Below, piece by piece: positions 1 to 53,531 of a stretch of 53,531 nucleotides of DNA. The notes under the pieces are model-generated. The model saw only the letters and a list, made by a program, of their open reading frames with translations, ran no database searches and was not told where the DNA came from. Source of the stretch: Candidatus Saccharimonadales bacterium (GTDB taxonomy: Bacteria; Patescibacteriota; Saccharimonadia; Saccharimonadales; JACDFO01). The stretch spans positions 1-53,531 of the forward strand of contig JBBSLJ010000006.1 of NCBI GenBank assembly GCA_038255465.1, given 5' to 3'. Within the stretch, counting starts at the first letter, position 1. Every line of letters starts with the position of its first letter. The position numbers and the translations under genes were made by a program.

Positions 1-21
1 GGAAGGTGATATCGGAAACAT

Positions 22-49
22 AAAAAAGAGGCACTTTTTGTGCCTCTTT
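22..49 (-). terminator. Intrinsic terminator
   Basis: Minus strand AAAGAGGCAC-AAAAA-GTGCCTCTTT followed by TTT. Confidence 0.75.
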
Positions 50-163
50 AGTTTAGGGAAGACTTGCACCCACAGATGTGACCTACGAACTAACAAACTG
101 CCTAACTTACTAACTTGACTGGTCACATATGAAGTACAAAATGCTGTTTCACATATGTCTTCC
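22..163 (-). ncRNA. Candidate structured small RNA or 5' leader (~140 nt): closed stem with a tetranucleotide-repeat loop
   Basis: On the minus strand, GGAAGAC (163-157) pairs with GTCTTCC (63-57), TTGTAC with GTGCAA, and ATGTGACC (128-121) with GGTCACAT (83-76). It starts just downstream of a sigma70 promoter and ends in a terminator. Confidence 0.55.
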
Positions 164-169
164 AGAAAT

Positions 170-198
170 AAAATACCAAACACAAAACAACTCGTCAA
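170..198 (-). promoter_or_regulatory. Sigma70-type promoter
   Basis: Minus strand TTGACG, 17-nt spacer, TATTTT with an extended -10 TG. The predicted start is ~163, where the stem begins. Confidence 0.55.
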
Positions 199-251
199 GA
201 CTTTTTGATCCGAATTAGTAAAATTCTGCTAGTAGGTCCAAGGATTGTGGT

Positions 252-281
252 AAAAAACAGCCTGGTTCCCCAGGCTGTTTT
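252..281 (-). terminator. Intrinsic terminator of the 298..996 gene
   Basis: AAAACAGCCTGG-TTCC-CCAGGCTGTTTT inverted repeat with A/T tails. Confidence 0.8.
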
Positions 282-297
282 AGACTAGCTCTATTCT

Positions 298-996
298 TTA
301 GAATTTAGCTGGCTGCGTTTGGATAATGCCGGATGCAAGAGCATCTGCAATTACCGAAATTTGCCTTAGAGCCTGTTGTTCAAGCTTCTTTGATTGTCCG
401 AAGTTTTTAGTTGTCATAGCTTCTGTTGACTTGTTTATCAGCATTTCATGCTCCTCTAAGAGGCTAAAGACAGCGTCATAAGGCAGAACAGGGATGGCGC
501 CCACGAAGAAGTTTGTTATATCTACAAGATATTCTTCTAGTTCTATTATAGCCTCGGCTTTAGCGTCTACATCACCATCAGCAATTGCTTGAGCAATGTT
601 GTTTGATTCCTCGATGTGCTCATTGAACAGATCGGTGAATGTTTCTGCGGCGGCGGTGCCGTAGATGCTTTCAATCGCTGCCGCTAAACTTGCAGTATTT
701 TCAAGTTGCGCTTGTTCTATTGCATCTATTTCTGCATCAGATGCGCCAGAAACGATAGCCCGGTTAACATCTAAGTTAGTTGTTACGTGATCTTGAAGCA
801 AGCTGTTCAGCGCTTTGCGGAAGTCGGTTGCGGCCTTACTTTCTTTAGAAGCGACGGTCGCAGACTTATTACTAGTACTGCCATTCGACTGCATTGCAGT
901 AGCAGATGCGCCACCGATTATAGCCAAAGATAATGCAGTTACGGCTGCAAGTGAAAAACCTGTCTGAATATTGGATTTGATATTATTTTTATGCAT
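298..996 (-). CDS. Secreted acidic helical-bundle protein, function unknown
   Basis: Signal-peptide-like N-terminus. Three His-bearing helices (LLQDHV, FNEHI, LLEEHE). AAGGA SD upstream and a terminator downstream. Confidence 0.75.
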   Translation of the reverse strand: MHKNNIKSNIQTGFSLAAVTALSLAIIGGASATAMQSNGSTSNKSATVASKESKAATDFRKALNSLLQDHVTTNLDVNRAIVSGASDAEIDAIEQAQLENTASLAAAIESIYGTAAAETFTDLFNEHIEESNNIAQAIADGDVDAKAEAIIELEEYLVDITNFFVGAIPVLPYDAVFSLLEEHEMLINKSTEAMTTKNFGQSKKLEQQALRQISVIADALASGIIQTQPAKF

Positions 997-1239
997 GTTG
1001 TTGTCCTTACATATTTAATTATTGATCGCAGCGGGTTTTAGAACCACTGGTGAAAAGAACTATACTAAGTAAAGTAAAGCAAGTATGTAAGAATTATCAT
1101 AGAACAGTAGCTAACAGAGAGAAATTTGTTAAATTCCGCATATTGACTAGTTAAATGATTTCATTTATTAGATTCTATTAATAGAATACGGCCATTTATT
1201 ATGCTAGAACTAAATTTTGTAGCTTTTTGTGTAAATAAT

Positions 1240-1740
1240 TTAGGCTGCAAAGCTATCGATAATTATTTGCAGATCCTCAAATTCAGGCGACCCAGGCAAT
1301 ACCAAACCAAACACCATAGCTGTATATAATGCATGAGCATTTTCCTGCGTATCTTCTGGATAGAGTGCAAGCATTCCTAAAAGGTGGTGGCTTGGTGGAA
1401 AATCTGGCTGAAGATGCTCAGAGCAAAACAAGTCTAGTGAACGCGCTTTTGGCCCCTCATCTAGCGCTGTCATAATGCGTAATTTTAAAATCATTGATCC
1501 TAAGAATTGTTTTTGATCTTCTGATGGTTTCAAGCTTTCAATCAGCGCATCCTGATCTGTGCATAAAAACCACCCTGTGCGATTACCGCGCTTATCTGAC
1601 TTTCGTCCTAACTTAAAACTAGAAATACGTTTTACTAGCGCCTCTAATAAAACCGATTGATCATCATTTGGCTTTAGAAAATCACGACGATTATTAATAT
1701 TTTGTAATTCAGCAATATTCTTTGTCAGTGAAGGGTTCAT
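1240..1740 (-). CDS. Hypothetical protein
   Basis: 166-aa ORF with AGGA upstream and no competing ORF. Confidence 0.6.
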   Translation of the reverse strand: MNPSLTKNIAELQNINNRRDFLKPNDDQSVLLEALVKRISSFKLGRKSDKRGNRTGWFLCTDQDALIESLKPSEDQKQFLGSMILKLRIMTALDEGPKARSLDLFCSEHLQPDFPPSHHLLGMLALYPEDTQENAHALYTAMVFGLVLPGSPEFEDLQIIIDSFAA

Positions 1741-1894
1741 AGCAATATCCTGATTTAATTAAAACAACAATAACAGCCAATACATAAAAAGTCAATATTC
1801 TTGTCCTCCAAGTATGGCGTTCTAAATGTAATTTCTTTGTGTAACTAACGTGTATCGTGCTAACTTTGTAAAATCCGAAGCTGATACCAAGATT

Positions 1895-2074
1895 TTATTC
1901 GTTTGAATCGTCTTTGGGAATTTCGGTCGTAACCCATACATCATCTGTTTTGCATTGGTACGTGGTGTGGTCGTATTCTTTATCGTTTTCATTTGCATTA
2001 TAACTAATATGCCAACGAACTTTTTCCATTGCTTGCTTGCAGCGTGGGCATTCCACGCTTCTATAATACTGCAT
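1895..2074 (-). CDS. Small zinc-ribbon-like protein (start uncertain)
   Basis: CPRC...YQCKTDDVW motif in the C-terminal part of ORF 1895..2182. Confidence 0.5.
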   Translation of the reverse strand: MQYYRSVECPRCKQAMEKVRWHISYNANENDKEYDHTTYQCKTDDVWVTTEIPKDDSNE

Positions 2075-2375
2075 TTTTATAAAACTTGGCTGTGGACGAG
2101 GGATTCGACCATTTTTCTGCGGGTCCGAAAGTTCACTATTGCCAGCCGGTTGGCTTTGGCGGCTTATCTTGCGAACGCTCACAGGGCATTCCTAAATGAT
2201 TATGTTCCGGTGCTTGAGTAGTAAAAAAACAACCGTTAAAGCCGGTGTGTTATTACTGGCTGGGGATGCCAACAAGTGCGTTGACGAGGTATAACTTAAA
2301 TAATATAGTTGACAGTACGCATTGAATAACGTACGGTAAACATTGAATAAACTTTGGTGTAAAATAGGCAATAGT

Positions 2376-3128
2376 ATGTTATTAAAAGATTTTGAACAAA
2401 TCGCAGAAATAGACAGCACCATTCTTGATCTACACAGTAAGCTGGAGGGTTTATATAAGCAGCGGACACATATTTTTGACGGTACCATGTTTACGAAACT
2501 TTCAGACCAACAAGCGCGTATTATAAGAAAATGTGCGTGTAATGACCTCGGTGCTCTTACCGAACGTCAGCGGTATGATGCCCTGGCAGAAAGCTGGAAA
2601 GCCGTCGGCGTTACAATCCCTACGTTTTCAACGTTAAAAGATAAGATGTGTAGGGCTGTTACGCTACTGAACGCGTGCAATGAGGCTCAACCAGAATGCG
2701 CATTTAGGATTGCCCTAATACCGCCAAGAAGCATCTATAAAACGGCGAATGGCGGTGCACCGCTCAAATTCAGCCCTGTATTTGTAGCGCAAAGGCGTAG
2801 GCCCAGAGACTGGAAACTGTATGTTGTGGCTACCAACCCAGAGGGTGTCGAAATTAAGGACCCTCAGCAGTTTATAAAAGAGGATGGCATGATGGTAGGT
2901 GACGTTTTTATGACGGGATTAAACACCTATGAATATACCGTTTTACTCGGCATGACAGAGCATCCAATTGATATTGAGTCATGGAGTATCCTGGTCCGAG
3001 ATGTCGATACAAGGCTCGGTTTAGTTCCTTGTGTAATGTATCAGTCAGGTATCTATAATTTTGAAGTCGATAGTGCCGATGTATTAATAGGTAAAAATCA
3101 TTTTAGGCCAGCTATGGAAGTTGAGTAA
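2376..3128 (+). CDS. Hypothetical protein
   Basis: Long ORF. ATG at 2376 follows TAAAAT. The N-terminus looks like a coiled coil. Confidence 0.65.
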   Translation: MLLKDFEQIAEIDSTILDLHSKLEGLYKQRTHIFDGTMFTKLSDQQARIIRKCACNDLGALTERQRYDALAESWKAVGVTIPTFSTLKDKMCRAVTLLNACNEAQPECAFRIALIPPRSIYKTANGGAPLKFSPVFVAQRRRPRDWKLYVVATNPEGVEIKDPQQFIKEDGMMVGDVFMTGLNTYEYTVLLGMTEHPIDIESWSILVRDVDTRLGLVPCVMYQSGIYNFEVDSADVLIGKNHFRPAMEVE

Positions 3129-3137
3129 GGAATTAAC

Positions 3138-3389
3138 ATGCAAAATGACCGTATACAAGGAATATTATTTGATGCCGAGAGGGTAGTTAGATTTGATAAG
3201 CCAACATTAGAACTTAGTCAAAAATCTGTCAATGCACGTAAGACACTTAAGAAACTTACGGGCCGACTTTACAAACATAACAAAAAGGCGACAGAAACAT
3301 TACACTACGAATTAATACAGGGATCACATAAGTACACTACCGTTCGTCCTCTGTATCGGACTCATTCTAAAACAATTATTAAGAAATGA
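3138..3389 (+). CDS. Hypothetical protein
   Basis: AAGGA SD, 9 nt downstream of the previous stop. Confidence 0.45.
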   Translation: MQNDRIQGILFDAERVVRFDKPTLELSQKSVNARKTLKKLTGRLYKHNKKATETLHYELIQGSHKYTTVRPLYRTHSKTIIKK

Positions 3390-3434
3390 ATATTCTTGCA
3401 AAAATATTGGTAATAGTAACTTAACGTTAAATCC

Positions 3435-3860
3435 ATGCAGAAATCATATTTTACGCGAATCCCAACAACCGACGGTTTTATCCGAACACAGTTGAGAGTC
3501 AATCGCAAGCCTTTAAGTGTCAAGGTTGTCTGGAGGCAGCACAGACACTTGACAGCCGACACTGTCACCGAATGTCGCACCTCGAACGAGAACCAGGCTA
3601 GGCTGGTGTTTTACAGTAAACTTGCGCAGCAGTCTCCTCCAACCCCACATAAATCTTACTCGCTTACAGAGGAGCCGGTTGGCCGGAACCTCAGTATCGA
3701 ATTGTTTGCCGATGAAATTGAGACTCGACTCCAGAATGCACTACATAAAAACCGTTTGGATACTCGTGGCAAGCGAGGTCTTTTTGGCCACAGCAAACGT
3801 CACCGACGTATGCAGAGCCAGCTAAATCGAACCAAAAACCTACTCTTGAAAGATATTTGA
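3435..3860 (+). CDS. Hypothetical basic protein
   Basis: 141-aa ORF, co-oriented with its neighbours. Confidence 0.5.
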   Translation: MQKSYFTRIPTTDGFIRTQLRVNRKPLSVKVVWRQHRHLTADTVTECRTSNENQARLVFYSKLAQQSPPTPHKSYSLTEEPVGRNLSIELFADEIETRLQNALHKNRLDTRGKRGLFGHSKRHRRMQSQLNRTKNLLLKDI

Positions 3861-3920
3861 CAACTAAATTTACATCACAAGGAATTTGTGTTATCATCAA
3901 GTTAACTCAGAAAAGGACAC

Positions 3921-4265
3921 GTGATGATAGAATATCGAATTGATCGCAAATCAAGCATTACTACCACAAGTCATATCAAGGATATGGACAATATTCTGCG
4001 TGAAATCACAAATACCTATGCAGTCATGCTCGAAGTTTTAGACCAGCAAGAATCTGCTCTTAGTTCACCAAGCATCAGTAGCTTTCGTTCCGAACTTAAG
4101 GAATTGGTAGAGCAAGGTATTCGCTTGTCTGATGCTATCGTAGACAGTTCCCGCAAGCTGGTTATTATCAGCGAGCAAGCGAGCAAACAGCTATTAGCGC
4201 TTGAAGAGAGTTTTAATGCTACGATTGAGAAACATAATAATAAGGACAGAAGCTATCCTATTTAA
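3921..4265 (+). CDS. Helical-hairpin protein, WXG100-like (paralog 1)
   Basis: AAAGGA SD. Clear similarity to the next ORF. Confidence 0.7.
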   Translation: MMIEYRIDRKSSITTTSHIKDMDNILREITNTYAVMLEVLDQQESALSSPSISSFRSELKELVEQGIRLSDAIVDSSRKLVIISEQASKQLLALEESFNATIEKHNNKDRSYPI

Positions 4266-4267
4266 TT

Positions 4268-4639
4268 ATGATTATCTATAAAATTGATAACCAAGCCCAA
4301 GATACGAAGCTCAACACCGAAATGCGTGAAGTTGCAACCGAGCTGGCAAGCGTCACGCCAGCTTTGCGGCGCCTGCAGTCGATCGTTAATAAGCACGAGG
4401 CAACTATCAGTGCACCAAGTATTGTGGAGTTTCGCAATAACTTGCAGCGAATGGTAAGTGATGCTTCTTCATTGATGCAGCGGATTTCTCAGAATTCCCT
4501 GACGCTGATCGAAGTCAGCGAGCAGGCGAGCAAGCATCTGACTGAGCTCGAAGATCACTACAGCAAAATGCTACGTGATCGAACCCCAGCTCGCTATCGC
4601 GGAACGATTCCAGACGATAGCAAAAAAGCCGAGGGGTGA
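4268..4639 (+). CDS. Helical-hairpin protein, WXG100-like (paralog 2)
   Basis: Starts 2 nt after paralog 1. Shares the YxID, SxPSIxxFRxxL and SEQASKxLxxLE motifs. Confidence 0.7.
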   Translation: MIIYKIDNQAQDTKLNTEMREVATELASVTPALRRLQSIVNKHEATISAPSIVEFRNNLQRMVSDASSLMQRISQNSLTLIEVSEQASKHLTELEDHYSKMLRDRTPARYRGTIPDDSKKAEG

Positions 4640-4662
4640 TCAGCTGGTATTGGAAGAACTAT

Positions 4663-4688
4663 AGAGCCGTATGAACGGCTCTTCTCTT
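4663..4688 (+). terminator. Intrinsic terminator
   Basis: AGAGCCGT-ATGA-ACGGCTCT followed by a pyrimidine tract. Confidence 0.6.
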
Positions 4689-4812
4689 CAATTTATCTCT
4701 CTTTGCTGATGCAAAAGCAGAATTAGGGGTTTAGGTCTGAAATGCTGCTTTCGCATCTGGCTGAGTATTATGTACCGGGTTAGAACCTTGTTCATAGCAA
4801 TTTAACGTTTGC

Positions 4813-4841
4813 TTGCAATTTATCAAACATTGTGTTATTAT
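4813..4841 (+). promoter_or_regulatory. Sigma70 promoter of the leader peptide/racemase operon
   Basis: TTGCAA, 17-nt spacer, TATTAT with an extended -10 TG. ATG lies 7 nt downstream. Confidence 0.65.
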
Positions 4842-4848
4842 TAAATAC

Positions 4849-4917
4849 ATGAAGAAATATAACTTCACCTTAGTTGAAATCCGTCGCAGCATTCGTATTT
4901 ACGGGGGCTGTTCTTGA
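4849..4917 (+). CDS. Putative leaderless leader peptide MKKYNFTLVEIRRSIRIYGGCS (22 aa)
   Basis: ATG sits at the predicted transcription start. The last codons (GGG GGC TGT) are complementary to the 5' arm of the terminator. Confidence 0.65.
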   Translation: MKKYNFTLVEIRRSIRIYGGCS

Positions 4918-4971
4918 AGTTGTAACAAAATAATAAAGCCTTAGCAGCCCCTGCAACCACAGGGGCTTTTT
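4904..4971 (+). promoter_or_regulatory. Transcription attenuator (antiterminator/terminator)
   Basis: Terminator AGCCCCTG-CAACCA-CAGGGGCT-TTTT (4946-4971) competes with GGGGCTG (4904-4910) pairing to CAGCCCC (4945-4951). Confidence 0.7.
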
Positions 4972-4990
4972 AATTGTTAAGGATATTGAG

Positions 4991-5591
4991 ATGAAAACTA
5001 TTGTTGAAGCGGGCCATTACTATCAGGTAAATGGCCCATCATTGTTAAGTGTAATGGGGTGGGATATTGGTAAGGATTTTGTAGCAAGTCAGGCTAATGC
5101 TGAGCTGGCTTTGTTTATTGATGACTATCATCAAGAACAAGCTTTCCTAGAGACAGGAGATACCTTCTTCGAGCCAGATGAAGCCGCTCAAGTTGCAGAT
5201 GCTTTCTTGAGCGAAGCAGACCATGTATTTAGCGAAGTCGCCCTTGCAGAAGCTGCTCCTCAAAAAATGAGTGAGCTGCTTGAAAACGGCTTGGTTAAGT
5301 TAAAGAAAGGTATTTTATCCGTAGGCGGTGTACGCCTCGGCTGTCTTCGTCGACTCTGATATTGCCACATTCAACCCCACCTGTGTCTTCTTAGATTACA
5401 TGTTACTGGGTGAGAAGGTTGAGCTAGGCGAAGAGCAAGTAACAATTCTGCCAGAAACATACAATAAGCAACAAGCTCAGCTTACAGTTGTGCTTGGCAA
5501 ATTAGTAGTGCCAAAATTGGCAAGCTATAAAAGTATTTTTCATAGTCTTGACCATCACGAGGCTACCGTCTATGAAGAGGTACATGTATGA
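4991..5591 (+). pseudogene. Frameshifted gene (ORFs 4991..5359 + 5328..5591), possibly a Rossmann/HUP-like protein
   Basis: Removing one base near 5342 fuses the two ORFs into ~199 aa. Motifs EAGHYY, LFIDDYH, PTCVFLD. Could be a sequencing error. Confidence 0.5.
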
Positions 5592-6301
5592 AAACCACAT
5601 TCTCTCCCAAGATAGGTATTGTTTCTGGTATTGGTCCACTGGCTGGTGCAGATGTATTAGCTAAGACGTTCAAGAATGCGGCTAAGATATATGGGGCTGT
5701 GGAGGATAGTGAATATCCTGATTTACTGCTTCTAAATCATGGCATTGAGGGTGTAGATAACATCGGCACTCTTAATGACACATTCGAAAAAGAAATCGTA
5801 GATATGGTGCATCACCTTGAAGTGCAAGGCTGCAATATCATTGGTATTGCCTGTAACACGGCACATACATATTTGGACAAAATAAAAACTAAACCACAAA
5901 CGACATTCGTGAATCTGATAGATACAGTTTCAAGAGTGGCAAAAGAAGCAGGGCATAGCTACTTGTTGCTTACTTCGAGCACTTCAAAACAACAAAAGCT
6001 ATATCACGGTTACCTCGATAAACATGCCGTCCTATTTCAGGAATCGACTCAACAACAGCAAGTATTGCTTGATAAGGCGATCGGTCTTGTTATGGCATAC
6101 AAACTCAATGAAGCTGGTGAATTGCTCGAAGAGGTGCTGAAATCTGCAAAATCAGAAGGCTACTATGCTGTTATAGCTGGTTGCACAGAACTACCTATAG
6201 CTATTGCACATTGTAAGGATTTGCAAGGGCTATATATGATTGATTCGAATGACGAATTGGCAAAGGCTTTACTTACAAAGTACTACGAGGTCTTATTATG
6301 A
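5588..6301 (+). CDS. Aspartate/glutamate racemase family protein
   Basis: IGIVSGIGPLAG, IACNTAH and IAGCTELP, the two catalytic Cys motifs. Confidence 0.9.
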   Translation: MKTTFSPKIGIVSGIGPLAGADVLAKTFKNAAKIYGAVEDSEYPDLLLLNHGIEGVDNIGTLNDTFEKEIVDMVHHLEVQGCNIIGIACNTAHTYLDKIKTKPQTTFVNLIDTVSRVAKEAGHSYLLLTSSTSKQQKLYHGYLDKHAVLFQESTQQQQVLLDKAIGLVMAYKLNEAGELLEEVLKSAKSEGYYAVIAGCTELPIAIAHCKDLQGLYMIDSNDELAKALLTKYYEVLL

Positions 6302-6357
6302 TCATATAGTTCTAACGTTCCACTTGCCCTAAATGCAATAACAGATAAAAATTAAAT

Positions 6358-6382
6358 TGGCTGGGGATGAGGGATTCGAACC
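6358..6382 (-). repeat. 25-bp duplicate of the tRNA-Gln 3' end (att-like)
   Basis: TGGCTGGGGATGAGGGATTCGAACC is identical to 7142-7166. Confidence 0.9.
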
Positions 6383-6613
6383 AGCCATAGTATATTACCA
6401 TCGGTTTCAACGACTCGCCCTATACTAGCTTACTAGTCACTCTTGTCAAAATGATACACATGGAGGGCAATCGTGATTGTTGTTGCAACTAAGCTACAAC
6501 AAAGCCAGAGTTATATAACTTCCATAAAACTACTGAGCAAGTTGCTATATTTTTGGTTTAAAAGGCAAACTAATGCGAGTGTGCGACCTCAAGAATATTG
6601 AAAATCGTAGCAC

Positions 6614-6982
6614 TTAATGTTGTTTCCTACGTTGAGTAATCCATAAGGTGCCGGAGACTAGGGGCACTAAGGCCGTTGCAATTACAAATATAGGACTTTC
6701 GTCATCAATAATAATAGTTATTGGTATATGAATAAGCCAAGCGGGTAGCGTGCCCCAGAACAGGACAGTAAGTGTAGGTTTGTCCTTAATAACACGGAGT
6801 ATTCCAATTATTAGAGCTACTGTTGCTAGCAATGCCGGTAGTGCCTGGATCCAAATCCCTATTCCTGCTGCGCCAATAGTAAGCTGAGAATATAGCCATG
6901 CTAGAACAGCAAGGCATAAAATAATACCAATCTTTATTATTCGTATTAAGACTGGCTTGGGATTTTTTTGTCTGTGAACCAT
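6614..6982 (-). CDS. Small 4-TM membrane protein, cargo of the islet
   Basis: Four hydrophobic segments. Lies between the tRNA repeats. Confidence 0.65.
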   Translation of the reverse strand: MVHRQKNPKPVLIRIIKIGIILCLAVLAWLYSQLTIGAAGIGIWIQALPALLATVALIIGILRVIKDKPTLTVLFWGTLPAWLIHIPITIIIDDESPIFVIATALVPLVSGTLWITQRRKQH

Positions 6983-7141
6983 GGATTTTATAATAACAGA
7001 AAAGAGGCACTCAGTTTAGTTTTAGGCATAAGCGTATTGGAGGGTCAGATAGGATTTGAACTATCCAACAGATGTAAGAGAATTTTACAAAAATATACTA
7101 ATGTGCCAAGGCATGTGGGTCTGCCTCTGTTATGCTGCATC

Positions 7142-7215
7142 TGGCTGGGGATGAGGGATTCGAACCCCCGATCGTGGAACCAGAATCCACTGCCTTACCA
7201 CTTGGCCAATCCCCA
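7142..7215 (-). tRNA. tRNA-Gln (anticodon CTG)
   Basis: TGGGGATTGGCCAAGTGGTAAGGCAGTGGATT-CTG-GTTCCACGATCGGGGGTTCGAATCCCTCATCCCCAGCCA. Forms a cloverleaf with encoded CCA. Confidence 0.97.
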
Positions 7216-7363
7216 ATGTAATTTCCGATTAATGCCGAAAACTTTGGTGATTATAGCCTAGTTTGCGTGATTATTCCAGGGGTCATTATGGATACCTGAG
7301 GTTTATTTCACTGTGAACATACAGTACACACCATATACTGTTTAATATCCAAAGGAGTGAGTT

Positions 7364-7861
7364 ATGAATTATAGGTACGGACAACTTCGAAATATAGGTC
7401 ATATAGCCACCAATGAAGACCCTAAAAAGCAGAAGGCTACCGATGAGCTTGTCGATGCAATCGGGCATTCGCATGACATTTTACTGCGCGCAACCACCGT
7501 ATTTCCATTCACTCTTTTTCCAGATACACTCACAATTGATCGTACAAAGATTACCATTACACATCGTGACTTTTTAGCTGCAGGAGACGTAATTAGCATT
7601 GGGATAGAGGACGTCTTAAATGTGGCAGCAACAGTTGGGCCGGTATTTGGTTCAGTCAACATAGCGACGCGGTTTTTTGATCAAGATAAGCCGTATAAAA
7701 TTGATCATTTTTGGCGTAAAGACGCCCTTAAAATCAAGCGTATTGCTCAGGGTTACACTATTGCTCGTCAAAAAGAAATTGACACTTCGGCACTCTCTAC
7801 ACAAGAACTAGCGAAAACGCTTGATGAGCTAGGTAAAGTAAGCGCTGAAGACACTATTTAA
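7364..7861 (+). CDS. Bacterial PH-domain-like protein
   Basis: AAGGAG SD. FPFTLFPDTLTID...FGSVNIAT pattern typical of CPR PH-like proteins. Confidence 0.65.
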   Translation: MNYRYGQLRNIGHIATNEDPKKQKATDELVDAIGHSHDILLRATTVFPFTLFPDTLTIDRTKITITHRDFLAAGDVISIGIEDVLNVAATVGPVFGSVNIATRFFDQDKPYKIDHFWRKDALKIKRIAQGYTIARQKEIDTSALSTQELAKTLDELGKVSAEDTI

Positions 7862-7928
7862 AACAAATCTAAACAAAATTATGCTTGCGTAATGAAAGGA
7901 ACATGTTACCATAAGAGCACCTTAACAA

Positions 7929-8041
7929 CGTAAAAGTATAAAGAGTGCGGTAAGAGATCTAGCTCGTTGACCCGCCAGCAACCTATTCATTAAGAATAAG
8001 GTGCTCCATCTAGCCCGCCTGGCGGGAAAGATAAGTTTGCG
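7929..8041 (+). promoter_or_regulatory. SAM-I family (S-box) riboswitch aptamer
   Basis: AAGAG...GAGATCTAGCTCGTTGA...CAGCAACC...AAGGTGCT...GAAAGATAAG core, upstream of metE/metK. Confidence 0.85.
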
Positions 8042-8062
8042 CTGACATAATCGCATCCTCAA

Positions 8063-8098
8063 ATCCTTTCTGTCATATAGGCAGAAAGGATATTTTTT
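8063..8098 (+). terminator. Riboswitch expression platform (terminator hairpin that also sequesters the SD)
   Basis: ATCCTTTCTGTC-ATATA-GGCAGAAAGGAT plus TTTTTT, directly before ATG 8099. Confidence 0.75.
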
Positions 8099-9043
8099 AT
8101 GTCGGAAACAATTGTGTTATCAGCGGTGCATGGAATTGCGCCGCGCAGCGACGAGCTGTTAAAACTAGGTGCTGATTATGAGCGTGGCCGTGCAACGCAG
8201 GAGACATTCACTGCGTACTTAGTACAAGAAGCAGATGAATGGTTACAAGTACAGCGGGAGGCTGGTATTGCTTTTCCTGAAAACGGCAAGCTCGGTTGGC
8301 AGGACCACTTGCGGCCACTTGTAAATGTAACAGATGGCTTTGCACCGGATGTTGACAACGGAACTGTTACCAGGTGGTTTGAAGATAACCGTTTTTATCG
8401 CCAGCCGATAATTGTCGACAGGCTACAGCTTGATCTTACCAAATTTGAACAGGACTTTCCGCCCACAGGAGAAAACATCAGCCTATTGTCGCCCCGAAGT
8501 TTTTCGTCCTTGTGTGCGAACGCGTTTGCGGAGCTACCAGCCGAGCGCAACATTGTCCAACTTTACGGCGAGCTACTGTTCTGCTTAGAACAGCGCGGTG
8601 TAAAAAGGGTAACCTTTACAGAGTACCTTCCGGCAGCGCTACATGGTGAGGGATTAGATAGCATTAAACTTCTAGCAGATTGGTCGCCTGATATAGCTTT
8701 TGCTGTTTTTGCGCCAGGTGGCCAGTGTGATGTGCCGTATAATCCAACATCAAATATTGGTATTGGCCTTGAAGGCGCAGTTCTAAATAAGATTGCAACT
8801 TCACCTGAATATCGTAGACCAGCGTTTAAGGGTAAGGAAATATGGCATCAAGCTATAGATACAACAAATACGCAAAATACTAAAAGTGACATTGAAGCTC
8901 ATTTAGACATCATTCGTGAGCTTGCTCCTGCTAGGTTGGTCATAACACATACCGTGGACTTGGAATGTCTTCCGCTGGTGGTGGTTAAAGACAAAGTCAA
9001 GCAGCTTGGAGAATTAGCTGCCAAAGTGGCGGAAAAATTATGA
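8099..9043 (+). CDS. Split cobalamin-independent methionine synthase, N-terminal-like subunit
   Basis: GIAPRSDEL, WQDHLRP and TRWFEDNRFYRQP resemble the MetE N-domain. Overlaps the catalytic gene. Confidence 0.75.
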   Translation: MSETIVLSAVHGIAPRSDELLKLGADYERGRATQETFTAYLVQEADEWLQVQREAGIAFPENGKLGWQDHLRPLVNVTDGFAPDVDNGTVTRWFEDNRFYRQPIIVDRLQLDLTKFEQDFPPTGENISLLSPRSFSSLCANAFAELPAERNIVQLYGELLFCLEQRGVKRVTFTEYLPAALHGEGLDSIKLLADWSPDIAFAVFAPGGQCDVPYNPTSNIGIGLEGAVLNKIATSPEYRRPAFKGKEIWHQAIDTTNTQNTKSDIEAHLDIIRELAPARLVITHTVDLECLPLVVVKDKVKQLGELAAKVAEKL

Positions 9044-10167
9044 GCGAAGTACTGTTAACGCAAGAAGTCGGAAGCCTTGCTAAGCCAAACTGGCGGGTTG
9101 AAGCCATCGCTGGTAGGGAAATTACTCGTGAGCATATACATGATGCTGCGAACTGGGCAGACCGCCTGGGGCTGGATCCTATAGAAACAGAAGACATTCT
9201 GTGCCAAGCAAGACATTATTTACGCACGGATGGTGCCTTGCGGCCACAAGATGCTATCGCAATTAAAGACATGGCCGCCCTCCAAGCAGTTAGGTTGCAA
9301 GAAAAAGCGGGGTTAGACATTATCTATGACGGCGAACAAGACCGCAGTGAGATGTATCAGCATGCTATAAGCCGAACAAACGGCATTGAACCTCGTGGAC
9401 TAGTGAGGGTATTTGACAATCGATCTTACAAAAAATTTGCTGTGGTACGTGAACCGAGCATTGATACGCCATGGCATACGAGTGAAGTTGAACGCTTACG
9501 GAAAGCAACAGACAGGCAGATTAAAGTGCCGATAACGGGGCCGTATACGCTTGGCGACTGGTCATTTGACGAGTATTTTGAGGACAAACGTGAGCTGGTT
9601 CTTTCGTTAGCCAGAAACGTTATCCGGCCTAATCTGATTGCGTTGCTTGACCAAGGCGTTGATTGGATTCAAATTGATGAGCCTGCAGCGGGTACTAAAA
9701 ACGGCGAGACTAGCCTAATAGTTGAAAGTTTTAATGAAGCAACAGCTGGTTTGATTGGAAAGTTCAGCATGCATTTGTGCTACTCAGACTGGAGGCGACT
9801 GTTCCCGGATTTTAAAGCGCTTGAAGACTGTCAACAATTTTCAATTGAATTCGCTAATCGTGATAGTCCTGAGCTTGGAAGAAGCGCAGCAAATCGACCG
9901 GGCTATGAGGTCTTAAAAAATATTCATGCTGCGGCACCGGAGACAAGCATCGGGCTCGGGGTAGTCAGCATTCACGAAGACATACTGGAATCACCCGAAC
10001 TTGTAAGAGATCGCGTGCTTAGAGCTGTCGATATTGTCGGTGATCCGGCTAAGGTATTTCCTTCGCCAGATTGCGGACTACGCACCAGAAGCTGGGAAGT
10101 AGCTTACGAAAAGTTGGCGCGAACTGTCGAGGGTACAAATTTAGCTAAACAAGAACTAGGAGTTTAA
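9040..10167 (+). CDS. metE: Cobalamin-independent methionine synthase, catalytic domain
   Basis: QEVGSLAKP, DGEQDR, KVPITGPYTL, WIQIDEPA and the Zn ligands MHLC, E and PDCGL. Confidence 0.9.
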   Translation: MSEVLLTQEVGSLAKPNWRVEAIAGREITREHIHDAANWADRLGLDPIETEDILCQARHYLRTDGALRPQDAIAIKDMAALQAVRLQEKAGLDIIYDGEQDRSEMYQHAISRTNGIEPRGLVRVFDNRSYKKFAVVREPSIDTPWHTSEVERLRKATDRQIKVPITGPYTLGDWSFDEYFEDKRELVLSLARNVIRPNLIALLDQGVDWIQIDEPAAGTKNGETSLIVESFNEATAGLIGKFSMHLCYSDWRRLFPDFKALEDCQQFSIEFANRDSPELGRSAANRPGYEVLKNIHAAAPETSIGLGVVSIHEDILESPELVRDRVLRAVDIVGDPAKVFPSPDCGLRTRSWEVAYEKLARTVEGTNLAKQELGV

Positions 10168-10169
10168 TT

Positions 10170-11291
10170 ATGACAAAAAATATATCTTTCTTTACGTCAG
10201 AGTCGGTCTGTGCCGGGCATCCTGATAAAATTTGTGATGCGATAAGTGATGCAATTTTGGACGCAGCGCTTGCGCAGGATCCATTTAGCCGTGCAGGCAT
10301 TGAAACAGTTGCCGGAGCAAATCAGGTAAGTTTGTTCGGAGAAATAAAATCATCTGCCAAAATTGATTTTGAAAAAATTGTTCGCACCAAAATACGTGAG
10401 CTAGGTTACACAAAACCGGAGTGGGGATTTTCTGACAAGTCTCCGATTAGCAACTTTATTCATGAACAATCGCCTGAAATTGCTATAGGCGTTGATCAAG
10501 AAGGTGCCGGTGACCAGGGGATGATGTTTGGCTATGCGTGCAATGAAACGCCAGAACTTTTGCCATTACCAATTAGCCTTGCTCATGCGCTGGCAAAATG
10601 TATTGATGATGTACGAGAATCCGGAGTCCTGACTTGGCTCAGGCCGGACGGCAAGGCGCAGGTGACTATTCGATACGAAAACGACAAGCCCGTAGCAGCC
10701 GAAAAGGTGGTCGTAGCAGTAGCGCATGATGAAAATGTCGACAATAAAACGGTAGAAACAGGCGTAATTAAGCATATCGTTACCCCAACACTAGAAAAAT
10801 ACGGCCTAAAAACGCCCGCTTATGCAAACATCGTCATTAACGGCACGGGTTTATGGCATATTCCAGGACCGGAATCAGACGCCGGACTTACGGGACGCAA
10901 AATAGTTGTTGACGGATATGGCGGTTATGCTCGTGTTGGCGGTGGTGCATTCAGTGGCAAAGACCCAAGTAAGGTTGACCGTTCAGGCGCCTACGCTGCG
11001 CGCTACATTGCAAAAAATGTAGTTGCTGCAGGTTTGGCTGACTATTGTGAAGTTGCGCTAGCTTATGTAATCGGTAGGCCTGATCCGCTCATGCAAACGA
11101 TTGAAACATTCGGTACTGAAAAAGCTACCAAAGAAGCGATAGAAGCATATGCAAAGCGGCTGATTGATACTTCAGTAAAAGGGATTACCAAGAAGCTCGG
11201 TCTTAGGCGGCCAATTTACTCAAAAACCAGCGCGTATGGTCATTTTGGCAAACCTGATTTACCATGGGAAAAAATCATTAAGACTACCTAA
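10170..11291 (+). CDS. metK: S-adenosylmethionine synthetase
   Basis: FTSESVCAGHPDK, GAGDQG, GGGAFSGKDPSKVDRS. Confidence 0.98.
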   Translation: MTKNISFFTSESVCAGHPDKICDAISDAILDAALAQDPFSRAGIETVAGANQVSLFGEIKSSAKIDFEKIVRTKIRELGYTKPEWGFSDKSPISNFIHEQSPEIAIGVDQEGAGDQGMMFGYACNETPELLPLPISLAHALAKCIDDVRESGVLTWLRPDGKAQVTIRYENDKPVAAEKVVVAVAHDENVDNKTVETGVIKHIVTPTLEKYGLKTPAYANIVINGTGLWHIPGPESDAGLTGRKIVVDGYGGYARVGGGAFSGKDPSKVDRSGAYAARYIAKNVVAAGLADYCEVALAYVIGRPDPLMQTIETFGTEKATKEAIEAYAKRLIDTSVKGITKKLGLRRPIYSKTSAYGHFGKPDLPWEKIIKTT

Positions 11292-11331
11292 GTCTTATGC
11301 GCAGTCCATCCAGCACTAAAAAATCTATCTT

Positions 11332-12078
11332 TCAGCGCTCTATACGAAGTTCTAAGCTAGAAATTGGTGCATACCAGCCGCGTTCAAGCACGAAGGCCTG
11401 AAACTTTCTGTCAAGGCCTGTAATTACCATCACGCCTACCAGAATGAACATAATACCAATTACTCGCTTGAACCAACCGCCTGGATTACTGAGCCAGCGA
11501 AGCTTTGTAATAACGCCTTGACCAGCATAGGCAATCAATAAGAGTGTTGAGGCAAGGCCCGCTGCGTACGCAAAAAGGTAAATCAGGCCCTGAAAAAAAG
11601 AGATGGGCAAAATGGTCGCCACAATCAACGCATAGGTGGGGCTGCAGCTATTAAAAACCGGTCCGAGAGAGAAGCCAATAAGCATATCGCCCCCAATATT
11701 TTTTTGCTGCAATGACTTGCCAAGTATCTTACTGGAATTGAGGTTTAGCTGATTGACAACGGGTATACGTTCCCAGAGGTCTGGTTTTAAAAAGTTAATA
11801 CCTAGCAGTAAAATAATTACCCCTGCAATTATTTGCCAGGTCATCTGCGGAATACCCAGCAAGCTGGTCGAGTACTTAAGTAGCAGTGTAAATAGAATCA
11901 CTGAAACGGCCAGGCTAGTGGCGATTACGAGCGGTCTATACCAGAGCCGTTTCTGCGCCGCTTTTGTATCACCGCTACGAGCAATGGTACCGCCGACAAT
12001 GACTGGCAATAGCGTTAAAATGCAAGGTGCTGCAACGGTTAGTACCCCGGCAATAAACGATAAGATTAGTAATGTCAT
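11332..12078 (-). CDS. ccdA: CcdA/DsbD-family membrane electron-transfer protein
   Basis: APCILTLLP and NSCSP motifs. Six TM segments. Confidence 0.85.
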   Translation of the reverse strand: MTLLILSFIAGVLTVAAPCILTLLPVIVGGTIARSGDTKAAQKRLWYRPLVIATSLAVSVILFTLLLKYSTSLLGIPQMTWQIIAGVIILLLGINFLKPDLWERIPVVNQLNLNSSKILGKSLQQKNIGGDMLIGFSLGPVFNSCSPTYALIVATILPISFFQGLIYLFAYAAGLASTLLLIAYAGQGVITKLRWLSNPGGWFKRVIGIMFILVGVMVITGLDRKFQAFVLERGWYAPISSLELRIER

Positions 12079-12542
12079 AAAAAGTTGCGTTTAACTGCGT
12101 CAAAGGTCGGCTCGTCGTAGGCGACGTATTTGCTTAATTGTTCGCCTTGGTCGTCAACTTTAACAAAGGTGGTTTGTAGGGTTACTCCATATTTCTTACG
12201 TAACGCTTGGTTCGTGTCGTAGTCAACTTTAATAATTGTGATACCTTCGGGCACACCTTGTTCTTTAATTCCTGCTTCAATGGAACGGCATTGCGAGCAC
12301 CACGGTGCATGAAAGAACAGGACTTTTGTGCCTGTAGCCTCAGCAATTGCCATGTCACTGTATGAGACGTAAGCTCCAGGGTTGGATGGCATTGTCGACG
12401 GTGGGTTTGTTGCTTTGCTTTCTTGGTTGCTGGTATTCTGCTGACTTTTTGGCGCGCTGGTGCTAGCTGGCTTTAAAAATACAAAAACTAATGAAATAGT
12501 TATCAGGGAAAGCAAGCTTAAAACTATAATACGTTTATTCAT
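12075..12542 (-). CDS. Membrane-anchored thioredoxin-family protein
   Basis: FFHAPWCSQC motif and an N-terminal TM segment. Confidence 0.88.
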   Translation of the reverse strand: MNKRIIVLSLLSLITISLVFVFLKPASTSAPKSQQNTSNQESKATNPPSTMPSNPGAYVSYSDMAIAEATGTKVLFFHAPWCSQCRSIEAGIKEQGVPEGITIIKVDYDTNQALRKKYGVTLQTTFVKVDDQGEQLSKYVAYDEPTFDAVKRNFL

Positions 12543-12589
12543 AAACCTAATTATAGCGCATTACTTTACATGCGCGTACAATGCTGATA

Positions 12590-13498
12590 ATGATTAAGGC
12601 ATCTAACCTAAGTAAGAAGTACCGCAGGAAAATGGCTGTCAATGACGTTTCATTTACTGTTGATACCGGTAAGGTGACCGGATTTTTAGGTCCGAATGGC
12701 GCAGGTAAGTCAACCACAATGCGATTAATGCTCGGTCTTGATAACGGGGGCGGATCAACACAATTTGATGACAAAAAACTGTGTGAATACGCGCAGCCTT
12801 CAAAAATAGTCGGAATTCTTTTAGAAGCAAAAGCGTTTCATCCAACACGGACAGCCGCGTCACATTTAAAAGTATTAGCCGATGCGGGTGGAATACCTCA
12901 CTCCCGGGTGTACGAGGTTCTTGATATAGTAGGGCTCCAAGATGTTGCTAAGAAAAAGCCGGGTAAATTCTCGCTTGGTATGAGCCAGCGGCTTGGTGTC
13001 GCCGCCGCTATTTTGGGCAACCCTAAATATTTATTATTAGACGAGCCGGCCAATGGCCTTGATCCTGAGGGAATCGCCTGGCTTCGTGATTTTCTTAAGT
13101 CTTACGCTGATAGCGGCAACGCAGTATTTGTATCGAGCCATTTGTTGAGTGAGATCTCACTTATGGCTGACAATATTATTGTGATTGGAAAAGGCAAGTT
13201 ACTTGCAAATACATCCATGGAAGAAATTTTGGCAGGCAATGGCCACGCAAGCGTATCTGTGAGATGCAACAAACAAAGCGTACTAGTAAGCGCACTTGAT
13301 AAAGAGAAGATTGCTTACAAAGCAACGGATACCGGTTTAGTTGTTTTAGGAACCAAAAGTGACGTTATCGGCAAGCTGGCCTATCGCCACGGAGTCACTG
13401 TTTTGGAACTAGCACCGCACAATGCTTCGCTAGAAGAGATATTTTTGGAACTGACGGCCGAATCACAGGAATATAAAACCCAAAAGGGCACAAAATAA
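12590..13498 (+). CDS. ABC transporter ATP-binding protein
   Basis: GPNGAGKST, FSLGMSQR, LLLDEP. Confidence 0.93.
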   Translation: MIKASNLSKKYRRKMAVNDVSFTVDTGKVTGFLGPNGAGKSTTMRLMLGLDNGGGSTQFDDKKLCEYAQPSKIVGILLEAKAFHPTRTAASHLKVLADAGGIPHSRVYEVLDIVGLQDVAKKKPGKFSLGMSQRLGVAAAILGNPKYLLLDEPANGLDPEGIAWLRDFLKSYADSGNAVFVSSHLLSEISLMADNIIVIGKGKLLANTSMEEILAGNGHASVSVRCNKQSVLVSALDKEKIAYKATDTGLVVLGTKSDVIGKLAYRHGVTVLELAPHNASLEEIFLELTAESQEYKTQKGTK

Positions 13499-14262
13499 TG
13501 TTACATGCGCTTAAATCAGAAATCAGAAAACTCCTGAGTGTGCGCTCGACGTACGTTATTTTGTTTTTGGTTTTAGTCTTTACTGCTATATATGCGTTTT
13601 ATGTCGAAGGATATCGTGGGCTGAGTGGCTCAGGGGCGTCTCAGGTAAATGAGTACGCATTGCGTGAAATCGTACTTATTGCAACTACTACCGGTAGTAT
13701 ATTTTTAGCTGTTATCGGCATATTATTTATAGTTCACGAATACCGCCACAATACAATCATGTATACGTTAACTGCTTCGAACAGTCGCACTAAAGTACTA
13801 GGTGCTAAGCTACTTGCCCTGTTAGGTTTTAGCGTAGCATTTACCGCAATTTGTGGATTATTCGGACTGCTTAGTTATTTTATTGGAATATCTTTGCGCG
13901 ATGTATCCTTGCCCGAACAAACATTCGACACGATAAATATAATTGGTCGGATTATGTTTTACAACCTTACCTATGCGCTATTTGGAATGCTGCTGGCAAT
14001 AATAACGCGTAATATTGCTGCTGCAATAATATTGCTGTTGATTACGCCAACAACGGTTGAACCATTGATTGGTTTGTTACTAAAAGACACCGCCGGATAT
14101 TTGCCATTTACTGCTCTTGAAAAGGCTACTGCTATTCATGGTGATGTCAGTATGTTTCCTGGTAGTCTTAGCACGGCTAGCTCATATGCTGTAGTGATAG
14201 TATATCTGCTTATAGGGTGGCTGGTTGCGTGGTGGCTCTTTTTGCGACGTGATGCTAACTAG
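13498..14262 (+). CDS. ABC-2 type permease
   Basis: SEIRKL start, EYRHNT, six TMs, RRDA C-terminus. Coupled to the ATPase. Confidence 0.88.
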   Translation: MLHALKSEIRKLLSVRSTYVILFLVLVFTAIYAFYVEGYRGLSGSGASQVNEYALREIVLIATTTGSIFLAVIGILFIVHEYRHNTIMYTLTASNSRTKVLGAKLLALLGFSVAFTAICGLFGLLSYFIGISLRDVSLPEQTFDTINIIGRIMFYNLTYALFGMLLAIITRNIAAAIILLLITPTTVEPLIGLLLKDTAGYLPFTALEKATAIHGDVSMFPGSLSTASSYAVVIVYLLIGWLVAWWLFLRRDAN

Positions 14263-14280
14263 TTTGCTATAGTAGTTAAC

Positions 14281-14661
14281 ATGTTAAGTATTTCTGACGC
14301 TACATTTGACGCTATTATTTCAAAGTCTATGGATGAACTCCCGAAGCAGTATATTGAACGTTTAGACAATGTTTTAATTACCTATGAAGATGAACCATCA
14401 GCCGGGCAACGAAAGAAATTACGCCTTCGATGCAACGAGTCTCTTTTTGGATTATATGAAGGCGTACCGCTTACCAAGCGTGGTGCTGGCTATACTATGG
14501 TATTGCCGGACAGAATCACTATTTTTAAAAATCCAATTTTAGCTCACGCATTTGACATGGACAGCTTCAAGGCACAAGTAAAACACACGCTTTGGCATGA
14601 AATTGCTCACTATTACGGCCTTGACCATGACCGCATACATTTCTTAGAAAACAAATCTTAA
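14281..14661 (+). CDS. Zincin-like metallopeptidase
   Basis: LFGLYEGVPL...PDRITIF...HEIAHYYG. Confidence 0.88.
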   Translation: MLSISDATFDAIISKSMDELPKQYIERLDNVLITYEDEPSAGQRKKLRLRCNESLFGLYEGVPLTKRGAGYTMVLPDRITIFKNPILAHAFDMDSFKAQVKHTLWHEIAHYYGLDHDRIHFLENKS

Positions 14662-15407
14662 CGGACGAAGTAGATAACGGTCACGGCGTAGCGGAGTTCA
14701 TTTTCGCCCGGAAGCACAGATAAACTAGTGTTTAGAGCCTTATCGCCCATTTCTATGCCAGCTCGAGCGTCAATCTGGATAGGTCCATCAAAGCCCGCTC
14801 CGTCTTCGACTGACTTGACGCGTCCAAGCTTGAAACCAAGTGATCCAGCAGATTGATCAGCTTTTCTGCGGGCGTCCTTTGTAGCTTCGTCTCTTGCTTG
14901 CGATTCAAGCTCTTTTCGTTTGCCATCACTGAATGACCCTTGCGGGGTAATGCTGCCCTCGGCCCCAGTTGTGCTTATGTAATCTTGTATCTTTTGAGCC
15001 ATATCTTTTGAGCCAACCGTAATATTCAATTGAGCTGAATATACATATTCATCTGTGGCCTTTTCCGGGAACGGCTGGTTTTGATAACCGTCGACACTAA
15101 GCTTAATCTGGCTATCTGTGACACCCAAATCACGAAGTTTTGCGGATACTTCTTTACCCTTGGCTGCGGCCTGATCTTGGGCAGCTGATTTGTCGGTATT
15201 ACGATACTGATATATCGGATAAAATACGTACTGATCTGGTTCGGCCTTCAATACGGCTTCACCGGTTACCTTGATGACTTCGTCACTTTTTGCAGCAGAT
15301 TTCCATGGCATCCATGTCATCAGCATTGCAATTACTGCTATAGCCAAAACTGCGCAAAGTATACGCAGGTCCACCGTAAGATTTAGTTTAGTGTTTTTAG
15401 TATTCAC
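14658..15407 (-). CDS. SIMPL (DUF541) domain protein
   Basis: IKVTGEAVLKAEPD, ARDEATKDARRKA, PGENEL. Confidence 0.85.
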   Translation of the reverse strand: MNTKNTKLNLTVDLRILCAVLAIAVIAMLMTWMPWKSAAKSDEVIKVTGEAVLKAEPDQYVFYPIYQYRNTDKSAAQDQAAAKGKEVSAKLRDLGVTDSQIKLSVDGYQNQPFPEKATDEYVYSAQLNITVGSKDMAQKIQDYISTTGAEGSITPQGSFSDGKRKELESQARDEATKDARRKADQSAGSLGFKLGRVKSVEDGAGFDGPIQIDARAGIEMGDKALNTSLSVLPGENELRYAVTVIYFVR

Positions 15408-15416
15408 GATATCCCC

Positions 15417-16217
15417 CTATAAAATTTTAAGTGACTTAATAATATCCATACTTTGCTTGTAGTCGGTAGTAGTGCTGAAATATTCCAATGGTACTGGATT
15501 TGTTGCCAAATCATCCGTAAGTTCAGTTGAGGAATAGCCACCGGCAATAATATAGGTTTCGGGTTCTGTGCCATACTCAGGACCAAGTGTTTCATCTTTT
15601 TGAAGCGAAAAGTTGCCCGCAATCATATAATAAGCAAAATTGTTTGAGCCATCCAACCCAAAGAAAGAAAGGTTTGTTTCTGGACGCTGGCTGGAAGCAG
15701 GGGCTGTATAAATTAGTTTTTCTGAAGGCTGAGATGCCACGCCTCTGCCAATATATTTACTGTCTTGCTGACGAGCACCCTGACGAATATAAATCCTGAA
15801 ATTACCGCTGATGGTAGTGCCCGTTATGCTGGTGTAACTAAATTCTGGTGATTCAACTTTGATGCTTTGTTGATCGCGATTTTCAGTCACGTTCCATGTT
15901 TCCGGGTAGGTGAACTCTACGCGAGGAAAGTCTGACTTAAATACTTTTGTGGCGCCTGTTGGCGCTATATCACTTGTTCCGCTGGAAGTGACTGGGTTTT
16001 GCGAAGCAGATGATTGCCCGTTAGCCGGTTGCGACGGTTTGTCTTTGCTTGTATATAAAGCTAAGCCAAAGCCAATGCCAGCTAACGTTAACAGAGAAAC
16101 AATAACAAGCAGTAACCGTTTTTTTGAAAAGCCGCCTTTGGGCTGCGGTTCTAGTACGGGGGGCGGAGGTGCTTGGATGCCTGTGTCGCGCGGGTGCTGT
16201 TCCTGACCCTCATTCAT
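15417..16217 (-). CDS. Membrane-anchored extracellular hypothetical protein
   Basis: Single TM, Ser/Pro/Thr linker, FTYPETW motif. Confidence 0.7.
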   Translation of the reverse strand: MNEGQEQHPRDTGIQAPPPPVLEPQPKGGFSKKRLLLVIVSLLTLAGIGFGLALYTSKDKPSQPANGQSSASQNPVTSSGTSDIAPTGATKVFKSDFPRVEFTYPETWNVTENRDQQSIKVESPEFSYTSITGTTISGNFRIYIRQGARQQDSKYIGRGVASQPSEKLIYTAPASSQRPETNLSFFGLDGSNNFAYYMIAGNFSLQKDETLGPEYGTEPETYIIAGGYSSTELTDDLATNPVPLEYFSTTTDYKQSMDIIKSLKIL

Positions 16218-16328
16218 ACTTAGGTATTGTACGCTCTTCAGCCAAGTTGCAATAGCACGAATTTGTCATACGGCTACGTCTTCAAGCATAAGCTTTCACT
16301 GAATCAATAAGATATATAGAATAGATTC

Positions 16329-16829
16329 ATGGCGAACTATAAAGGGCACTTAGCTGGAGCAGTAGTTATAACGGGCGTGTATGTCGTGGGGCTGTCGTTT
16401 CTACCCGGTGAATTACTTGAAAAAACAGGCGGGATTTTAGGTGATTGGCAACTTGTTGCTGGTCTGTTCGTCGTTGGAATGTTAATGGGTCTGTGGCCGG
16501 ACATAGATACTAACTCTAAAGGCCAGGATATCTTCTTTGGTATTGCTTTTTTGTTTGACGTGTTACTTATTAGCCAAGGTTATATTGAGGCGGCTGCTTA
16601 TTTGGGATTGCTCGCTATGACCCCAATACTCGGCAAGCATAGAGGCTGGACGCACAGTAAATGGGCAATGTTACTTGTGCCGCTGCCTATTGTTGTTGTG
16701 CCCTATATCAATAAGTCGAGCATATTGGCGACCTATCTTATCTTTTATGGGGCGGCGGTTACAGGATATTTTAGCCACTTATTGCTCGATGGACGAATCA
16801 CGAAACACATTAGGGTGAAAGGCGCGTAA
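16329..16829 (+). CDS. Membrane-bound metal-dependent hydrolase (YdjM-like)
   Basis: H, PDID, HRGWTHS and SHLLLD motifs. Confidence 0.85.
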   Translation: MANYKGHLAGAVVITGVYVVGLSFLPGELLEKTGGILGDWQLVAGLFVVGMLMGLWPDIDTNSKGQDIFFGIAFLFDVLLISQGYIEAAAYLGLLAMTPILGKHRGWTHSKWAMLLVPLPIVVVPYINKSSILATYLIFYGAAVTGYFSHLLLDGRITKHIRVKGA

Positions 16830-16830
16830 T

Positions 16831-17466
16831 ATGCGGCTCAAGATTAATCGCGCCACCAGAACTTGGCTTATATTACTGGCGAGTTTATTCGGTATAGGTG
16901 TGACCGCTTGGTTGGCAACGAATGAAAAGCTGGTTTTGGGCGAAGAGCATATCCTGCGTCTAGCGTATAGTCTGCCAGAGGATCTCAGGCTCTTTTTTCT
17001 TGTAATCACACTTCTTGGCAGTATATGGATACTGGCAATTATTTTGCCGCTTTTACTCATTAAAGAACGCTACGACGTTGCGCTGCGGCTTATAATTTCG
17101 TCGAGTCTAATATTTATCATTACAGCTATCGCCAAAGAAGTGATTGGCCGACCGCGCCCAGGCTTGTTAGTAGATCTATTGCAACGTGAACTGCTCGTGC
17201 AGGGTTATGGTTACCCATCTGGGCATACGGCTCTGGCAACGGTAATTGCACTCGTCATTGGAGCATACTTACCCAGAAAACGATGGTTTATCGTACCACT
17301 TTGGATTGGTCTGACGGCACTTTCGAGGCTGTACCTTGGAGTTCATGCTCCGCTTGATATTATCGGCGGTTTTTGTATCGGCGTGCTTGTAGCAACTTGT
17401 GTATTACTTGTGATCCCACCCCATAAAAAAATGGCCACAATACGAGTTGCAAAACCTAAAATCTAA
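16831..17466 (+). CDS. PAP2 family phosphatase
   Basis: K-x4-RPRP, YPSGH, SRLYLGVH. Confidence 0.92.
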   Translation: MRLKINRATRTWLILLASLFGIGVTAWLATNEKLVLGEEHILRLAYSLPEDLRLFFLVITLLGSIWILAIILPLLLIKERYDVALRLIISSSLIFIITAIAKEVIGRPRPGLLVDLLQRELLVQGYGYPSGHTALATVIALVIGAYLPRKRWFIVPLWIGLTALSRLYLGVHAPLDIIGGFCIGVLVATCVLLVIPPHKKMATIRVAKPKI

Positions 17467-17501
17467 GCGTAAGCTAAAAGAGGAAGTGTGAGGCTTCCGT
17501 C

Positions 17502-17530
17502 GACCCCGGGCTTTTAGCCTGGGGTCTTAT
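17502..17530. terminator. Terminator hairpin between convergent genes
   Basis: GACCCCGGGCT-TTT-AGCCTGGGGTC. Confidence 0.65.
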
Positions 17531-17546
17531 GTTTCCAGTATAAGTG

Positions 17547-17963
17547 CTATGACTTTTGGCAGGTAGTACAGAGTCCATGTATCTCTAATTGATGATTCTG
17601 GGGCAGGAATCCTAGCTTTAGTGCTACGGTTTGAATACGTAGCTCGATAGCAGGATCTTCTTCCCAAGCAATGACTTTACCGCATAAAGTGCAGGTCATG
17701 TGATGATGGTGATCATGAAACTGATTCGATAATTCTAACTTTGAATTCCAGCCAAGTTGCAGGCGGTTTAATATGCCGAGTTCTTCGAATAGCTTAATAT
17801 TTCGATATATTGTCGCTTGATCTTGAGTTGGCAGGGCGGCTATTAATTTTTTAATAGCAACTTCAGGATTAAGCTGTAGGTATTTAAAAAGTTCTAGCCG
17901 CTGCGTAGTGGCAAAGTTACCAGATTTGCCAAGAATTAATTTAAAGCGCTGTAGTTCGGACAT
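17547..17963 (-). CDS. Fur-family regulator, probably Zur
   Basis: TTQR, ATIYRN, HHHHMTCTLCG, HGLCTTC. Divergent from a ZIP transporter. Confidence 0.9.
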   Translation of the reverse strand: MSELQRFKLILGKSGNFATTQRLELFKYLQLNPEVAIKKLIAALPTQDQATIYRNIKLFEELGILNRLQLGWNSKLELSNQFHDHHHHMTCTLCGKVIAWEEDPAIELRIQTVALKLGFLPQNHQLEIHGLCTTCQKS

Positions 17964-17982
17964 ATCGCAATTTTAACTCAGT

Positions 17983-17999
17983 TTGCGAATAATTTGCAA
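17983..17999. promoter_or_regulatory. Putative Fur/Zur operator (8-1-8 inverted repeat)
   Basis: TTGCGAAT-A-ATTTGCAA overlaps the -35 (TTGCAA) of the ZIP gene promoter. Confidence 0.55.
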
Positions 18000-18027
18000 T
18001 CTTTACCGGCCGTAATACACTTATGGT

Positions 18028-18873
18028 ATGACACAATACTATTATGTTTTATTCTTTTCTCTGATTGGTGGGTTATTTTCGCTGGCAGGTGGCATGCTTT
18101 TGATTAGTAAAAAATCATCGGCTAAGTTGCTGGCAAAATACGCTACGCCTTTTGCGGCCGGTGCGCTTCTTGCTGCAGCGTTTTTTGACCTATTGCCAGA
18201 ATCTATTGAGCAATTGGCAGAAGGCGCGGCCCCTAACTGGGTATTAGCAGGCATTTTGCTGTTTTTTTTGCTTGAACATTTCCTGCGTTGGTTTCATCAC
18301 CACCATGAACATGCCAAAGAGGATACTACACAGGCGCCGCTTATTATCGTCGGTGACTCAATCCATAATCTGCTTGATGGTATTGCAATTGGTGCTGCAT
18401 TCTTAATTAGTGTGCCAACAGGTATAGTAACCGCTATCGCTGTCGCGGCTCATGAAATACCGCAGGAAATTGGTGACTTCGGATTGCTTTTAAAGTATGG
18501 ATATAGCCGTAAAAAAGTCATGTTAATCAATATTTTTAGTGCACTTATGTCAACGGCTGGAGCCTTGGTAACGTTTGGACTTGGCTCACGGATTGACTTG
18601 CCACTCGGCGAGTTGCTCGGTATCACAGCTGGTTTATTCATATATATTGCCGCCAGCGACCTTATCCCGACTATACATGAGTCAGCTAAAGGTAAGACTA
18701 ATTATTTAGCGGCTATATTATTATTAACCGGCGTATTAACAGTCGGAATAACCACTGAAGTTGCACACCAGTATTTAGAGGGTGGGCATGAAGATGAAAC
18801 GTCTGAGGTACAAAATAATACTATCATCGAAGAAGACCATCACAACGGTGAAACTGATTCTCACGATGACTAG
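18028..18873 (+). CDS. ZIP family metal transporter
   Basis: His-rich loop, GDSIHNLLDG, HEIPQEIGDF. Confidence 0.93.
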   Translation: MTQYYYVLFFSLIGGLFSLAGGMLLISKKSSAKLLAKYATPFAAGALLAAAFFDLLPESIEQLAEGAAPNWVLAGILLFFLLEHFLRWFHHHHEHAKEDTTQAPLIIVGDSIHNLLDGIAIGAAFLISVPTGIVTAIAVAAHEIPQEIGDFGLLLKYGYSRKKVMLINIFSALMSTAGALVTFGLGSRIDLPLGELLGITAGLFIYIAASDLIPTIHESAKGKTNYLAAILLLTGVLTVGITTEVAHQYLEGGHEDETSEVQNNTIIEEDHHNGETDSHDD

Positions 18874-18891
18874 CCTGTTACAATAGTGCTT

Positions 18892-19953
18892 ATGACTGCA
18901 GCAATAATAATTTTAGGTATTTTAAATGCAGTGCTACTGTTTTTTCTGCTCAAAAAACAAGCTCTACCCAAAGATGATACAAGTGCGTTGCTGATCAAGC
19001 AGGACCTGACTAATTTATCTGATGGAATCTCTCAGTTAAAAGACGGCCTTCAAAAACAACTGACCGAACGGCTTGATAAAAGTAACGAGCAAATGGTTAA
19101 GCAGTTTCAAGCTAGCGCTACTATCATTAAAGACGTTACGCAAAAGCTGACAGAACTAGATAAAACAAACCGTCAAGTAGGTGACATCGCCTCAGAACTA
19201 AAAACATTACAGAATGTTCTGCAAAACCCAAAACAGAGGGGTGGGGTGGGTGAATACTATCTGCAAACAGTACTTGAAAATGTCATGGGGCCGGGACAGT
19301 TTAAGTTGCAGTATGCATTCAGCAACGGAGACATTGTTGACGCGGCAATATTTCTTGATAAAAAAATACTGCCAGTCGATTCCAAGTTCAGCCTGGAAAA
19401 TTACAATCGTCTGCAAGAAGAGACAAGCAAAGAAAAGCGTGAAGTACTGGTAAAACTGTTCAAGACAGATTTAAAAAATCGTATTGATGAAACATCAAAA
19501 TATATCCGACCAAAAGAAAACACCATGGACTTTGCGTTTATGTTTATCCCGTCAGAAGCTATTTATTATGATTTGTTAGTTAATAAAATCGGTACAACCA
19601 ACACTTCTGCGCGTGATTTACTTGAATATGCATTCCGAGACAAAGGAGTAATTATTGTTAGCCCAACTACGTTCCTGGCGTATCTCCAGACTGTTTTACA
19701 GGGTTTGCGTAGCCTTCAAATTGAAGATCAGGCAAAAGATATCCAGTTGCGAGTCGGCGAGTTGGGTCGACACATCACTACGTATGAAACCTTCATGCAA
19801 AAACTTGGCGGTTCACTCGGCACGACAGTCAATCATTTTAATAATGCCCATAAGGAACTCAAAAAAATAGATAAAGATATCGTGAAAATTGCTGACGTAA
19901 GTCCCGGAATAGAGCCACTACTATTAGATCGACCTCAAGAGGAAGAGGCTTAA
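18892..19953 (+). CDS. rmuC: DNA recombination protein RmuC
   Basis: N-terminal TM, coiled coil, PKQRGGVGE, PVDSKF, FAFMFIPSE, VSPTT. Confidence 0.92.
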   Translation: MTAAIIILGILNAVLLFFLLKKQALPKDDTSALLIKQDLTNLSDGISQLKDGLQKQLTERLDKSNEQMVKQFQASATIIKDVTQKLTELDKTNRQVGDIASELKTLQNVLQNPKQRGGVGEYYLQTVLENVMGPGQFKLQYAFSNGDIVDAAIFLDKKILPVDSKFSLENYNRLQEETSKEKREVLVKLFKTDLKNRIDETSKYIRPKENTMDFAFMFIPSEAIYYDLLVNKIGTTNTSARDLLEYAFRDKGVIIVSPTTFLAYLQTVLQGLRSLQIEDQAKDIQLRVGELGRHITTYETFMQKLGGSLGTTVNHFNNAHKELKKIDKDIVKIADVSPGIEPLLLDRPQEEEA

Positions 19954-21309
19954 TTATTTTGTTTTAAGCATGTCGATAGTCAGAGCAGCTGTCCAGCTAA
20001 AGTTTTCTGCACCGGCCGCTGATCCGTCGAGTGGGCTAAAATATTCAGCAAACCCGGCATTCTTAACCATTTCGAGCGTAGATTCGCGCAAGGCTGCAGC
20101 GTGATCATCATAGCCGTAACGTTTTAGCCCATCAATAATGAACCAGTTCATATTTACCCACGTTGGACCCTGCCAGTAGGCATGTTCAGAAAACCAGTCT
20201 GAGTTTAGCGGCACCGATGGAATAGGATAATGCGAGGCAAACAAGTGTTCATCCTCGAGCATTTTTACCAGCTGTGCAGCCCGTTCTTTGCTAATGCAGC
20301 CTGCATACAGGGGCATTAGCGTACCGATACTCGCATCTTTTAATAACCGGTGCGTAATAAATTCCCGTGAAAAATATTGTTGCGTGTAAGGATCCCATAG
20401 CCCGGCAAAAGAACTCTCTGTTTTTTGCATGCGTTCGCAGAGCTCTTCTGAAAGTTCGATTTTTAAGTATTTTGCGATTTCTTCCAGGTGCGCGTTTGCC
20501 CGTATGAATATACTGTTAAAAGTTATATCCTCAATAGCAAATAACGAATGAGAAAGAATGCGTTTTATATCATAATTCTTTCGCCTCAGACGACGCTGGA
20601 CAGCGTAAAAAGCTAGTGCATCAAGGGTAGAAAGCCGTTGGCTTGGCGACACGTATTTTACATCGCGTCGAAACAATCCTATGACTTTATCGAGCCCAAT
20701 TTTGTGAATAACCCGCACCCAAGTAGGCAGTTGATGTTCGTGTAGTTCGTGAACCCAGGGTGGGGTGCTATCCAAGCCTGTTTCCCACGGATGAATTTGT
20801 AGTACCAACCCTTCTTGGTGTGGGTCTCGCTCGGCATAAAGCCATTCATGATATGCGAGAAGAGCAGGAAACACCGCCTTATACCATGCGCGTCGTTCGG
20901 TCTTGTTAAGTTTCTCGCCGATTCTGACTATTGCTTCAGCCAGTACAGGCGGCTGAGTAATACCGCTCGTATGAACGTCATCCGGTGCGTCAGTACTAAG
21001 CCAGCTTCGCCAGATTTCCCGTTCGCTGCGGTACTGACGAGCTGGGTTAAATATCATATTAGGGAACATACCATTTGCCCATTGGCCACGGAGCAGACTC
21101 ATAATCTCTGTTTTGGCGCGGTCAATATCATAATGACGCTGGCCAATTGCTGTAAAGCAACTATCCCAAAACCATTGGTGTGGGTATGGACCCTGAGCGG
21201 GTACGGTATACAAGCCCGTGTCGTTCATTTCAAGTACAGTTCTGGCTGCCGTAAACAGGTCAACAGGCGGATTTTCTTCCTGTGTATCATCCAGTTTTTG
21301 CTCATCCAT
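19954..21309 (-). CDS. MGH1/GH63-like glycoside hydrolase
   Basis: YPHQWFWDS, HPWETGLD, YWQGPTW, FSWTAA. Start follows TATACT. Confidence 0.85.
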   Translation of the reverse strand: MDEQKLDDTQEENPPVDLFTAARTVLEMNDTGLYTVPAQGPYPHQWFWDSCFTAIGQRHYDIDRAKTEIMSLLRGQWANGMFPNMIFNPARQYRSEREIWRSWLSTDAPDDVHTSGITQPPVLAEAIVRIGEKLNKTERRAWYKAVFPALLAYHEWLYAERDPHQEGLVLQIHPWETGLDSTPPWVHELHEHQLPTWVRVIHKIGLDKVIGLFRRDVKYVSPSQRLSTLDALAFYAVQRRLRRKNYDIKRILSHSLFAIEDITFNSIFIRANAHLEEIAKYLKIELSEELCERMQKTESSFAGLWDPYTQQYFSREFITHRLLKDASIGTLMPLYAGCISKERAAQLVKMLEDEHLFASHYPIPSVPLNSDWFSEHAYWQGPTWVNMNWFIIDGLKRYGYDDHAAALRESTLEMVKNAGFAEYFSPLDGSAAGAENFSWTAALTIDMLKTK

Positions 21310-21393
21310 ATCAAACAGTATAGCGCAATTAAATTCGCTCATGCTTGCCTTGCGCATTCTGCTTGGTATGCTAAAGGCAATAGGAGAAAGAAA

Positions 21394-22533
21394 ATGCTCG
21401 ACAAACTTACGGTGCCCGGCGGATTCGTTGACTTACATGTTCATTTCCGCGAGCCCAGCAAAAACGATTCGGAAAATTTTGCTAGCGGTTCAGAAGCTGC
21501 AGTCATCGGTGGATTCGTATTGGCTTGCGATATGCCTAATAATCCTGGTGCTGAAACATGGAGTGAAGATCGCGTGGATGAAAAGCACGAATTGATCGTT
21601 CAACAATCCTACTGTCCGATTGGTGTATATGCGGGCAGCCAGCCGGAAGCAGATAACATTAGCGAAATACCTGGAATGATTCGTAAGTGTGTTGGCACAA
21701 AACTTTACATGGCGCCTACTACAAACAACCCATATGACCGTGAGCCGGAGGAGTTTAGGGAAGTCCTTAAGGTTTTAAAAGAAACAGCACCAGAAAAACC
21801 AGTAATGCTGCATCCGGGTGTTGAAAACCTTGAAGCGATGGTAGCGATGGTGGCTGGTGAGTTCGGACTTCCCGTCCACGCATGTCACGTAAATAATACA
21901 GCTCAGGTTGAGGTCATCAATAAAGCAAAAGCAAAAGGCTGGCAAGCCAGCTGCGGAGTTTGCGTGCATCACCTGGTGATGACATCACACGATTCAGGGA
22001 CGCGCGGCTGGAAAGCTAGAATGCAGCCCCCACTTAGTCGTCAAGATGAGGCTGAGGCATTGCTGGATAGATTAGCCAAGGGTGAAATTGATGTTATAGA
22101 AACTGACCACGCTCCGCATTCTCAAGAGGCTAAAGCGCGGGTAGATCTACATAATCCAACCGGCAATGAGCATGATCACAGCAATACATGTTATGGCGTA
22201 CCGGGTATAGAATTTGCGGCGCAACTGATGTTTTATCAGGCGATGCTTGGCCGGATTTCAATAGAGCGATTACTAGACGCCATGTCAACCCGACCGGCTG
22301 AAATTATAGGCGTATCATTCTCGCCTAAGACTAAAGTGACCTGGGATCTTAGTGTACAAAAAGAGATTAGTTCAGATGATGTAGTATCCGGTGCGGGATG
22401 GACTCCTTTTCTTGGTATGCGCACGGTAGGACAAGTTATTGAAACCAGAATAAAAGGTACCCCAGTCATACAAAATAATGATGTTAATCAACGTCGCGCG
22501 GAAGTAGTAAAATCACGAGGCAGTTTAATCTAA
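21394..22533 (+). CDS. pyrC: Dihydroorotase
   Basis: DLHVHFREP, DMPNN, TDHAPH. AGGAG SD before ATG 21394. Confidence 0.85.
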   Translation: MLDKLTVPGGFVDLHVHFREPSKNDSENFASGSEAAVIGGFVLACDMPNNPGAETWSEDRVDEKHELIVQQSYCPIGVYAGSQPEADNISEIPGMIRKCVGTKLYMAPTTNNPYDREPEEFREVLKVLKETAPEKPVMLHPGVENLEAMVAMVAGEFGLPVHACHVNNTAQVEVINKAKAKGWQASCGVCVHHLVMTSHDSGTRGWKARMQPPLSRQDEAEALLDRLAKGEIDVIETDHAPHSQEAKARVDLHNPTGNEHDHSNTCYGVPGIEFAAQLMFYQAMLGRISIERLLDAMSTRPAEIIGVSFSPKTKVTWDLSVQKEISSDDVVSGAGWTPFLGMRTVGQVIETRIKGTPVIQNNDVNQRRAEVVKSRGSLI

Positions 22534-23391
22534 ATAAGCTGTTACCGGTGTTGCCGTATCCCACAATGTTTTAAAAATTGCTCGCTGTGTTTCTGCGAAC
22601 TGCTGGCTTTCAATTTCGAAGCCGCTTATTTCTATATTTTTAAGATATACCTGGGCATACACATTGCCATAAATAATTGAGTCACCTTTTATTAACACTT
22701 TCTTTGAATCTAAAACACGAATATCTTCAAGCCGGGTGCGTGAAATAGGTGATCCAGGGTAGGTGAACGTTTTAATTGACAATTTTGTTTCCGGAGTAAG
22801 ATTTATCAATACATTTTCTTTTATTTTCTTTATACGCGATTCTGCTACGAATGTTTCGTAGAACTTTTTGCCAACATAACGCCCTCTCCCCCAGTCACTA
22901 TAGACATAAACAGTTTCATTTGTCTTGAGTGTGTTCCAATACAGTTGTCTTGCGCCCGACCTGCCTTTGTAATAACGCAGTTTTGTTATCTCTGCAGTGG
23001 TGGGGTTTTTAAGACTTAAAGATTTCTCTAATACTTCTAAATCCCGCGACAATTTTTGCAAGTGTAGTAATTTTTCGTCTAGTCCGTGCTTGATTGCACT
23101 TAACGGGTAAGCACGAATTTTTTTATGATTTGCGTCAATTACTTCTTCTGCGATTCCAAACTCTAGTAAACCCTTCAAGCTTTCATAGATTGAACTTCTC
23201 GGCACACCTGTTAAGTTTGCGATTTCTTGAATTCTGAGTTCTTTATGGTCAACCAAATGCAAATAAATTAAAGCCTGGTTTTTGGTCAAACCAAACTTCG
23301 TCAGCTCCAAAACGAGATTACTAAAAGTAACTATTTCCTCCTTGACGACGAACACCGTCGACAAATTTACAGTTACCTTAGTCAAACACAT
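22525..23391 (-). CDS. TrmB-like HTH transcriptional regulator (start uncertain)
   Basis: FGLTKNQALIY...EIANLTGVPRSSIYESL...LRYYKG. Confidence 0.8.
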   Translation of the reverse strand: MCLTKVTVNLSTVFVVKEEIVTFSNLVLELTKFGLTKNQALIYLHLVDHKELRIQEIANLTGVPRSSIYESLKGLLEFGIAEEVIDANHKKIRAYPLSAIKHGLDEKLLHLQKLSRDLEVLEKSLSLKNPTTAEITKLRYYKGRSGARQLYWNTLKTNETVYVYSDWGRGRYVGKKFYETFVAESRIKKIKENVLINLTPETKLSIKTFTYPGSPISRTRLEDIRVLDSKKVLIKGDSIIYGNVYAQVYLKNIEISGFEIESQQFAETQRAIFKTLWDTATPVTAYLD

Positions 23392-23436
23392 AATCGCTCT
23401 TGCAGCAAACAAATTGAGTGAGTATGAGGAGTTGTC

Positions 23437-24501
23437 ATGGCAGAACTTGCGCCGGTTATTGAAACGATTGAAGGTGAACACCTAAAAACCTTGGCAGAAT
23501 TTGGTTTACACAGTCTTTCAAAAATGAGCTTTAATGAGCAGGTATTTAGATTTATAAGAGGCGGTGAACGAATTCAAGACGCACGTCTTAGGACCAATGT
23601 GGCAGGTTTAGAACTTGAAAACCCACTTATGGTTGGCGCAGGGTGGGACAAAAGAGGATGGGCGGTTGACGGCCTTTACGCTCTAGGTTTCTCCGCTACA
23701 GAGGTTGGATCTGTGCTTGTGCACCCCCAAAAAGGCAATCCAAAACCTCGAATATTCTACGAGTCTGGCACTGGTCTTAATAGATTGGGCTTTAATAGCA
23801 AAGGCCAGGAAGCGGTTGCTGCTTATCTTGATACGCAGAAGCGCCCTGGTGTAGTTGGCATAAGTCTTGGTAAAAACAAATTGACACCGGATGATCAGGC
23901 CCCATGGGCTCACGCGGCGGTAGCAGAAAGATTATACAAGTATGCGGATTACTTTGTAGTAAATGTAGCCTCCCCAAATACTCCCGGCCTACGCGGCTTA
24001 TTAAAAACCGAGCCGATGACTGAGATTGTTAAGGCAGTTAAGGCAGTTACAGGCACCAAGCCGCTCTTCATAAAAACAACTGTAGATTTAGCGCTTGCAG
24101 ACTTAGATCAGATTCTCCAAATTTGTATTGACCAAGGAGTGGGAATTATAGATAGTAATACCACGATTGACGAAGAGCTCAAGCGTGCTCACGGGTGGGC
24201 GGGCGAAATGGGCGGTTTAAGCGGCAGCGATCCGGCTTTTCGCAAACGAGCAACGGAGCGAATGAGGTATATCACCAAACAAACCCGTTACGCTAATGTG
24301 GCGAGAATAGGCGTGGGAGGTATCAACGATACTGAGTCTGCTCTGGAAAGAATTCAGGCAGGAGCACAAGCAATTCAAGTTGTAACAGGTATACGACAGC
24401 GCAAAGGGCGCATTGCACAGGATATCAACGCTGGTTTGACGTCCAGAATGAATCAGGACAACGTAGAAAATATTCGAGAGTATGTTGGCGTATCTGCTTA
24501 G
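23437..24501 (+). CDS. pyrD: Dihydroorotate dehydrogenase, class 2 (quinone type)
   Basis: GAGWDK, QKGNPKPRIF, NRLGFNS, NVASPNTPGLR, GGLSG. Confidence 0.92.
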   Translation: MAELAPVIETIEGEHLKTLAEFGLHSLSKMSFNEQVFRFIRGGERIQDARLRTNVAGLELENPLMVGAGWDKRGWAVDGLYALGFSATEVGSVLVHPQKGNPKPRIFYESGTGLNRLGFNSKGQEAVAAYLDTQKRPGVVGISLGKNKLTPDDQAPWAHAAVAERLYKYADYFVVNVASPNTPGLRGLLKTEPMTEIVKAVKAVTGTKPLFIKTTVDLALADLDQILQICIDQGVGIIDSNTTIDEELKRAHGWAGEMGGLSGSDPAFRKRATERMRYITKQTRYANVARIGVGGINDTESALERIQAGAQAIQVVTGIRQRKGRIAQDINAGLTSRMNQDNVENIREYVGVSA

Positions 24502-24995
24502 CGATAGTTAGTAAAACTAATCGGAAAATCGAAGTCCTGAGCACTCAGCAGTTGCATAACGGTTTGAAGATCATCTTTGCTTCCACTCGTAACTCGAACA
24601 ACGTCGCCCTGAATCTGTGTTTTAACTTTTGGCAATGTATCTCGAACAAGACTTGTAATTTTTTTAGCCTTTTCCTGGTCAAGCCCTTGCTTAAAAAGCA
24701 CTTCTTTGATGGTTTTTAGATTACTCACCGTCGGTTCTTTTGTGCTATCCAGCACTTTCTGACTTTGATTTCGGCTGGCGAGCTTTTTGCGTACTATGTC
24801 CAAAATCGCGTCTATCTGCCAATCACCACTGCCCGTTACTTTAAGACCAGTTTTTTCAGTGTCCAACCACTCCAGTTCTGCGGGCGTGTTTTTAAAATCA
24901 TAACGATTCGTCATTTCGCGCTGCGCTTGATCGAAAACGTTGTTCATCTCAGCCTTGTCGTATTCACTAGCAACATCAAAACTAAATTGCGCCAT
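24498..24995 (-). CDS. yajQ: YajQ family nucleotide-binding protein
   Basis: SFDVASE, NRYDFK, QIQGDVVRVT, FTNYR. Confidence 0.93.
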   Translation of the reverse strand: MAQFSFDVASEYDKAEMNNVFDQAQREMTNRYDFKNTPAELEWLDTEKTGLKVTGSGDWQIDAILDIVRKKLASRNQSQKVLDSTKEPTVSNLKTIKEVLFKQGLDQEKAKKITSLVRDTLPKVKTQIQGDVVRVTSGSKDDLQTVMQLLSAQDFDFPISFTNYR

Positions 24996-25524
24996 GAGTA
25001 ACTTCCTTTCTTATTGAATCTAAGGCGGCCGCACATACTTCATCTAAGTCACTATAGATCGCTAGGTTTTTTTCTGCAGCACAGGTGGCAAAATATTTTT
25101 CGCTACCTTTGTAACCCGGCTCAATACCAACAACCAAGCTGATTGCTGGATTATAATCGAGCCAGCCCATCACTCGCCCAAATTCAACGCGTGACGTCTG
25201 GGCGTATGCACGGCCTGTTTCATGGGGCTGATCCGGATCTTTTGCCGCAAACCAAAAAATGATTGCACCGTTTCGGGCTGCTTTTAGTAGCGCAGCCTTT
25301 TCCCACTCAACCTGTGCATCATAGTTAAACTTTTCGTCCAAATATTCGCGTCTTGGGTTAGCAATATGCAGGCTATGCATTAGCACGTAAGGTTCACGTA
25401 AAAAGTAGTTGCTAGCGTATTTTTGCCAGTCAGGCGCACCCTGGATCGGACCTGCGAGAAATAAGACTGGCTCAGAATCAGGAAGCTCTAAATTTTCTGG
25501 TGGATAATATATCTCAACGGCCAT
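24982..25524 (-). CDS. Nucleoside 2-deoxyribosyltransferase-like protein
   Basis: LFLAGPIQGAPDWQ, NPRR, QVEWE, SRVEFG. Confidence 0.82.
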   Translation of the reverse strand: MAVEIYYPPENLELPDSEPVLFLAGPIQGAPDWQKYASNYFLREPYVLMHSLHIANPRREYLDEKFNYDAQVEWEKAALLKAARNGAIIFWFAAKDPDQPHETGRAYAQTSRVEFGRVMGWLDYNPAISLVVGIEPGYKGSEKYFATCAAEKNLAIYSDLDEVCAAALDSIRKEVTHGAI

Positions 25525-25562
25525 ATACCAAGCGTATCACAGATGATATACTCCTTACAGAT

Positions 25563-26597
25563 ATGAGTTATGCTAATGCGCGGGTTGCTGAAGTTGCCGA
25601 AACACTCAAAATTCGGCTACAAGAGCTAGAAAACAAAGCCGATATCTTAAGGGCCGTTGAGCTAAGGGGCCTCTATGCCGAGATTACGAGGGTACCGCCA
25701 GAAGAACGCGCTAACTTTGGCAAAGAAATTAATGACTTAAAAGCCGAACTTGAGTCACTGGTTGGCGAGTCGGAATCTTCTGAATCGAAATTAAAACCAA
25801 TTGACGTAACCGCCCCTTTTGATGCCAATGTACTAGCCGATAATCGCCCGGGGCTTTTACCAAGCGAGCAGGGTAGCAAGCACCCGCTCATGACTGAACT
25901 AGAAAATATTTTGGATATATTTTACAGAATGGGCTTTCATGCGGTTGAATCGCGACAACTTGATGATGATTACCACATGTTTGAGACGCTTAATTTCCCG
26001 GCTGACCATCCCGCGCGTGACGATTACGACACCTTTATGACAGAAGAAGGTTTAATTGCTCCGGCACACACCAGCACGATGCAACACAGGGTGCTGCAGC
26101 AATACAAGCAGGACCTAGAAAAGGGTGATGACATACGCGTGGTTATCCCCGGCCGTGTATTCCGCAATGAAGACCTAGATGCGACGCATGAACATACTTT
26201 CTACCAACTGGAAGGTGTATATGTGGGCAAGGGTATCAACGTCGGTAATCTTATCGCCAGCCTTAAGGCTTTTCTTGAGGCGTATTATCAGCAGGAACTT
26301 AAAACCAAAACCCAACCCTATTACTTCCCGTTTACTGAACCATCATTTGAGTTTGCAATTTCTCGCCCGGAGTCGTTAAAAAAGGGTACCGGAAATACCG
26401 ATGACGACTGGCTCGAGCTGCTTGGGTGTGGCATGATCCACCCAAATGTACTTAAAATGGCCGATATTGATCCAAATATTTATACCGGCTTTGCATGGGG
26501 CGTCGGTATCGACCGTTTAGTGCTCATGAAATACGGAATCGAAGATATCCGCCATTTTGAATCAGGTAAATTAGACTTCCTAAGGCAATTCAAATGA
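25563..26597 (+). CDS. pheS: Phenylalanyl-tRNA synthetase alpha subunit
   Basis: HPARDDYDTF, FRNE...ATHEHTFYQLEG, YFPFTEPS, GFAWGVGIDR. Confidence 0.97.
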   Translation: MSYANARVAEVAETLKIRLQELENKADILRAVELRGLYAEITRVPPEERANFGKEINDLKAELESLVGESESSESKLKPIDVTAPFDANVLADNRPGLLPSEQGSKHPLMTELENILDIFYRMGFHAVESRQLDDDYHMFETLNFPADHPARDDYDTFMTEEGLIAPAHTSTMQHRVLQQYKQDLEKGDDIRVVIPGRVFRNEDLDATHEHTFYQLEGVYVGKGINVGNLIASLKAFLEAYYQQELKTKTQPYYFPFTEPSFEFAISRPESLKKGTGNTDDDWLELLGCGMIHPNVLKMADIDPNIYTGFAWGVGIDRLVLMKYGIEDIRHFESGKLDFLRQFK

Positions 26598-27064
26598 GTT
26601 TAGATATTGAGCAGATCGTAAGAGAATATATAAATAAATCACTCCACATGTCGTTAGCGACTGTGAATAATGATATGCCGTGGGTATGCGAAGTCCATTT
26701 TGTCTATGATCAGATGCTCAATCTGTACTTTCGCTCACTTGCCTCAAGACGACATAGTCAAGAAATAATGAATAACCCATCTGTTGCTGGTAATATCGTT
26801 CGACAGCATGCGCTTGACGAGTATCCGCATGCTATTTATTTTGAAGGTAAAGCTAAAATAGTTGACGATGAAGGCCAGTATGAAAAATTGTATGCGCTTT
26901 TTAAGACAAGGCTTAACTGTAATGAAGAGATTATTGAAGATGCAAAAAAAGTAGACGGTCATAAGTTTTATAAAGTTTCGGTTGAAAACTGGTATGCTTT
27001 TGGAAAATTTGGTGACACAACAGGACAAAAGCACCGTCTAAGTTGGAATGGTGGCAATACATGA
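26594..27064 (+). CDS. Pyridoxamine 5'-phosphate oxidase-like (FMN split barrel) protein
   Basis: MSLATV...PW...LYFRS...RRHSQ...NPSVAG. Confidence 0.8.
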   Translation: MSLDIEQIVREYINKSLHMSLATVNNDMPWVCEVHFVYDQMLNLYFRSLASRRHSQEIMNNPSVAGNIVRQHALDEYPHAIYFEGKAKIVDDEGQYEKLYALFKTRLNCNEEIIEDAKKVDGHKFYKVSVENWYAFGKFGDTTGQKHRLSWNGGNT

Positions 27065-29520
27065 AAATAAGCGATAATTGGTTAAAGCAGTTTACTGATG
27101 TTTCTATGCCCATTGATGAATTTGTGGCCAAAATCGGAGCACAACTTGGTGCCGTCGAGGAAGTGATTGACTTAGGCAAAAAGTACCGTGGTATTGTGGT
27201 TGCCAAGGTTGTAGCCTGCGAACAACACCCTAATGCGGATAAGCTAAAAGTCTGCACTATTGACGACGGTGGTATTACCCCTGATGTCAATAGGGACGAA
27301 AACGGTCATGTCCAGGTGGTATGCGGGGCACCTAATGTCAGGGCGGGCCTGATGGTTGCTTGGCTTCCGCCAGGTTCGACTGTGCCGAGTTCGTATGATA
27401 AAGAACCGTTCGTGCTTGAAGCGCGTGACCTGCGCGGCGTCGTGAGTAACGGCATGCTTGCCAGCGCGGCTGAGTTGGCTATAAGTGATGATCACGACGG
27501 AATTGTCGAGGTTGATATAGAAGCTGCGCCAGGCACGGATTTTGCCGAATTATATGAACTCAACGATCATATTATTGATATAGAAAATAAAATGTTTACG
27601 CACCGTCCGGACTGCTTTGGTATTTTAGGTGTAGCTCGTGAGATTGCCGGCATTTGCCAGCTGCCATTTAAAAGCCCGGACTGGTACCGTGCGCCGCTTG
27701 ACCGCATAAAGCCAGGTAAGTCAGCCCTGCAACTGACCATCAAAAATGAAATAACCGATCTTGTGCCGCGTTTTATGGCGGTTGCGATGGCTGATGTAAC
27801 TATCAAGCCTAGCCCGCTCATTATTCAGACATATCTGAGCCGTGTCGGACTCAGGCCTATTAATAACGTAGTTGATGTAACAAATTACTTGATGATACTT
27901 ACCGGCCAGCCCACGCATGCATATGATTATGACAAACTAAACGGACCTAGCTTAGAGACGCGTCGTTCAAAAATTGGCGACAAGCTGAAGCTATTAAACG
28001 GCAAAGAGATAACCTTTCAGGACGATAGCACCGTTCTAATTACTTCCGCTGATGTACCTGTCGGTATCGGCGGCGTTATGGGTGGGGCTGACACAGAGGT
28101 TGGTGAATCTACCAAAAACATCGTGATTGAATGCGCTAACTTTAATATGTATTCCATCCGCCGCACCAGCATGAAGTACGGATTATTTACTGACGCTGTG
28201 ACGCGCTTTAACAAGGGCCAATCAGTCTTCCAGCCAGATGTAGTGCTGGAAGAAGCAGTGGCAACTATGCAATATGTATCAGGTGGTCATATAGCGAGTG
28301 AAGTATTTGACATAAAAAATCAGGAATTGACACCAGGGGCTGCTATCGAAGTAACATCTGGGTTTATTAATGTTCGATTAGGATCAGACCTTGCTACCGA
28401 AGACGTGGGGCGCTTGCTTGAAAACGTTGAATGTAGCGTTGAGTTGCATGGCGATACAGTTTTGGTAACACCGCCCTACTGGCGAACTGATATTGAAATT
28501 CCCGAAGATATCGTAGAAGAGGTGGGCCGTCTGCACGGTTATGATAATCTGCTGGTTAATCTCCCAAGATGTCAAATTAAACCTGTCAGGCTAAATGCTA
28601 TGTTGGCCCTTAAATCCAAAATCCGCCAGTCTTTGTCGAAAGCGGGCGCAAACGAAGTGCTAACGTATAGTTTTGTGCACGGCAATTTATTGGAAAAAGT
28701 CGGTCATGACAAGCAGAATGCTTTTCGGCTGAGCAATGCCCTTAGCCCAGGGCTTCAGTACTATCGCCAGAGTCTTTTGCCAAGCTTGCTTGAAAAGGTG
28801 CATCCAAATAGTAAGGCCGGGTTTGATACATTTGCGCTTTTTGAACTTAACAAAACGCATTCGAAGCTTTGGTCAGATGACGGCCTGCCAAAAGAACTCG
28901 AGAACCTCGGGCTTGTTGTTGCGGCAGATGACAAGATCAAACCTCATGGCGCTGCGTTTTATCAGGCCCGTAAATATCTTGATGAACTAGCTGCTTCTAT
29001 GGGCGTTCTGCTTCGCTACGAACCAATAAGCGAGGCACCAGAACATCCGGTGGCGGCACCTTTTGACATAAATCGCTCAGCTCAAGTCTATTTGGCGGAT
29101 ACAGATAAAACGTTAGGTTATATAGGTGAGTTTAGCTTAGCTACCAAAAAAGCACTTAAACTGCCATCGTATTGTGCCGGTTTTGAAATCAGCCTTTCCA
29201 GCACATTGGCGGAGTATAAGCCGACTTATCGACGGCTTTCTCGATTTCCAAGCGTAGAACAGGACATTTCACTGCGCGTGAAGGCAGACACGGCTTTTAA
29301 TGAGATTGAGCATTGCTTGCGAGAGAACTTTAATTTTCCTGAAGCCACTACGCACGAGTTTTATCCTATCGATATTTATCACAAGAATGACGTTAAACAT
29401 GTTACTTTCAGACTAAAGATTGCTTCATATCAAAAAACAATGACCGCACAAGAGGTGAACGAGCTGCTGGATAGCGTAGCAGCAAGAGCCAACGAAGCAT
29501 TAGGGGCAGAAAGAATATAA
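27061..29520 (+). CDS. pheT: Phenylalanyl-tRNA synthetase beta subunit
   Basis: HPNADKL, VCGAPN, RPDC, RTDIEIPEDIVEEVGR, C-terminal FDX-ACB domain. Confidence 0.97.
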   Translation: MKISDNWLKQFTDVSMPIDEFVAKIGAQLGAVEEVIDLGKKYRGIVVAKVVACEQHPNADKLKVCTIDDGGITPDVNRDENGHVQVVCGAPNVRAGLMVAWLPPGSTVPSSYDKEPFVLEARDLRGVVSNGMLASAAELAISDDHDGIVEVDIEAAPGTDFAELYELNDHIIDIENKMFTHRPDCFGILGVAREIAGICQLPFKSPDWYRAPLDRIKPGKSALQLTIKNEITDLVPRFMAVAMADVTIKPSPLIIQTYLSRVGLRPINNVVDVTNYLMILTGQPTHAYDYDKLNGPSLETRRSKIGDKLKLLNGKEITFQDDSTVLITSADVPVGIGGVMGGADTEVGESTKNIVIECANFNMYSIRRTSMKYGLFTDAVTRFNKGQSVFQPDVVLEEAVATMQYVSGGHIASEVFDIKNQELTPGAAIEVTSGFINVRLGSDLATEDVGRLLENVECSVELHGDTVLVTPPYWRTDIEIPEDIVEEVGRLHGYDNLLVNLPRCQIKPVRLNAMLALKSKIRQSLSKAGANEVLTYSFVHGNLLEKVGHDKQNAFRLSNALSPGLQYYRQSLLPSLLEKVHPNSKAGFDTFALFELNKTHSKLWSDDGLPKELENLGLVVAADDKIKPHGAAFYQARKYLDELAASMGVLLRYEPISEAPEHPVAAPFDINRSAQVYLADTDKTLGYIGEFSLATKKALKLPSYCAGFEISLSSTLAEYKPTYRRLSRFPSVEQDISLRVKADTAFNEIEHCLRENFNFPEATTHEFYPIDIYHKNDVKHVTFRLKIASYQKTMTAQEVNELLDSVAARANEALGAERI

Positions 29521-29543
29521 AGTAGGAATAAGTTTAGTAAAAC

Positions 29544-29571
29544 TTGCTTATTTGCATAAGAGTGGTATTAT
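29544..29571 (+). promoter_or_regulatory. Sigma70 promoter upstream of the large structured RNA
   Basis: TTGCTT, 16-nt spacer, TATTAT with an extended -10 TG. Confidence 0.55.
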
Positions 29572-29577
29572 TTTATA

Positions 29578-30441
29578 GCTAAACGATGGAGTTTTCTCCC
29601 GTAAAAGCGTACTTTGACAGGTGTGATCATATTTTCGTTCTAGTTTGCCGGGTATGACTGGTATCTCAGTTGACAGAGCTCTGCCAACTCATACCGCATA
29701 CAGGAAGGACCGGTGTCCCGCCCCCGCTCCGCTAACGCGCTTGCACGCTTAATGGCTGTGCGCGCCGACGCGTATGAGTGGTACAAGGATCGACTCTTTC
29801 TGTGTGTTCTTGGAGAAGCGTGAGTTCTAGTTGATTGACTAGTATTTCCTGCTACTTGCAGTTAATGCTTTGGCAATCATCGCCTCTCCACAATCGCGGA
29901 ATCGGCTAACCAGCCGTTTCTAGGGGGTAGGGAAAAAGGGTCCGTGACACCGGTGTGTCGCGTTGAGCCTGGTCAGTCTCCCTCGACTGGCTATTCCCGC
30001 CCGGGTCCCGGGGATGGCTTCCGCCAAGCCCCCTGGGATCCGTCATCGCGAGCTCGAAATTTTGAGCTCCACAGTTGCGAGTGCCGCGGATTCAGGCCCA
30101 CCCCAATGGGCTTTTGCGTCCGCGGCACTCGCGCCAGTTTGTCCATCGACTCACCCTAAGGAGGTGATTTAATTGCCACGTAGCGGCATGAGAGGCTGTA
30201 AGGGATGTTGCTCAGGATGCAACGGACGCGCTGGACGCAGCTCATTCGGAGGTCTCAGCAAGGTCACGTGCAGGTCTTGCGACAACACCTCACACGTAAG
30301 AGGCTGCCCAGAACGACCGCGCTGAGCGCAAACAAGAACGGAACAGACGAGCATTCGTGCTCACGCTTTGGCATATTGCCAAACCGTATCACACCTGTCC
30401 GTTCCCCAAAGTTTCTGAACACTCAGAGCCTTCGGGGAACG
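29578..30441 (+). ncRNA. Candidate large ornate structured RNA (~800-850 nt) containing an internal small ORF
   Basis: Nested long-range helices 29616-27/30388-99 (12/12) and 29633-48/30328-43 (15/16). More than 12 local hairpins, many with G-U pairs on the + strand. GC-richer than its flanks. Confidence 0.7.
30173..30325 (+). CDS. 50-aa Cys/Arg/Gly-rich putative zinc-binding microprotein
   Basis: TAAGGAGGTGAT (30157-68), TTG start, MPRSGMRGCKGCCSGCNGRAGRSSFGGLSKVTCRSCDNTSHVRGCPERPR, TGA stop. Confidence 0.6.
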   Translation: MPRSGMRGCKGCCSGCNGRAGRSSFGGLSKVTCRSCDNTSHVRGCPERPR

Positions 30442-30600
30442 ATCACTTGCTAGATCAAATTTCTTTAAATGTCATTTTCCCAATCCGTACATCACATAAA
30501 TGTATAATATTAAACGCTATAGCGTGAAATATTAAGCAAATTATTTTGTTGCGGTGGGTGAGTATTGTAGATGAACACTTAACGTGTTAAGCTTTACGTA

Positions 30601-32376
30601 ATGAATGCTATTTGGAAAATTTTGGTTTCAACCCGCGAGCTAAAGCGCTATTACATAGCCGTGAGTCTGATCATGGTCGCCGTATCTTTAACGGGACTTA
30701 TCGCACCAATTGTGAGCGGTAGGGCCGTTGATGAGCTTCGTTTGGGCGCTGACGCTCGTATCTCATTTCTTGTTATGCTGGCCGTGGCTATTTTTGCGCT
30801 TGACGTAGTTAATACATTTTTGAACAACATTGGTGGATATCTTGGCGATCAAATGTCTGCCAAACTTATTAAGATACTTTCTGTGCGCTACTATGAACAC
30901 CTGCTGAGCTTGCCACAGCGTTACTTTGACACAGAACTATCCGGCAAGATCATTAACCGGCTGAACCGATCAATCCAGCAAATTGCCACCTGGATGCAGA
31001 TGATGAGCAACAACTTTCTTCAGTTTATTTTTAGTACGGTGTTTTCGCTCGGGGTCATTGCTTACTACAGCCTGCCTGTGGCGTTCTTGCTATTTTTGCT
31101 GTATCCCATTTATATTTGGCAAACGGTCAGAACAAGCAATACTTGGCAAAAGTATCAGTCGGACAAAAACCATCAGTTTGATATGGCTTCCGGACGATTC
31201 GCAGAGTCAATTAGCCAGGTTAAAGTAGTTAAAAGCTTTAACCAAGAACAACATGAGCTTAGCTTCTTCAAGCGATTTGCCCAGAAAGCAGTTGACATCA
31301 ATAAGCCGCAGTCAAAGTTCTGGCACATTCGTGATGTTCGTCGGCGCCTGGTTTTAAATGCTATTTTTCTGCTGGTATACGGCTTTATATTTGTCCAGGC
31401 TGCCCAGGGACTTTATAGCCCTGGATCTGCCGTAGTACTCATTTTATTAGCGAATCAGATCAGAATTCCTATTTTTACTATTAGCTTTTTGGTAGAAAGT
31501 ACCCAGCGCGCAGTAGCGGACAGCAAAGATTATTTTGAAATTATGAATAAAAAACCAGAGATCGCCGACAAGCTTGGTGCAAGTAAACTAAAAGTGACGC
31601 AAGGCAGCATAGTTTTTGACGCAATGTCATTTAGCTATGACAAAAAACAACCGATTCTAAAAGACATCAGCCTTGAAATTGAGCCAGATACTAAAATCGC
31701 CTTAGTTGGTGAAAGCGGGGAGGGTAAAACCACCCTTACCAACTTACTGCTGAGGTTATACGAACCGGAGCGCGGAGAAATAAGAATTGATGAGCAGAAT
31801 ATAGGTAACGTTACGCAGGCCAGTTTGAGGGCTGCTATTGGTGTGGTGTTTCAGGAACCGGCATTGTTTAGCGGAAGTATCAAAGAGAACATTGCGTACG
31901 CCCGTCCGCACGCAACTATAAAACAGATCACCGCGGCTGCAAAAGCTGCAAATGCCCACGACTTTATCACAAAACTCGGGGAAGGCTATGATACTGAAAT
32001 CGGAGAACGCGGGCTAAGACTATCCGGAGGTCAAAAACAACGTATTGCCATAGCAAGGGCGTTGTTAAAAGATGCGCCTATTCTGATTCTTGATGAAGCT
32101 ACCAGCAGCCTGGACAGCAAGTCAGAAACAATGGTGCAGGTAGCGCTTGAACGGCTTATGCAAGGACGCACTACAATTATTATTGCTCACCGACTGAGCA
32201 CTATTCAGCACGTCGATCAGATTGTAACGATTAAAGATGGACGTATCAACGAGGTTGGTTCGCCAGCGCGCCTAGCTAAAAGCGGCGGGATTTATGCTCA
32301 GCTGCTTGATCTGCAGCGCGGGAAGAAATCAGAATCCACCAAGAAAAAACTGCGACAATTTGAAATAAATGCATAA
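30601..32376 (+). CDS. ABC exporter, fused permease/ATPase
   Basis: TM domain plus GESGEGKTT, LSGGQKQR, ILDEAT. Confidence 0.95.
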   Translation: MNAIWKILVSTRELKRYYIAVSLIMVAVSLTGLIAPIVSGRAVDELRLGADARISFLVMLAVAIFALDVVNTFLNNIGGYLGDQMSAKLIKILSVRYYEHLLSLPQRYFDTELSGKIINRLNRSIQQIATWMQMMSNNFLQFIFSTVFSLGVIAYYSLPVAFLLFLLYPIYIWQTVRTSNTWQKYQSDKNHQFDMASGRFAESISQVKVVKSFNQEQHELSFFKRFAQKAVDINKPQSKFWHIRDVRRRLVLNAIFLLVYGFIFVQAAQGLYSPGSAVVLILLANQIRIPIFTISFLVESTQRAVADSKDYFEIMNKKPEIADKLGASKLKVTQGSIVFDAMSFSYDKKQPILKDISLEIEPDTKIALVGESGEGKTTLTNLLLRLYEPERGEIRIDEQNIGNVTQASLRAAIGVVFQEPALFSGSIKENIAYARPHATIKQITAAAKAANAHDFITKLGEGYDTEIGERGLRLSGGQKQRIAIARALLKDAPILILDEATSSLDSKSETMVQVALERLMQGRTTIIIAHRLSTIQHVDQIVTIKDGRINEVGSPARLAKSGGIYAQLLDLQRGKKSESTKKKLRQFEINA

Positions 32377-32393
32377 GGTATACTGATATACAT

Positions 32394-32849
32394 ATGAGAA
32401 AAGCAGTTCGGGCGATAATTATTAAAGATGACAGTTTGCTGGTTATGAACCGGAATAAGTTCGGTACAATCTACGACACCTTACCGGGGGGTAATATAGA
32501 GGCTGGGGAAACGCCTGAGCAAGCATTGTATCGCGAGGTTCAAGAAGAGACGATGGTTGAATTTACCAACCCAAGACTGGTTTTTATAGAACATTCGGAC
32601 CCGATGTACGGTGACCAACATGTATTTTTATGTGAATATATGCAGGGCGAGCCGCAACTGCATCCTGAATCTGAAGAGCAGAAGATAAACAAACTTGGAA
32701 AAAATTTGTATACCCCGACATGGCTTCCAATTACAGATTTTAAAAACGCGCCGTTTTTGTCTAATAAATTGCAAGCCAAACTGTTACACGCTTTAGCGCA
32801 TGGCTGGCCAGAGCATCCAGAAGAATTTGCTAGCACTGGCAACGTTTAA
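32394..32849 (+). CDS. NUDIX hydrolase
   Basis: PGGNIEAGETPEQALYREVQEET Nudix box. Confidence 0.92.
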   Translation: MRKAVRAIIIKDDSLLVMNRNKFGTIYDTLPGGNIEAGETPEQALYREVQEETMVEFTNPRLVFIEHSDPMYGDQHVFLCEYMQGEPQLHPESEEQKINKLGKNLYTPTWLPITDFKNAPFLSNKLQAKLLHALAHGWPEHPEEFASTGNV

Positions 32850-32861
32850 TAGGTATACTAC

Positions 32862-33485
32862 ATGTCTGAATCAGGAGGACACATGGCATCGAAATCGCAG
32901 CGTTTTATGGCGCTCACTTTAGCAGTATTATTTTTGGCTACTACGGTTGCCACGGGGGCGGTCGTAATCTGGCAAATAAGAGAAGAAAATAAAGCAAAGC
33001 AAATAACTGACCGCAGTTCAGCAGACGGCTCTGCGAGCCCACTGAACCAAGCCAGCGAACAATTAAATCCACAGGAGAAACCAAATATGTTAGAAGGAAC
33101 GCAACTCGCAAACTTTACCGCCAGTGCCGAAAGAGTGCAAGCTGTGCAGGCAACTGATACAGTTCCCGGAACGGGTCAAGAGGTGAAAAAGGGTGACAAA
33201 ATTACCGCTCACTATACTGGTGCGCTGGTCGCCTCCGGCAAAATCTTTCAGAGTTCGATTGACACGGGCAGTCCGTTCAGTGCGACGTTACTTACGTCTG
33301 CAGAATCTCCTGACGGACGAGGTCTTATTGAAGGTTGGGTTGAGGGTATTCCGGGTATGAAAGTTGGTGGCACGCGCCGTTTAGTAATTCCTGCTGCAAA
33401 GGCTTACGGTCCCGGTGGTAGCCCGCCGAGTATTCCGGGTGATGCTGATCTTGTGTTTGATATTGAACTGGTTTCAATTAACTAA
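32862..33485 (+). CDS. Membrane-anchored FKBP-type peptidyl-prolyl isomerase
   Basis: HYTG, LIEGW, GMKVGGTRRLVIP, AYG, LVFDIEL. Confidence 0.92.
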   Translation: MSESGGHMASKSQRFMALTLAVLFLATTVATGAVVIWQIREENKAKQITDRSSADGSASPLNQASEQLNPQEKPNMLEGTQLANFTASAERVQAVQATDTVPGTGQEVKKGDKITAHYTGALVASGKIFQSSIDTGSPFSATLLTSAESPDGRGLIEGWVEGIPGMKVGGTRRLVIPAAKAYGPGGSPPSIPGDADLVFDIELVSIN

Positions 33486-33585
33486 AAAACACAACATGTA
33501 GCGTATTGCATAAGCACTATAGCGCTATATATAATGAATAAAGAACCCAGAAAGTAAAAATAATCAATACTAAGGAGAACCAGCC

Positions 33586-33834
33586 ATGGTCAAAAATATC
33601 ACTATCTTTACTACCAATACGTGCGCATATTGCGTCATGGTAAAGAAATGGCTGGGCGCAAAAGGGTTTACTTACGATGAAGTTAACCTCGATACAAACC
33701 CCGAGCGCCAAAAGGATGCATTTGCAGCCAGTGGAACTCTTTCTGTGCCGGTTACAATCATTACCAAGCAAGATGATAGCAAAGAGGTTGTTGTTGGCTA
33801 TAACTTGGCTAAGCTAGCACCTGCGGTGGCATAG
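33586..33834 (+). CDS. Glutaredoxin/NrdH-like protein
   Basis: CAYC and SVP motifs. AAGGAG SD. Confidence 0.9.
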   Translation: MVKNITIFTTNTCAYCVMVKKWLGAKGFTYDEVNLDTNPERQKDAFAASGTLSVPVTIITKQDDSKEVVVGYNLAKLAPAVA

Positions 33835-33836
33835 TA

Positions 33837-34820
33837 ATGACCGACAAAGAAGTTCATGATGTGATAATGGTTGGTGCGGGTCCCGCAGCATTGACGGCCG
33901 CTATTTATACGACCCGTGAAGATATTGATACAGTTTTGTTTGAAAAGGGCGTAATCGGTGGGCTTGCAGCGATTACTGACTGGATTGATAATTATCCTGG
34001 TTTTGCTAAAGGTATCTCCGGGCTTGATTTAGCAGACGCCTTGCGTGAGCAGGCTGAGCGGTTTGGGGCTGATATTCGCTTGGGCGAAGTGCTTGAAATA
34101 GCAGACGAAGGCACGTTAAAAAAACTTATTACGACCGACGGCGATATATATGCTAAGACGGTGCTGTTGGCAACCGGGAGCGACTATAAAAGACTCGGCA
34201 TTCCAGGCGAGCAAGAATACTATGCGCGAGGAGTGCATTACTGTGCAACCTGTGACGGCGCGTTCTATAGAGAAAAACGCCTAATTGTAGTCGGCGGTGG
34301 CAACTCGGCTGTACAGGAAGCAATATTTTTAACGCGTTTTGCAACCCACATTGATTTGCTAGTTAGAGGTGATAAGCTCCGGGCATCAGAAATACTGCAA
34401 CAAGAGCTTGAGAAGCAGAAGAGTAAAATTACCGTACACTTTAATACGACAACTGATGAAATTATTGCTGAAAACAACGTCGTCATAAAAGTGATTGGTA
34501 CGGATAAAATTACTGACAAAAAGGTTGAATTTCCGACCGACGGCGTCTTTATATTCATAGGTTTATTACCAAATACGCAATTTTTAAAGAGCTCAAATGT
34601 AGCGCTCGATGAAATCGGTATGATTATCACTGACGCAAAACTCGAAACAAATATGCCTGGAGTATTTGCAGCTGGTGATGTCAGAAGCGGAGCGACAATG
34701 CAGATTGCAAGCGCAGCAGGTGAAGGAGCAACGGCAGCACTTATGATTAGAAAGTATCTTGAAGATCACGAGCGATCTATAGTTGCGCCCCCTGTGCCCG
34801 CTACCATGGCAAAAGTTTAG
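33837..34820 (+). CDS. trxB: Thioredoxin reductase
   Basis: GAGPAA, CATCDG, GGGNSA, FAAGDV. Confidence 0.96.
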   Translation: MTDKEVHDVIMVGAGPAALTAAIYTTREDIDTVLFEKGVIGGLAAITDWIDNYPGFAKGISGLDLADALREQAERFGADIRLGEVLEIADEGTLKKLITTDGDIYAKTVLLATGSDYKRLGIPGEQEYYARGVHYCATCDGAFYREKRLIVVGGGNSAVQEAIFLTRFATHIDLLVRGDKLRASEILQQELEKQKSKITVHFNTTTDEIIAENNVVIKVIGTDKITDKKVEFPTDGVFIFIGLLPNTQFLKSSNVALDEIGMIITDAKLETNMPGVFAAGDVRSGATMQIASAAGEGATAALMIRKYLEDHERSIVAPPVPATMAKV

Positions 34821-34873
34821 GTGCTGTAAGATATTTACTTTACAGGCTGTAGTTTTGCGTGCAAGCTAGTGGA

Positions 34874-35326
34874 ATGACAGAAGTTCTAAAGACTATAACC
34901 ATGTACGAAGCTTGTCTGGCCCACTCTAAAGCCGACAGAGTACTTCGAGTAGTCGTAGGGCGCGAGCTAGAGCCATTCGGGGTTACGATGATGCAGTGGT
35001 TGCTCCTTGTAACCGTAAGTAAAGGTTCCCATTCTGGAATGCGCATGACTGAACTGTCAGAAGAACTTGATGTAACAATGCCGCAGATAACGGCACTTAT
35101 GAATGACTTGGTTGAAGAAAAGCTGGTCAAGCAAAAGATTAACGCCAGTGACCGTCGCAGCCGACGCCTAAGTATTACCGCCACTGGCAAACGGCGTCTT
35201 GAAGAGATTGATTCCAAAATTGACGAGACTTTAAGGAACTGGCTTAAGCCAGTTCCTGCTGAGGATTTAAAAGGTTATTTCACTTGCTTGAAATTGATGA
35301 CTGATTTAAGTACCGAGATCAATTAA
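34874..35326 (+). CDS. MarR family transcriptional regulator
   Basis: TMMQWLLL, ELSEEL, DRRSRRLSITATG. Confidence 0.9.
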   Translation: MTEVLKTITMYEACLAHSKADRVLRVVVGRELEPFGVTMMQWLLLVTVSKGSHSGMRMTELSEELDVTMPQITALMNDLVEEKLVKQKINASDRRSRRLSITATGKRRLEEIDSKIDETLRNWLKPVPAEDLKGYFTCLKLMTDLSTEIN

Positions 35327-35329
35327 TAA

Positions 35330-35362
35330 TAGTTTGGAGGAATGTAAATTCCTTCAAAACTA
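35330..35362. terminator. Terminator hairpin
   Basis: TAGTTTGGAGGAAT-GTAA-ATTCCTTCAAAACTA. Confidence 0.55.
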
Positions 35363-35507
35363 GACATGTTACGATCTGAGTGATACAACACGAAACCGCT
35401 CAGCACGAATGCAGACTGGTTATATTTTGGTTGCCACAATAATGAGCGCGATCAAGGCCGTACAAACTGCGCCAATTAGTAGTCCGAGAATTTTGTATGT
35501 CATGTAC

Positions 35508-36212
35508 TTATAAACCCACGTAATTAGGGAAGAAATCACCGAGAATGCGACGCTTATCAACGCCTAGGTCCGATAGCGCCTTGCTAATGCCCTCAACCAT
35601 GGGCTCGGGCCCTGAAATGTAGTACAGCTTTTTATCAACATTTGGAGCGAGCTCCAAGATTTTATTAGCGTCTAATCGCCCAGTGTGGCCATTCCAGTTC
35701 TTTGGGGCCTCACTCAAAATGAGTTCTGTTGGGACGCCGTATGCATTAAAAATATCTCTAAACGCTACTTCATTTAAATTGGCAGCAGCATAAAGGAGTT
35801 TGACAGTGCGCTGTTCCTGGCTGTCATGTAACCACTTAATCATGCTTCTCATGGGTGTAACGCCAATTCCTCCGGCAATAAAAACTAGCGGTTGCAAGGG
35901 ATCTTTAGGCAATACAAAATCACCCATTGGTTCGCTCATCATCACCGAATCGCCTGGCTTTAACGCTAAAAGCGTTTGCTTAAAAGTACTGCCGTTTTCT
36001 ATAGCCCGTTTTGTGGTAATACTTAGCATCGGTTCGCTAGGGCTTGATGATAAGGTAAACCAACGTCTAGATCCACGCTTATCTGGCTTGTCGTGCGGAA
36101 GTATTAATTCAATAAATTGACCGGCGGTGTACTGTACTGGCCGCTCGGGTTTAAACCAAAATGTTTTAATGTTTTGGGCGGCATCTTCTGTATGTTCAAG
36201 CGTTATTCGCAA
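35508..36212 (-). CDS. FAD/NAD(P)-binding oxidoreductase (FNR-like)
   Basis: AGQF, RWFTLSSSP, FIAGGIGVTP, YISGPEPM. TTG start after GAGG. Confidence 0.9.
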   Translation of the reverse strand: MRITLEHTEDAAQNIKTFWFKPERPVQYTAGQFIELILPHDKPDKRGSRRWFTLSSSPSEPMLSITTKRAIENGSTFKQTLLALKPGDSVMMSEPMGDFVLPKDPLQPLVFIAGGIGVTPMRSMIKWLHDSQEQRTVKLLYAAANLNEVAFRDIFNAYGVPTELILSEAPKNWNGHTGRLDANKILELAPNVDKKLYYISGPEPMVEGISKALSDLGVDKRRILGDFFPNYVGL

Positions 36213-36257
36213 AGCAAATTCCTCATTAGTCTTGTTTAGTATACTATTATTACACCT

Positions 36258-36785
36258 ATGAATGACACTAAAATTGATTGGCAATATTTATTTCTCGACA
36301 GTCGAGCACGGGTCTATCTCTTATGGTCAGCTTTGGTTACTGTCGGTTTCTTGGCTACCCATTTTTACCAAGACAAATTTATTAATGCTTTTTGGACGTT
36401 ACTGTCGGTGATAGGTATTTACTATATGTTCAAAGTCATGCCTTTAAAGGTTAAGCAAATGCAACACATTTATTATGGTTGGTTCATTACAATCGCCGTA
36501 GGCATGGCAGTGTCAGGGTTTGTATTTTATCTTGAACTGCCAGTAGCGGGCTACTTGATTAACCATCTTGGCGCGTTCTGGCTCGTTTTAATGGCCCAAG
36601 CTTATGCTGGTAACGGTTTTGTTGATAAGCCTGGTGTATGGTACTGGTTTGCAGCTGGCCTTAATCTTTTGTTCGGGGTTCTTATTTTTAGCATTGATGC
36701 GCTCATACCGGGGCAGTACTTAATTGCAGCGGTTGTTAGCGCGTGGTCTATGCTCTATCTGTGGCTGTTCAGATCTTATACATAA
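36258..36785 (+). CDS. Integral membrane protein, function unknown
   Basis: About six hydrophobic segments. Confidence 0.75.
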   Translation: MNDTKIDWQYLFLDSRARVYLLWSALVTVGFLATHFYQDKFINAFWTLLSVIGIYYMFKVMPLKVKQMQHIYYGWFITIAVGMAVSGFVFYLELPVAGYLINHLGAFWLVLMAQAYAGNGFVDKPGVWYWFAAGLNLLFGVLIFSIDALIPGQYLIAAVVSAWSMLYLWLFRSYT

Positions 36786-36800
36786 AAAGCATAGCCGGTA

Positions 36801-37511
36801 CTATTTTTTTCGAGTACGTTCATCGCGTAGTCGCAAATAAGGATGCCTTACAAACCATTCCGGGTGGTTGGTGCAGATGGCAACCCCAGGATATAGAAAA
36901 CCGATAAAACGACCGAGTAATTTACTGTTTACGGTAAATACGAATATATCCAGATGGTGACGTTTAGCGAGCCAGTAGGTAAGTGGGTTAAGTAACCAGA
37001 AATTAAGACCAATGCCGTTTAGGTGCAGTTTGCGGGCGGTCTGAATAATATCCGACGGATTAGTTCGTTCGTTTCCATATAACTTTATAGACGGGCTAAG
37101 TTTGCGTAATTTTGCTAACTCTTCATGCTTAAAAGACAAAACAGTAACGTCACTATCTGGAAATTTAACGAGTTCTTTGAGTAGCAACTCCGTGCAGCCG
37201 GTTTCCTTAAGCTCGATATAAACCGGGACCGTTCTACACATCTCGAGCGCTTCACTTAAAGTCGCTATATAAGATTGATCGTCATTTAAGCGTATTTTTA
37301 GCAGTGCAGAAAGCTCAGTATCGCTAAGTCTTAGGTCGCTTTTACTAATATCAGACAGCGCTGCGTTGTGGCACAGCACAAGCTTGTTGTCTTTAGTTTT
37401 ACGAACATCAAATTCTATCGCATCGACTCCGAGTAGACGCGCTAATTCAAGACTGGGCAGTGTGTTTTGGAGCGCCAAACCTGCCGCACCGCGATGACCA
37501 ATGATTTTCAT
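36801..37511 (-). CDS. Glycerophosphodiester phosphodiesterase
   Basis: IIGHRG, EFDVRKTKD, IELK, FTVN. Confidence 0.92.
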   Translation of the reverse strand: MKIIGHRGAAGLALQNTLPSLELARLLGVDAIEFDVRKTKDNKLVLCHNAALSDISKSDLRLSDTELSALLKIRLNDDQSYIATLSEALEMCRTVPVYIELKETGCTELLLKELVKFPDSDVTVLSFKHEELAKLRKLSPSIKLYGNERTNPSDIIQTARKLHLNGIGLNFWLLNPLTYWLAKRHHLDIFVFTVNSKLLGRFIGFLYPGVAICTNHPEWFVRHPYLRLRDERTRKK

Positions 37512-37555
37512 TCAGCTACTAGTGTACAATAGTAGCGAATAAGAAGGAGTAGAAA

Positions 37556-38083
37556 GTGCCTGATTTCAATAAAGTTTTAGCCCACGGTGACCAAAGTAAG
37601 AACATTGTTAATACCGTAATTGAAATTCCAAAGTGGTCGACTCTAAAAATTGAGTGGAATCGGCAGGTGGCTGCTTTTCAGCTTGACCGGGTTGAGCCGA
37701 GTATTTTTGCCAAGCCAGTTAATTATGGTTTTATCCCGCAAACACTTGACGAAGACGGCGATGAGTTGGATACGCTTGTGCTTACCAATGATCCCATTCC
37801 AATGGGCGTATTCCTTGAAGGAAAAGTAATTGGCGTACTGAATTTTGAAGACGACGGCGAAATGGATCACAAAATTATTGTCGTACCAGCTGATGACCGT
37901 AATACAGACGACGCCATAACCAGCATGGATGATCTGCATGATCGCTGGAAGCAAAAGATAGAGCATCACTTTACGCACTATAAAGACCTCAAGAAGCCCG
38001 GCAGTACTAAAGTACTTGGCTGGGGCGGCACCGAAGAAGCTTGGAAAATCATCAATGACTGCGCTATGGCCTACAGGGCGTAG
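37556..38083 (+). CDS. ppa: Inorganic pyrophosphatase
   Basis: IEIP, NYGFIPQTLDEDGDELD, HFTHYKDL. Confidence 0.95.
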   Translation: MPDFNKVLAHGDQSKNIVNTVIEIPKWSTLKIEWNRQVAAFQLDRVEPSIFAKPVNYGFIPQTLDEDGDELDTLVLTNDPIPMGVFLEGKVIGVLNFEDDGEMDHKIIVVPADDRNTDDAITSMDDLHDRWKQKIEHHFTHYKDLKKPGSTKVLGWGGTEEAWKIINDCAMAYRA

Positions 38084-38168
38084 CCTGCCGCAAATTTATT
38101 GTAATCTTGTGTCGTAACCTGTTACAATTCAGTTGAATATGCTAATGCTTAAATGGGGTGGGTAAAAC

Positions 38169-39209
38169 ATGAAAACAAGAATTGGTATTAACGGATTCGG
38201 CAGAATTGGCCGTAATGCGTTTAAAGTTGCGTTCGAGAGAAGTGACTGCGAAGTAGTAGCCATAAATGACCTCACAGACACGCGCACCTTGGCGCATCTA
38301 CTCAAACACGACAGTAATTATGGCACTTACCAACATGATGTCAGTTTTGATGAAGACCATATCATAGTAAATAGCATAAAAATAAAAGTAATTGCAGAAA
38401 AAGAACCCTCAGCACTACCTTGGGCTGAGCACAAAATAGATGTAGTTATTGAGTCAACTGGATTCTTTGTAGACCCGGCTAAAGCAAGGGCGCACCTGGA
38501 TGCTGGTGCTAAAAAGGTAGTTATATCGGCGCCTGCTAAAGGCGATGGTGCTACTACGATCGTGCTAGGTGTTAACGAAGATAAACTCGAACATGCCGAA
38601 GACATTGTTAGTAATGCTTCATGCACTACAAACTGTATTACCCCAGTAGCTGCCGTCATTGAGAACAATTTTGGAATTGAAAAGGCAATGATGACTACTA
38701 TCCATAGCTACACAGCTAGCCAAAAACTACAAGATGCGCCGGCAAAGGACCTGCGTGAGGCGCGTAACGCAGCCGAGAACATAGTACCGACCACTACTGG
38801 AGCGTCCATCGCGGCAGGAGAGGCGCTGCCGGCACTTAAAGGCATCTTCGGTGGTTTAAGCGTGCGCGTTCCGACGCCAGTGGTATCTATGAGTGACTTC
38901 GTGATTATTACTAAAAAAAACGTGACCGTAGAAGAAGTAAATGATGCCTTCAGGAAAGCTGCCAAAGAGCCTTTTTACCAAGGGATCCTGGAAGTAACGG
39001 ACGAAGAATTAGTCAGCAGTGATTTTATCGGCAACAGTCATTCGGCAATTGTTGACACTAAACTTACGGCTGTTGTTGCCGGCAATATGCTTAAGGTCGT
39101 GGCTTGGTACGACAATGAATGGGGCTATAGTAACCGTCTGGTTGAGGTAGTTGCTGATCTAGGCAAACACCTGCACCAAAAAGAAGACCACTCCGAACAT
39201 CACGAGTAA
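38169..39209 (+). CDS. gap: Glyceraldehyde-3-phosphate dehydrogenase
   Basis: INGFGRIGR, ASCTTNC, WYDNEWGY. Confidence 0.98.
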   Translation: MKTRIGINGFGRIGRNAFKVAFERSDCEVVAINDLTDTRTLAHLLKHDSNYGTYQHDVSFDEDHIIVNSIKIKVIAEKEPSALPWAEHKIDVVIESTGFFVDPAKARAHLDAGAKKVVISAPAKGDGATTIVLGVNEDKLEHAEDIVSNASCTTNCITPVAAVIENNFGIEKAMMTTIHSYTASQKLQDAPAKDLREARNAAENIVPTTTGASIAAGEALPALKGIFGGLSVRVPTPVVSMSDFVIITKKNVTVEEVNDAFRKAAKEPFYQGILEVTDEELVSSDFIGNSHSAIVDTKLTAVVAGNMLKVVAWYDNEWGYSNRLVEVVADLGKHLHQKEDHSEHHE

Positions 39210-39217
39210 GGTTCATT

Positions 39218-39661
39218 ATGAAAATCTATATTGGCGCGGATCATAACGGATACGTATTAAAGAACAGCTTGGTAACCTATTTGTGTAAAGTCGGTTATGA
39301 AGTAGAAGATAACGGAGGTGAAAAACTCGACCGTGAGGATGATTATCCGGTTTTTGCTGCCCGTGTCGCCAAAGACATTTTAACGAGTGCCGACGAACAG
39401 CCCATGGGTATATTGCTCTGCGGCAGCGGACAGGGGATGTGTATGGCCGCTAACCGTTTCAAGGGTATAAGAGCCTGCCTCGGTTATGACCGCGAATCTA
39501 TTCGATCTGCCCGAAATGATGATGATGCAAACGTTCTTTGCCTGCCCGCAAGACACCTTGCGCGTGACAAAAGCTTTGTTCTTGTGGAAACATTCTTGAA
39601 TACAACGTTCTCGCATGTCGGCAAGTATCAGCGGCGCATTATTGAAATGGACGATATGTAA
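39218..39661 (+). CDS. rpiB: Ribose-5-phosphate isomerase B
   Basis: GADHNG, DYP, CGSGQG, ANRFKGIR. Confidence 0.92.
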   Translation: MKIYIGADHNGYVLKNSLVTYLCKVGYEVEDNGGEKLDREDDYPVFAARVAKDILTSADEQPMGILLCGSGQGMCMAANRFKGIRACLGYDRESIRSARNDDDANVLCLPARHLARDKSFVLVETFLNTTFSHVGKYQRRIIEMDDM

Positions 39662-39662
39662 A

Positions 39663-40295
39663 GTGGCTGTAATCGCACCAACGGTAACAGCTTTTGAGCC
39701 GCATGAATATCGTGAACAGATGGAACGAGCAGCAAAATTTGCCGAGCGTATTCATATTGATCTTATGGACGGCGAATTTGCACCCACACGCTCCCCCGAT
39801 TTATTGCAGGTCTGGTGGCCGCATAATGTTCATGCCGATATTCACCTGATGTTTAAGCGACCCATGGACCACTTGCAGCAGCTAATAAAACTAAAGCCAC
39901 ACATGGTGATTATTCATAATGAGGCAGACGTGCACCACATGCACTTTGCGGCTGAATTACACAAAGAAGACATAAAAGTGGGCTTGGCCATACTACAGGA
40001 CACGCCCATAGAGTGGGCCTATCAGATCATGCATAGTTTTGACCATGTGCTGGTATTTAGCGGCAGCCTTGGCCATCACGGGGGCGAAGCAGATGTAAGC
40101 CTGCTTGATAAAGTTCGCAAAATTCACGAGCATCACCCTGAATCTGAAATTTCCTGGGATGGTGGCATTAATGACGAGAATGCCAGGGCATTAGTAGATG
40201 CAGGCGTTGATGTTCTAAACGTCGGCGGTTATATCCAGAAATCAGAGACACCTCAAGAAGCTTATGATAAACTTGTCTCAGTAATAAAGAGATGA
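39663..40295 (+). CDS. rpe: Ribulose-phosphate 3-epimerase
   Basis: HIDLMDG, DIHLM, WDGGIN. Confidence 0.88.
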   Translation: MAVIAPTVTAFEPHEYREQMERAAKFAERIHIDLMDGEFAPTRSPDLLQVWWPHNVHADIHLMFKRPMDHLQQLIKLKPHMVIIHNEADVHHMHFAAELHKEDIKVGLAILQDTPIEWAYQIMHSFDHVLVFSGSLGHHGGEADVSLLDKVRKIHEHHPESEISWDGGINDENARALVDAGVDVLNVGGYIQKSETPQEAYDKLVSVIKR

Positions 40296-41188
40296 GACCT
40301 GTGGCCAAAAAACTGACGTTAAAAGAGCTTGAGAAAAAGGCATATGACATTCGGATAGATATTATTCGAATGCTTGAGCACGCCGGTAGTGGTCATAGCG
40401 CAGGGCCTCTTGGGTTGGCCGATATACTTACGGCACTTTACTTCGACGTGCTTAAGCATGACCCGAAAAAACCTGACTGGGATCATCGGGATATCTTTTT
40501 GTTAAGTAATGGTCACTGTGTACCCGTCCAGTACACAGCCTTGGCGCATGCCGGCTACTTTGACAAAAAAGAGCTTATGACACTCCGCCAATTTAAGTCT
40601 CGCTTGCAAGGTCATCCAGAGCGGTCAAAACTGCCTGGACTAGAAAATACCAGTGGCCCATTAGGCTGCGGATTAAGCCAAGCGGCCGGAATGGCGCTTG
40701 CGATGCGAATGAATAAAGACAACCACCGTTGGATTTATGTCGTTTTAGGCGACGGCGAGCAGAATGAAGGCAATATCTGGGAAGCGGCCATGCTGGCAAG
40801 CAAGTATAAGCTCAGTAATATCATTGCTATTACCGACCGTAATAATATTCAAATAGACGGCCCGACAGAAGAAGTTATGCCGCTCGAGGATTTGAAGGCA
40901 AAATGGGAAGCCTTTGGCTGGCATGTAATAGATATTGACGGTAATAATATGGAGTCAATTATTGACGCCTGCGCAATGGGGCGGGCAGTAGTCGAGAAGC
41001 CTGTTATGATTTTGGCTCACACCATACCAGGCAAGGGTGTAGATTTTATGGAATATGACTTTCACTGGCATGGTGCGCCTCCAGGAGGACTTGAAATTGC
41101 TGGTGCGCCTGCTAAAGCCGAACAAGCAAAAATAGCACTGCATGAGCTGCGGACGCTTCGAGGCAAGATTAGGAGTGAGCATGAGTAG
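40292..41188 (+). CDS. Transketolase, N-terminal subunit
   Basis: AGSGH, LSNGH, LQGHP, GDGEQNEG, HTIPGKG. Confidence 0.93.
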   Translation: MRPVAKKLTLKELEKKAYDIRIDIIRMLEHAGSGHSAGPLGLADILTALYFDVLKHDPKKPDWDHRDIFLLSNGHCVPVQYTALAHAGYFDKKELMTLRQFKSRLQGHPERSKLPGLENTSGPLGCGLSQAAGMALAMRMNKDNHRWIYVVLGDGEQNEGNIWEAAMLASKYKLSNIIAITDRNNIQIDGPTEEVMPLEDLKAKWEAFGWHVIDIDGNNMESIIDACAMGRAVVEKPVMILAHTIPGKGVDFMEYDFHWHGAPPGGLEIAGAPAKAEQAKIALHELRTLRGKIRSEHE

Positions 41189-41195
41189 GCGCTCT

Positions 41196-41336
41196 TACTT
41201 TTTACGTCAAGGGCGCTACTGCACCCCAAGCCGAATCCTCTCGGCTCGGGGACCCCGTTTTTTCGCCTTTGAAATTTCTTGCTTATGGCATGAAATTTCA
41301 AGGGAAGCGTTTGCAGACCCTTGCCTTAAAAAAGTA
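41196..41336. repeat. MITE-like palindromic insert between the transketolase subunit genes
   Basis: Imperfect terminal inverted repeats TACTTTTTACGTCAAGGG / CCCTTGCCTTAAAAAAGTA, with internal hairpins. Confidence 0.45.
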
Positions 41337-41359
41337 CTCGCTTTTGAAAGGGTTGAACT

Positions 41360-42334
41360 GTGAATTTGCATTTAGTTGATGATATTTTGGATAAAGATAT
41401 TTTGAAGGAGCCGATTCGTAAAGGATTCGGGAGAGGGCTTCTTGAGGCTGGCAAACAAAATGACCAGGTTGTTGCGGCTTGTGCTGATTTAACTGATTCA
41501 ACGCAAATAGGTATGTTTGCAAAAGAATTTCCTGAGCGGTTTGTAGAAATCGGCGTGGCAGAGCAAAACCTGGTAACGGTAGGATCAGGGCTTGCGGCTA
41601 TGGGTAAAATCCCGTTTGTAAGTAGCTATGCGGCGTTTAGTCCTGGGCGCAACTGGGAGCAGATTAGGACAACCATATGCCTCAATGACCGGCCGGTTAA
41701 AATTGTCGGTTCGCATGCTGGGGTGTCTGTTGGCCCCGATGGTGCGACGCATCAGATGCTCGAAGATATAGCTCTCATGCGCGTACTGCCAAATATGGTA
41801 GTCGTTGTTCCGGGCGACGGACCAGAGGCAGAGCGGGCTACCATTGCTCTTGCGAATGATAAACGGCCAGGATATCTGCGATTAGCACGTGAAGCGACGC
41901 CGATAATAACTACCGAACTTACTCCGTTTGAGATTGGTAAAGCATACGTGTATGCGCAGGGCCACGACATTACGGTTATTGCAACTGGCACCATGACATA
42001 TCAGGCCTTGGTTGCTGCGGAAAAGCTCTTCAAGGACGGAATTGATCTTGAAGTCATTCATTGCCCGACTATCAAACCGCTTGATGCGGCTACTATCTTA
42101 ACCAGTGTTCAAAAGACAGGACGTGTAATTACTATCGAAGAAGGCCAGATTATTGGTGGTCTTGGCGGCGCAGTAGCTGAGCTTTTAAGCGAAGAGCATC
42201 CAGCGCTACTCAAGCGTATTGGCATGCGAGACCGGTTTGGTGAGTCAGGTAAGCCCGATGAGCTACTAGAATATTTTGGCTTAACCGCTAAAAATATTAT
42301 GTTAGCTGCACATGAAATGATGAATAAATCTTAA
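41360..42334 (+). CDS. Transketolase, C-terminal subunit
   Basis: GVAEQN, GPDGATHQ, YLRLAR, TIKPLD. Confidence 0.93.
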   Translation: MNLHLVDDILDKDILKEPIRKGFGRGLLEAGKQNDQVVAACADLTDSTQIGMFAKEFPERFVEIGVAEQNLVTVGSGLAAMGKIPFVSSYAAFSPGRNWEQIRTTICLNDRPVKIVGSHAGVSVGPDGATHQMLEDIALMRVLPNMVVVVPGDGPEAERATIALANDKRPGYLRLAREATPIITTELTPFEIGKAYVYAQGHDITVIATGTMTYQALVAAEKLFKDGIDLEVIHCPTIKPLDAATILTSVQKTGRVITIEEGQIIGGLGGAVAELLSEEHPALLKRIGMRDRFGESGKPDELLEYFGLTAKNIMLAAHEMMNKS

Positions 42335-42352
42335 AGTAAGCAAGGTGGAACT

Positions 42353-43267
42353 ATGCCGTTGACACTACATCAGATGAGAGAAAATTGCCATAAGGCCCGG
42401 GCAGCTATGCTTCGTGCAAGACAAGAGCATTTTGCGCTAGGTGCATTTAATATCGATAACCAGGACACGCTAATAGCTATTGCCCGGGCAGCTAAAGCCA
42501 AAAACGCGCCACTTATGGTAGAAGTCAGCCAGGGTGAGGTAGATGCACTAGGTCTTGAGAATATCCGTGACATGGTCGATAACTACATGGCAGAATATGG
42601 TACCGAAATGTATCTGAACCTTGACCACAGCCCAACTGTCGGCGATGCTATCGCCGGTATTGAAGCCGGTTTTGAATTCATTCATATTGATATCAGCCAA
42701 GCCCGCAAAGAAGCGTCACTGGAAGATATTATTACTGACACACGTCAGATAGTAGATTATGCACGTCTGACGAACGCCTTGGTAGAAAGCGAGCCTCATT
42801 ATTTTGGAGGTAGCTCAAATGTGCACACAGAGAAAATTGATTACGACGAAATCAGAAAAACATTCAGCAGCGCAGAGCATATGCGTTCGTTTGTGGAAGC
42901 TACAGGCATTGACACATTTGCGGCGGCTATCGGCAATTTACACGGCAAGTATCCGGTGCCCAAAAAACTCGATCTGGATTTACTGCGCGAGCTTCGCGAG
43001 GCCACAGACGTTAACATCAGCTTGCACGGCGGAAGCGGTACCCCCGGTCATTACTTTGTAGAAGCAGTAAAGATCGGAGTCAGCAAAATAAATATTAACT
43101 CGGACATGCGTGTAGCCTATAGGAATACGCTTGTTAAGGTATTACAAGATAACCCGACAGAGTATGCGGTAGTTAAACTCATGGATCAGGTTATCGATGC
43201 GGTACAAGCCGTCGTAGAAGAAAAACTGGAAATGTTTAACAGTGCCGGCAAGGCTGTGGTAGACTAA
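42353..43267 (+). CDS. fba: Class II fructose-bisphosphate aldolase
   Basis: GAFN, LDH, AIGNLHG, LHGGSG, KININSD. Confidence 0.93.
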   Translation: MPLTLHQMRENCHKARAAMLRARQEHFALGAFNIDNQDTLIAIARAAKAKNAPLMVEVSQGEVDALGLENIRDMVDNYMAEYGTEMYLNLDHSPTVGDAIAGIEAGFEFIHIDISQARKEASLEDIITDTRQIVDYARLTNALVESEPHYFGGSSNVHTEKIDYDEIRKTFSSAEHMRSFVEATGIDTFAAAIGNLHGKYPVPKKLDLDLLRELREATDVNISLHGGSGTPGHYFVEAVKIGVSKININSDMRVAYRNTLVKVLQDNPTEYAVVKLMDQVIDAVQAVVEEKLEMFNSAGKAVVD

Positions 43268-43301
43268 ACATAACAACTATGAAAAGGGTGGGGAATACAT
43301 A

Positions 43302-44303
43302 ATGAGTCATTTGGATGTGCTTGCTATTGGTGATGTAGTCACAGACGCATTTATTAAACTGCTCGATGATCGGGCTTATGTGTTTGAAAATGATCACGGC
43401 AAGTTCCTGGCAATGCCCTTTGGCTCGAAAGTTCCATTTGATCATGCTGAACTAATTGAAGCGGTTGGAAATGCAGCCAATGCAGCCGTAAGTTTTGAGC
43501 GACTAGGGCTACAGAGCGGCTTGGTTTCAAATGTGGGCTCTGATCTGCATGGCCGGGAAATTATCAACAAGTTAGAAAAAGAAAAAGTTGATACTCGATT
43601 CGTTCATATCAACAAGGGTAAAATAAGTAACTATCACTTTGTGCTATGGTACAAAGAAGAGCGTACTATTCTTATAAAACACGAAGAATATGATTACAAA
43701 TGGCCTCGTTTTCGTGAGACTGATCTTCCAAAGTGGGTGTACTTCAGCAGTATTAGCAAAAACGCGCTCGATGAATATCATGACTATGTCGCCGACTGGC
43801 TCAAAGACAATCCTGAGGTTAAACTCGCCTTTCAACCAGGCACCTATCAGCTCGAAGCCGGGATAGATAAACTCAAAGAGCTCTATAGCCTAACAGACGT
43901 ATTAGTTGTCAACCGTGAGGAAGCGGTGCAGATTAGTGGCGGCCATTACGATGATGTGCATAATCTGCTAGATCGTCTCCATCACTTTGGACCAAAAACT
44001 GTATGTATTACAGATGGCCCTGCTGGTGCCTATGCCTCAGACGGTTCAAAGCGTTATAAAATGCCGCCATATCCCGATCCAGGTCCCCCAATTGAGCGCA
44101 CGGGTGCCGGTGATGCGTTTGCATCTACTTTTGTCGCATCAATAATAAAAGGCAATACCATCGAAGGCGCGCTGCAGTGGGCTCCCATAAACTCCATGAA
44201 TGTTGTTCAAAATGTCGGTGCACAAAAAGGATTGTTACAAGAATCTGAACTTGAGAAACTGCTTGAACACGCTCCTGAATGGTATAAGCCGCAGCCTTTC
44301 TAA
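43302..44303 (+). CDS. PfkB family carbohydrate kinase
   Basis: GNAANAAV, NREEA, ITDGPAG, TGAGDAF. Confidence 0.92.
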   Translation: MSHLDVLAIGDVVTDAFIKLLDDRAYVFENDHGKFLAMPFGSKVPFDHAELIEAVGNAANAAVSFERLGLQSGLVSNVGSDLHGREIINKLEKEKVDTRFVHINKGKISNYHFVLWYKEERTILIKHEEYDYKWPRFRETDLPKWVYFSSISKNALDEYHDYVADWLKDNPEVKLAFQPGTYQLEAGIDKLKELYSLTDVLVVNREEAVQISGGHYDDVHNLLDRLHHFGPKTVCITDGPAGAYASDGSKRYKMPPYPDPGPPIERTGAGDAFASTFVASIIKGNTIEGALQWAPINSMNVVQNVGAQKGLLQESELEKLLEHAPEWYKPQPF

Positions 44304-44346
44304 TGCTATCTAAAACTAAACCTCTTGTGCTAATCTAATACCAACC

Positions 44347-45594
44347 ATGTCTCGATTATTATCCGAATTGGTAGGTGCTGACGAACCGCTGTTTTCTATC
44401 TCAATTCAGCAGCTTGAACGCGCCAGCGGTGAGCAGAGTACTGACGTTCGCCTAACCGCAGAAATACTGACAAAAGTGCATCAAAAAATGCGCGAACTTG
44501 GTCTTGACCCAAAATTTACCAATGGCCGCGAGCTGTATCATGCGCTGATGGGACTGGTAAAACTACACGATTCGTTTCTAGCCGAGAAACTACATGTTAA
44601 AGATCACGGTGATGTGCAGGAAGTACTTAAGGCAATTGCCGACCAAGCGAAAAATTTGCCAGTTCCACAGACCGTCTATGCACTCAAGTCGAGTACCGTT
44701 AAGAAAATGCTAAAAAACGTACCGCCTAAAAAAGTTATGAAAGCTCTGCATTATCGCTCAATCGAGTCAATGCTTAAGCGTGAATCTATGAGTGAATTGC
44801 TCGGTGGTGCACGCTTTTTAGAAGAGGCCGAATGGCACGCTAAGCTAGCTGCACAATACACAAAACTTACCCCGGCAGATTTTGAAAACAGAAAAATTGA
44901 AGTCATTTATTTTGATCCAAAAAAATGGCACGGTGCGGCTGATGAATTTGTACGGCAGACACGGCACACCGTTAGTCACCTCAAAGAAACCGGCACGATT
45001 TTGCTTGCGCCGCTTCCAATCGACAAGTTGCCTGGCATTACTATCACCACGCTGCCTTTCGTGTTGCATTATATGAATGAGGTCAGAACATATTCAGCTT
45101 ATTTTAAATCGCAGCAGATTATGCCTGACTTCGGCAGCATAGTCGCCAGGACTATTACAGAAGACCCGCCAGTTCATGCAGAGATTGCCGGACATGGTAT
45201 TCACTGGCGTGTGATACAGCGGCATTATGGACGCGCCGCTGACAGCTTTAGCGAAGTTTTTGAGCCACACGTAACATTTGATGATATGGCGTGGCACTCG
45301 GCTGAACGAGTTTTATACAGACTCGAGCCAGCATTGTACTTTTGGTACGATATGGATTTTGTTGGCATGACAGCCGACGGACGGCCAGTCAGTTTTAATC
45401 TGCTTGATATGGCTATTTCATGCGTCAATAACTTGTCTTATGGCTACCAGAGCATGCAGCACATGCAAACGGCACTTAAGCACGAATTATTTACGCGCTA
45501 TCTTGCATCTCCGTCGCTGGAACACCAAGTTCTTAAACAGCTTGCTTATGTAGATGACCCTAATCTTGCTGAATTTGTTTTGGAGGATTCATAA
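44347..45594 (+). CDS. Hypothetical protein
   Basis: 415-aa ORF in the operon direction, with no motif I recognise. Confidence 0.75.
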   Translation: MSRLLSELVGADEPLFSISIQQLERASGEQSTDVRLTAEILTKVHQKMRELGLDPKFTNGRELYHALMGLVKLHDSFLAEKLHVKDHGDVQEVLKAIADQAKNLPVPQTVYALKSSTVKKMLKNVPPKKVMKALHYRSIESMLKRESMSELLGGARFLEEAEWHAKLAAQYTKLTPADFENRKIEVIYFDPKKWHGAADEFVRQTRHTVSHLKETGTILLAPLPIDKLPGITITTLPFVLHYMNEVRTYSAYFKSQQIMPDFGSIVARTITEDPPVHAEIAGHGIHWRVIQRHYGRAADSFSEVFEPHVTFDDMAWHSAERVLYRLEPALYFWYDMDFVGMTADGRPVSFNLLDMAISCVNNLSYGYQSMQHMQTALKHELFTRYLASPSLEHQVLKQLAYVDDPNLAEFVLEDS

Positions 45595-45595
45595 A

Positions 45596-46162
45596 ATGTA
45601 TCAAATCTGCGTATCTGGTGCTGCTAAAGGTAAGAGCGTCGAGGAAGGACGTAAGCTTGCTGGGGACGTCGGGGCAGCTATTGCTAAGGCTGGTCATAGT
45701 CTGCTCACGGGCGCCACTGTTGGGCTGCCTAACTACGCTGCAGAAGGTTATAAAAAGGCGGGCGGACAAATGAGCGTTGGTATTAGTCCAGCCGCCAGTA
45801 AGATTGAACACGTCGTTAAGTATCGTTTACCAACTGTTGCCTACGACACGATTCTTTTTACGGGTCTGCATTATATCGGGCGTGATGCACTGCTTATTAC
45901 ATCGAGTGACGCGGTTATTAGTATCGGAGGGCGACTAGGCACGCTACATGAGTTTACGATTGCCATGGAGACGAACACTCCCATTGGATTCCTGCAGGGT
46001 GCCGGCGGTGTCAGCTCAGAAATATCAGACATTTTACATGCAGCTGGAAGCGAACACGATAAAGACGTGGTCTTTAGCGAAGATCCGATGTGGTTGGTGA
46101 CCAAGCTCACCGAAATGCTGGACATAGACTATAAAAAGTATAAATACTTATATAACATTTAG
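45596..46162 (+). CDS. LOG/SLOG family protein
   Basis: ICVSGAA, LLTGATVG, GISP, GGRLGTLHE. GGAGG SD. Confidence 0.85.
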   Translation: MYQICVSGAAKGKSVEEGRKLAGDVGAAIAKAGHSLLTGATVGLPNYAAEGYKKAGGQMSVGISPAASKIEHVVKYRLPTVAYDTILFTGLHYIGRDALLITSSDAVISIGGRLGTLHEFTIAMETNTPIGFLQGAGGVSSEISDILHAAGSEHDKDVVFSEDPMWLVTKLTEMLDIDYKKYKYLYNI

Positions 46163-46247
46163 TTATCAGCTTATAACTAATATTAGCCGTTTTAGATACT
46201 AATATAAGATCTATTTAAACTACTTCAGAACTTGATATAATATTAAG

Positions 46248-48212
46248 ATGGCTAATTTTGTACTGAAATCTGACTATAAGCCGACGGGCGACCAACCGTC
46301 GGCGATTGCCAAACTGACTGAAGGTATTGAAAAAAATGTCAAAGAGCAGGTTCTGCTTGGGGTTACAGGGTCTGGCAAAACATTTACCATGGCTAACGTT
46401 ATTCAGAATATTCAGAAACCGACGCTGATACTTAGCCACAACAAGACGTTAGCGGCCCAGCTTTATGGTGAGTTTAAGAAGTTCTTCCCAGACAACGCAG
46501 TTCATTATTTTGTAAGTTATTTCGACTACTACCAACCCGAAGCCTATATCCCACGCAGCGATACCTATATTGAGAAAGATTCGCAAATAAATGAGGAAAT
46601 AGACCGGCTTAGGCACGCTGCGACCGACTCGTTGCTCAGCCGACGTGACGTAATTATTGTTGCAAGTGTCAGCTGTATCTACGGCATTGGTTCTGTAGAG
46701 GATTATAACGGCTTGGCGGTACATGTTAAGCGCGGTGAGCGACGGGTGCGGGATAAGCTTTTACGTCATCTTACCGACATTCAATATACACGAAATGATG
46801 TAGACTTTCACCGCGGAACATTCAGAGTTCGTGGTGATGTGGTAGATATTTTTCCAGCCAGTGAAGAAGTTGCTTACCGCGTGGAAATGTTCGGAGATGA
46901 AATTGAGCGCATCACAAAAGTAGACCCATTAACAGGTGAAATAGTAGCCACGCTAGACGAGCTTAAGGTATTCCCAAGCAGTCATTACGTTACGCCGCAA
47001 GATAAGCTCAAAGTTGCCCTTGGCCAAATTGAGCACGAGCTCGAAGAGCGACTACATTTTTTTAAACAGAATGGTCAATTGCTTGAGGCGCAGCGTCTGC
47101 AACAGCGAACTAATTTCGATTTAGAAATGTTGCAGGAAACCGGCTTTGTAAAAGGTATCGAAAACTACAGTCGTTACTTAACGAATCGTGAGTCTGGTGA
47201 TCAGCCGGCAACCTTACTTGACTACTTTCCAGATGACTACATGCTGTTTGTCGATGAGTCACACATGAGTCTGCCGCAGGTTCGCGGCATGTTTAATGGT
47301 GACCGGGCACGCAAAGAAGTGCTAGTGGAGCACGGCTTTCGTCTGCCGAGTGCGCTCGATAACCGGCCCTTGACATTCACCGAGTTTGAAAAGCATGTTA
47401 ATAAAGTAGTCTATGTCAGTGCAACCCCTGCAGAATATGAGCTTAGTCGTAGCCCCGAGCCAGCTCAGCAGGTTATTCGCCCTACTGGCTTAATTGATCC
47501 TAAAATTGCCGTCCGGCCAATAGAGGGACAAATTGACGATCTTATCCATGAAATTAAACTTACTATCGCAAAGCATCAGCGCGTACTAATAACCACGTTA
47601 ACAAAACGGATGGCCGAAGATCTTACGGAGTATTTGCAAGAAATAAATATAAAAGTAACCTATTTGCACAGTGATGTTGACACATTAGATCGTACCGATA
47701 TTCTCCGTGACCTTCGGTTGGGAACGTATGACGTCGTAGTTGGTATCAACCTGCTGCGTGAAGGCCTGGATTTACCGGAAGTAAGCTTAGTCGCAATTCT
47801 TGACGCCGATAAAGAGGGGTTTTTGCGGTCCGAGCAGGCGCTTATACAGACAGTTGGGCGGGCAGCTCGACATGTTGAAGGTCGGGTTATTATGTATGCC
47901 AACAACATTACTAAAAGCATGCAAAAAACTTTTGATGAAACTGACCGCCGCCGCACTATTCAGGAGGCCTATAATAAAGAGCACAAGATAACACCAACAG
48001 GTATTTCAAAGGCAATTGAAAAGGGCATGCGACCTGATATGCCTGAAGATTCCAAACGAGTCAAATTGAATTTAAATAAAATTCCAAAAGACGAATACGC
48101 ACACTTGATCAAAGACCTATCAGGTCAGATGGATTTGGCGGCTGCCAACCTTGAATTTGAAAAAGCGGCTGAACTTCGTGACATCATAGAAGACGTCAAA
48201 AAGAAGCTATAA
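46248..48212 (+). CDS. uvrB: Excinuclease ABC subunit B
   Basis: [28 protein letters not shown]-terminal UVR domain. Confidence 0.98.
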
Positions 48213-48234
48213 GCAGGCCTGCTAGAATATAGTA

Positions 48235-49116
48235 ATGCTTAAACAAAAAAAATGGCTTACTTTAGCAGTAATTACTTTTATAGGGCTTTCTGTTTTAGCA
48301 GTCGCACTGTTACTGGTTAACCGAGCGCCAGATCCGCGTCATGAATCCAACCAAAGCCCCCCGCCTGCGGTTTCTGAGCCACAAAACACGACACAGTTCA
48401 CTGCAGAACCAGATAAAGCGCTCGAGGCCCTTTTAGCGAGTCAGGTAGTAGATAGGCCGGGTAAATATGGTATATATGTCCAAGAACTAAACGGCGACAA
48501 ACGTTTTGCGGGCTACCAGGCTAACGAAAAAATTATTGCCGCTAGTACTTTTAAATTATTTCTAATCTATGCCGTATTAGAAAAGGCTGAAAAGACAGGC
48601 TCTTTTAACCTTAGCACGCCTCTTGCGGGCGGAACTGTGTTAAGTTGCATCGAGTCGTTGTTAGTGATATCTTCTGATGCCTGCGCATTTGTTCTTGGCA
48701 AGTTAGTCGGCTGGTCAGCACTAAACTCACGATTGCACGAGGCAGGATTCACTAATACTAATATCAACAATTACACCGAAACAGGTGATACTTCTGGCGA
48801 TAAGTACACCACCGCTTACGATGAAGCTCTTCTTCTCGATCGTTTAGCCAACGGCACATTACTTAATCAAGAACATACTGAGGTAATGACAGGCTTCATG
48901 AAGCGTCAAATTCACCGTCAACGAATTGCCGGTGGTTTGCCAAAGGGAGTTGAAGTAGCCAGCAAACCGGGGTTTATTTATGAAATCGAGAATGACTCAG
49001 GAATTGTATATGGTCCAAAAAGCACCTATGTAGTGGTCCTCCTGTCAGATGGTTCTGAGCCAGCAGTTTTAGCTGAGTTATCGGCCAGTATATACAAGTA
49101 TTTGCACGGGTTATAA
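48235..49116 (+). CDS. Membrane-anchored serine hydrolase (class A beta-lactamase/PBP-like fold)
   Basis: ASTFK (SxxK), SSD, SKPG. N-terminal TM. Confidence 0.85.
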   Translation: MLKQKKWLTLAVITFIGLSVLAVALLLVNRAPDPRHESNQSPPPAVSEPQNTTQFTAEPDKALEALLASQVVDRPGKYGIYVQELNGDKRFAGYQANEKIIAASTFKLFLIYAVLEKAEKTGSFNLSTPLAGGTVLSCIESLLVISSDACAFVLGKLVGWSALNSRLHEAGFTNTNINNYTETGDTSGDKYTTAYDEALLLDRLANGTLLNQEHTEVMTGFMKRQIHRQRIAGGLPKGVEVASKPGFIYEIENDSGIVYGPKSTYVVVLLSDGSEPAVLAELSASIYKYLHGL

Positions 49117-49168
49117 CAGTATCCGTACCAGTACTGTCCTGAATCACCAAACGAATTATGCGCGTATT

Positions 49169-49369
49169 TTATTGGCCACCTTTTTGAACGTACTGTCTGA
49201 CAAATTCTTCGGCGTTAACTTCTAAAACCTCATCAATCTCATCTAGTAGGTCATCTAACTCTGCTTTTACTGCCGCGCCTTTAGCTGCGGCTTCGCCAAT
49301 ATGTTGGGCTGTATCAGTTGGCGTTTCTACTTCTGTCTCGCGTCTTGATTTGTGTATACGTTCTCCCAC
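49169..49369 (-). CDS. pup: Prokaryotic ubiquitin-like protein Pup
   Basis: C-terminus LDDLLDEIDEVLEVNAEEFVRQYVQKGGQ matches actinobacterial Pup. AAGGAG SD and TATACT upstream. Confidence 0.9.
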   Translation of the reverse strand: MGERIHKSRRETEVETPTDTAQHIGEAAAKGAAVKAELDDLLDEIDEVLEVNAEEFVRQYVQKGGQ

Positions 49370-49533
49370 GTGGTAGCTCCTTGTTATTAATGCGCATTAG
49401 TATACTAGCAGGCATAGCGTATGTAAAAACAGATAAGAAAATTGCAAATGTGAAATTCTTCACGGCGCAAACTCTTCAGTATGCGTATTATACGCTCAGA
49501 AACAGAGAGAATATATGTATAAGGAGAGCAGGT

Positions 49534-50088
49534 ATGAGAAAAATGGCAGTCATTGTCGTCGCTACTATTGCGACAGTTGGCATGTGGAATGCGCAAACCG
49601 GCGCACAACAGCAGCCGGCAGGAACGATTCCGCCCGTAGAGAAGACTACCAATGCCCGCCTTGCAGGTGAAACAATTGACGGGATTGAAGTCCCGCACGA
49701 CATTTTGACTGCGGTACAGTTATACTTTCAGGGTTTTGCTGTAACGCAGGCTCATGAAATCGAGCGTGCCGGCAAAAAAGCATATAGACTGCAGGTTGGC
49801 AGTAACAGTGTTGCAAATGATGCAGACAGTTTTTATTTAAACTTTGATGACAAGTGGAAATTTATAACCCAAGAAAAGTTTATACTGCCGCCTAAACCTA
49901 CAGTTGAAACCATCCAACCTGATCAGGATGATAAACCAGAAACGCAAACTCCAGAAAACGATAAGCCTGAAGAGGCACGCAATGACCCAAATCCCACGCT
50001 AGAAGAGCCAACCCAGGATGGCGATAATGATTTAGTCAGCAATGATGAGCCAGTTGTACGCGAACAGGATGACCGGCGTAGACGCTGA
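49534..50088 (+). CDS. Secreted PepSY-like domain protein with an acidic disordered tail
   Basis: AAGGAG SD, signal peptide, VPHDILTAV...YRLQV...LNFDDKWKF. Confidence 0.65.
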   Translation: MRKMAVIVVATIATVGMWNAQTGAQQQPAGTIPPVEKTTNARLAGETIDGIEVPHDILTAVQLYFQGFAVTQAHEIERAGKKAYRLQVGSNSVANDADSFYLNFDDKWKFITQEKFILPPKPTVETIQPDQDDKPETQTPENDKPEEARNDPNPTLEEPTQDGDNDLVSNDEPVVREQDDRRRR

Positions 50089-50217
50089 CACTACTTAGTA
50101 GTAGCGGTACAGTCAACTTACGCCTTGCAAATATAACCCTGAATTTATTTGCGCAAACTGCACATAGTAATTAGACAGTTTGTTACGGAGAAGATTTGCC
50201 CGTATAATCTTATAAAT

Positions 50218-50511
50218 ATGGCGAAGTTAACACACGATGATGTATTAAAGCTGGCTAAACTGGCGCGTTTGGAGCTTACCGAAGAGGAAGTAACCAGTTT
50301 TGCGGAAGAGATTAGCTCTATACTGAAATTTGTTGAACAACTGCATGAAGTGGACGTGAGTGATCTCGAACCCACCCTGCAAGTAAACGGGCTAACTAAC
50401 GTAACTAGATCTGATGACGTTATTGACTATGGGGCCAGTTCCGAAGACCTATTAAAAAACGCACCGGCAGTTAAAGATGACCATATAAAGGTACGAAGGA
50501 TGATAATTTGA
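50218..50511 (+). CDS. gatC: Asp/Glu-tRNA amidotransferase subunit C
   Basis: VLKLAKLARL...NVTRSD...LLKNAP. Confidence 0.93.
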   Translation: MAKLTHDDVLKLAKLARLELTEEEVTSFAEEISSILKFVEQLHEVDVSDLEPTLQVNGLTNVTRSDDVIDYGASSEDLLKNAPAVKDDHIKVRRMII

Positions 50512-51929
50512 GTATCTGGAAGCCTATCGCAGACATTGCAACTGATGTAAAGGCTGGCAATGCCACGGCAGTAGCATTAGTTGAACAATCGCTAAAACTG
50601 ATACAAGAGCAAAAAGACTTTGATGCTATCTTGGCTACAATCCCAAAGAGAGCTCGTGAGCGAGCACAGGAAATTGACAGGCGTATTGCTAATGGTGATG
50701 ACGTGGGCAGGTTAGCTGGTGTGCCATTTATTGCAAAGGATAATTTCTTAACATTCGGTTCTGAAACAACAGCAGCCAGTAATATTCTTAAGGGGTTTCA
50801 GGCTCCCTATCAGGCGACAGCTATCGAGCGGCTCGAGGCCGAAGGTGCAATTTGCGTTGCTAAAGCAAACCTTGATGCCTTTGCGCACGGCGCAAGCACC
50901 GAAAACAGCGATTTTGTTACTACCAAAAACCCACACGACAAAACTCGTGTCCCTGGTGGCTCATCTGGCGGTTCGGCTACTGCTGTAGTGCTTGATTTAG
51001 CACCATTTGCTATCGGTACAGACACGGGTGGGTCAATACGACAGCCGGCAAGTTTTGTAGGGTGTGTAGGATATAAGCCAACGTACGGGTTGGTTTCGCG
51101 AAGTGGTGTAGTTGCGATGGCAAGTAGTACTGATACGATCGGTCCGTTGACGCGTAACGTTCAGGACGCCGCTCTAGTACTTGATATTATTAGCGGTAGG
51201 GACGAACTGGACGGGACTACAATAGCCCGTGAACCCAAGCCTTATAGCGATCTCAAGCCGGAGTTACAAGGTGTCCGGGTTGGAATAATCAAGGAATACA
51301 TGGGCGAGGGTTTGAGTGATGATGTTCGGAATGCAGTTGAAGCAGCAGTAGAAAAATTAAAATCGCGAGGCATTGAGGTTGTTGAAATCAGCGTACCATC
51401 AGTACGGCTTGCACTGGCTGTGTACTACATCATCTGTCCGGCAGAGGTTAGTAGTAATTTGAGCCGTTATGACGGCCAGCGATACGGGTTTTCTGATGAA
51501 ACTGCCGTAAAGTTAGACGATGTATACTTGAAAAGCCGTGGAAAAGGTTTCGGCAAGGAAGCAAAGCGGCGAATAATGATAGGTACCTATGTTCTTAGTA
51601 GCGGCTACTACGATGCTTACTACCGTACTGCCCAGCTTGTCCGCACAAAACTTATACATGAATTTAACGAGGCTTTACATAATGTTGATTTTCTTTTGGG
51701 TCCCGTTACTCCTACAACAGCTTTTAAAATTGGCGCCAACACGAGCGATCCATTGCAGATGTATTTGGCGGATGTCATGACGGTAGCAATTAATCTCGTA
51801 GGTGTACCAGCTATCAGTCTACCTGCGGGCATGGTCAACGGGCTACCAGTTGGTCTTCAGCTAATTGCAGCACAACGGGCAGACAAAAAATTGCTTGAGT
51901 TTGCGGCTAAGGTGGAGGAAATACTATGA
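50508..51929 (+). CDS. gatA: Asp/Glu-tRNA amidotransferase subunit A
   Basis: PGGSSGGS, GTDTGGSIRQPA, KRRIMIGTYVLSSGYYDAYY. Confidence 0.97.
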   Translation: MSIWKPIADIATDVKAGNATAVALVEQSLKLIQEQKDFDAILATIPKRARERAQEIDRRIANGDDVGRLAGVPFIAKDNFLTFGSETTAASNILKGFQAPYQATAIERLEAEGAICVAKANLDAFAHGASTENSDFVTTKNPHDKTRVPGGSSGGSATAVVLDLAPFAIGTDTGGSIRQPASFVGCVGYKPTYGLVSRSGVVAMASSTDTIGPLTRNVQDAALVLDIISGRDELDGTTIAREPKPYSDLKPELQGVRVGIIKEYMGEGLSDDVRNAVEAAVEKLKSRGIEVVEISVPSVRLALAVYYIICPAEVSSNLSRYDGQRYGFSDETAVKLDDVYLKSRGKGFGKEAKRRIMIGTYVLSSGYYDAYYRTAQLVRTKLIHEFNEALHNVDFLLGPVTPTTAFKIGANTSDPLQMYLADVMTVAINLVGVPAISLPAGMVNGLPVGLQLIAAQRADKKLLEFAAKVEEIL

Positions 51930-52324
51930 GAATACCCTTTTTAGGCCCAAAAAAACGCATACATAAAACTGAAAAGTTTGTCGTTACCTGGAAAGAACTT
52001 CAGTCCTACTGTCGCGATAAAACAATGTGGGTGCATGCACTTGTTGAGGCTGATAAACTGCTCAATAAAGCACTGAAGAAGCGCAAGTTTAAGGGCAAAA
52101 GTATGGGTGAACGGCTGGTAAATGCCCAGCGTTTCATTACAGATAATGACGACATTTGGGATGCTCATAATCTTGTTAAAAGACTTATTGATGATCCAGA
52201 TAAAGTCCGGCTTAAAGAAAGCGACGTCAAAGAAACACTAATAAGTTACCGCGAAGCGCTTAAGGATCTCGGAGCCCTGCCTACGGCCAGTAAAGAAAAA
52301 GTGGCTAAAGGGAAGCCGGCGTGA
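51926..52324 (+). CDS. Hypothetical protein between gatA and gatB
   Basis: ALVEADKLL...GKSMGERL...WDAH. Overlaps both neighbours. Confidence 0.75.
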   Translation: MRIPFLGPKKRIHKTEKFVVTWKELQSYCRDKTMWVHALVEADKLLNKALKKRKFKGKSMGERLVNAQRFITDNDDIWDAHNLVKRLIDDPDKVRLKESDVKETLISYREALKDLGALPTASKEKVAKGKPA

Positions 52325-53531
52325 TTGCAGATACTGTACGAAAGCAGTATACGGTAGCCATTGGTATTGAATGCCATGTCCAGCTTAAGACAAAGACCAA
52401 GTTGTTTTCGGCGGCAAGTAATGACGCACGCGAGGCACAGCCCAATACGCTGATTAATCATATCGACCTCGGTATGCCAGGTGCATTGCCGGTGCTTAAT
52501 GAGAAGGCGGTTCAATTAGCTGTGCGGGCGTCCTTTGCCCTGGGTACGACACCTCAAATTTTCAGCAAGTTTGACCGTAAACATTATTTTTATCCTGATT
52601 TGCCAATGGGTTATCAAATAACGCAGTTTTATGACCCCATTATTAAAAATGGTGAAGTTAAGATTATGGTCGATGGCAAACAAAAGCGTGTTGGAGTTCA
52701 TGAAGCTCATCTTGAAGCCGACGCCGGTAAAAGCATTCACCCAGCAGGTGAGGATTATAGCTTAATTGACCTTAACCGAGCTGGCACGCCACTACTTGAG
52801 ATTGTATCTGATCCGGATATGCACACCAGTGAGGAGGCTAAAATATACGCCAAAGAATTATGGCTCAGAATGCGCTACGCGGGCGTGTCTGACGCAAATC
52901 TGTATTACGGTAATATGCGTTTTGACGTAAACGTATCGGTTAGCAAAACAGAGAATCTCGGTACAAGAACGGAAACTAAGAACCTAAATTCATTCCGAAG
53001 TGTGGAACGGGCTATTGAGTTTGAGATCGAACGTCAAATCGGGCTAGTAGAGCAAGGCGAAAAAATAGTCCAGGAAACGCGCGGCTGGGATGAGGCCAAG
53101 CAACTAACATTTAGCCAGCGAAGTAAAGAAGAAGCACATGATTATAGATACATGCCCGACCCTGACATACCACCCGTAGTACTCGACAGTGCATTAATAC
53201 AGCAAATCCAGGAAAGTATGCCGCCCATGCCCGATGAATATCGTAAGCTTTTTAAAAGCCTCGGGCTTGACGAAACATCTATTGAAAAGGCGATTGACGA
53301 CCCGCGTACAGGGGCTTTTATCCAGCATATTCTTACGGGGTCTAACGAGGACCATGCACGCCGCGTGGCATTATGGATGGTCAATATAGTCGATTCACAA
53401 GATACTGGGACTGCCGAACCGGTCTGGAAGCTTACTACTGAAAACGCAATAAAATTATCCGAGATGGTGGCTAACAATGAGCTTAGTTCCACGGCTGCGA
53501 AAGAAATCTGGAATGATATATGGAAAAATGA
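52321..53531 (+). CDS. gatB: Asp/Glu-tRNA amidotransferase subunit B (runs off the window end; absent from the ORF track)
   Basis: From GTG 52321: IGIECHVQL, PGALPVLN, FDRKHYFYPDLP, HLEADAGK, LNRAGTPLLEIVS, ETKNLNSF, YRYMPDPD. Confidence 0.96.
   Translation, partial: MIADTVRKQYTVAIGIECHVQLKTKTKLFSAASNDAREAQPNTLINHIDLGMPGALPVLNEKAVQLAVRASFALGTTPQIFSKFDRKHYFYPDLPMGYQITQFYDPIIKNGEVKIMVDGKQKRVGVHEAHLEADAGKSIHPAGEDYSLIDLNRAGTPLLEIVSDPDMHTSEEAKIYAKELWLRMRYAGVSDANLYYGNMRFDVNVSVSKTENLGTRTETKNLNSFRSVERAIEFEIERQIGLVEQGEKIVQETRGWDEAKQLTFSQRSKEEAHDYRYMPDPDIPPVVLDSALIQQIQESMPPMPDEYRKLFKSLGLDETSIEKAIDDPRTGAFIQHILTGSNEDHARRVALWMVNIVDSQDTGTAEPVWKLTTENAIKLSEMVANNELSSTAAKEIWNDIWKN

What the first reader, a model, noticed from the sequence alone, without database searches (positions are those of the whole stretch)
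30151..30325. Zinc-knuckle-like 50-aa microprotein inside the large RNA, behind a perfect but sequestered Shine-Dalgarno
Seen: TAAGGAGGTGAT is the full complement of the canonical 16S 3' end, and GGAGG lies 8 nt before TTG 30173. The SD is partly buried in a TCACC/GGTGA hairpin (30151-66). The ORF is MPRSGMRGCKGCCSGCNGRAGRSSFGGLSKVTCRSCDNTSHVRGCPERPR, with 7 Cys and 1 His arranged as CxxCCxxC...CxxCx4Hx3C. That is one residue short of the CCHC knuckle (Cx2Cx4Hx4C) and also echoes DnaJ-type CxxCxG repeats. The protein is very basic. Its stop ends 2 nt before the closing helix, so the ORF is a module inside the RNA fold, as in tmRNA. It is the longest SD match I noticed in a window where many genes are leaderless. 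Inference: a dual-function RNA encoding its own RNA-binding or chaperone peptide, or a ~600-nt regulatory 5' UTR gating a small zinc protein.
Basis: partly seen in the sequence, partly recalled or inferred. Interest (0 to 1): 0.85.

Follow-up and report, generated by a model that had tools for sequence, protein, structure and literature searches.

The report
Zinc microprotein gene inside large RNA
A 50-residue cysteine-rich protein gene that evolves like a real gene sits at a fixed spot inside a large, previously undescribed folded RNA of tiny Saccharibacteria-type bacteria, a rare case of a big structured RNA that also carries a protein-coding cistron.

Summary
A unique 12-nt Shine-Dalgarno (30157-30168) lies 8 nt (GGAGG to TTG) before a TTG-started 50-aa ORF (30173-30325; 7 Cys, 1 His). 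It sits inside a GC-rich, strongly folded 1080-nt intergenic region (z -10.8).

The ORF is a real gene. Seven long-form homologues in five families of the order keep the SD, the frame and all eight metal ligands. Third-codon positions change 23-40 times against 12-24 at positions 1 and 2, and synonymous sites are saturated.

No curated family claims the window protein. It looks like a compacted DnaJ-cysteine-rich/Anti-TRAP-type two-zinc hairpin with a knuckle-like C-terminus.

The host RNA is a new family with no Rfam match. I verified 19 members (326-1166 nt). They share a covarying closing helix and a covarying terminal hairpin, and most lie between pheT and an ABC exporter gene.

The RNA is wider than the ORF. 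9 of 19 carry this peptide family, 3 carry other SD-led mini-ORFs at the same site, and 7 carry none. Three carry embedded tRNAs.

So the ORF is an optional, selected coding module of a structured RNA. RNA binding, zinc binding and expression are untested, and the SD "sequestration" is no better than chance.

The parts
29566..29571 (+). -10-like box TATTAT (TG two bases upstream); inferred promoter of the RNA
   Evidence: Read. TATAAT-type boxes stand at the same distance upstream of the RNA in relatives. The consensus scan did not call it because its -35 is weak. Inference only.
29588..29599 (+). P0: small 5' hairpin GGAG-TTTT-CTCC
   Evidence: Conserved as GGTTGAG...CTCCC in most of the 19 members.
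29608..29615 (+). Conserved single-stranded motif CGTACTTT just before P1
   Evidence: Alignments A2 and A3. It is part of model R1.
29616..29627 (+). P1 5' strand GACAGGTGTGAT (outer closing helix)
   Evidence: Pairs with 30388-30399. 9 of 12 positions show two or more Watson-Crick pair types across 19 RNAs.
29633..29646 (+). P2 5' strand (inner closing helix)
   Evidence: Pairs with 30330-30343 in the MFE fold. An equivalent helix appears in G001, G128 and G096.
29647..30139 (+). Variable GC-rich central domain, ending in a long hairpin at 30077-30132
   Evidence: This is the length-variable part of the family, whose members span 326-1166 nt. It holds tRNAs in three relatives but none in the window.
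30143..30149 (+). CCATCGA motif between the long hairpin and the SD module
   Evidence: An exact CCATCGA is printed for G000 (528) and G264 (479) only. One-mismatch forms occur at scattered positions in G063, G075, G224, G331, G210 and others. Weak evidence.
30151..30167 (+). Local hairpin TCACC/GGTGA overlapping the SD
   Evidence: 5 pairs. Not more stable than shuffled controls.
30157..30168 (+). Shine-Dalgarno TAAGGAGGTGAT
   Evidence: Unique in the window. GGAGGTGA (GAAGGTGA in G128) lies 5-6 nt before the start in 7 of 7 long-form homologues.
30173..30325 (+). ORF for the 50-aa Cys7His1 basic microprotein (TTG start, TGA stop)
   Evidence: Homologues. Purifying selection. Invariant ligands.
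30319..30329 (+). 4-bp hairpin GCGC-TGA-GCGC with the stop codon in its loop
   Evidence: MFE fold of the G000 RNA. Seen in a single sequence only.
30330..30343 (+). P2 3' strand
   Evidence: It starts 4 nt after the stop codon.
30349..30387 (+). Two small hairpins: Ha (30349-30362, GAGC/GCTC) and Hb (30363-30387)
   Evidence: Similar hairpins stand at the same place in G001, G096, G128, G331 and G077.
30388..30399 (+). P1 3' strand ATCACACCTGTC
30400..30441 (+). Two-tier terminal hairpin CGTTCCCC...GGGGAACG
   Evidence: Present in 19 of 19 members. It has 17 pairs, 14 of them with changes on both sides. 79.3% of cells are paired against 39-49% when the partner is slid. No T-tract follows it in the window.

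Best explanation
Window 30173-30325 is a real gene for a 50-residue, strongly basic microprotein. Its eight invariant Cys/His ligands most likely hold two zinc ions in a nested hairpin. The inferred sites are an outer one (C9, C12, H41, C45) and an inner one (C13, C16, C33, C36), as in the DnaJ cysteine-rich domain and Anti-TRAP.

The gene is the only cistron of a roughly 870-nt transcript (about 29578-30441). The rest of that transcript is a GC-rich structured RNA of a family not in Rfam. The RNA has this order of elements: a 5' hairpin, a 12-bp closing helix P1, an inner helix P2, a variable central domain, the SD-ORF module, two small hairpins, and a two-tier terminal hairpin. The family lies at the pheT / ABC-exporter locus in about 9% of the sampled genomes of this Saccharibacteria-type order.

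The RNA is the older and wider entity. The ORF is an optional cargo module that always sits at the same site, with its stop 60-77 nt before the 3' strand of P1.

Shown here:
- coding selection on the ORF;
- a conserved SD and weak start codon (TTG, CTG or ATG);
- covarying RNA helices;
- RNAs of the family with and without the ORF.

Inferred:
- the protein is translated at a low, SD-driven level and binds two Zn (about 0.75);
- a ribosome reaching the stop codon, 4-11 nt before P2, must open P2, which would couple translation to the RNA's global fold (about 0.4);
- the basic zinc protein binds nucleic acid, most plausibly its own host RNA (about 0.35).
For: (1) Homologues. A six-frame search of 401 genomes of the order found 12 with E<=0.01. 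On inspection 7 are long forms (G000, G001, G331, G128, G077, G030, G091; five families), 2 are short forms, 1 is a divergent variant and 2 are spurious.

(2) SD and start. The SD G[GA]AGGTGA lies 5-6 nt before the start in 7 of 7 long forms. Starts are TTG x4, CTG x1 and ATG x2.

(3) Coding selection. In all 21 pairs of the 7 ORFs, third-codon differences (23-40) exceed those at positions 1 and 2 (12-24). pS is 0.62-1.0 and pN is 0.23-0.50. G000 against G001 gives 13/14/36 differences over 49 codons, plus an in-frame codon indel.

(4) Invariant ligands. C9, C12, C13, C16, C33, C36, H41 and C45 are invariant in 7 of 7 sequences of alignment A4. G091 also has 7 Cys plus His.

(5) Related mini-ORFs show the full four-motif DnaJ-like layout (G425, G419) or an eight-ligand variant with His in place of a Cys (G603, G185). 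Short forms and the G096 ORF hit DnaJ_CXXCXGXG (E 9e-5 to 5e-4) and Anti-TRAP (E 1e-3 to 4e-3), both below the cut-offs.

(6) Host RNA.
- The fold has z -10.8.
- P1 forms 208 Watson-Crick and 2 G-U pairs out of 216 cells in 18 RNAs, with 14 different 5' strands among 19 RNAs and 9 of 12 positions covarying.
- The terminal hairpin has 14 of 17 pairs with compensatory changes, including G-U pairs.

(7) The ORF segment itself shows no conserved RNA structure: 18 predicted pairs, 2 compensatory, -5.3 kcal/mol. It evolves as coding sequence.

(8) Fixed position. The distance from the stop codon to the P1 3' strand is 60-77 nt in 10 of the 11 ORF-bearing RNAs computed, including those with unrelated peptides.

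(9) The locus is chromosomal. It is single-copy in G000 and syntenic across families.
Against: - No expression data. No RNA run was listed, so transcription, RNA ends and translation are inferred.
- The G001 homologue has only CTG at the start position.
- In G210 the SD-proximal ATG is out of frame with the Cys peptide, unlike its relative G290.
- The window protein has no Pfam or NCBIfam hit.
- The AlphaFold model is mediocre (pLDDT 70.8, no regular secondary structure). It matches nothing in PDB by Foldseek or VIA-align.
- 7 of 19 RNAs lack any convincing ORF, and their genomes gave no peptide hit elsewhere. The RNA therefore works without this protein, which weakens the idea of an obligatory RNA-protein pair.
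- The local SD hairpin is not beyond chance.
- P2 directly after the stop codon was recovered in only 4 of the 10 folds inspected.
- The promoter is weak by consensus.
Confidence: 0.7

Rival explanations
1. The whole RNA is a giant cis-acting leader of the downstream ABC exporter-NUDIX-FKBP genes. The small ORF would be an upstream regulatory cistron whose translation controls read-through or mRNA fate, in the manner of the BmrB leader peptide of bmrCD.
For: - The ABC-exporter orthologue starts 66-202 nt after P1 on the same strand in 13 of 19 loci.
- The terminal hairpin is followed by a T-tract in only 3 of 19 (G001, G102, G290), so read-through is plausible.
- The stop codon sits close to P2.
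- There is precedent for a leader peptide controlling an ABC exporter: PMC4191407 (title and start of abstract seen in the listing).
Against: - The RNA is kept where the ABC gene is gone. NUDIX follows it in G264 and FKBP in G102, and there is none of these genes in the G099, G210 and G290 loci.
- RNAs without any ORF still precede the ABC gene: G063, G075, G047, G224.
- The peptide is conserved as a metal-binding fold, not as a run of regulatory codons.
- -10-like boxes or a conserved TGTTAAGCT element lie 7-16 nt before the ABC start codon. This suggests the ABC gene has its own near-leaderless promoter (inference).
Confidence: 0.2
2. The structured RNA is only the untranslated part of this microprotein's mRNA, serving stability or translational control. 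The ORF-less copies would be decaying remnants.
For: - There is one promoter-like region, one cistron, a strong SD and a weak start codon.
- The ORF sits in the same place in every carrier.
- Short- and long-form peptides are homologous across distant families, which suggests the ORF is old.
Against: - ORF-less members (G063, G075, G047, G224, G264 and others) keep P1, the terminal hairpin and folds of -217 to -303 kcal/mol, with compensatory changes. Remnants should not.
- Three members carry unrelated ORFs at the same site (G096, G102, G099) and three carry tRNAs. That fits a host RNA with exchangeable cargo.
Confidence: 0.1
3. The peptide is a secreted or modified product (a RiPP or bacteriocin precursor, for example a Zn-tetracysteine RiPP) exported by the adjacent ABC transporter.
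For: - A Cys-rich small peptide lies next to an ABC exporter gene.
- Zn-tetracysteine RiPPs exist: bioRxiv 10.1101/2024.10.02.616296 (title and start of abstract seen in the listing).
Against: - No modifying enzyme is nearby. The neighbours are PheT, an ABC exporter without a peptidase domain, NUDIX and FKBP.
- I saw no leader or core split and no signal-like segment in the 50 residues, which carry a net charge of about +8.
- Carriers without the ABC gene exist: G210, G290.
Confidence: 0.04
4. The 'closing helix' is a DNA-level inverted repeat (the ends of a miniature transposon or an invertible segment) and the ORF is its passenger.
For: Perfect 12-bp inverted repeats lie 326-1166 bp apart around variable content. 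A second P1-like repeat pair in G077 flanks an 88-aa membrane ORF and has no terminal hairpin.
Against: - The element is single-copy in G000.
- It sits at a fixed syntenic locus across families.
- The interior is GC-rich and folds far better than shuffles.
- G-U pairs occur in P1 and in the terminal hairpin, which lies outside the repeats and also covaries.
Confidence: 0.03
5. The ORF is a chance open frame in a non-coding RNA.
For: GC-rich structured RNAs often contain short open frames. Several others overlap this region. No protein-database annotation was found apart from one 59-aa entry.
Against: There is a frame-specific excess of third-position changes in 21 of 21 pairs, an in-frame indel, invariant ligands and a conserved SD. 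No conserved RNA pairing explains the conservation.
Confidence: 0.03

Closest known systems
Anti-TRAP (RtpA/YczA) of Bacillus subtilis and the DnaJ cysteine-rich (CxxCxGxG) zinc domain
   Same: Both are stand-alone zinc mini-proteins of about 50 aa built from CxxC pairs around a Gly-rich turn. Relatives carried by the same RNA family (G210, G290, G096) hit PF00684 and PF15777 at E 1e-4 to 4e-3. Anti-TRAP is likewise expressed behind a long structured leader, a T-box (abstract of PMC11255114 as shown in the listing).
   Different: The window protein gives no Pfam hit. Its first two CxxC motifs are fused (CxxCCxxC) and its last pair is HxxxC. No TRAP system or T-box was detected. Its host RNA exists without it.
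CCHC zinc knuckle (retroviral NC, Air2, CNBP type)
   Same: The C-terminal half, CxxCxNTxHxxxCP, aligns to Air2 knuckles (PDB 3nyb_B, E 0.021). It is basic, which suits binding of single-stranded nucleic acid.
   Different: The His-Cys spacing is 3 rather than 4 in 5 of 7 long forms, with C-x3-H-x3-C in G030. Only G091 has the canonical C-x2-C-x4-H-x4-C. No PF00098 hit appeared at E<=10 for the window and G001 proteins, nor at E<=1 for the 10 members of alignment A1.
Dual-function RNAs (RNAIII/hld, SgrS/SgrT, SR1/SR1P, VcdRP)
   Same: One transcript combines a conserved structured RNA part with a small conserved ORF. Reviews are PMC12310071 and PMC12612679 (titles and abstracts seen in the listing).
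   Different: Those are base-pairing sRNAs of about 100-500 nt. Here the RNA is 0.3-1.2 kb, ornate, closed by a long-range helix, and occurs with other cargo or none. No base-pairing target is known.
GOLLD and ROOL large ornate RNAs
   Same: [quoted passage not shown]
   Different: No match to any Rfam model, GOLLD and ROOL included, at E<=10 in the window region or E<=0.1 in eight relatives' loci, apart from tRNAs and one mir-3613 chance hit. The locus is chromosomal and syntenic, not phage-borne; a peptide-based viral scan found none. An embedded SD-led ORF is not mentioned for GOLLD or ROOL in the passages I read.
tmRNA
   Same: An ORF lies inside a structured RNA closed by pairing of distant segments.
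   Different: There is no tRNA-like domain here. This ORF has its own SD and start codon and encodes a conserved fold. The genome's tmRNA is on another contig.
BmrB leader peptide / bmrCD attenuator
   Same: A small ORF and hairpins lie directly upstream of an ABC exporter gene (PMC4191407, listing only).
   Different: See the first rival explanation. The RNA persists without the ABC gene and without the ORF, and the hairpin is mostly not terminator-like.

Membership tests
CCHC zinc knuckle (Pfam PF00098) | Spacing C-x2-C-x4-H-x4-C | tested here: not met
   The window has C-x2-C-x4-H-x3-C. Only 1 of 7 long forms (G091) has the canonical spacing.
CCHC zinc knuckle (Pfam PF00098) | Significant match to the family profile | tested here: not met
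   No PF00098 hit at E<=10 for the window and G001 proteins. None among the 10 members at E<=1. Only a weak PDB profile match to Air2 (E 0.021).
DnaJ cysteine-rich domain / Anti-TRAP (PF00684, PF15777) | Repeated CxxCxGxG motifs that score above the profile cut-off | tested here: not met
   The window has C13-S-G-C16-N-G-R-A-G, i.e. CxxCxGxxG, one residue off, and no Pfam hit. The short forms and the G096 ORF have exact CxxCxGxG motifs but score 20.7-23.1 bits against a 32.7-bit cut-off.
DnaJ cysteine-rich domain / Anti-TRAP (PF00684, PF15777) | Eight ligands forming two nested zinc sites | not testable with these tools
   Eight invariant Cys/His residues are present, and four-motif relatives exist. 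Metal binding and topology need experiment.
tmRNA | tRNA-like domain, plus a tag ORF without SD or start codon | tested here: not met
   ARAGORN and Rfam find nothing at 29300-30700. This ORF has an SD and TTG. The true tmRNA is at G000:C1.
GOLLD / ROOL / OLE / HEARO and other Rfam large RNAs | Match to the family covariance model | tested here: not met
   No hit at gathering score in the window. No relevant hit at E<=10 in 29300-30700. None at E<=0.1 in 8 relatives' loci except tRNAs and one mir-3613 chance hit.
Dual-function RNA | One transcript with both a translated ORF and an RNA-level function | not testable with these tools
   Coding selection and ORF-independent conservation of the RNA helices fit this. 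Neither translation nor an RNA activity was observed.
Ribosome-mediated attenuator (BmrB type) | Leader ORF followed by an intrinsic terminator directly before the regulated gene | tested here: inconclusive
   Adjacency to the ABC gene holds in 13 of 19 loci. A T-tract follows the hairpin in 3 of 19. The RNA is kept without the ABC gene or without the ORF.
RiPP precursor | A modifying enzyme encoded beside a precursor that has a leader and a core | tested here: not met
   The neighbours are PheT, an ABC exporter, NUDIX, FKBP and a PNPOx-like protein. None is a known RiPP enzyme.

The most novel reading that the evidence does not exclude
A new class of large (0.3-1.2 kb) ornate RNA in Saccharibacteria acts as a self-contained ribonucleoprotein platform. 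A conserved RNA frame, closed by P1 and P2, carries exchangeable cargo. The cargo is tRNAs or tRNA-like modules and, in about half of the members, the gene for its own zinc-finger partner. That partner would be made in cis and load onto the RNA as the terminating ribosome opens P2. In function this would be a bacterial RNA that encodes its own protein subunit.
Probability: 0.2. Interest if true: 0.9.

Novelty: new variant of a known kind. Interest (0 to 1): 0.76.

Why it matters
Three points matter.

- **A missed protein family.** This is a selected microprotein family that gene callers miss almost entirely. There was 1 true homologue among 1.84 billion representative proteins. That illustrates how much small-protein space is hidden in reduced, uncultivated bacteria.

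- **An undescribed large RNA.** The gene sits in a large structured RNA with covariation support that no Rfam model matches. The host genomes are about 1 Mb, where 1 kb of non-coding DNA is costly, so the RNA is likely to matter. Large ornate bacterial RNAs are few, and the function of most remains unknown.

- **A testable system.** The same RNA frame carries a zinc-protein ORF, other mini-ORFs, tRNAs or nothing. This gives a natural system for asking how structured RNAs acquire coding modules, and whether translation and RNA folding are coupled.

If the protein proves to bind its host RNA, this would be an unusually clear case of an RNA encoding its own partner.

Tried and rejected
**Known RNA families**
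- RNase P RNA and tmRNA as identities for the large RNA were rejected. Both are elsewhere in G000.
- Known Rfam families gave nothing relevant.

**SD sequestration**
- Local folds in 12 ORF-bearing RNAs were no more stable than shuffled-upstream controls. The fraction of shuffles at least as stable was 0.08-0.90. I dropped sequestration as evidence.

**Searches for further peptide homologues**
- The word-based protein search found none.
- Metagenome scans with the window protein and with alignment A5 found no relative.
- The viral scan found none.

**Genome-collection pattern scan**
- The pattern was too loose.
- Only four rows, titled Candidatus Saccharibacteria (L050, L065, L066, L081), carry the RNA and the peptide.

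**Structure and look-alikes**
- The AlphaFold model has pLDDT 70.8.
- Foldseek against PDB gave 0 hits. VIA-align wide gave 0 chains with Z>=2. The best ESM Atlas score was 0.82. None was informative.
- PHROGs hits came only from 2 of the 10 members, to families mostly without a function.

**Alignment and folding**
- RNAalifold on a MAFFT alignment of the 3' domains predicted no pairs because the alignment was poor. I therefore counted pairs for a structure derived from the G000 row. That choice favours the structure somewhat.

**False or unverified R1 hits**
- G090 is at the start of an open frame and has no P1 partner.
- G053 has Ns. G146, G722, G770 and G710 have no partner.
- G077's second site has a P1-like repeat but no terminal hairpin, so I did not count it.

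**Data that could not be had**
- Expression: no RNA holder was listed.
- The listing of cluster members could not be made.
- The 16S 3' end is not in the assembly.
- No supplements were consulted. Motif lists in the supplements of PMC5737381 or PMC8040213 could hold this RNA. Their main texts mention only a lysM-TM7 motif, or nothing, for the terms I searched.

**Errors and limits of my own**
- In one search the G091 row is one base out of register, which is my coordinate error. Its helix is readable.
- Literature searches for a described Saccharibacteria or CPR large RNA or zinc microprotein listed nothing relevant by title or abstract.
Full report
**1. What is in the window**

The finding lies in a 1080-nt gap (29521-30600). 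Upstream is a phenylalanyl-tRNA synthetase beta-chain gene (27043-29520). Downstream is an ABC exporter gene (30601-32376), followed by NUDIX and FKBP genes.

The gap has GC of 0.53-0.63, against 0.37-0.47 around it. Region 29590-30450 folds to -379 kcal/mol, against -303 +/- 7 for dinucleotide shuffles, z = -10.8.

- TAAGGAGGTGAT at 30157-30168;
- TTG at 30173, 8 nt after GGAGG;
- a 50-aa ORF ending at 30325, with Cys at 9, 12, 13, 16, 33, 36, 45 and His 41;
- 10 Arg/Lys against 2 acidic residues.

The 11-nt SD core occurs once in the window, against 0.02 expected. Only 11 of 48 long ORFs have even a 4-nt SD core.

The TCACC/GGTGA hairpin exists (30151-30167). It is no more stable than when its upstream arm is shuffled.

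The window's genome (G000) is 1.21 Mb in 104 contigs, and its relatives are 0.5-1.4 Mb. Public records that carry the same element are titled Candidatus Saccharibacteria.

**2. The ORF is a gene**

A six-frame search of 401 genomes of the order gave 12 hits. On reading them:
- 7 are clear long forms (G000, G001, G331, G128, G077, G030, G091), from five families;
- 2 are a short form, MERCPACNGKG...C..C.GKG (G210, G290);
- 1 is a divergent eight-ligand variant (G185);
- 2 are spurious.

All 7 long forms have G[GA]AGGTGA 5-6 nt before the start. The start is TTG in four, CTG in G001 and ATG in two.

In all 21 pairwise comparisons the third codon position differs most: 23-40 differences, against 12-24 at positions 1 and 2. 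Synonymous sites are saturated (pS 0.62-1.0) while pN is 0.23-0.50. G000 and G001 differ at 13, 14 and 36 sites over 49 codons, and by one in-frame codon.

C9, C12, C13, C16, C33, C36, H41 and C45, together with G5, G11, G18, G21, G27, L28 and R48, are invariant in 7 of 7 sequences of alignment A4.

The same stretch shows no conserved RNA pairing: 18 predicted pairs, 2 compensatory, -5.3 kcal/mol. The conservation is therefore protein-level.

A full HMMER scan of 1.84 billion representative proteins found four hits:
- one true homologue, P0004, 59 aa, called from an upstream start;
- one repeat protein made of short-form-like units, P0005;
- two multi-knuckle proteins (P0003, 26 matched stretches; P0006, read and typical of eukaryotic CNBP-type proteins).

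Gene callers have almost never called this gene.

**3. What the protein resembles**

The window protein has no Pfam or NCBIfam hit.

Its C-terminal half aligns weakly to the CCHC knuckles of Air2 (E 0.021). The His-Cys spacing is one residue short, except in G091.

The short forms and a 41-aa ORF in the G096 RNA hit DnaJ_CXXCXGXG (E 9e-5 to 5e-4) and Anti-TRAP (E 1e-3 to 4e-3), both below the cut-offs.

Marginal hits from a class-wide profile search (9 of 401 genomes) were read:
- G425 and G419 encode a four-motif version, CxxCxGxG-CxxCxGxG...GGL...CxxCxxSG-CxxCxGxG;
- G458 encodes a two-motif version;
- G603, like G185, encodes CxxCCPxxH...CxxCxxTxHxRGC;
- G629 is spurious, with stops.

The ligand count stays at eight or four throughout. 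I infer that the window protein is a compacted DnaJ-CR/Anti-TRAP-type hairpin with two nested zinc sites. That inference is not tested.

The AlphaFold model is mediocre (pLDDT 70.8) and matches nothing in PDB.

**4. The host RNA is a family of its own**

The 5' motif, the closing helix and the terminal hairpin recur wherever the peptide was found.

A sequence model of the 5' end (R1) found more sites independently of the peptide:
- 17 of 151 genomes of the order;
- 6 of 20 in the family of G128, one of them an unpublished genome that I do not use;
- 5 weak hits in 151 genomes of the largest family, of which one or two look real.

After checking for a P1 partner and the terminal hairpin, 14 of the 151 order genomes are verified. 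In all I analysed 19 RNAs, 326-1166 nt from P1 to P1.

P1 is 12 bp. Eighteen RNAs give 208 Watson-Crick, 2 G-U and 6 unpaired cells out of 216. Among the 19 RNAs there are 14 different 5' strands, and 9 of 12 positions show two or more pair types. The G091 row is out of register there, and its helix is readable.

The two-tier terminal hairpin is present in 19 of 19. 14 of its 17 pairs have changes on both sides. 79.3% of cells are paired, against 39-49% with slid partners, and no shuffle reached the observed covariation. The structure was derived from the G000 row, which favours it somewhat.

G-U pairs and the massive GC-rich fold argue for RNA rather than a DNA repeat.

The family matches no Rfam model. 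It is neither the RNase P RNA nor the tmRNA of this genome.

Synteny is pheT - RNA - ABC exporter - NUDIX - FKBP:
- the ABC orthologue follows in 13 of 19 loci;
- G091 has a distant ABC gene there;
- in G264 and G102 the ABC gene is gone but the RNA stays;
- G099, G210 and G290 sit elsewhere.

**5. How ORF and RNA relate**

A profile of the peptide finds it in 9 of the 19 RNAs, and nowhere in the other ten.

Three of those ten carry another SD-led ORF at the same place:
- G096, a 41-aa CxxCxGxG protein;
- G102, a 48-aa CxxC...CxxC protein;
- G099, a 46-aa charged, Cys-free peptide.

Seven have nothing convincing: G063, G075, G047, G224 and G264, with G081 and G106 doubtful. Within one family (f29), G128 and G331 have the ORF while G224 and G264 lack it.

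The stop codon lies 60-77 nt before the 3' strand of P1 in 10 of the 11 ORF-bearing RNAs computed.

In G000, G001, G128 and G096, the 3' strand of the inner helix P2 begins 4-11 nt after the stop.

tRNA genes lie in sense inside the variable domain of three RNAs:
- G091 has tRNA-Pro(UGG);
- G290 has two tRNAs with odd anticodons;
- G210 has two weaker matches.

The G091 tRNA has no close copy elsewhere in that 99%-complete genome, and the next-best hits are other tRNA species. The window's own RNA has no tRNA.

**6. Mechanism and rivals**

*Shown:* a selected coding module with a very strong SD and a weak start codon, placed at a fixed site in a conserved RNA frame that also exists without it.

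*Inferred:*
- the protein binds two Zn;
- a terminating ribosome must unwind P2, so translation and the closed fold of the RNA are mutually exclusive for a moment;
- the basic protein binds nucleic acid, perhaps its host RNA.

The RNA occurs without the peptide, and the genomes of 10 of the 11 peptide-less RNAs were in the sample and gave no peptide hit at E<=0.01 (handles up to G400; G077's second site excepted). This lowers the odds of an obligatory partnership. The RNA looks like a platform with exchangeable cargo.

The main rival is a giant leader of the ABC operon with the ORF as a regulatory cistron.
- For it: adjacency, and the lack of a T-tract after the hairpin in 16 of 19.
- Against it: retention of the RNA without the ABC gene or without the ORF, and -10-like boxes 7-16 nt before the ABC start codon.

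The mRNA-UTR-only, RiPP, DNA-repeat and chance-ORF readings are each disfavoured by the results listed under rival explanations.

**7. Comparison, novelty, limits**

By motif the protein works like Anti-TRAP/DnaJ-CR and CCHC modules, but it fails the profile tests for membership.

The RNA recalls GOLLD in size, in its variable region and in embedded tRNAs (passages read). It fails the model test and is chromosomal.

Dual-function RNAs are known (listing). In the searches I ran (passages) I found no description of an ornate RNA of about 0.8 kb carrying a conserved zinc-protein cistron as an optional module. Supplements were not seen.

Limits:
- there are no expression data (no RNA holder listed);
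- all structures are predictions plus covariation;
- the genomes are samples, so 'not found' means not found in those searched;
- relatives are not independent;
- nine of the 19 RNAs were first found through the peptide. The unbiased estimate of ORF carriage is 6 of 14 for this peptide family (G000, G001, G030, G077, G091, G128), or 9 of 14 for any SD-led mini-ORF (adding G096, G099, G102), in the RNA-based order sample.

Noticed in passing
G000:C16:9617-10321 (not in the window): The RNase P RNA match spans 705 nt for a 367-position model (215.7 bits). This genome's RNase P RNA seems to carry large insertions.
   Followed up: no
L011 (G091) 1811-1884 minus strand; L016 (G290) 741-816 and 1153-1227; L014 (G210) 1924-2083 minus strand: tRNA genes lie in sense inside the variable domain of the large RNA. 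G091 has tRNA-Pro(TGG), with no close second copy in that genome. G290 has one with a 4-nt anticodon call and one Asp(ATC). G210 has two weak tRNA matches that ARAGORN does not call.
   Followed up: partly
window 30574-30591: AACACTTAACGTGTTAAG contains the palindrome CTTAAC-GT-GTTAAG, 10 nt before the ABC exporter start codon. The element ...GTGTTAAGCTTTA recurs before the orthologous gene in G001, G081, G075, G106 and G047. It may be an operator, or an extended -10 of a near-leaderless promoter.
   Followed up: partly
L176 (G077:C9, about 235730-235775 minus strand and 526 nt downstream): A second site in G077 has the 5' motif and a perfect 12-bp P1-like inverted repeat (GACAAGTAGGCA/TGCCTACTTGTC). 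It flanks an SD-led 88-aa membrane-protein-like ORF. There is no terminal hairpin, so I did not count it as a family member.
   Followed up: partly
L165 (G096) 2000-2125; L173 (G102) 1680-1826; L174 (G099) 944-1084 minus strand: Other SD-led mini-ORFs occupy the same site of the RNA in other lineages. They are a 41-aa CxxCxGxG protein, a 48-aa CxxC...CxxC protein and a 46-aa charged Cys-free peptide. Each is a single sequence, so conservation was not tested.
   Followed up: partly
L014 (G210) against L016 (G290), just after the SD: In G290 the SD-proximal ATG is in frame with the short Cys peptide (MGWLTNPPKMERC...). In G210 a one-base difference in a C-run puts it out of frame. This could be an assembly error, decay, or use of the internal ATG.
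   Followed up: no
G000:C61:1455-2361 and C98:445-1078: Two partial 16S rRNA 5' fragments lie on different contigs and no 3' end is assembled. This points to a fragmented rRNA operon, or to two strains in the bin.
   Followed up: no
window 7933-8037 and 7142-7215: A SAM riboswitch (S-box, 57.2 bits, + strand) and a tRNA-Gln(CTG) gene (- strand). These are the only Rfam gathering-score hits in the window.
   Followed up: no
L023 (G425) and L025 (G419), matches at about 1500-1610: In other orders of the class, four-motif DnaJ-CR-like mini-domains (CxxCxGxG x2 ... GGL ... CxxC x2) lie at the end of longer open frames (95-118 codons). No P1-like motif is nearby. Their context was not studied.
   Followed up: no

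Follow-up and report, generated by a model that had tools for sequence, protein, structure and literature searches.

A pup gene and a single PafA-like enzyme in a genome of Saccharibacteria: a candidate two-gene pupylation module

Pupylation is treated as a trait of Actinobacteria and Nitrospira that is tied to the proteasome. The DNA analysed here is a contig of 53,531 nt, referred to as the window, which is contig C6 of a genome of soil Saccharibacteria (G000). It carries a gene for Pup, and this raises the question of what such a tag does in this organism and with which partners. Cultured members of this Saccharibacteria lineage live on Actinobacteria. The initial annotation described the gene as an orphan and interpreted its product either as a host-derived mimic or decoy or as part of an unlinked CPR pupylation system. 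Considered as a whole, the Pup of G000 and its putative ligase look like a stripped-down tagging system and not like a lone stolen gene.

The pup gene and its surroundings

The ORF list and the sequence confirm the 66-aa ORF and its C-terminus, ...DDLLDEIDEVLEVNAEEFVRQYVQKGGQ, as quoted in the initial annotation. The end coordinate given there, 49407, includes the leader, and the ORF proper covers 49169-49369 (Table 1). The ORF scores 77.5 bits against PF05639 (Pfam Pup; cut-off 27, E 1.5e-21) and 69.7 bits against TIGR03687 (NCBIfam Pup; cut-off 41.45). As judged by these curated models, whose cut-offs are passed with a match far beyond chance, it is a genuine Pup. The accessible passages of Iyer 2008 recognise a Pup by a size of 50-90 residues and a C-terminal G-[EQ] signature; the ORF has 66 aa and ends in GGQ followed by TAA. 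Its product also contains the helix motif LLDEIDxVLExNAExFV of actinobacterial Pup. In favour of the GTG start, relatives have the N-terminus M-[GA]-E-R in common, which in the longer form M-[GA]-E-R-[IV] is found in both saccharibacterial and Acidimicrobiia Pups. The exact Pup sequence with this start was absent from the large protein collection searched. A six-frame search of the whole genome found a single copy of pup (E 5.8e-21).

Table 1. Features at the pup locus, with positions in the window
Feature	Position	Strand	Description
pup gene	49169..49369	-	66 aa; GTG start; TAA stop at 49169-49171; C-terminus GGQ
Shine-Dalgarno AAGGAG	49377..49382	-	7 nt 5' of GTG; read from sequence
Sigma-70-like promoter match TTTACA-17-TATACT	49399..49427	-	10/12; consensus scan
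Beta-lactamase2-family gene, convergent	48235..49116	+	PF13354, 119.6 bits; outside the system, one boundary
Gene of 184-aa protein with hydrophobic N-terminus, divergent	49534..50088	+	ORF list; no Pfam match; other boundary

The gene had been credited with a -10 element and a Shine-Dalgarno sequence of its own. The Shine-Dalgarno sequence stands, with AAGGAG at a suitable position before the GTG. The promoter match is weak evidence when taken alone, since shuffles give about one such site (one promoter-like site observed in the region versus a mean of 1.3). The flanking genes are unrelated to pup, as previously described: a Beta-lactamase2-family gene lies on one side and, on the other, the gene of the familyless 184-aa protein is followed by gatCAB. 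Thus, pup is monocistronic. GatCAB was considered as an amidase for the Gln end of Pup and was set aside as an unsupported coincidence; it is a housekeeping tRNA amidotransferase.

The assembly of G000 comprises 1.21 Mb in 104 contigs, with 95.7% completeness and 2.3% estimated contamination. The bin is larger than the genomes of most relatives (0.6-1.1 Mb), and both its size and its estimated contamination would fit a chimeric contig or an actinobacterial contaminant as the source of the gene. However, a congeneric genome, G001, matches the sequence on either side of pup at 69-74% DNA identity. An independently built contig of 7002 nt from run X1, which may be the source sample itself, spans positions 46530-51500 with 0 differences. 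A different soil study, X2, whose contigs cover parts of 46500-51500, contributes a 342-nt contig that covers 49153-49493 with 9 differences; it holds the whole gene and retains the leader as far as 49493, promoter-like site included. The GC content and tetranucleotide make-up of C6, and of contig C3 discussed below, are typical of the bin, and the GC content of pup (44.8%) is close to the genome value. The integrity of the contig, which the initial annotation had left to be confirmed by read mapping, is borne out by the X1 and X2 contigs, and an artefact is scarcely credible.

The X2 contig also gives a view of how the gene varies. Five in-gene differences are listed, four of which are synonymous third positions and one of which, by codon arithmetic, is Q59E. 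With four of five listed differences from this second strain synonymous, pup appears to be under purifying selection.

The Pup_ligase-family enzyme on contig C3

As initially reported, the window is devoid of dop, pafA, mpa and prcAB, and the whole-genome family searches place their matches on other contigs. The term orphan holds within the window and fails genome-wide: a gene of the Pup_ligase family (PF03136) is present on contig C3 (C3:18850-20316, 488 aa, 237-239 bits, cut-off 25), the only match in the genome. No second PafA/Dop homologue was found when HMMs from every clade of the family were run against the six-frame ORFs of the genome. PF00227 (proteasome family) and PF16450 (Mpa-type OB domain) had no match in the whole genome. 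The TIGR03689 matches in the genome all stay below the cut-off, the best of them being FtsH with an M41 peptidase domain. AAA matches are located on contigs C12 and C2. A full Pup-proteasome system, i.e., 20S, Mpa/ARC with an OB domain, and Dop plus PafA, was not seen in this 95.7%-complete genome; the absence of single components is not proven because of the completeness and the fragmentation of the assembly. The initial annotation had suggested a whole-genome search for these components and expected a full system elsewhere to speak against a decoy. The outcome lies halfway: a PafA-like, ligase-like enzyme is there, and Dop, Mpa and 20S subunits were not found.

The overall similarity of the C3 enzyme to known members of the family is modest. 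It scores 224.6 bits with the PafA model TIGR03686 and 186.9 bits with the Dop model TIGR03688, below the equivalog cut-offs of both (551.3 and 492.3, respectively). Its distance to the solved Dop (143.8 bits) and to the solved PafA (133.9 bits) is about the same, and its identity to actinobacterial PafA/Dop enzymes is ~30-33%. In phmmer searches, it reached about 200 bits versus Acidimicrobiia PafA and about 104-157 bits versus full-length Dop ORFs. In the large protein collection, its best relatives reach 39-53% identity; the next tier, which contains Dop as its only named members, stays at 33% or below. In a protein atlas, the clusters are automatically named Pup--protein ligase (score 0.98), a lead consistent with a PafA-like reading.

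The hallmarks that distinguish the two activities were judged by Table 1 of Hecht 2020 and the Dop-loop definition of Cui 2021, as given in the accessible parts of both papers. The GhExE motif and the catalytic region are 36 aa apart in the C3 enzyme, 39 aa in 14/14 actinobacterial PafA rows and 67-120 aa in Dop-type rows; given this spacing, the C3 enzyme has no Dop-loop. Its sequence YVDVGHHPE shows the PafA-type V-G insertion (YLDVGSHPE in PafA, YVDH-AHPE in Dop), and its alpha-loop, DHFWDTVS, resembles EHIWEGVS of PafA and not DFFEEEVG of Dop. Of the seven positions that Table 1 of Hecht 2020 lists near the Asp, the PafA state is found at four (V insertion, G, T, A) and the Dop state at two (V, S), with the seventh (H) corresponding to neither. 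The alpha-loop shares H, W and S with PafA, has D instead of E, carries one Dop-like residue (L), and agrees with neither enzyme at four positions. The hallmarks thus look ligase-like, being mostly PafA-like but mixed. A Dop identity does not fit the low equivalog score, the lack of a Dop-loop, and DVGH in place of DH-A.

A structural model of the complex was built from the C3 enzyme (19-row alignment) and Pup residues 30-66 (17-row alignment). The co-fold scored 0.65 versus 0.01 for the best of three controls, a mark reached by 58/80 solved complexes and 2/110 mismatched pairs. At least 91% of contacts are shared between the runs, with a partner pLDDT of 73 or more. Residues 59-66 of Pup contact residues 26 and 28-30 (GhExE) as well as 69-73 (catalytic Asp region) of the enzyme. 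This prediction supports a placement of the Pup C-terminus in the active site, with the possibility that it reproduces the memory of solved complexes. Since PafA-Pup and Dop-Pup complexes have been solved, the pass may reflect likeness and not pair-specific binding.

Distribution and origin of the two genes

The order was surveyed in 301 genomes, G000 included. A PF03136 gene is present in 47 of them, and Pup passes the cut-off in 16 (19 at E <= 0.01). Both occur together in 11 genomes versus 2.5 expected. The enzyme is found in 11/16 Pup genomes versus 36/285 non-Pup genomes (Fisher p 1e-6, related genomes not being independent). The enzyme family can nonetheless exist without a recognisable Pup, as 36 of its 47 carriers have none over the Pfam cut-off. 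A divergent Pup adjoining the enzyme in G008 was found only by inspection beside enzymes. Pup is directly adjacent to the enzyme in five genomes (G271, G133, G220, G124, and G008) and unlinked in G000, G012, G161, G120, and G138. In 17 genomes, the Pup C-terminus ends in GGQ (9), NGQ (1) or GGE (7). A Q-ended Pup together with a single, Dop-loop-less enzyme recurs in six genomes (G000, G161, G133, G220, G008, and G124), in four of them as an adjacent gene pair; G161 (99%) and G008 (100%) are near-complete.

These counts bear on the idea that G000 has a fuller, ordinary system with Dop, and perhaps an ATPase, in an unassembled part of the genome. An assembly of 104 contigs and 95.7% completeness leaves room for missing genes, and 8/47 enzyme-bearing genomes in the order have two full-length paralogues. 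However, the same layout of a Q-ended Pup and a single enzyme is seen in the near-complete G161 and G008. None of the 50 order-level enzymes belongs to the actinobacterial Dop clade, and a Dop-loop and the DH-A motif are not seen together in any of them. Moreover, PF00227 was detected in only 2/301 order genomes, both of which are without Pup and without the enzyme. A fuller system is therefore given little weight.

Pup and enzyme also occur apart. The enzyme was not detected with three different queries in the five Pup genomes G075, G078, G085, G222, and G243, among which G078 is a single contig with 98% completeness. Conversely, a profile of the order's own Pups did not find Pup in G070, G106, and G275, which have the same enzyme subtype as G000, nor in G001. 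The order contains many divergent enzyme paralogues, some of them without the catalytic Asp. In a phylum-wide sample of 401 genomes, in which kinship was counted from family codes, the enzyme is present in G000, 5/22 other genomes of the same order, 0/2 of the same class, and 2/376 others. Pup over the cut-off was found in G000, in 2/22 other genomes of the order, and in 0/378 genomes outside it.

The origin of the enzyme was approached with quick trees, both unrooted and with long branches. In a tree of 91 rows, from which one 278-aa fragment had been dropped, the PafA and Dop sequences of Actinobacteria group together in a single clade (SH-aLRT 100). Outside it, the 50 order-level enzymes are all spread over many long-branched clades, and the C3 enzyme lies within a well-supported clade of 11 rows. 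A subset of 43 rows (11 own-type, 10 PafA, 10 Dop, and 12 other order rows) gave the topology (own type,(PafA,Dop)) with a support of 99 for PafA plus Dop. In an AU test, a clade of own type plus PafA was not rejected (delta lnL 29.8, p 0.067). The claim is hence limited to this: by these alignments, no actinobacterial PafA or Dop is closely related to the C3 enzyme. The gene order PD-(D/E)XK nuclease, enzyme, serS is common to G000, G070, G106, and G275, which represent four families. As this synteny spans four families of the order, the enzyme is considered native and vertically inherited.

For pup, the composition is also native. Its GC content is 44.8% versus 45.5% for the genome, and its GC3 is 0.30 versus 0.447 +/- 0.069 for 460 long ORFs. 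On these values, pup was rejected as a recent import from an actinobacterium of high GC content. The description of the gene as host-derived, if understood as a recent event, has to be dropped in view of the native composition of pup, the identity of at most 33% between the enzyme and its actinobacterial counterparts, and the synteny across four families. An older connection is a different matter. The Pup of G000 is up to 65-66% identical to Acidimicrobiia Pups versus 64% to the best saccharibacterial Pup. In a Pup tree of 90 rows and 65 columns, which is unresolved and has long branches, saccharibacterial Pups interleave with actinobacterial subtypes. Because neither the tree nor the pairwise identities separate the groups, no donor is assigned. 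The near-confinement to this order of Saccharibacteria among the sampled Patescibacteria and the Acidimicrobiia-like Pup make an old link of Pup and enzyme to Actinomycetota likely.

The same similarities could be taken as a sign that Pup is directed at the host, where it would act as a mimic or decoy on the Dop, PafA, and Mpa of an actinobacterium. Pup is as close to Acidimicrobiia as to saccharibacterial Pups, including the N-terminus M-A/G-E-R-x-Q/H-K, and the interleaving in the poorly resolved tree agrees with this proposal. A GGQ end in a genome without Dop would be processed by the Dop of the host. The five related genomes with Pup and no detected enzyme, the confinement of Pup to the order in the sampled Patescibacteria (0/378 outside), and the variable pup locus, G001 having a different gene upstream of gatC, would also suit such a role. 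However, the strong constraint on the 30-residue binding helix can explain the actinobacterial similarity, and the composition of pup is fully native. The 66-aa sequence has no signal peptide or export feature by eye, and we know of no delivery route for a saccharibacterial Pup. Furthermore, the genome has a cognate-looking enzyme, to which binding is supported by the co-fold, and within the order Pup and enzyme are strongly associated, with neighbouring genes in five genomes. A host-directed tag is thus improbable. Of the two interpretations offered by the initial annotation, the unlinked CPR pupylation system gained support from the C3 enzyme, the co-occurrence, and the co-fold, and the host-derived mimic or decoy is neither shown nor required.

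The proposed module and its meaning

The reading that we prefer, with a probability of roughly 0.55, is that a native, expressed-looking pup and a single, unlinked PafA-like enzyme constitute a two-gene pupylation module without Dop, Mpa/ARC, and 20S. We infer its conjugation step, its Gln processing, its targets, and its readout as follows. Pup would dock with its C-terminal two-helix region (about residues 34-66) in the groove of the enzyme, bringing its terminal residue next to the catalytic Asp69 and to GhExE, the nucleotide motif. The gamma-carboxyl of this residue would be activated as an acyl-phosphate and then passed to a lysine of the target protein. For a Gln-ended tag in a genome without Dop, the amide must be handled by the enzyme itself or by an unrelated amidase. 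The C3 enzyme would first remove the amide, or use it directly via a shared phosphorylated intermediate; alternatively, the unrelated amidase would carry out the deamidation step. As proteasome and Mpa are lacking, the tag presumably either does not direct degradation or is recognised by a different machine.

Handling of the amide by the C3 enzyme itself is supported by the recurrence of the Q-ended Pup and single-enzyme layout in six genomes. The chemistry of the family is established: Dop works on the amide using phosphate in the same site, and crystals of Dop have revealed a phosphorylated Pup, according to the accessible parts of Cui 2021 and Barandun 2012. Before Dop was known, the possibility of a single ligase-family enzyme handling the amide was already raised in an author reply to Iyer 2008, as far as the accessible text goes. 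In a more far-reaching version of the module, which is possible and put forward tentatively, one enzyme would do the work of both Dop and PafA and take the Gln-ended Pup through a phosphorylated intermediate directly to a lysine isopeptide, without a proteasome downstream. Such an enzyme could be a stand-in for the state before the PafA/Dop duplication. The Pup flavours, which mirror actinobacterial subtypes, and the near-confinement to the order would then suggest that epibiont and host exchanged genes long ago.

The textbook rule, however, leads elsewhere. As summarised in the accessible sections of Barandun 2012, deletion of dop or pafA in mycobacteria abolishes pupylation, and a GGQ Pup needs Dop. 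By this rule, the GGQ Pup of G000 should be inert, because mycobacterial GGQ conjugation depends on Dop. Pup might hence be stranded or repurposed: it would be real and conserved but not conjugated for want of a deamidase, it would have a non-covalent role or be in the process of being lost, and the C3 enzyme would have another substrate. Besides the GGQ end without Dop, this is consistent with the occurrence of the same enzyme subtype without Pup in 3/3 other sampled genomes, with the 36/47 enzyme-bearing genomes that have no Pup over the cut-off, and with the many divergent paralogues in the order, some of which are without the catalytic Asp. In contrast, the ORF is intact and has a good Shine-Dalgarno sequence, and it differs from the second strain mainly by synonymous changes. 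Pup has kept its GGQ end and its binding helix, and the enzyme its catalytic motifs. A Q-ended Pup with a single enzyme in six genomes, adjacent in four, is hard to explain if the two do not cooperate. A stranded Pup is thus unlikely, and the two-gene module is retained as the preferred reading.

Pup-like tags are known outside Actinobacteria in the form of UBact of Gram-negative phyla. The original UBact paper reportedly lists some candidate phyla. In contrast to UBact, which was compared by description, the G000 protein matches the Pup models proper. The module resembles the actinobacterial Pup-proteasome system in its tag, which passes the curated Pup models and has the GGQ end and the helix motif, and in its enzyme, which belongs to the same family and has GhExE, the catalytic Asp, and PafA-type loops. 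It differs from that system in that no Dop, Mpa/ARC or 20S was found in the genome. Moreover, the identity of the enzyme to its actinobacterial counterparts does not exceed 33%, and its scores reach neither equivalog cut-off. In Acidimicrobiia loci, the genes are arranged as dop-pup-about 1.5 kb-pafA, whereas pup is unlinked to the enzyme in G000.

Two further cases come closer in some respects. Corynebacterium glutamicum performs pupylation without 20S subunits and in a non-degradative role (reviews, Barandun 2012 among them, in their accessible parts). Nevertheless, this species keeps Dop and the ARC ATPase and has a GGE tag (Barandun 2012, accessible part), whereas G000 is without both proteins and has a GGQ tag. 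Corynebacterial non-degradative pupylation still depends on ARC, according to the same portions of these reviews. The single homologues of planctomycetes, as portrayed in the available sections of Hecht 2020, are also present as one enzyme per genome, lie outside the actinobacterial PafA/Dop duplication, and are about 30% identical to both. They partly align with the Dop-loop by their published description (Hecht 2020, same sections), on which this comparison is based, whereas the C3 enzyme has no such insert.

As for novelty, a literature search returned no paper combining pupylation or Pup with Saccharibacteria, TM7 or Patescibacteria, and a search for Pup and candidate phyla radiation returned only an unrelated phylogeny monograph. 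The phyla named in the accessible text of Iyer 2008 and Hecht 2020 are Actinobacteria, Nitrospirae, NC10, Armatimonadetes, Verrucomicrobia, Nitrospinae, Firmicutes, Proteobacteria, and Planctomycetes. No CPR lineage is named in these lists, and the supplementary files of the papers may list further taxa. Database pipelines will already label the pup and enzyme genes.

If true, this would be the most compact pupylation system described so far, consisting of Pup and a single enzyme in a genome of ~1 Mb. It raises a sharp biochemical question, namely how a GGQ tag can be used without Dop, and an easily purified enzyme pair would help to ask how the ligase and hydrolase activities became separated. 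An inert or host-directed tag would also be informative, given the five related genomes with Pup and no enzyme found. In addition, the two genes are a candidate molecular link between Saccharibacteria and Actinomycetota.

Orphan Pup genes, and genomes with two Pup genes or two helix motifs

Five genomes from the Saccharibacteria order of the source genome (see table) carry Pup but gave no match to the Pup-ligase family (PF03136) in searches with three queries. One of them, G078, is assembled as a single contig at 98% completeness. The Pups of these five genomes are true orphans among relatives. Genome G133 holds two Pup genes (L043, L053), one adjoining the ligase-family gene and the other unlinked to it, and the Pup of G124 (L049) is 90 aa long, contains the helix motif twice and ends in NGQ.

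Locations of the genes and gene groups discussed (G, genome; L, locus or database record)
Feature	Genome(s)	Position or loci
Pup without ligase-family gene	G075, G078, G085, G222, G243	L047, L041, L044, L036, L042
415-aa protein and SLOG cluster-4 protein genes	Source genome	window 44347-46162
108-aa ORF between ligase-family gene and serS	Source genome, contig C3	L001:2875-3201
Ligase-family clade lacking the catalytic Asp	G298, G200, G061, G091, G293, G107, G204, G194, G138	L142, L144, L146-L148, L150, L151, L155, L157
Ligase-family clade with insert at Dop-loop position		L034, L035, L140, L141, L143, L149, L152-L154

Neighbouring genes in the source genome

In the window, the gene of a 415-aa protein without a family match overlaps the start of a SLOG cluster-4 gene by 41 nt. 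The product of the latter matches LDcluster4 (103 bits), and the two proteins may form a functional pair. On contig C3, the 108-aa ORF likewise gave no family match. The nuclease, ligase-family gene and serS order recurs at three further loci, none of which has a counterpart of this ORF when reading frames of 50 aa or more are compared. In one of these, G070, serS directly follows the ligase-family gene with nothing between.

Divergent ligase-family paralogues

The tree and alignment revealed a well-supported clade of ligase-family proteins in the order in which the catalytic Asp is lost, sequences such as VYPGG or LYVQNS standing where YxD is expected. Its members have also lost the NTRDEPHAD motif and carry an insert downstream of the former Asp position. 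Pup was detectable in one of the nine host genomes, G138. In a second clade, 64-73 additional residues occupy the position of the Dop-loop and the motif Y-x-D-P-SGPEYATPE is present, while NTRDEPHAD is missing. No Pup was found in any of the genomes that encode its members.

Proteasome genes and records from outside the order

Proteasome-family (PF00227) matches were restricted to two of the 301 genomes of the order, G056 (L160) and G071 (L161, L162), and neither Pup nor the ligase-family gene was found in either. Ligase-family genes also occur in two genomes of other classes of the phylum, G420 and G476 (301 and 232 bits), in which no Pup match was found. Acidimicrobiia-like Pups appear in three records titled Acidobacteria or Acidobacteriota (L059, L091, L093). 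The first two show a dop-pup-pafA layout of the Acidimicrobiia type, and in the tree the PafA and Dop rows of L059 are basal in the PafA and Dop clades, respectively. These three Pups could reflect mislabelled bins or gene transfer.
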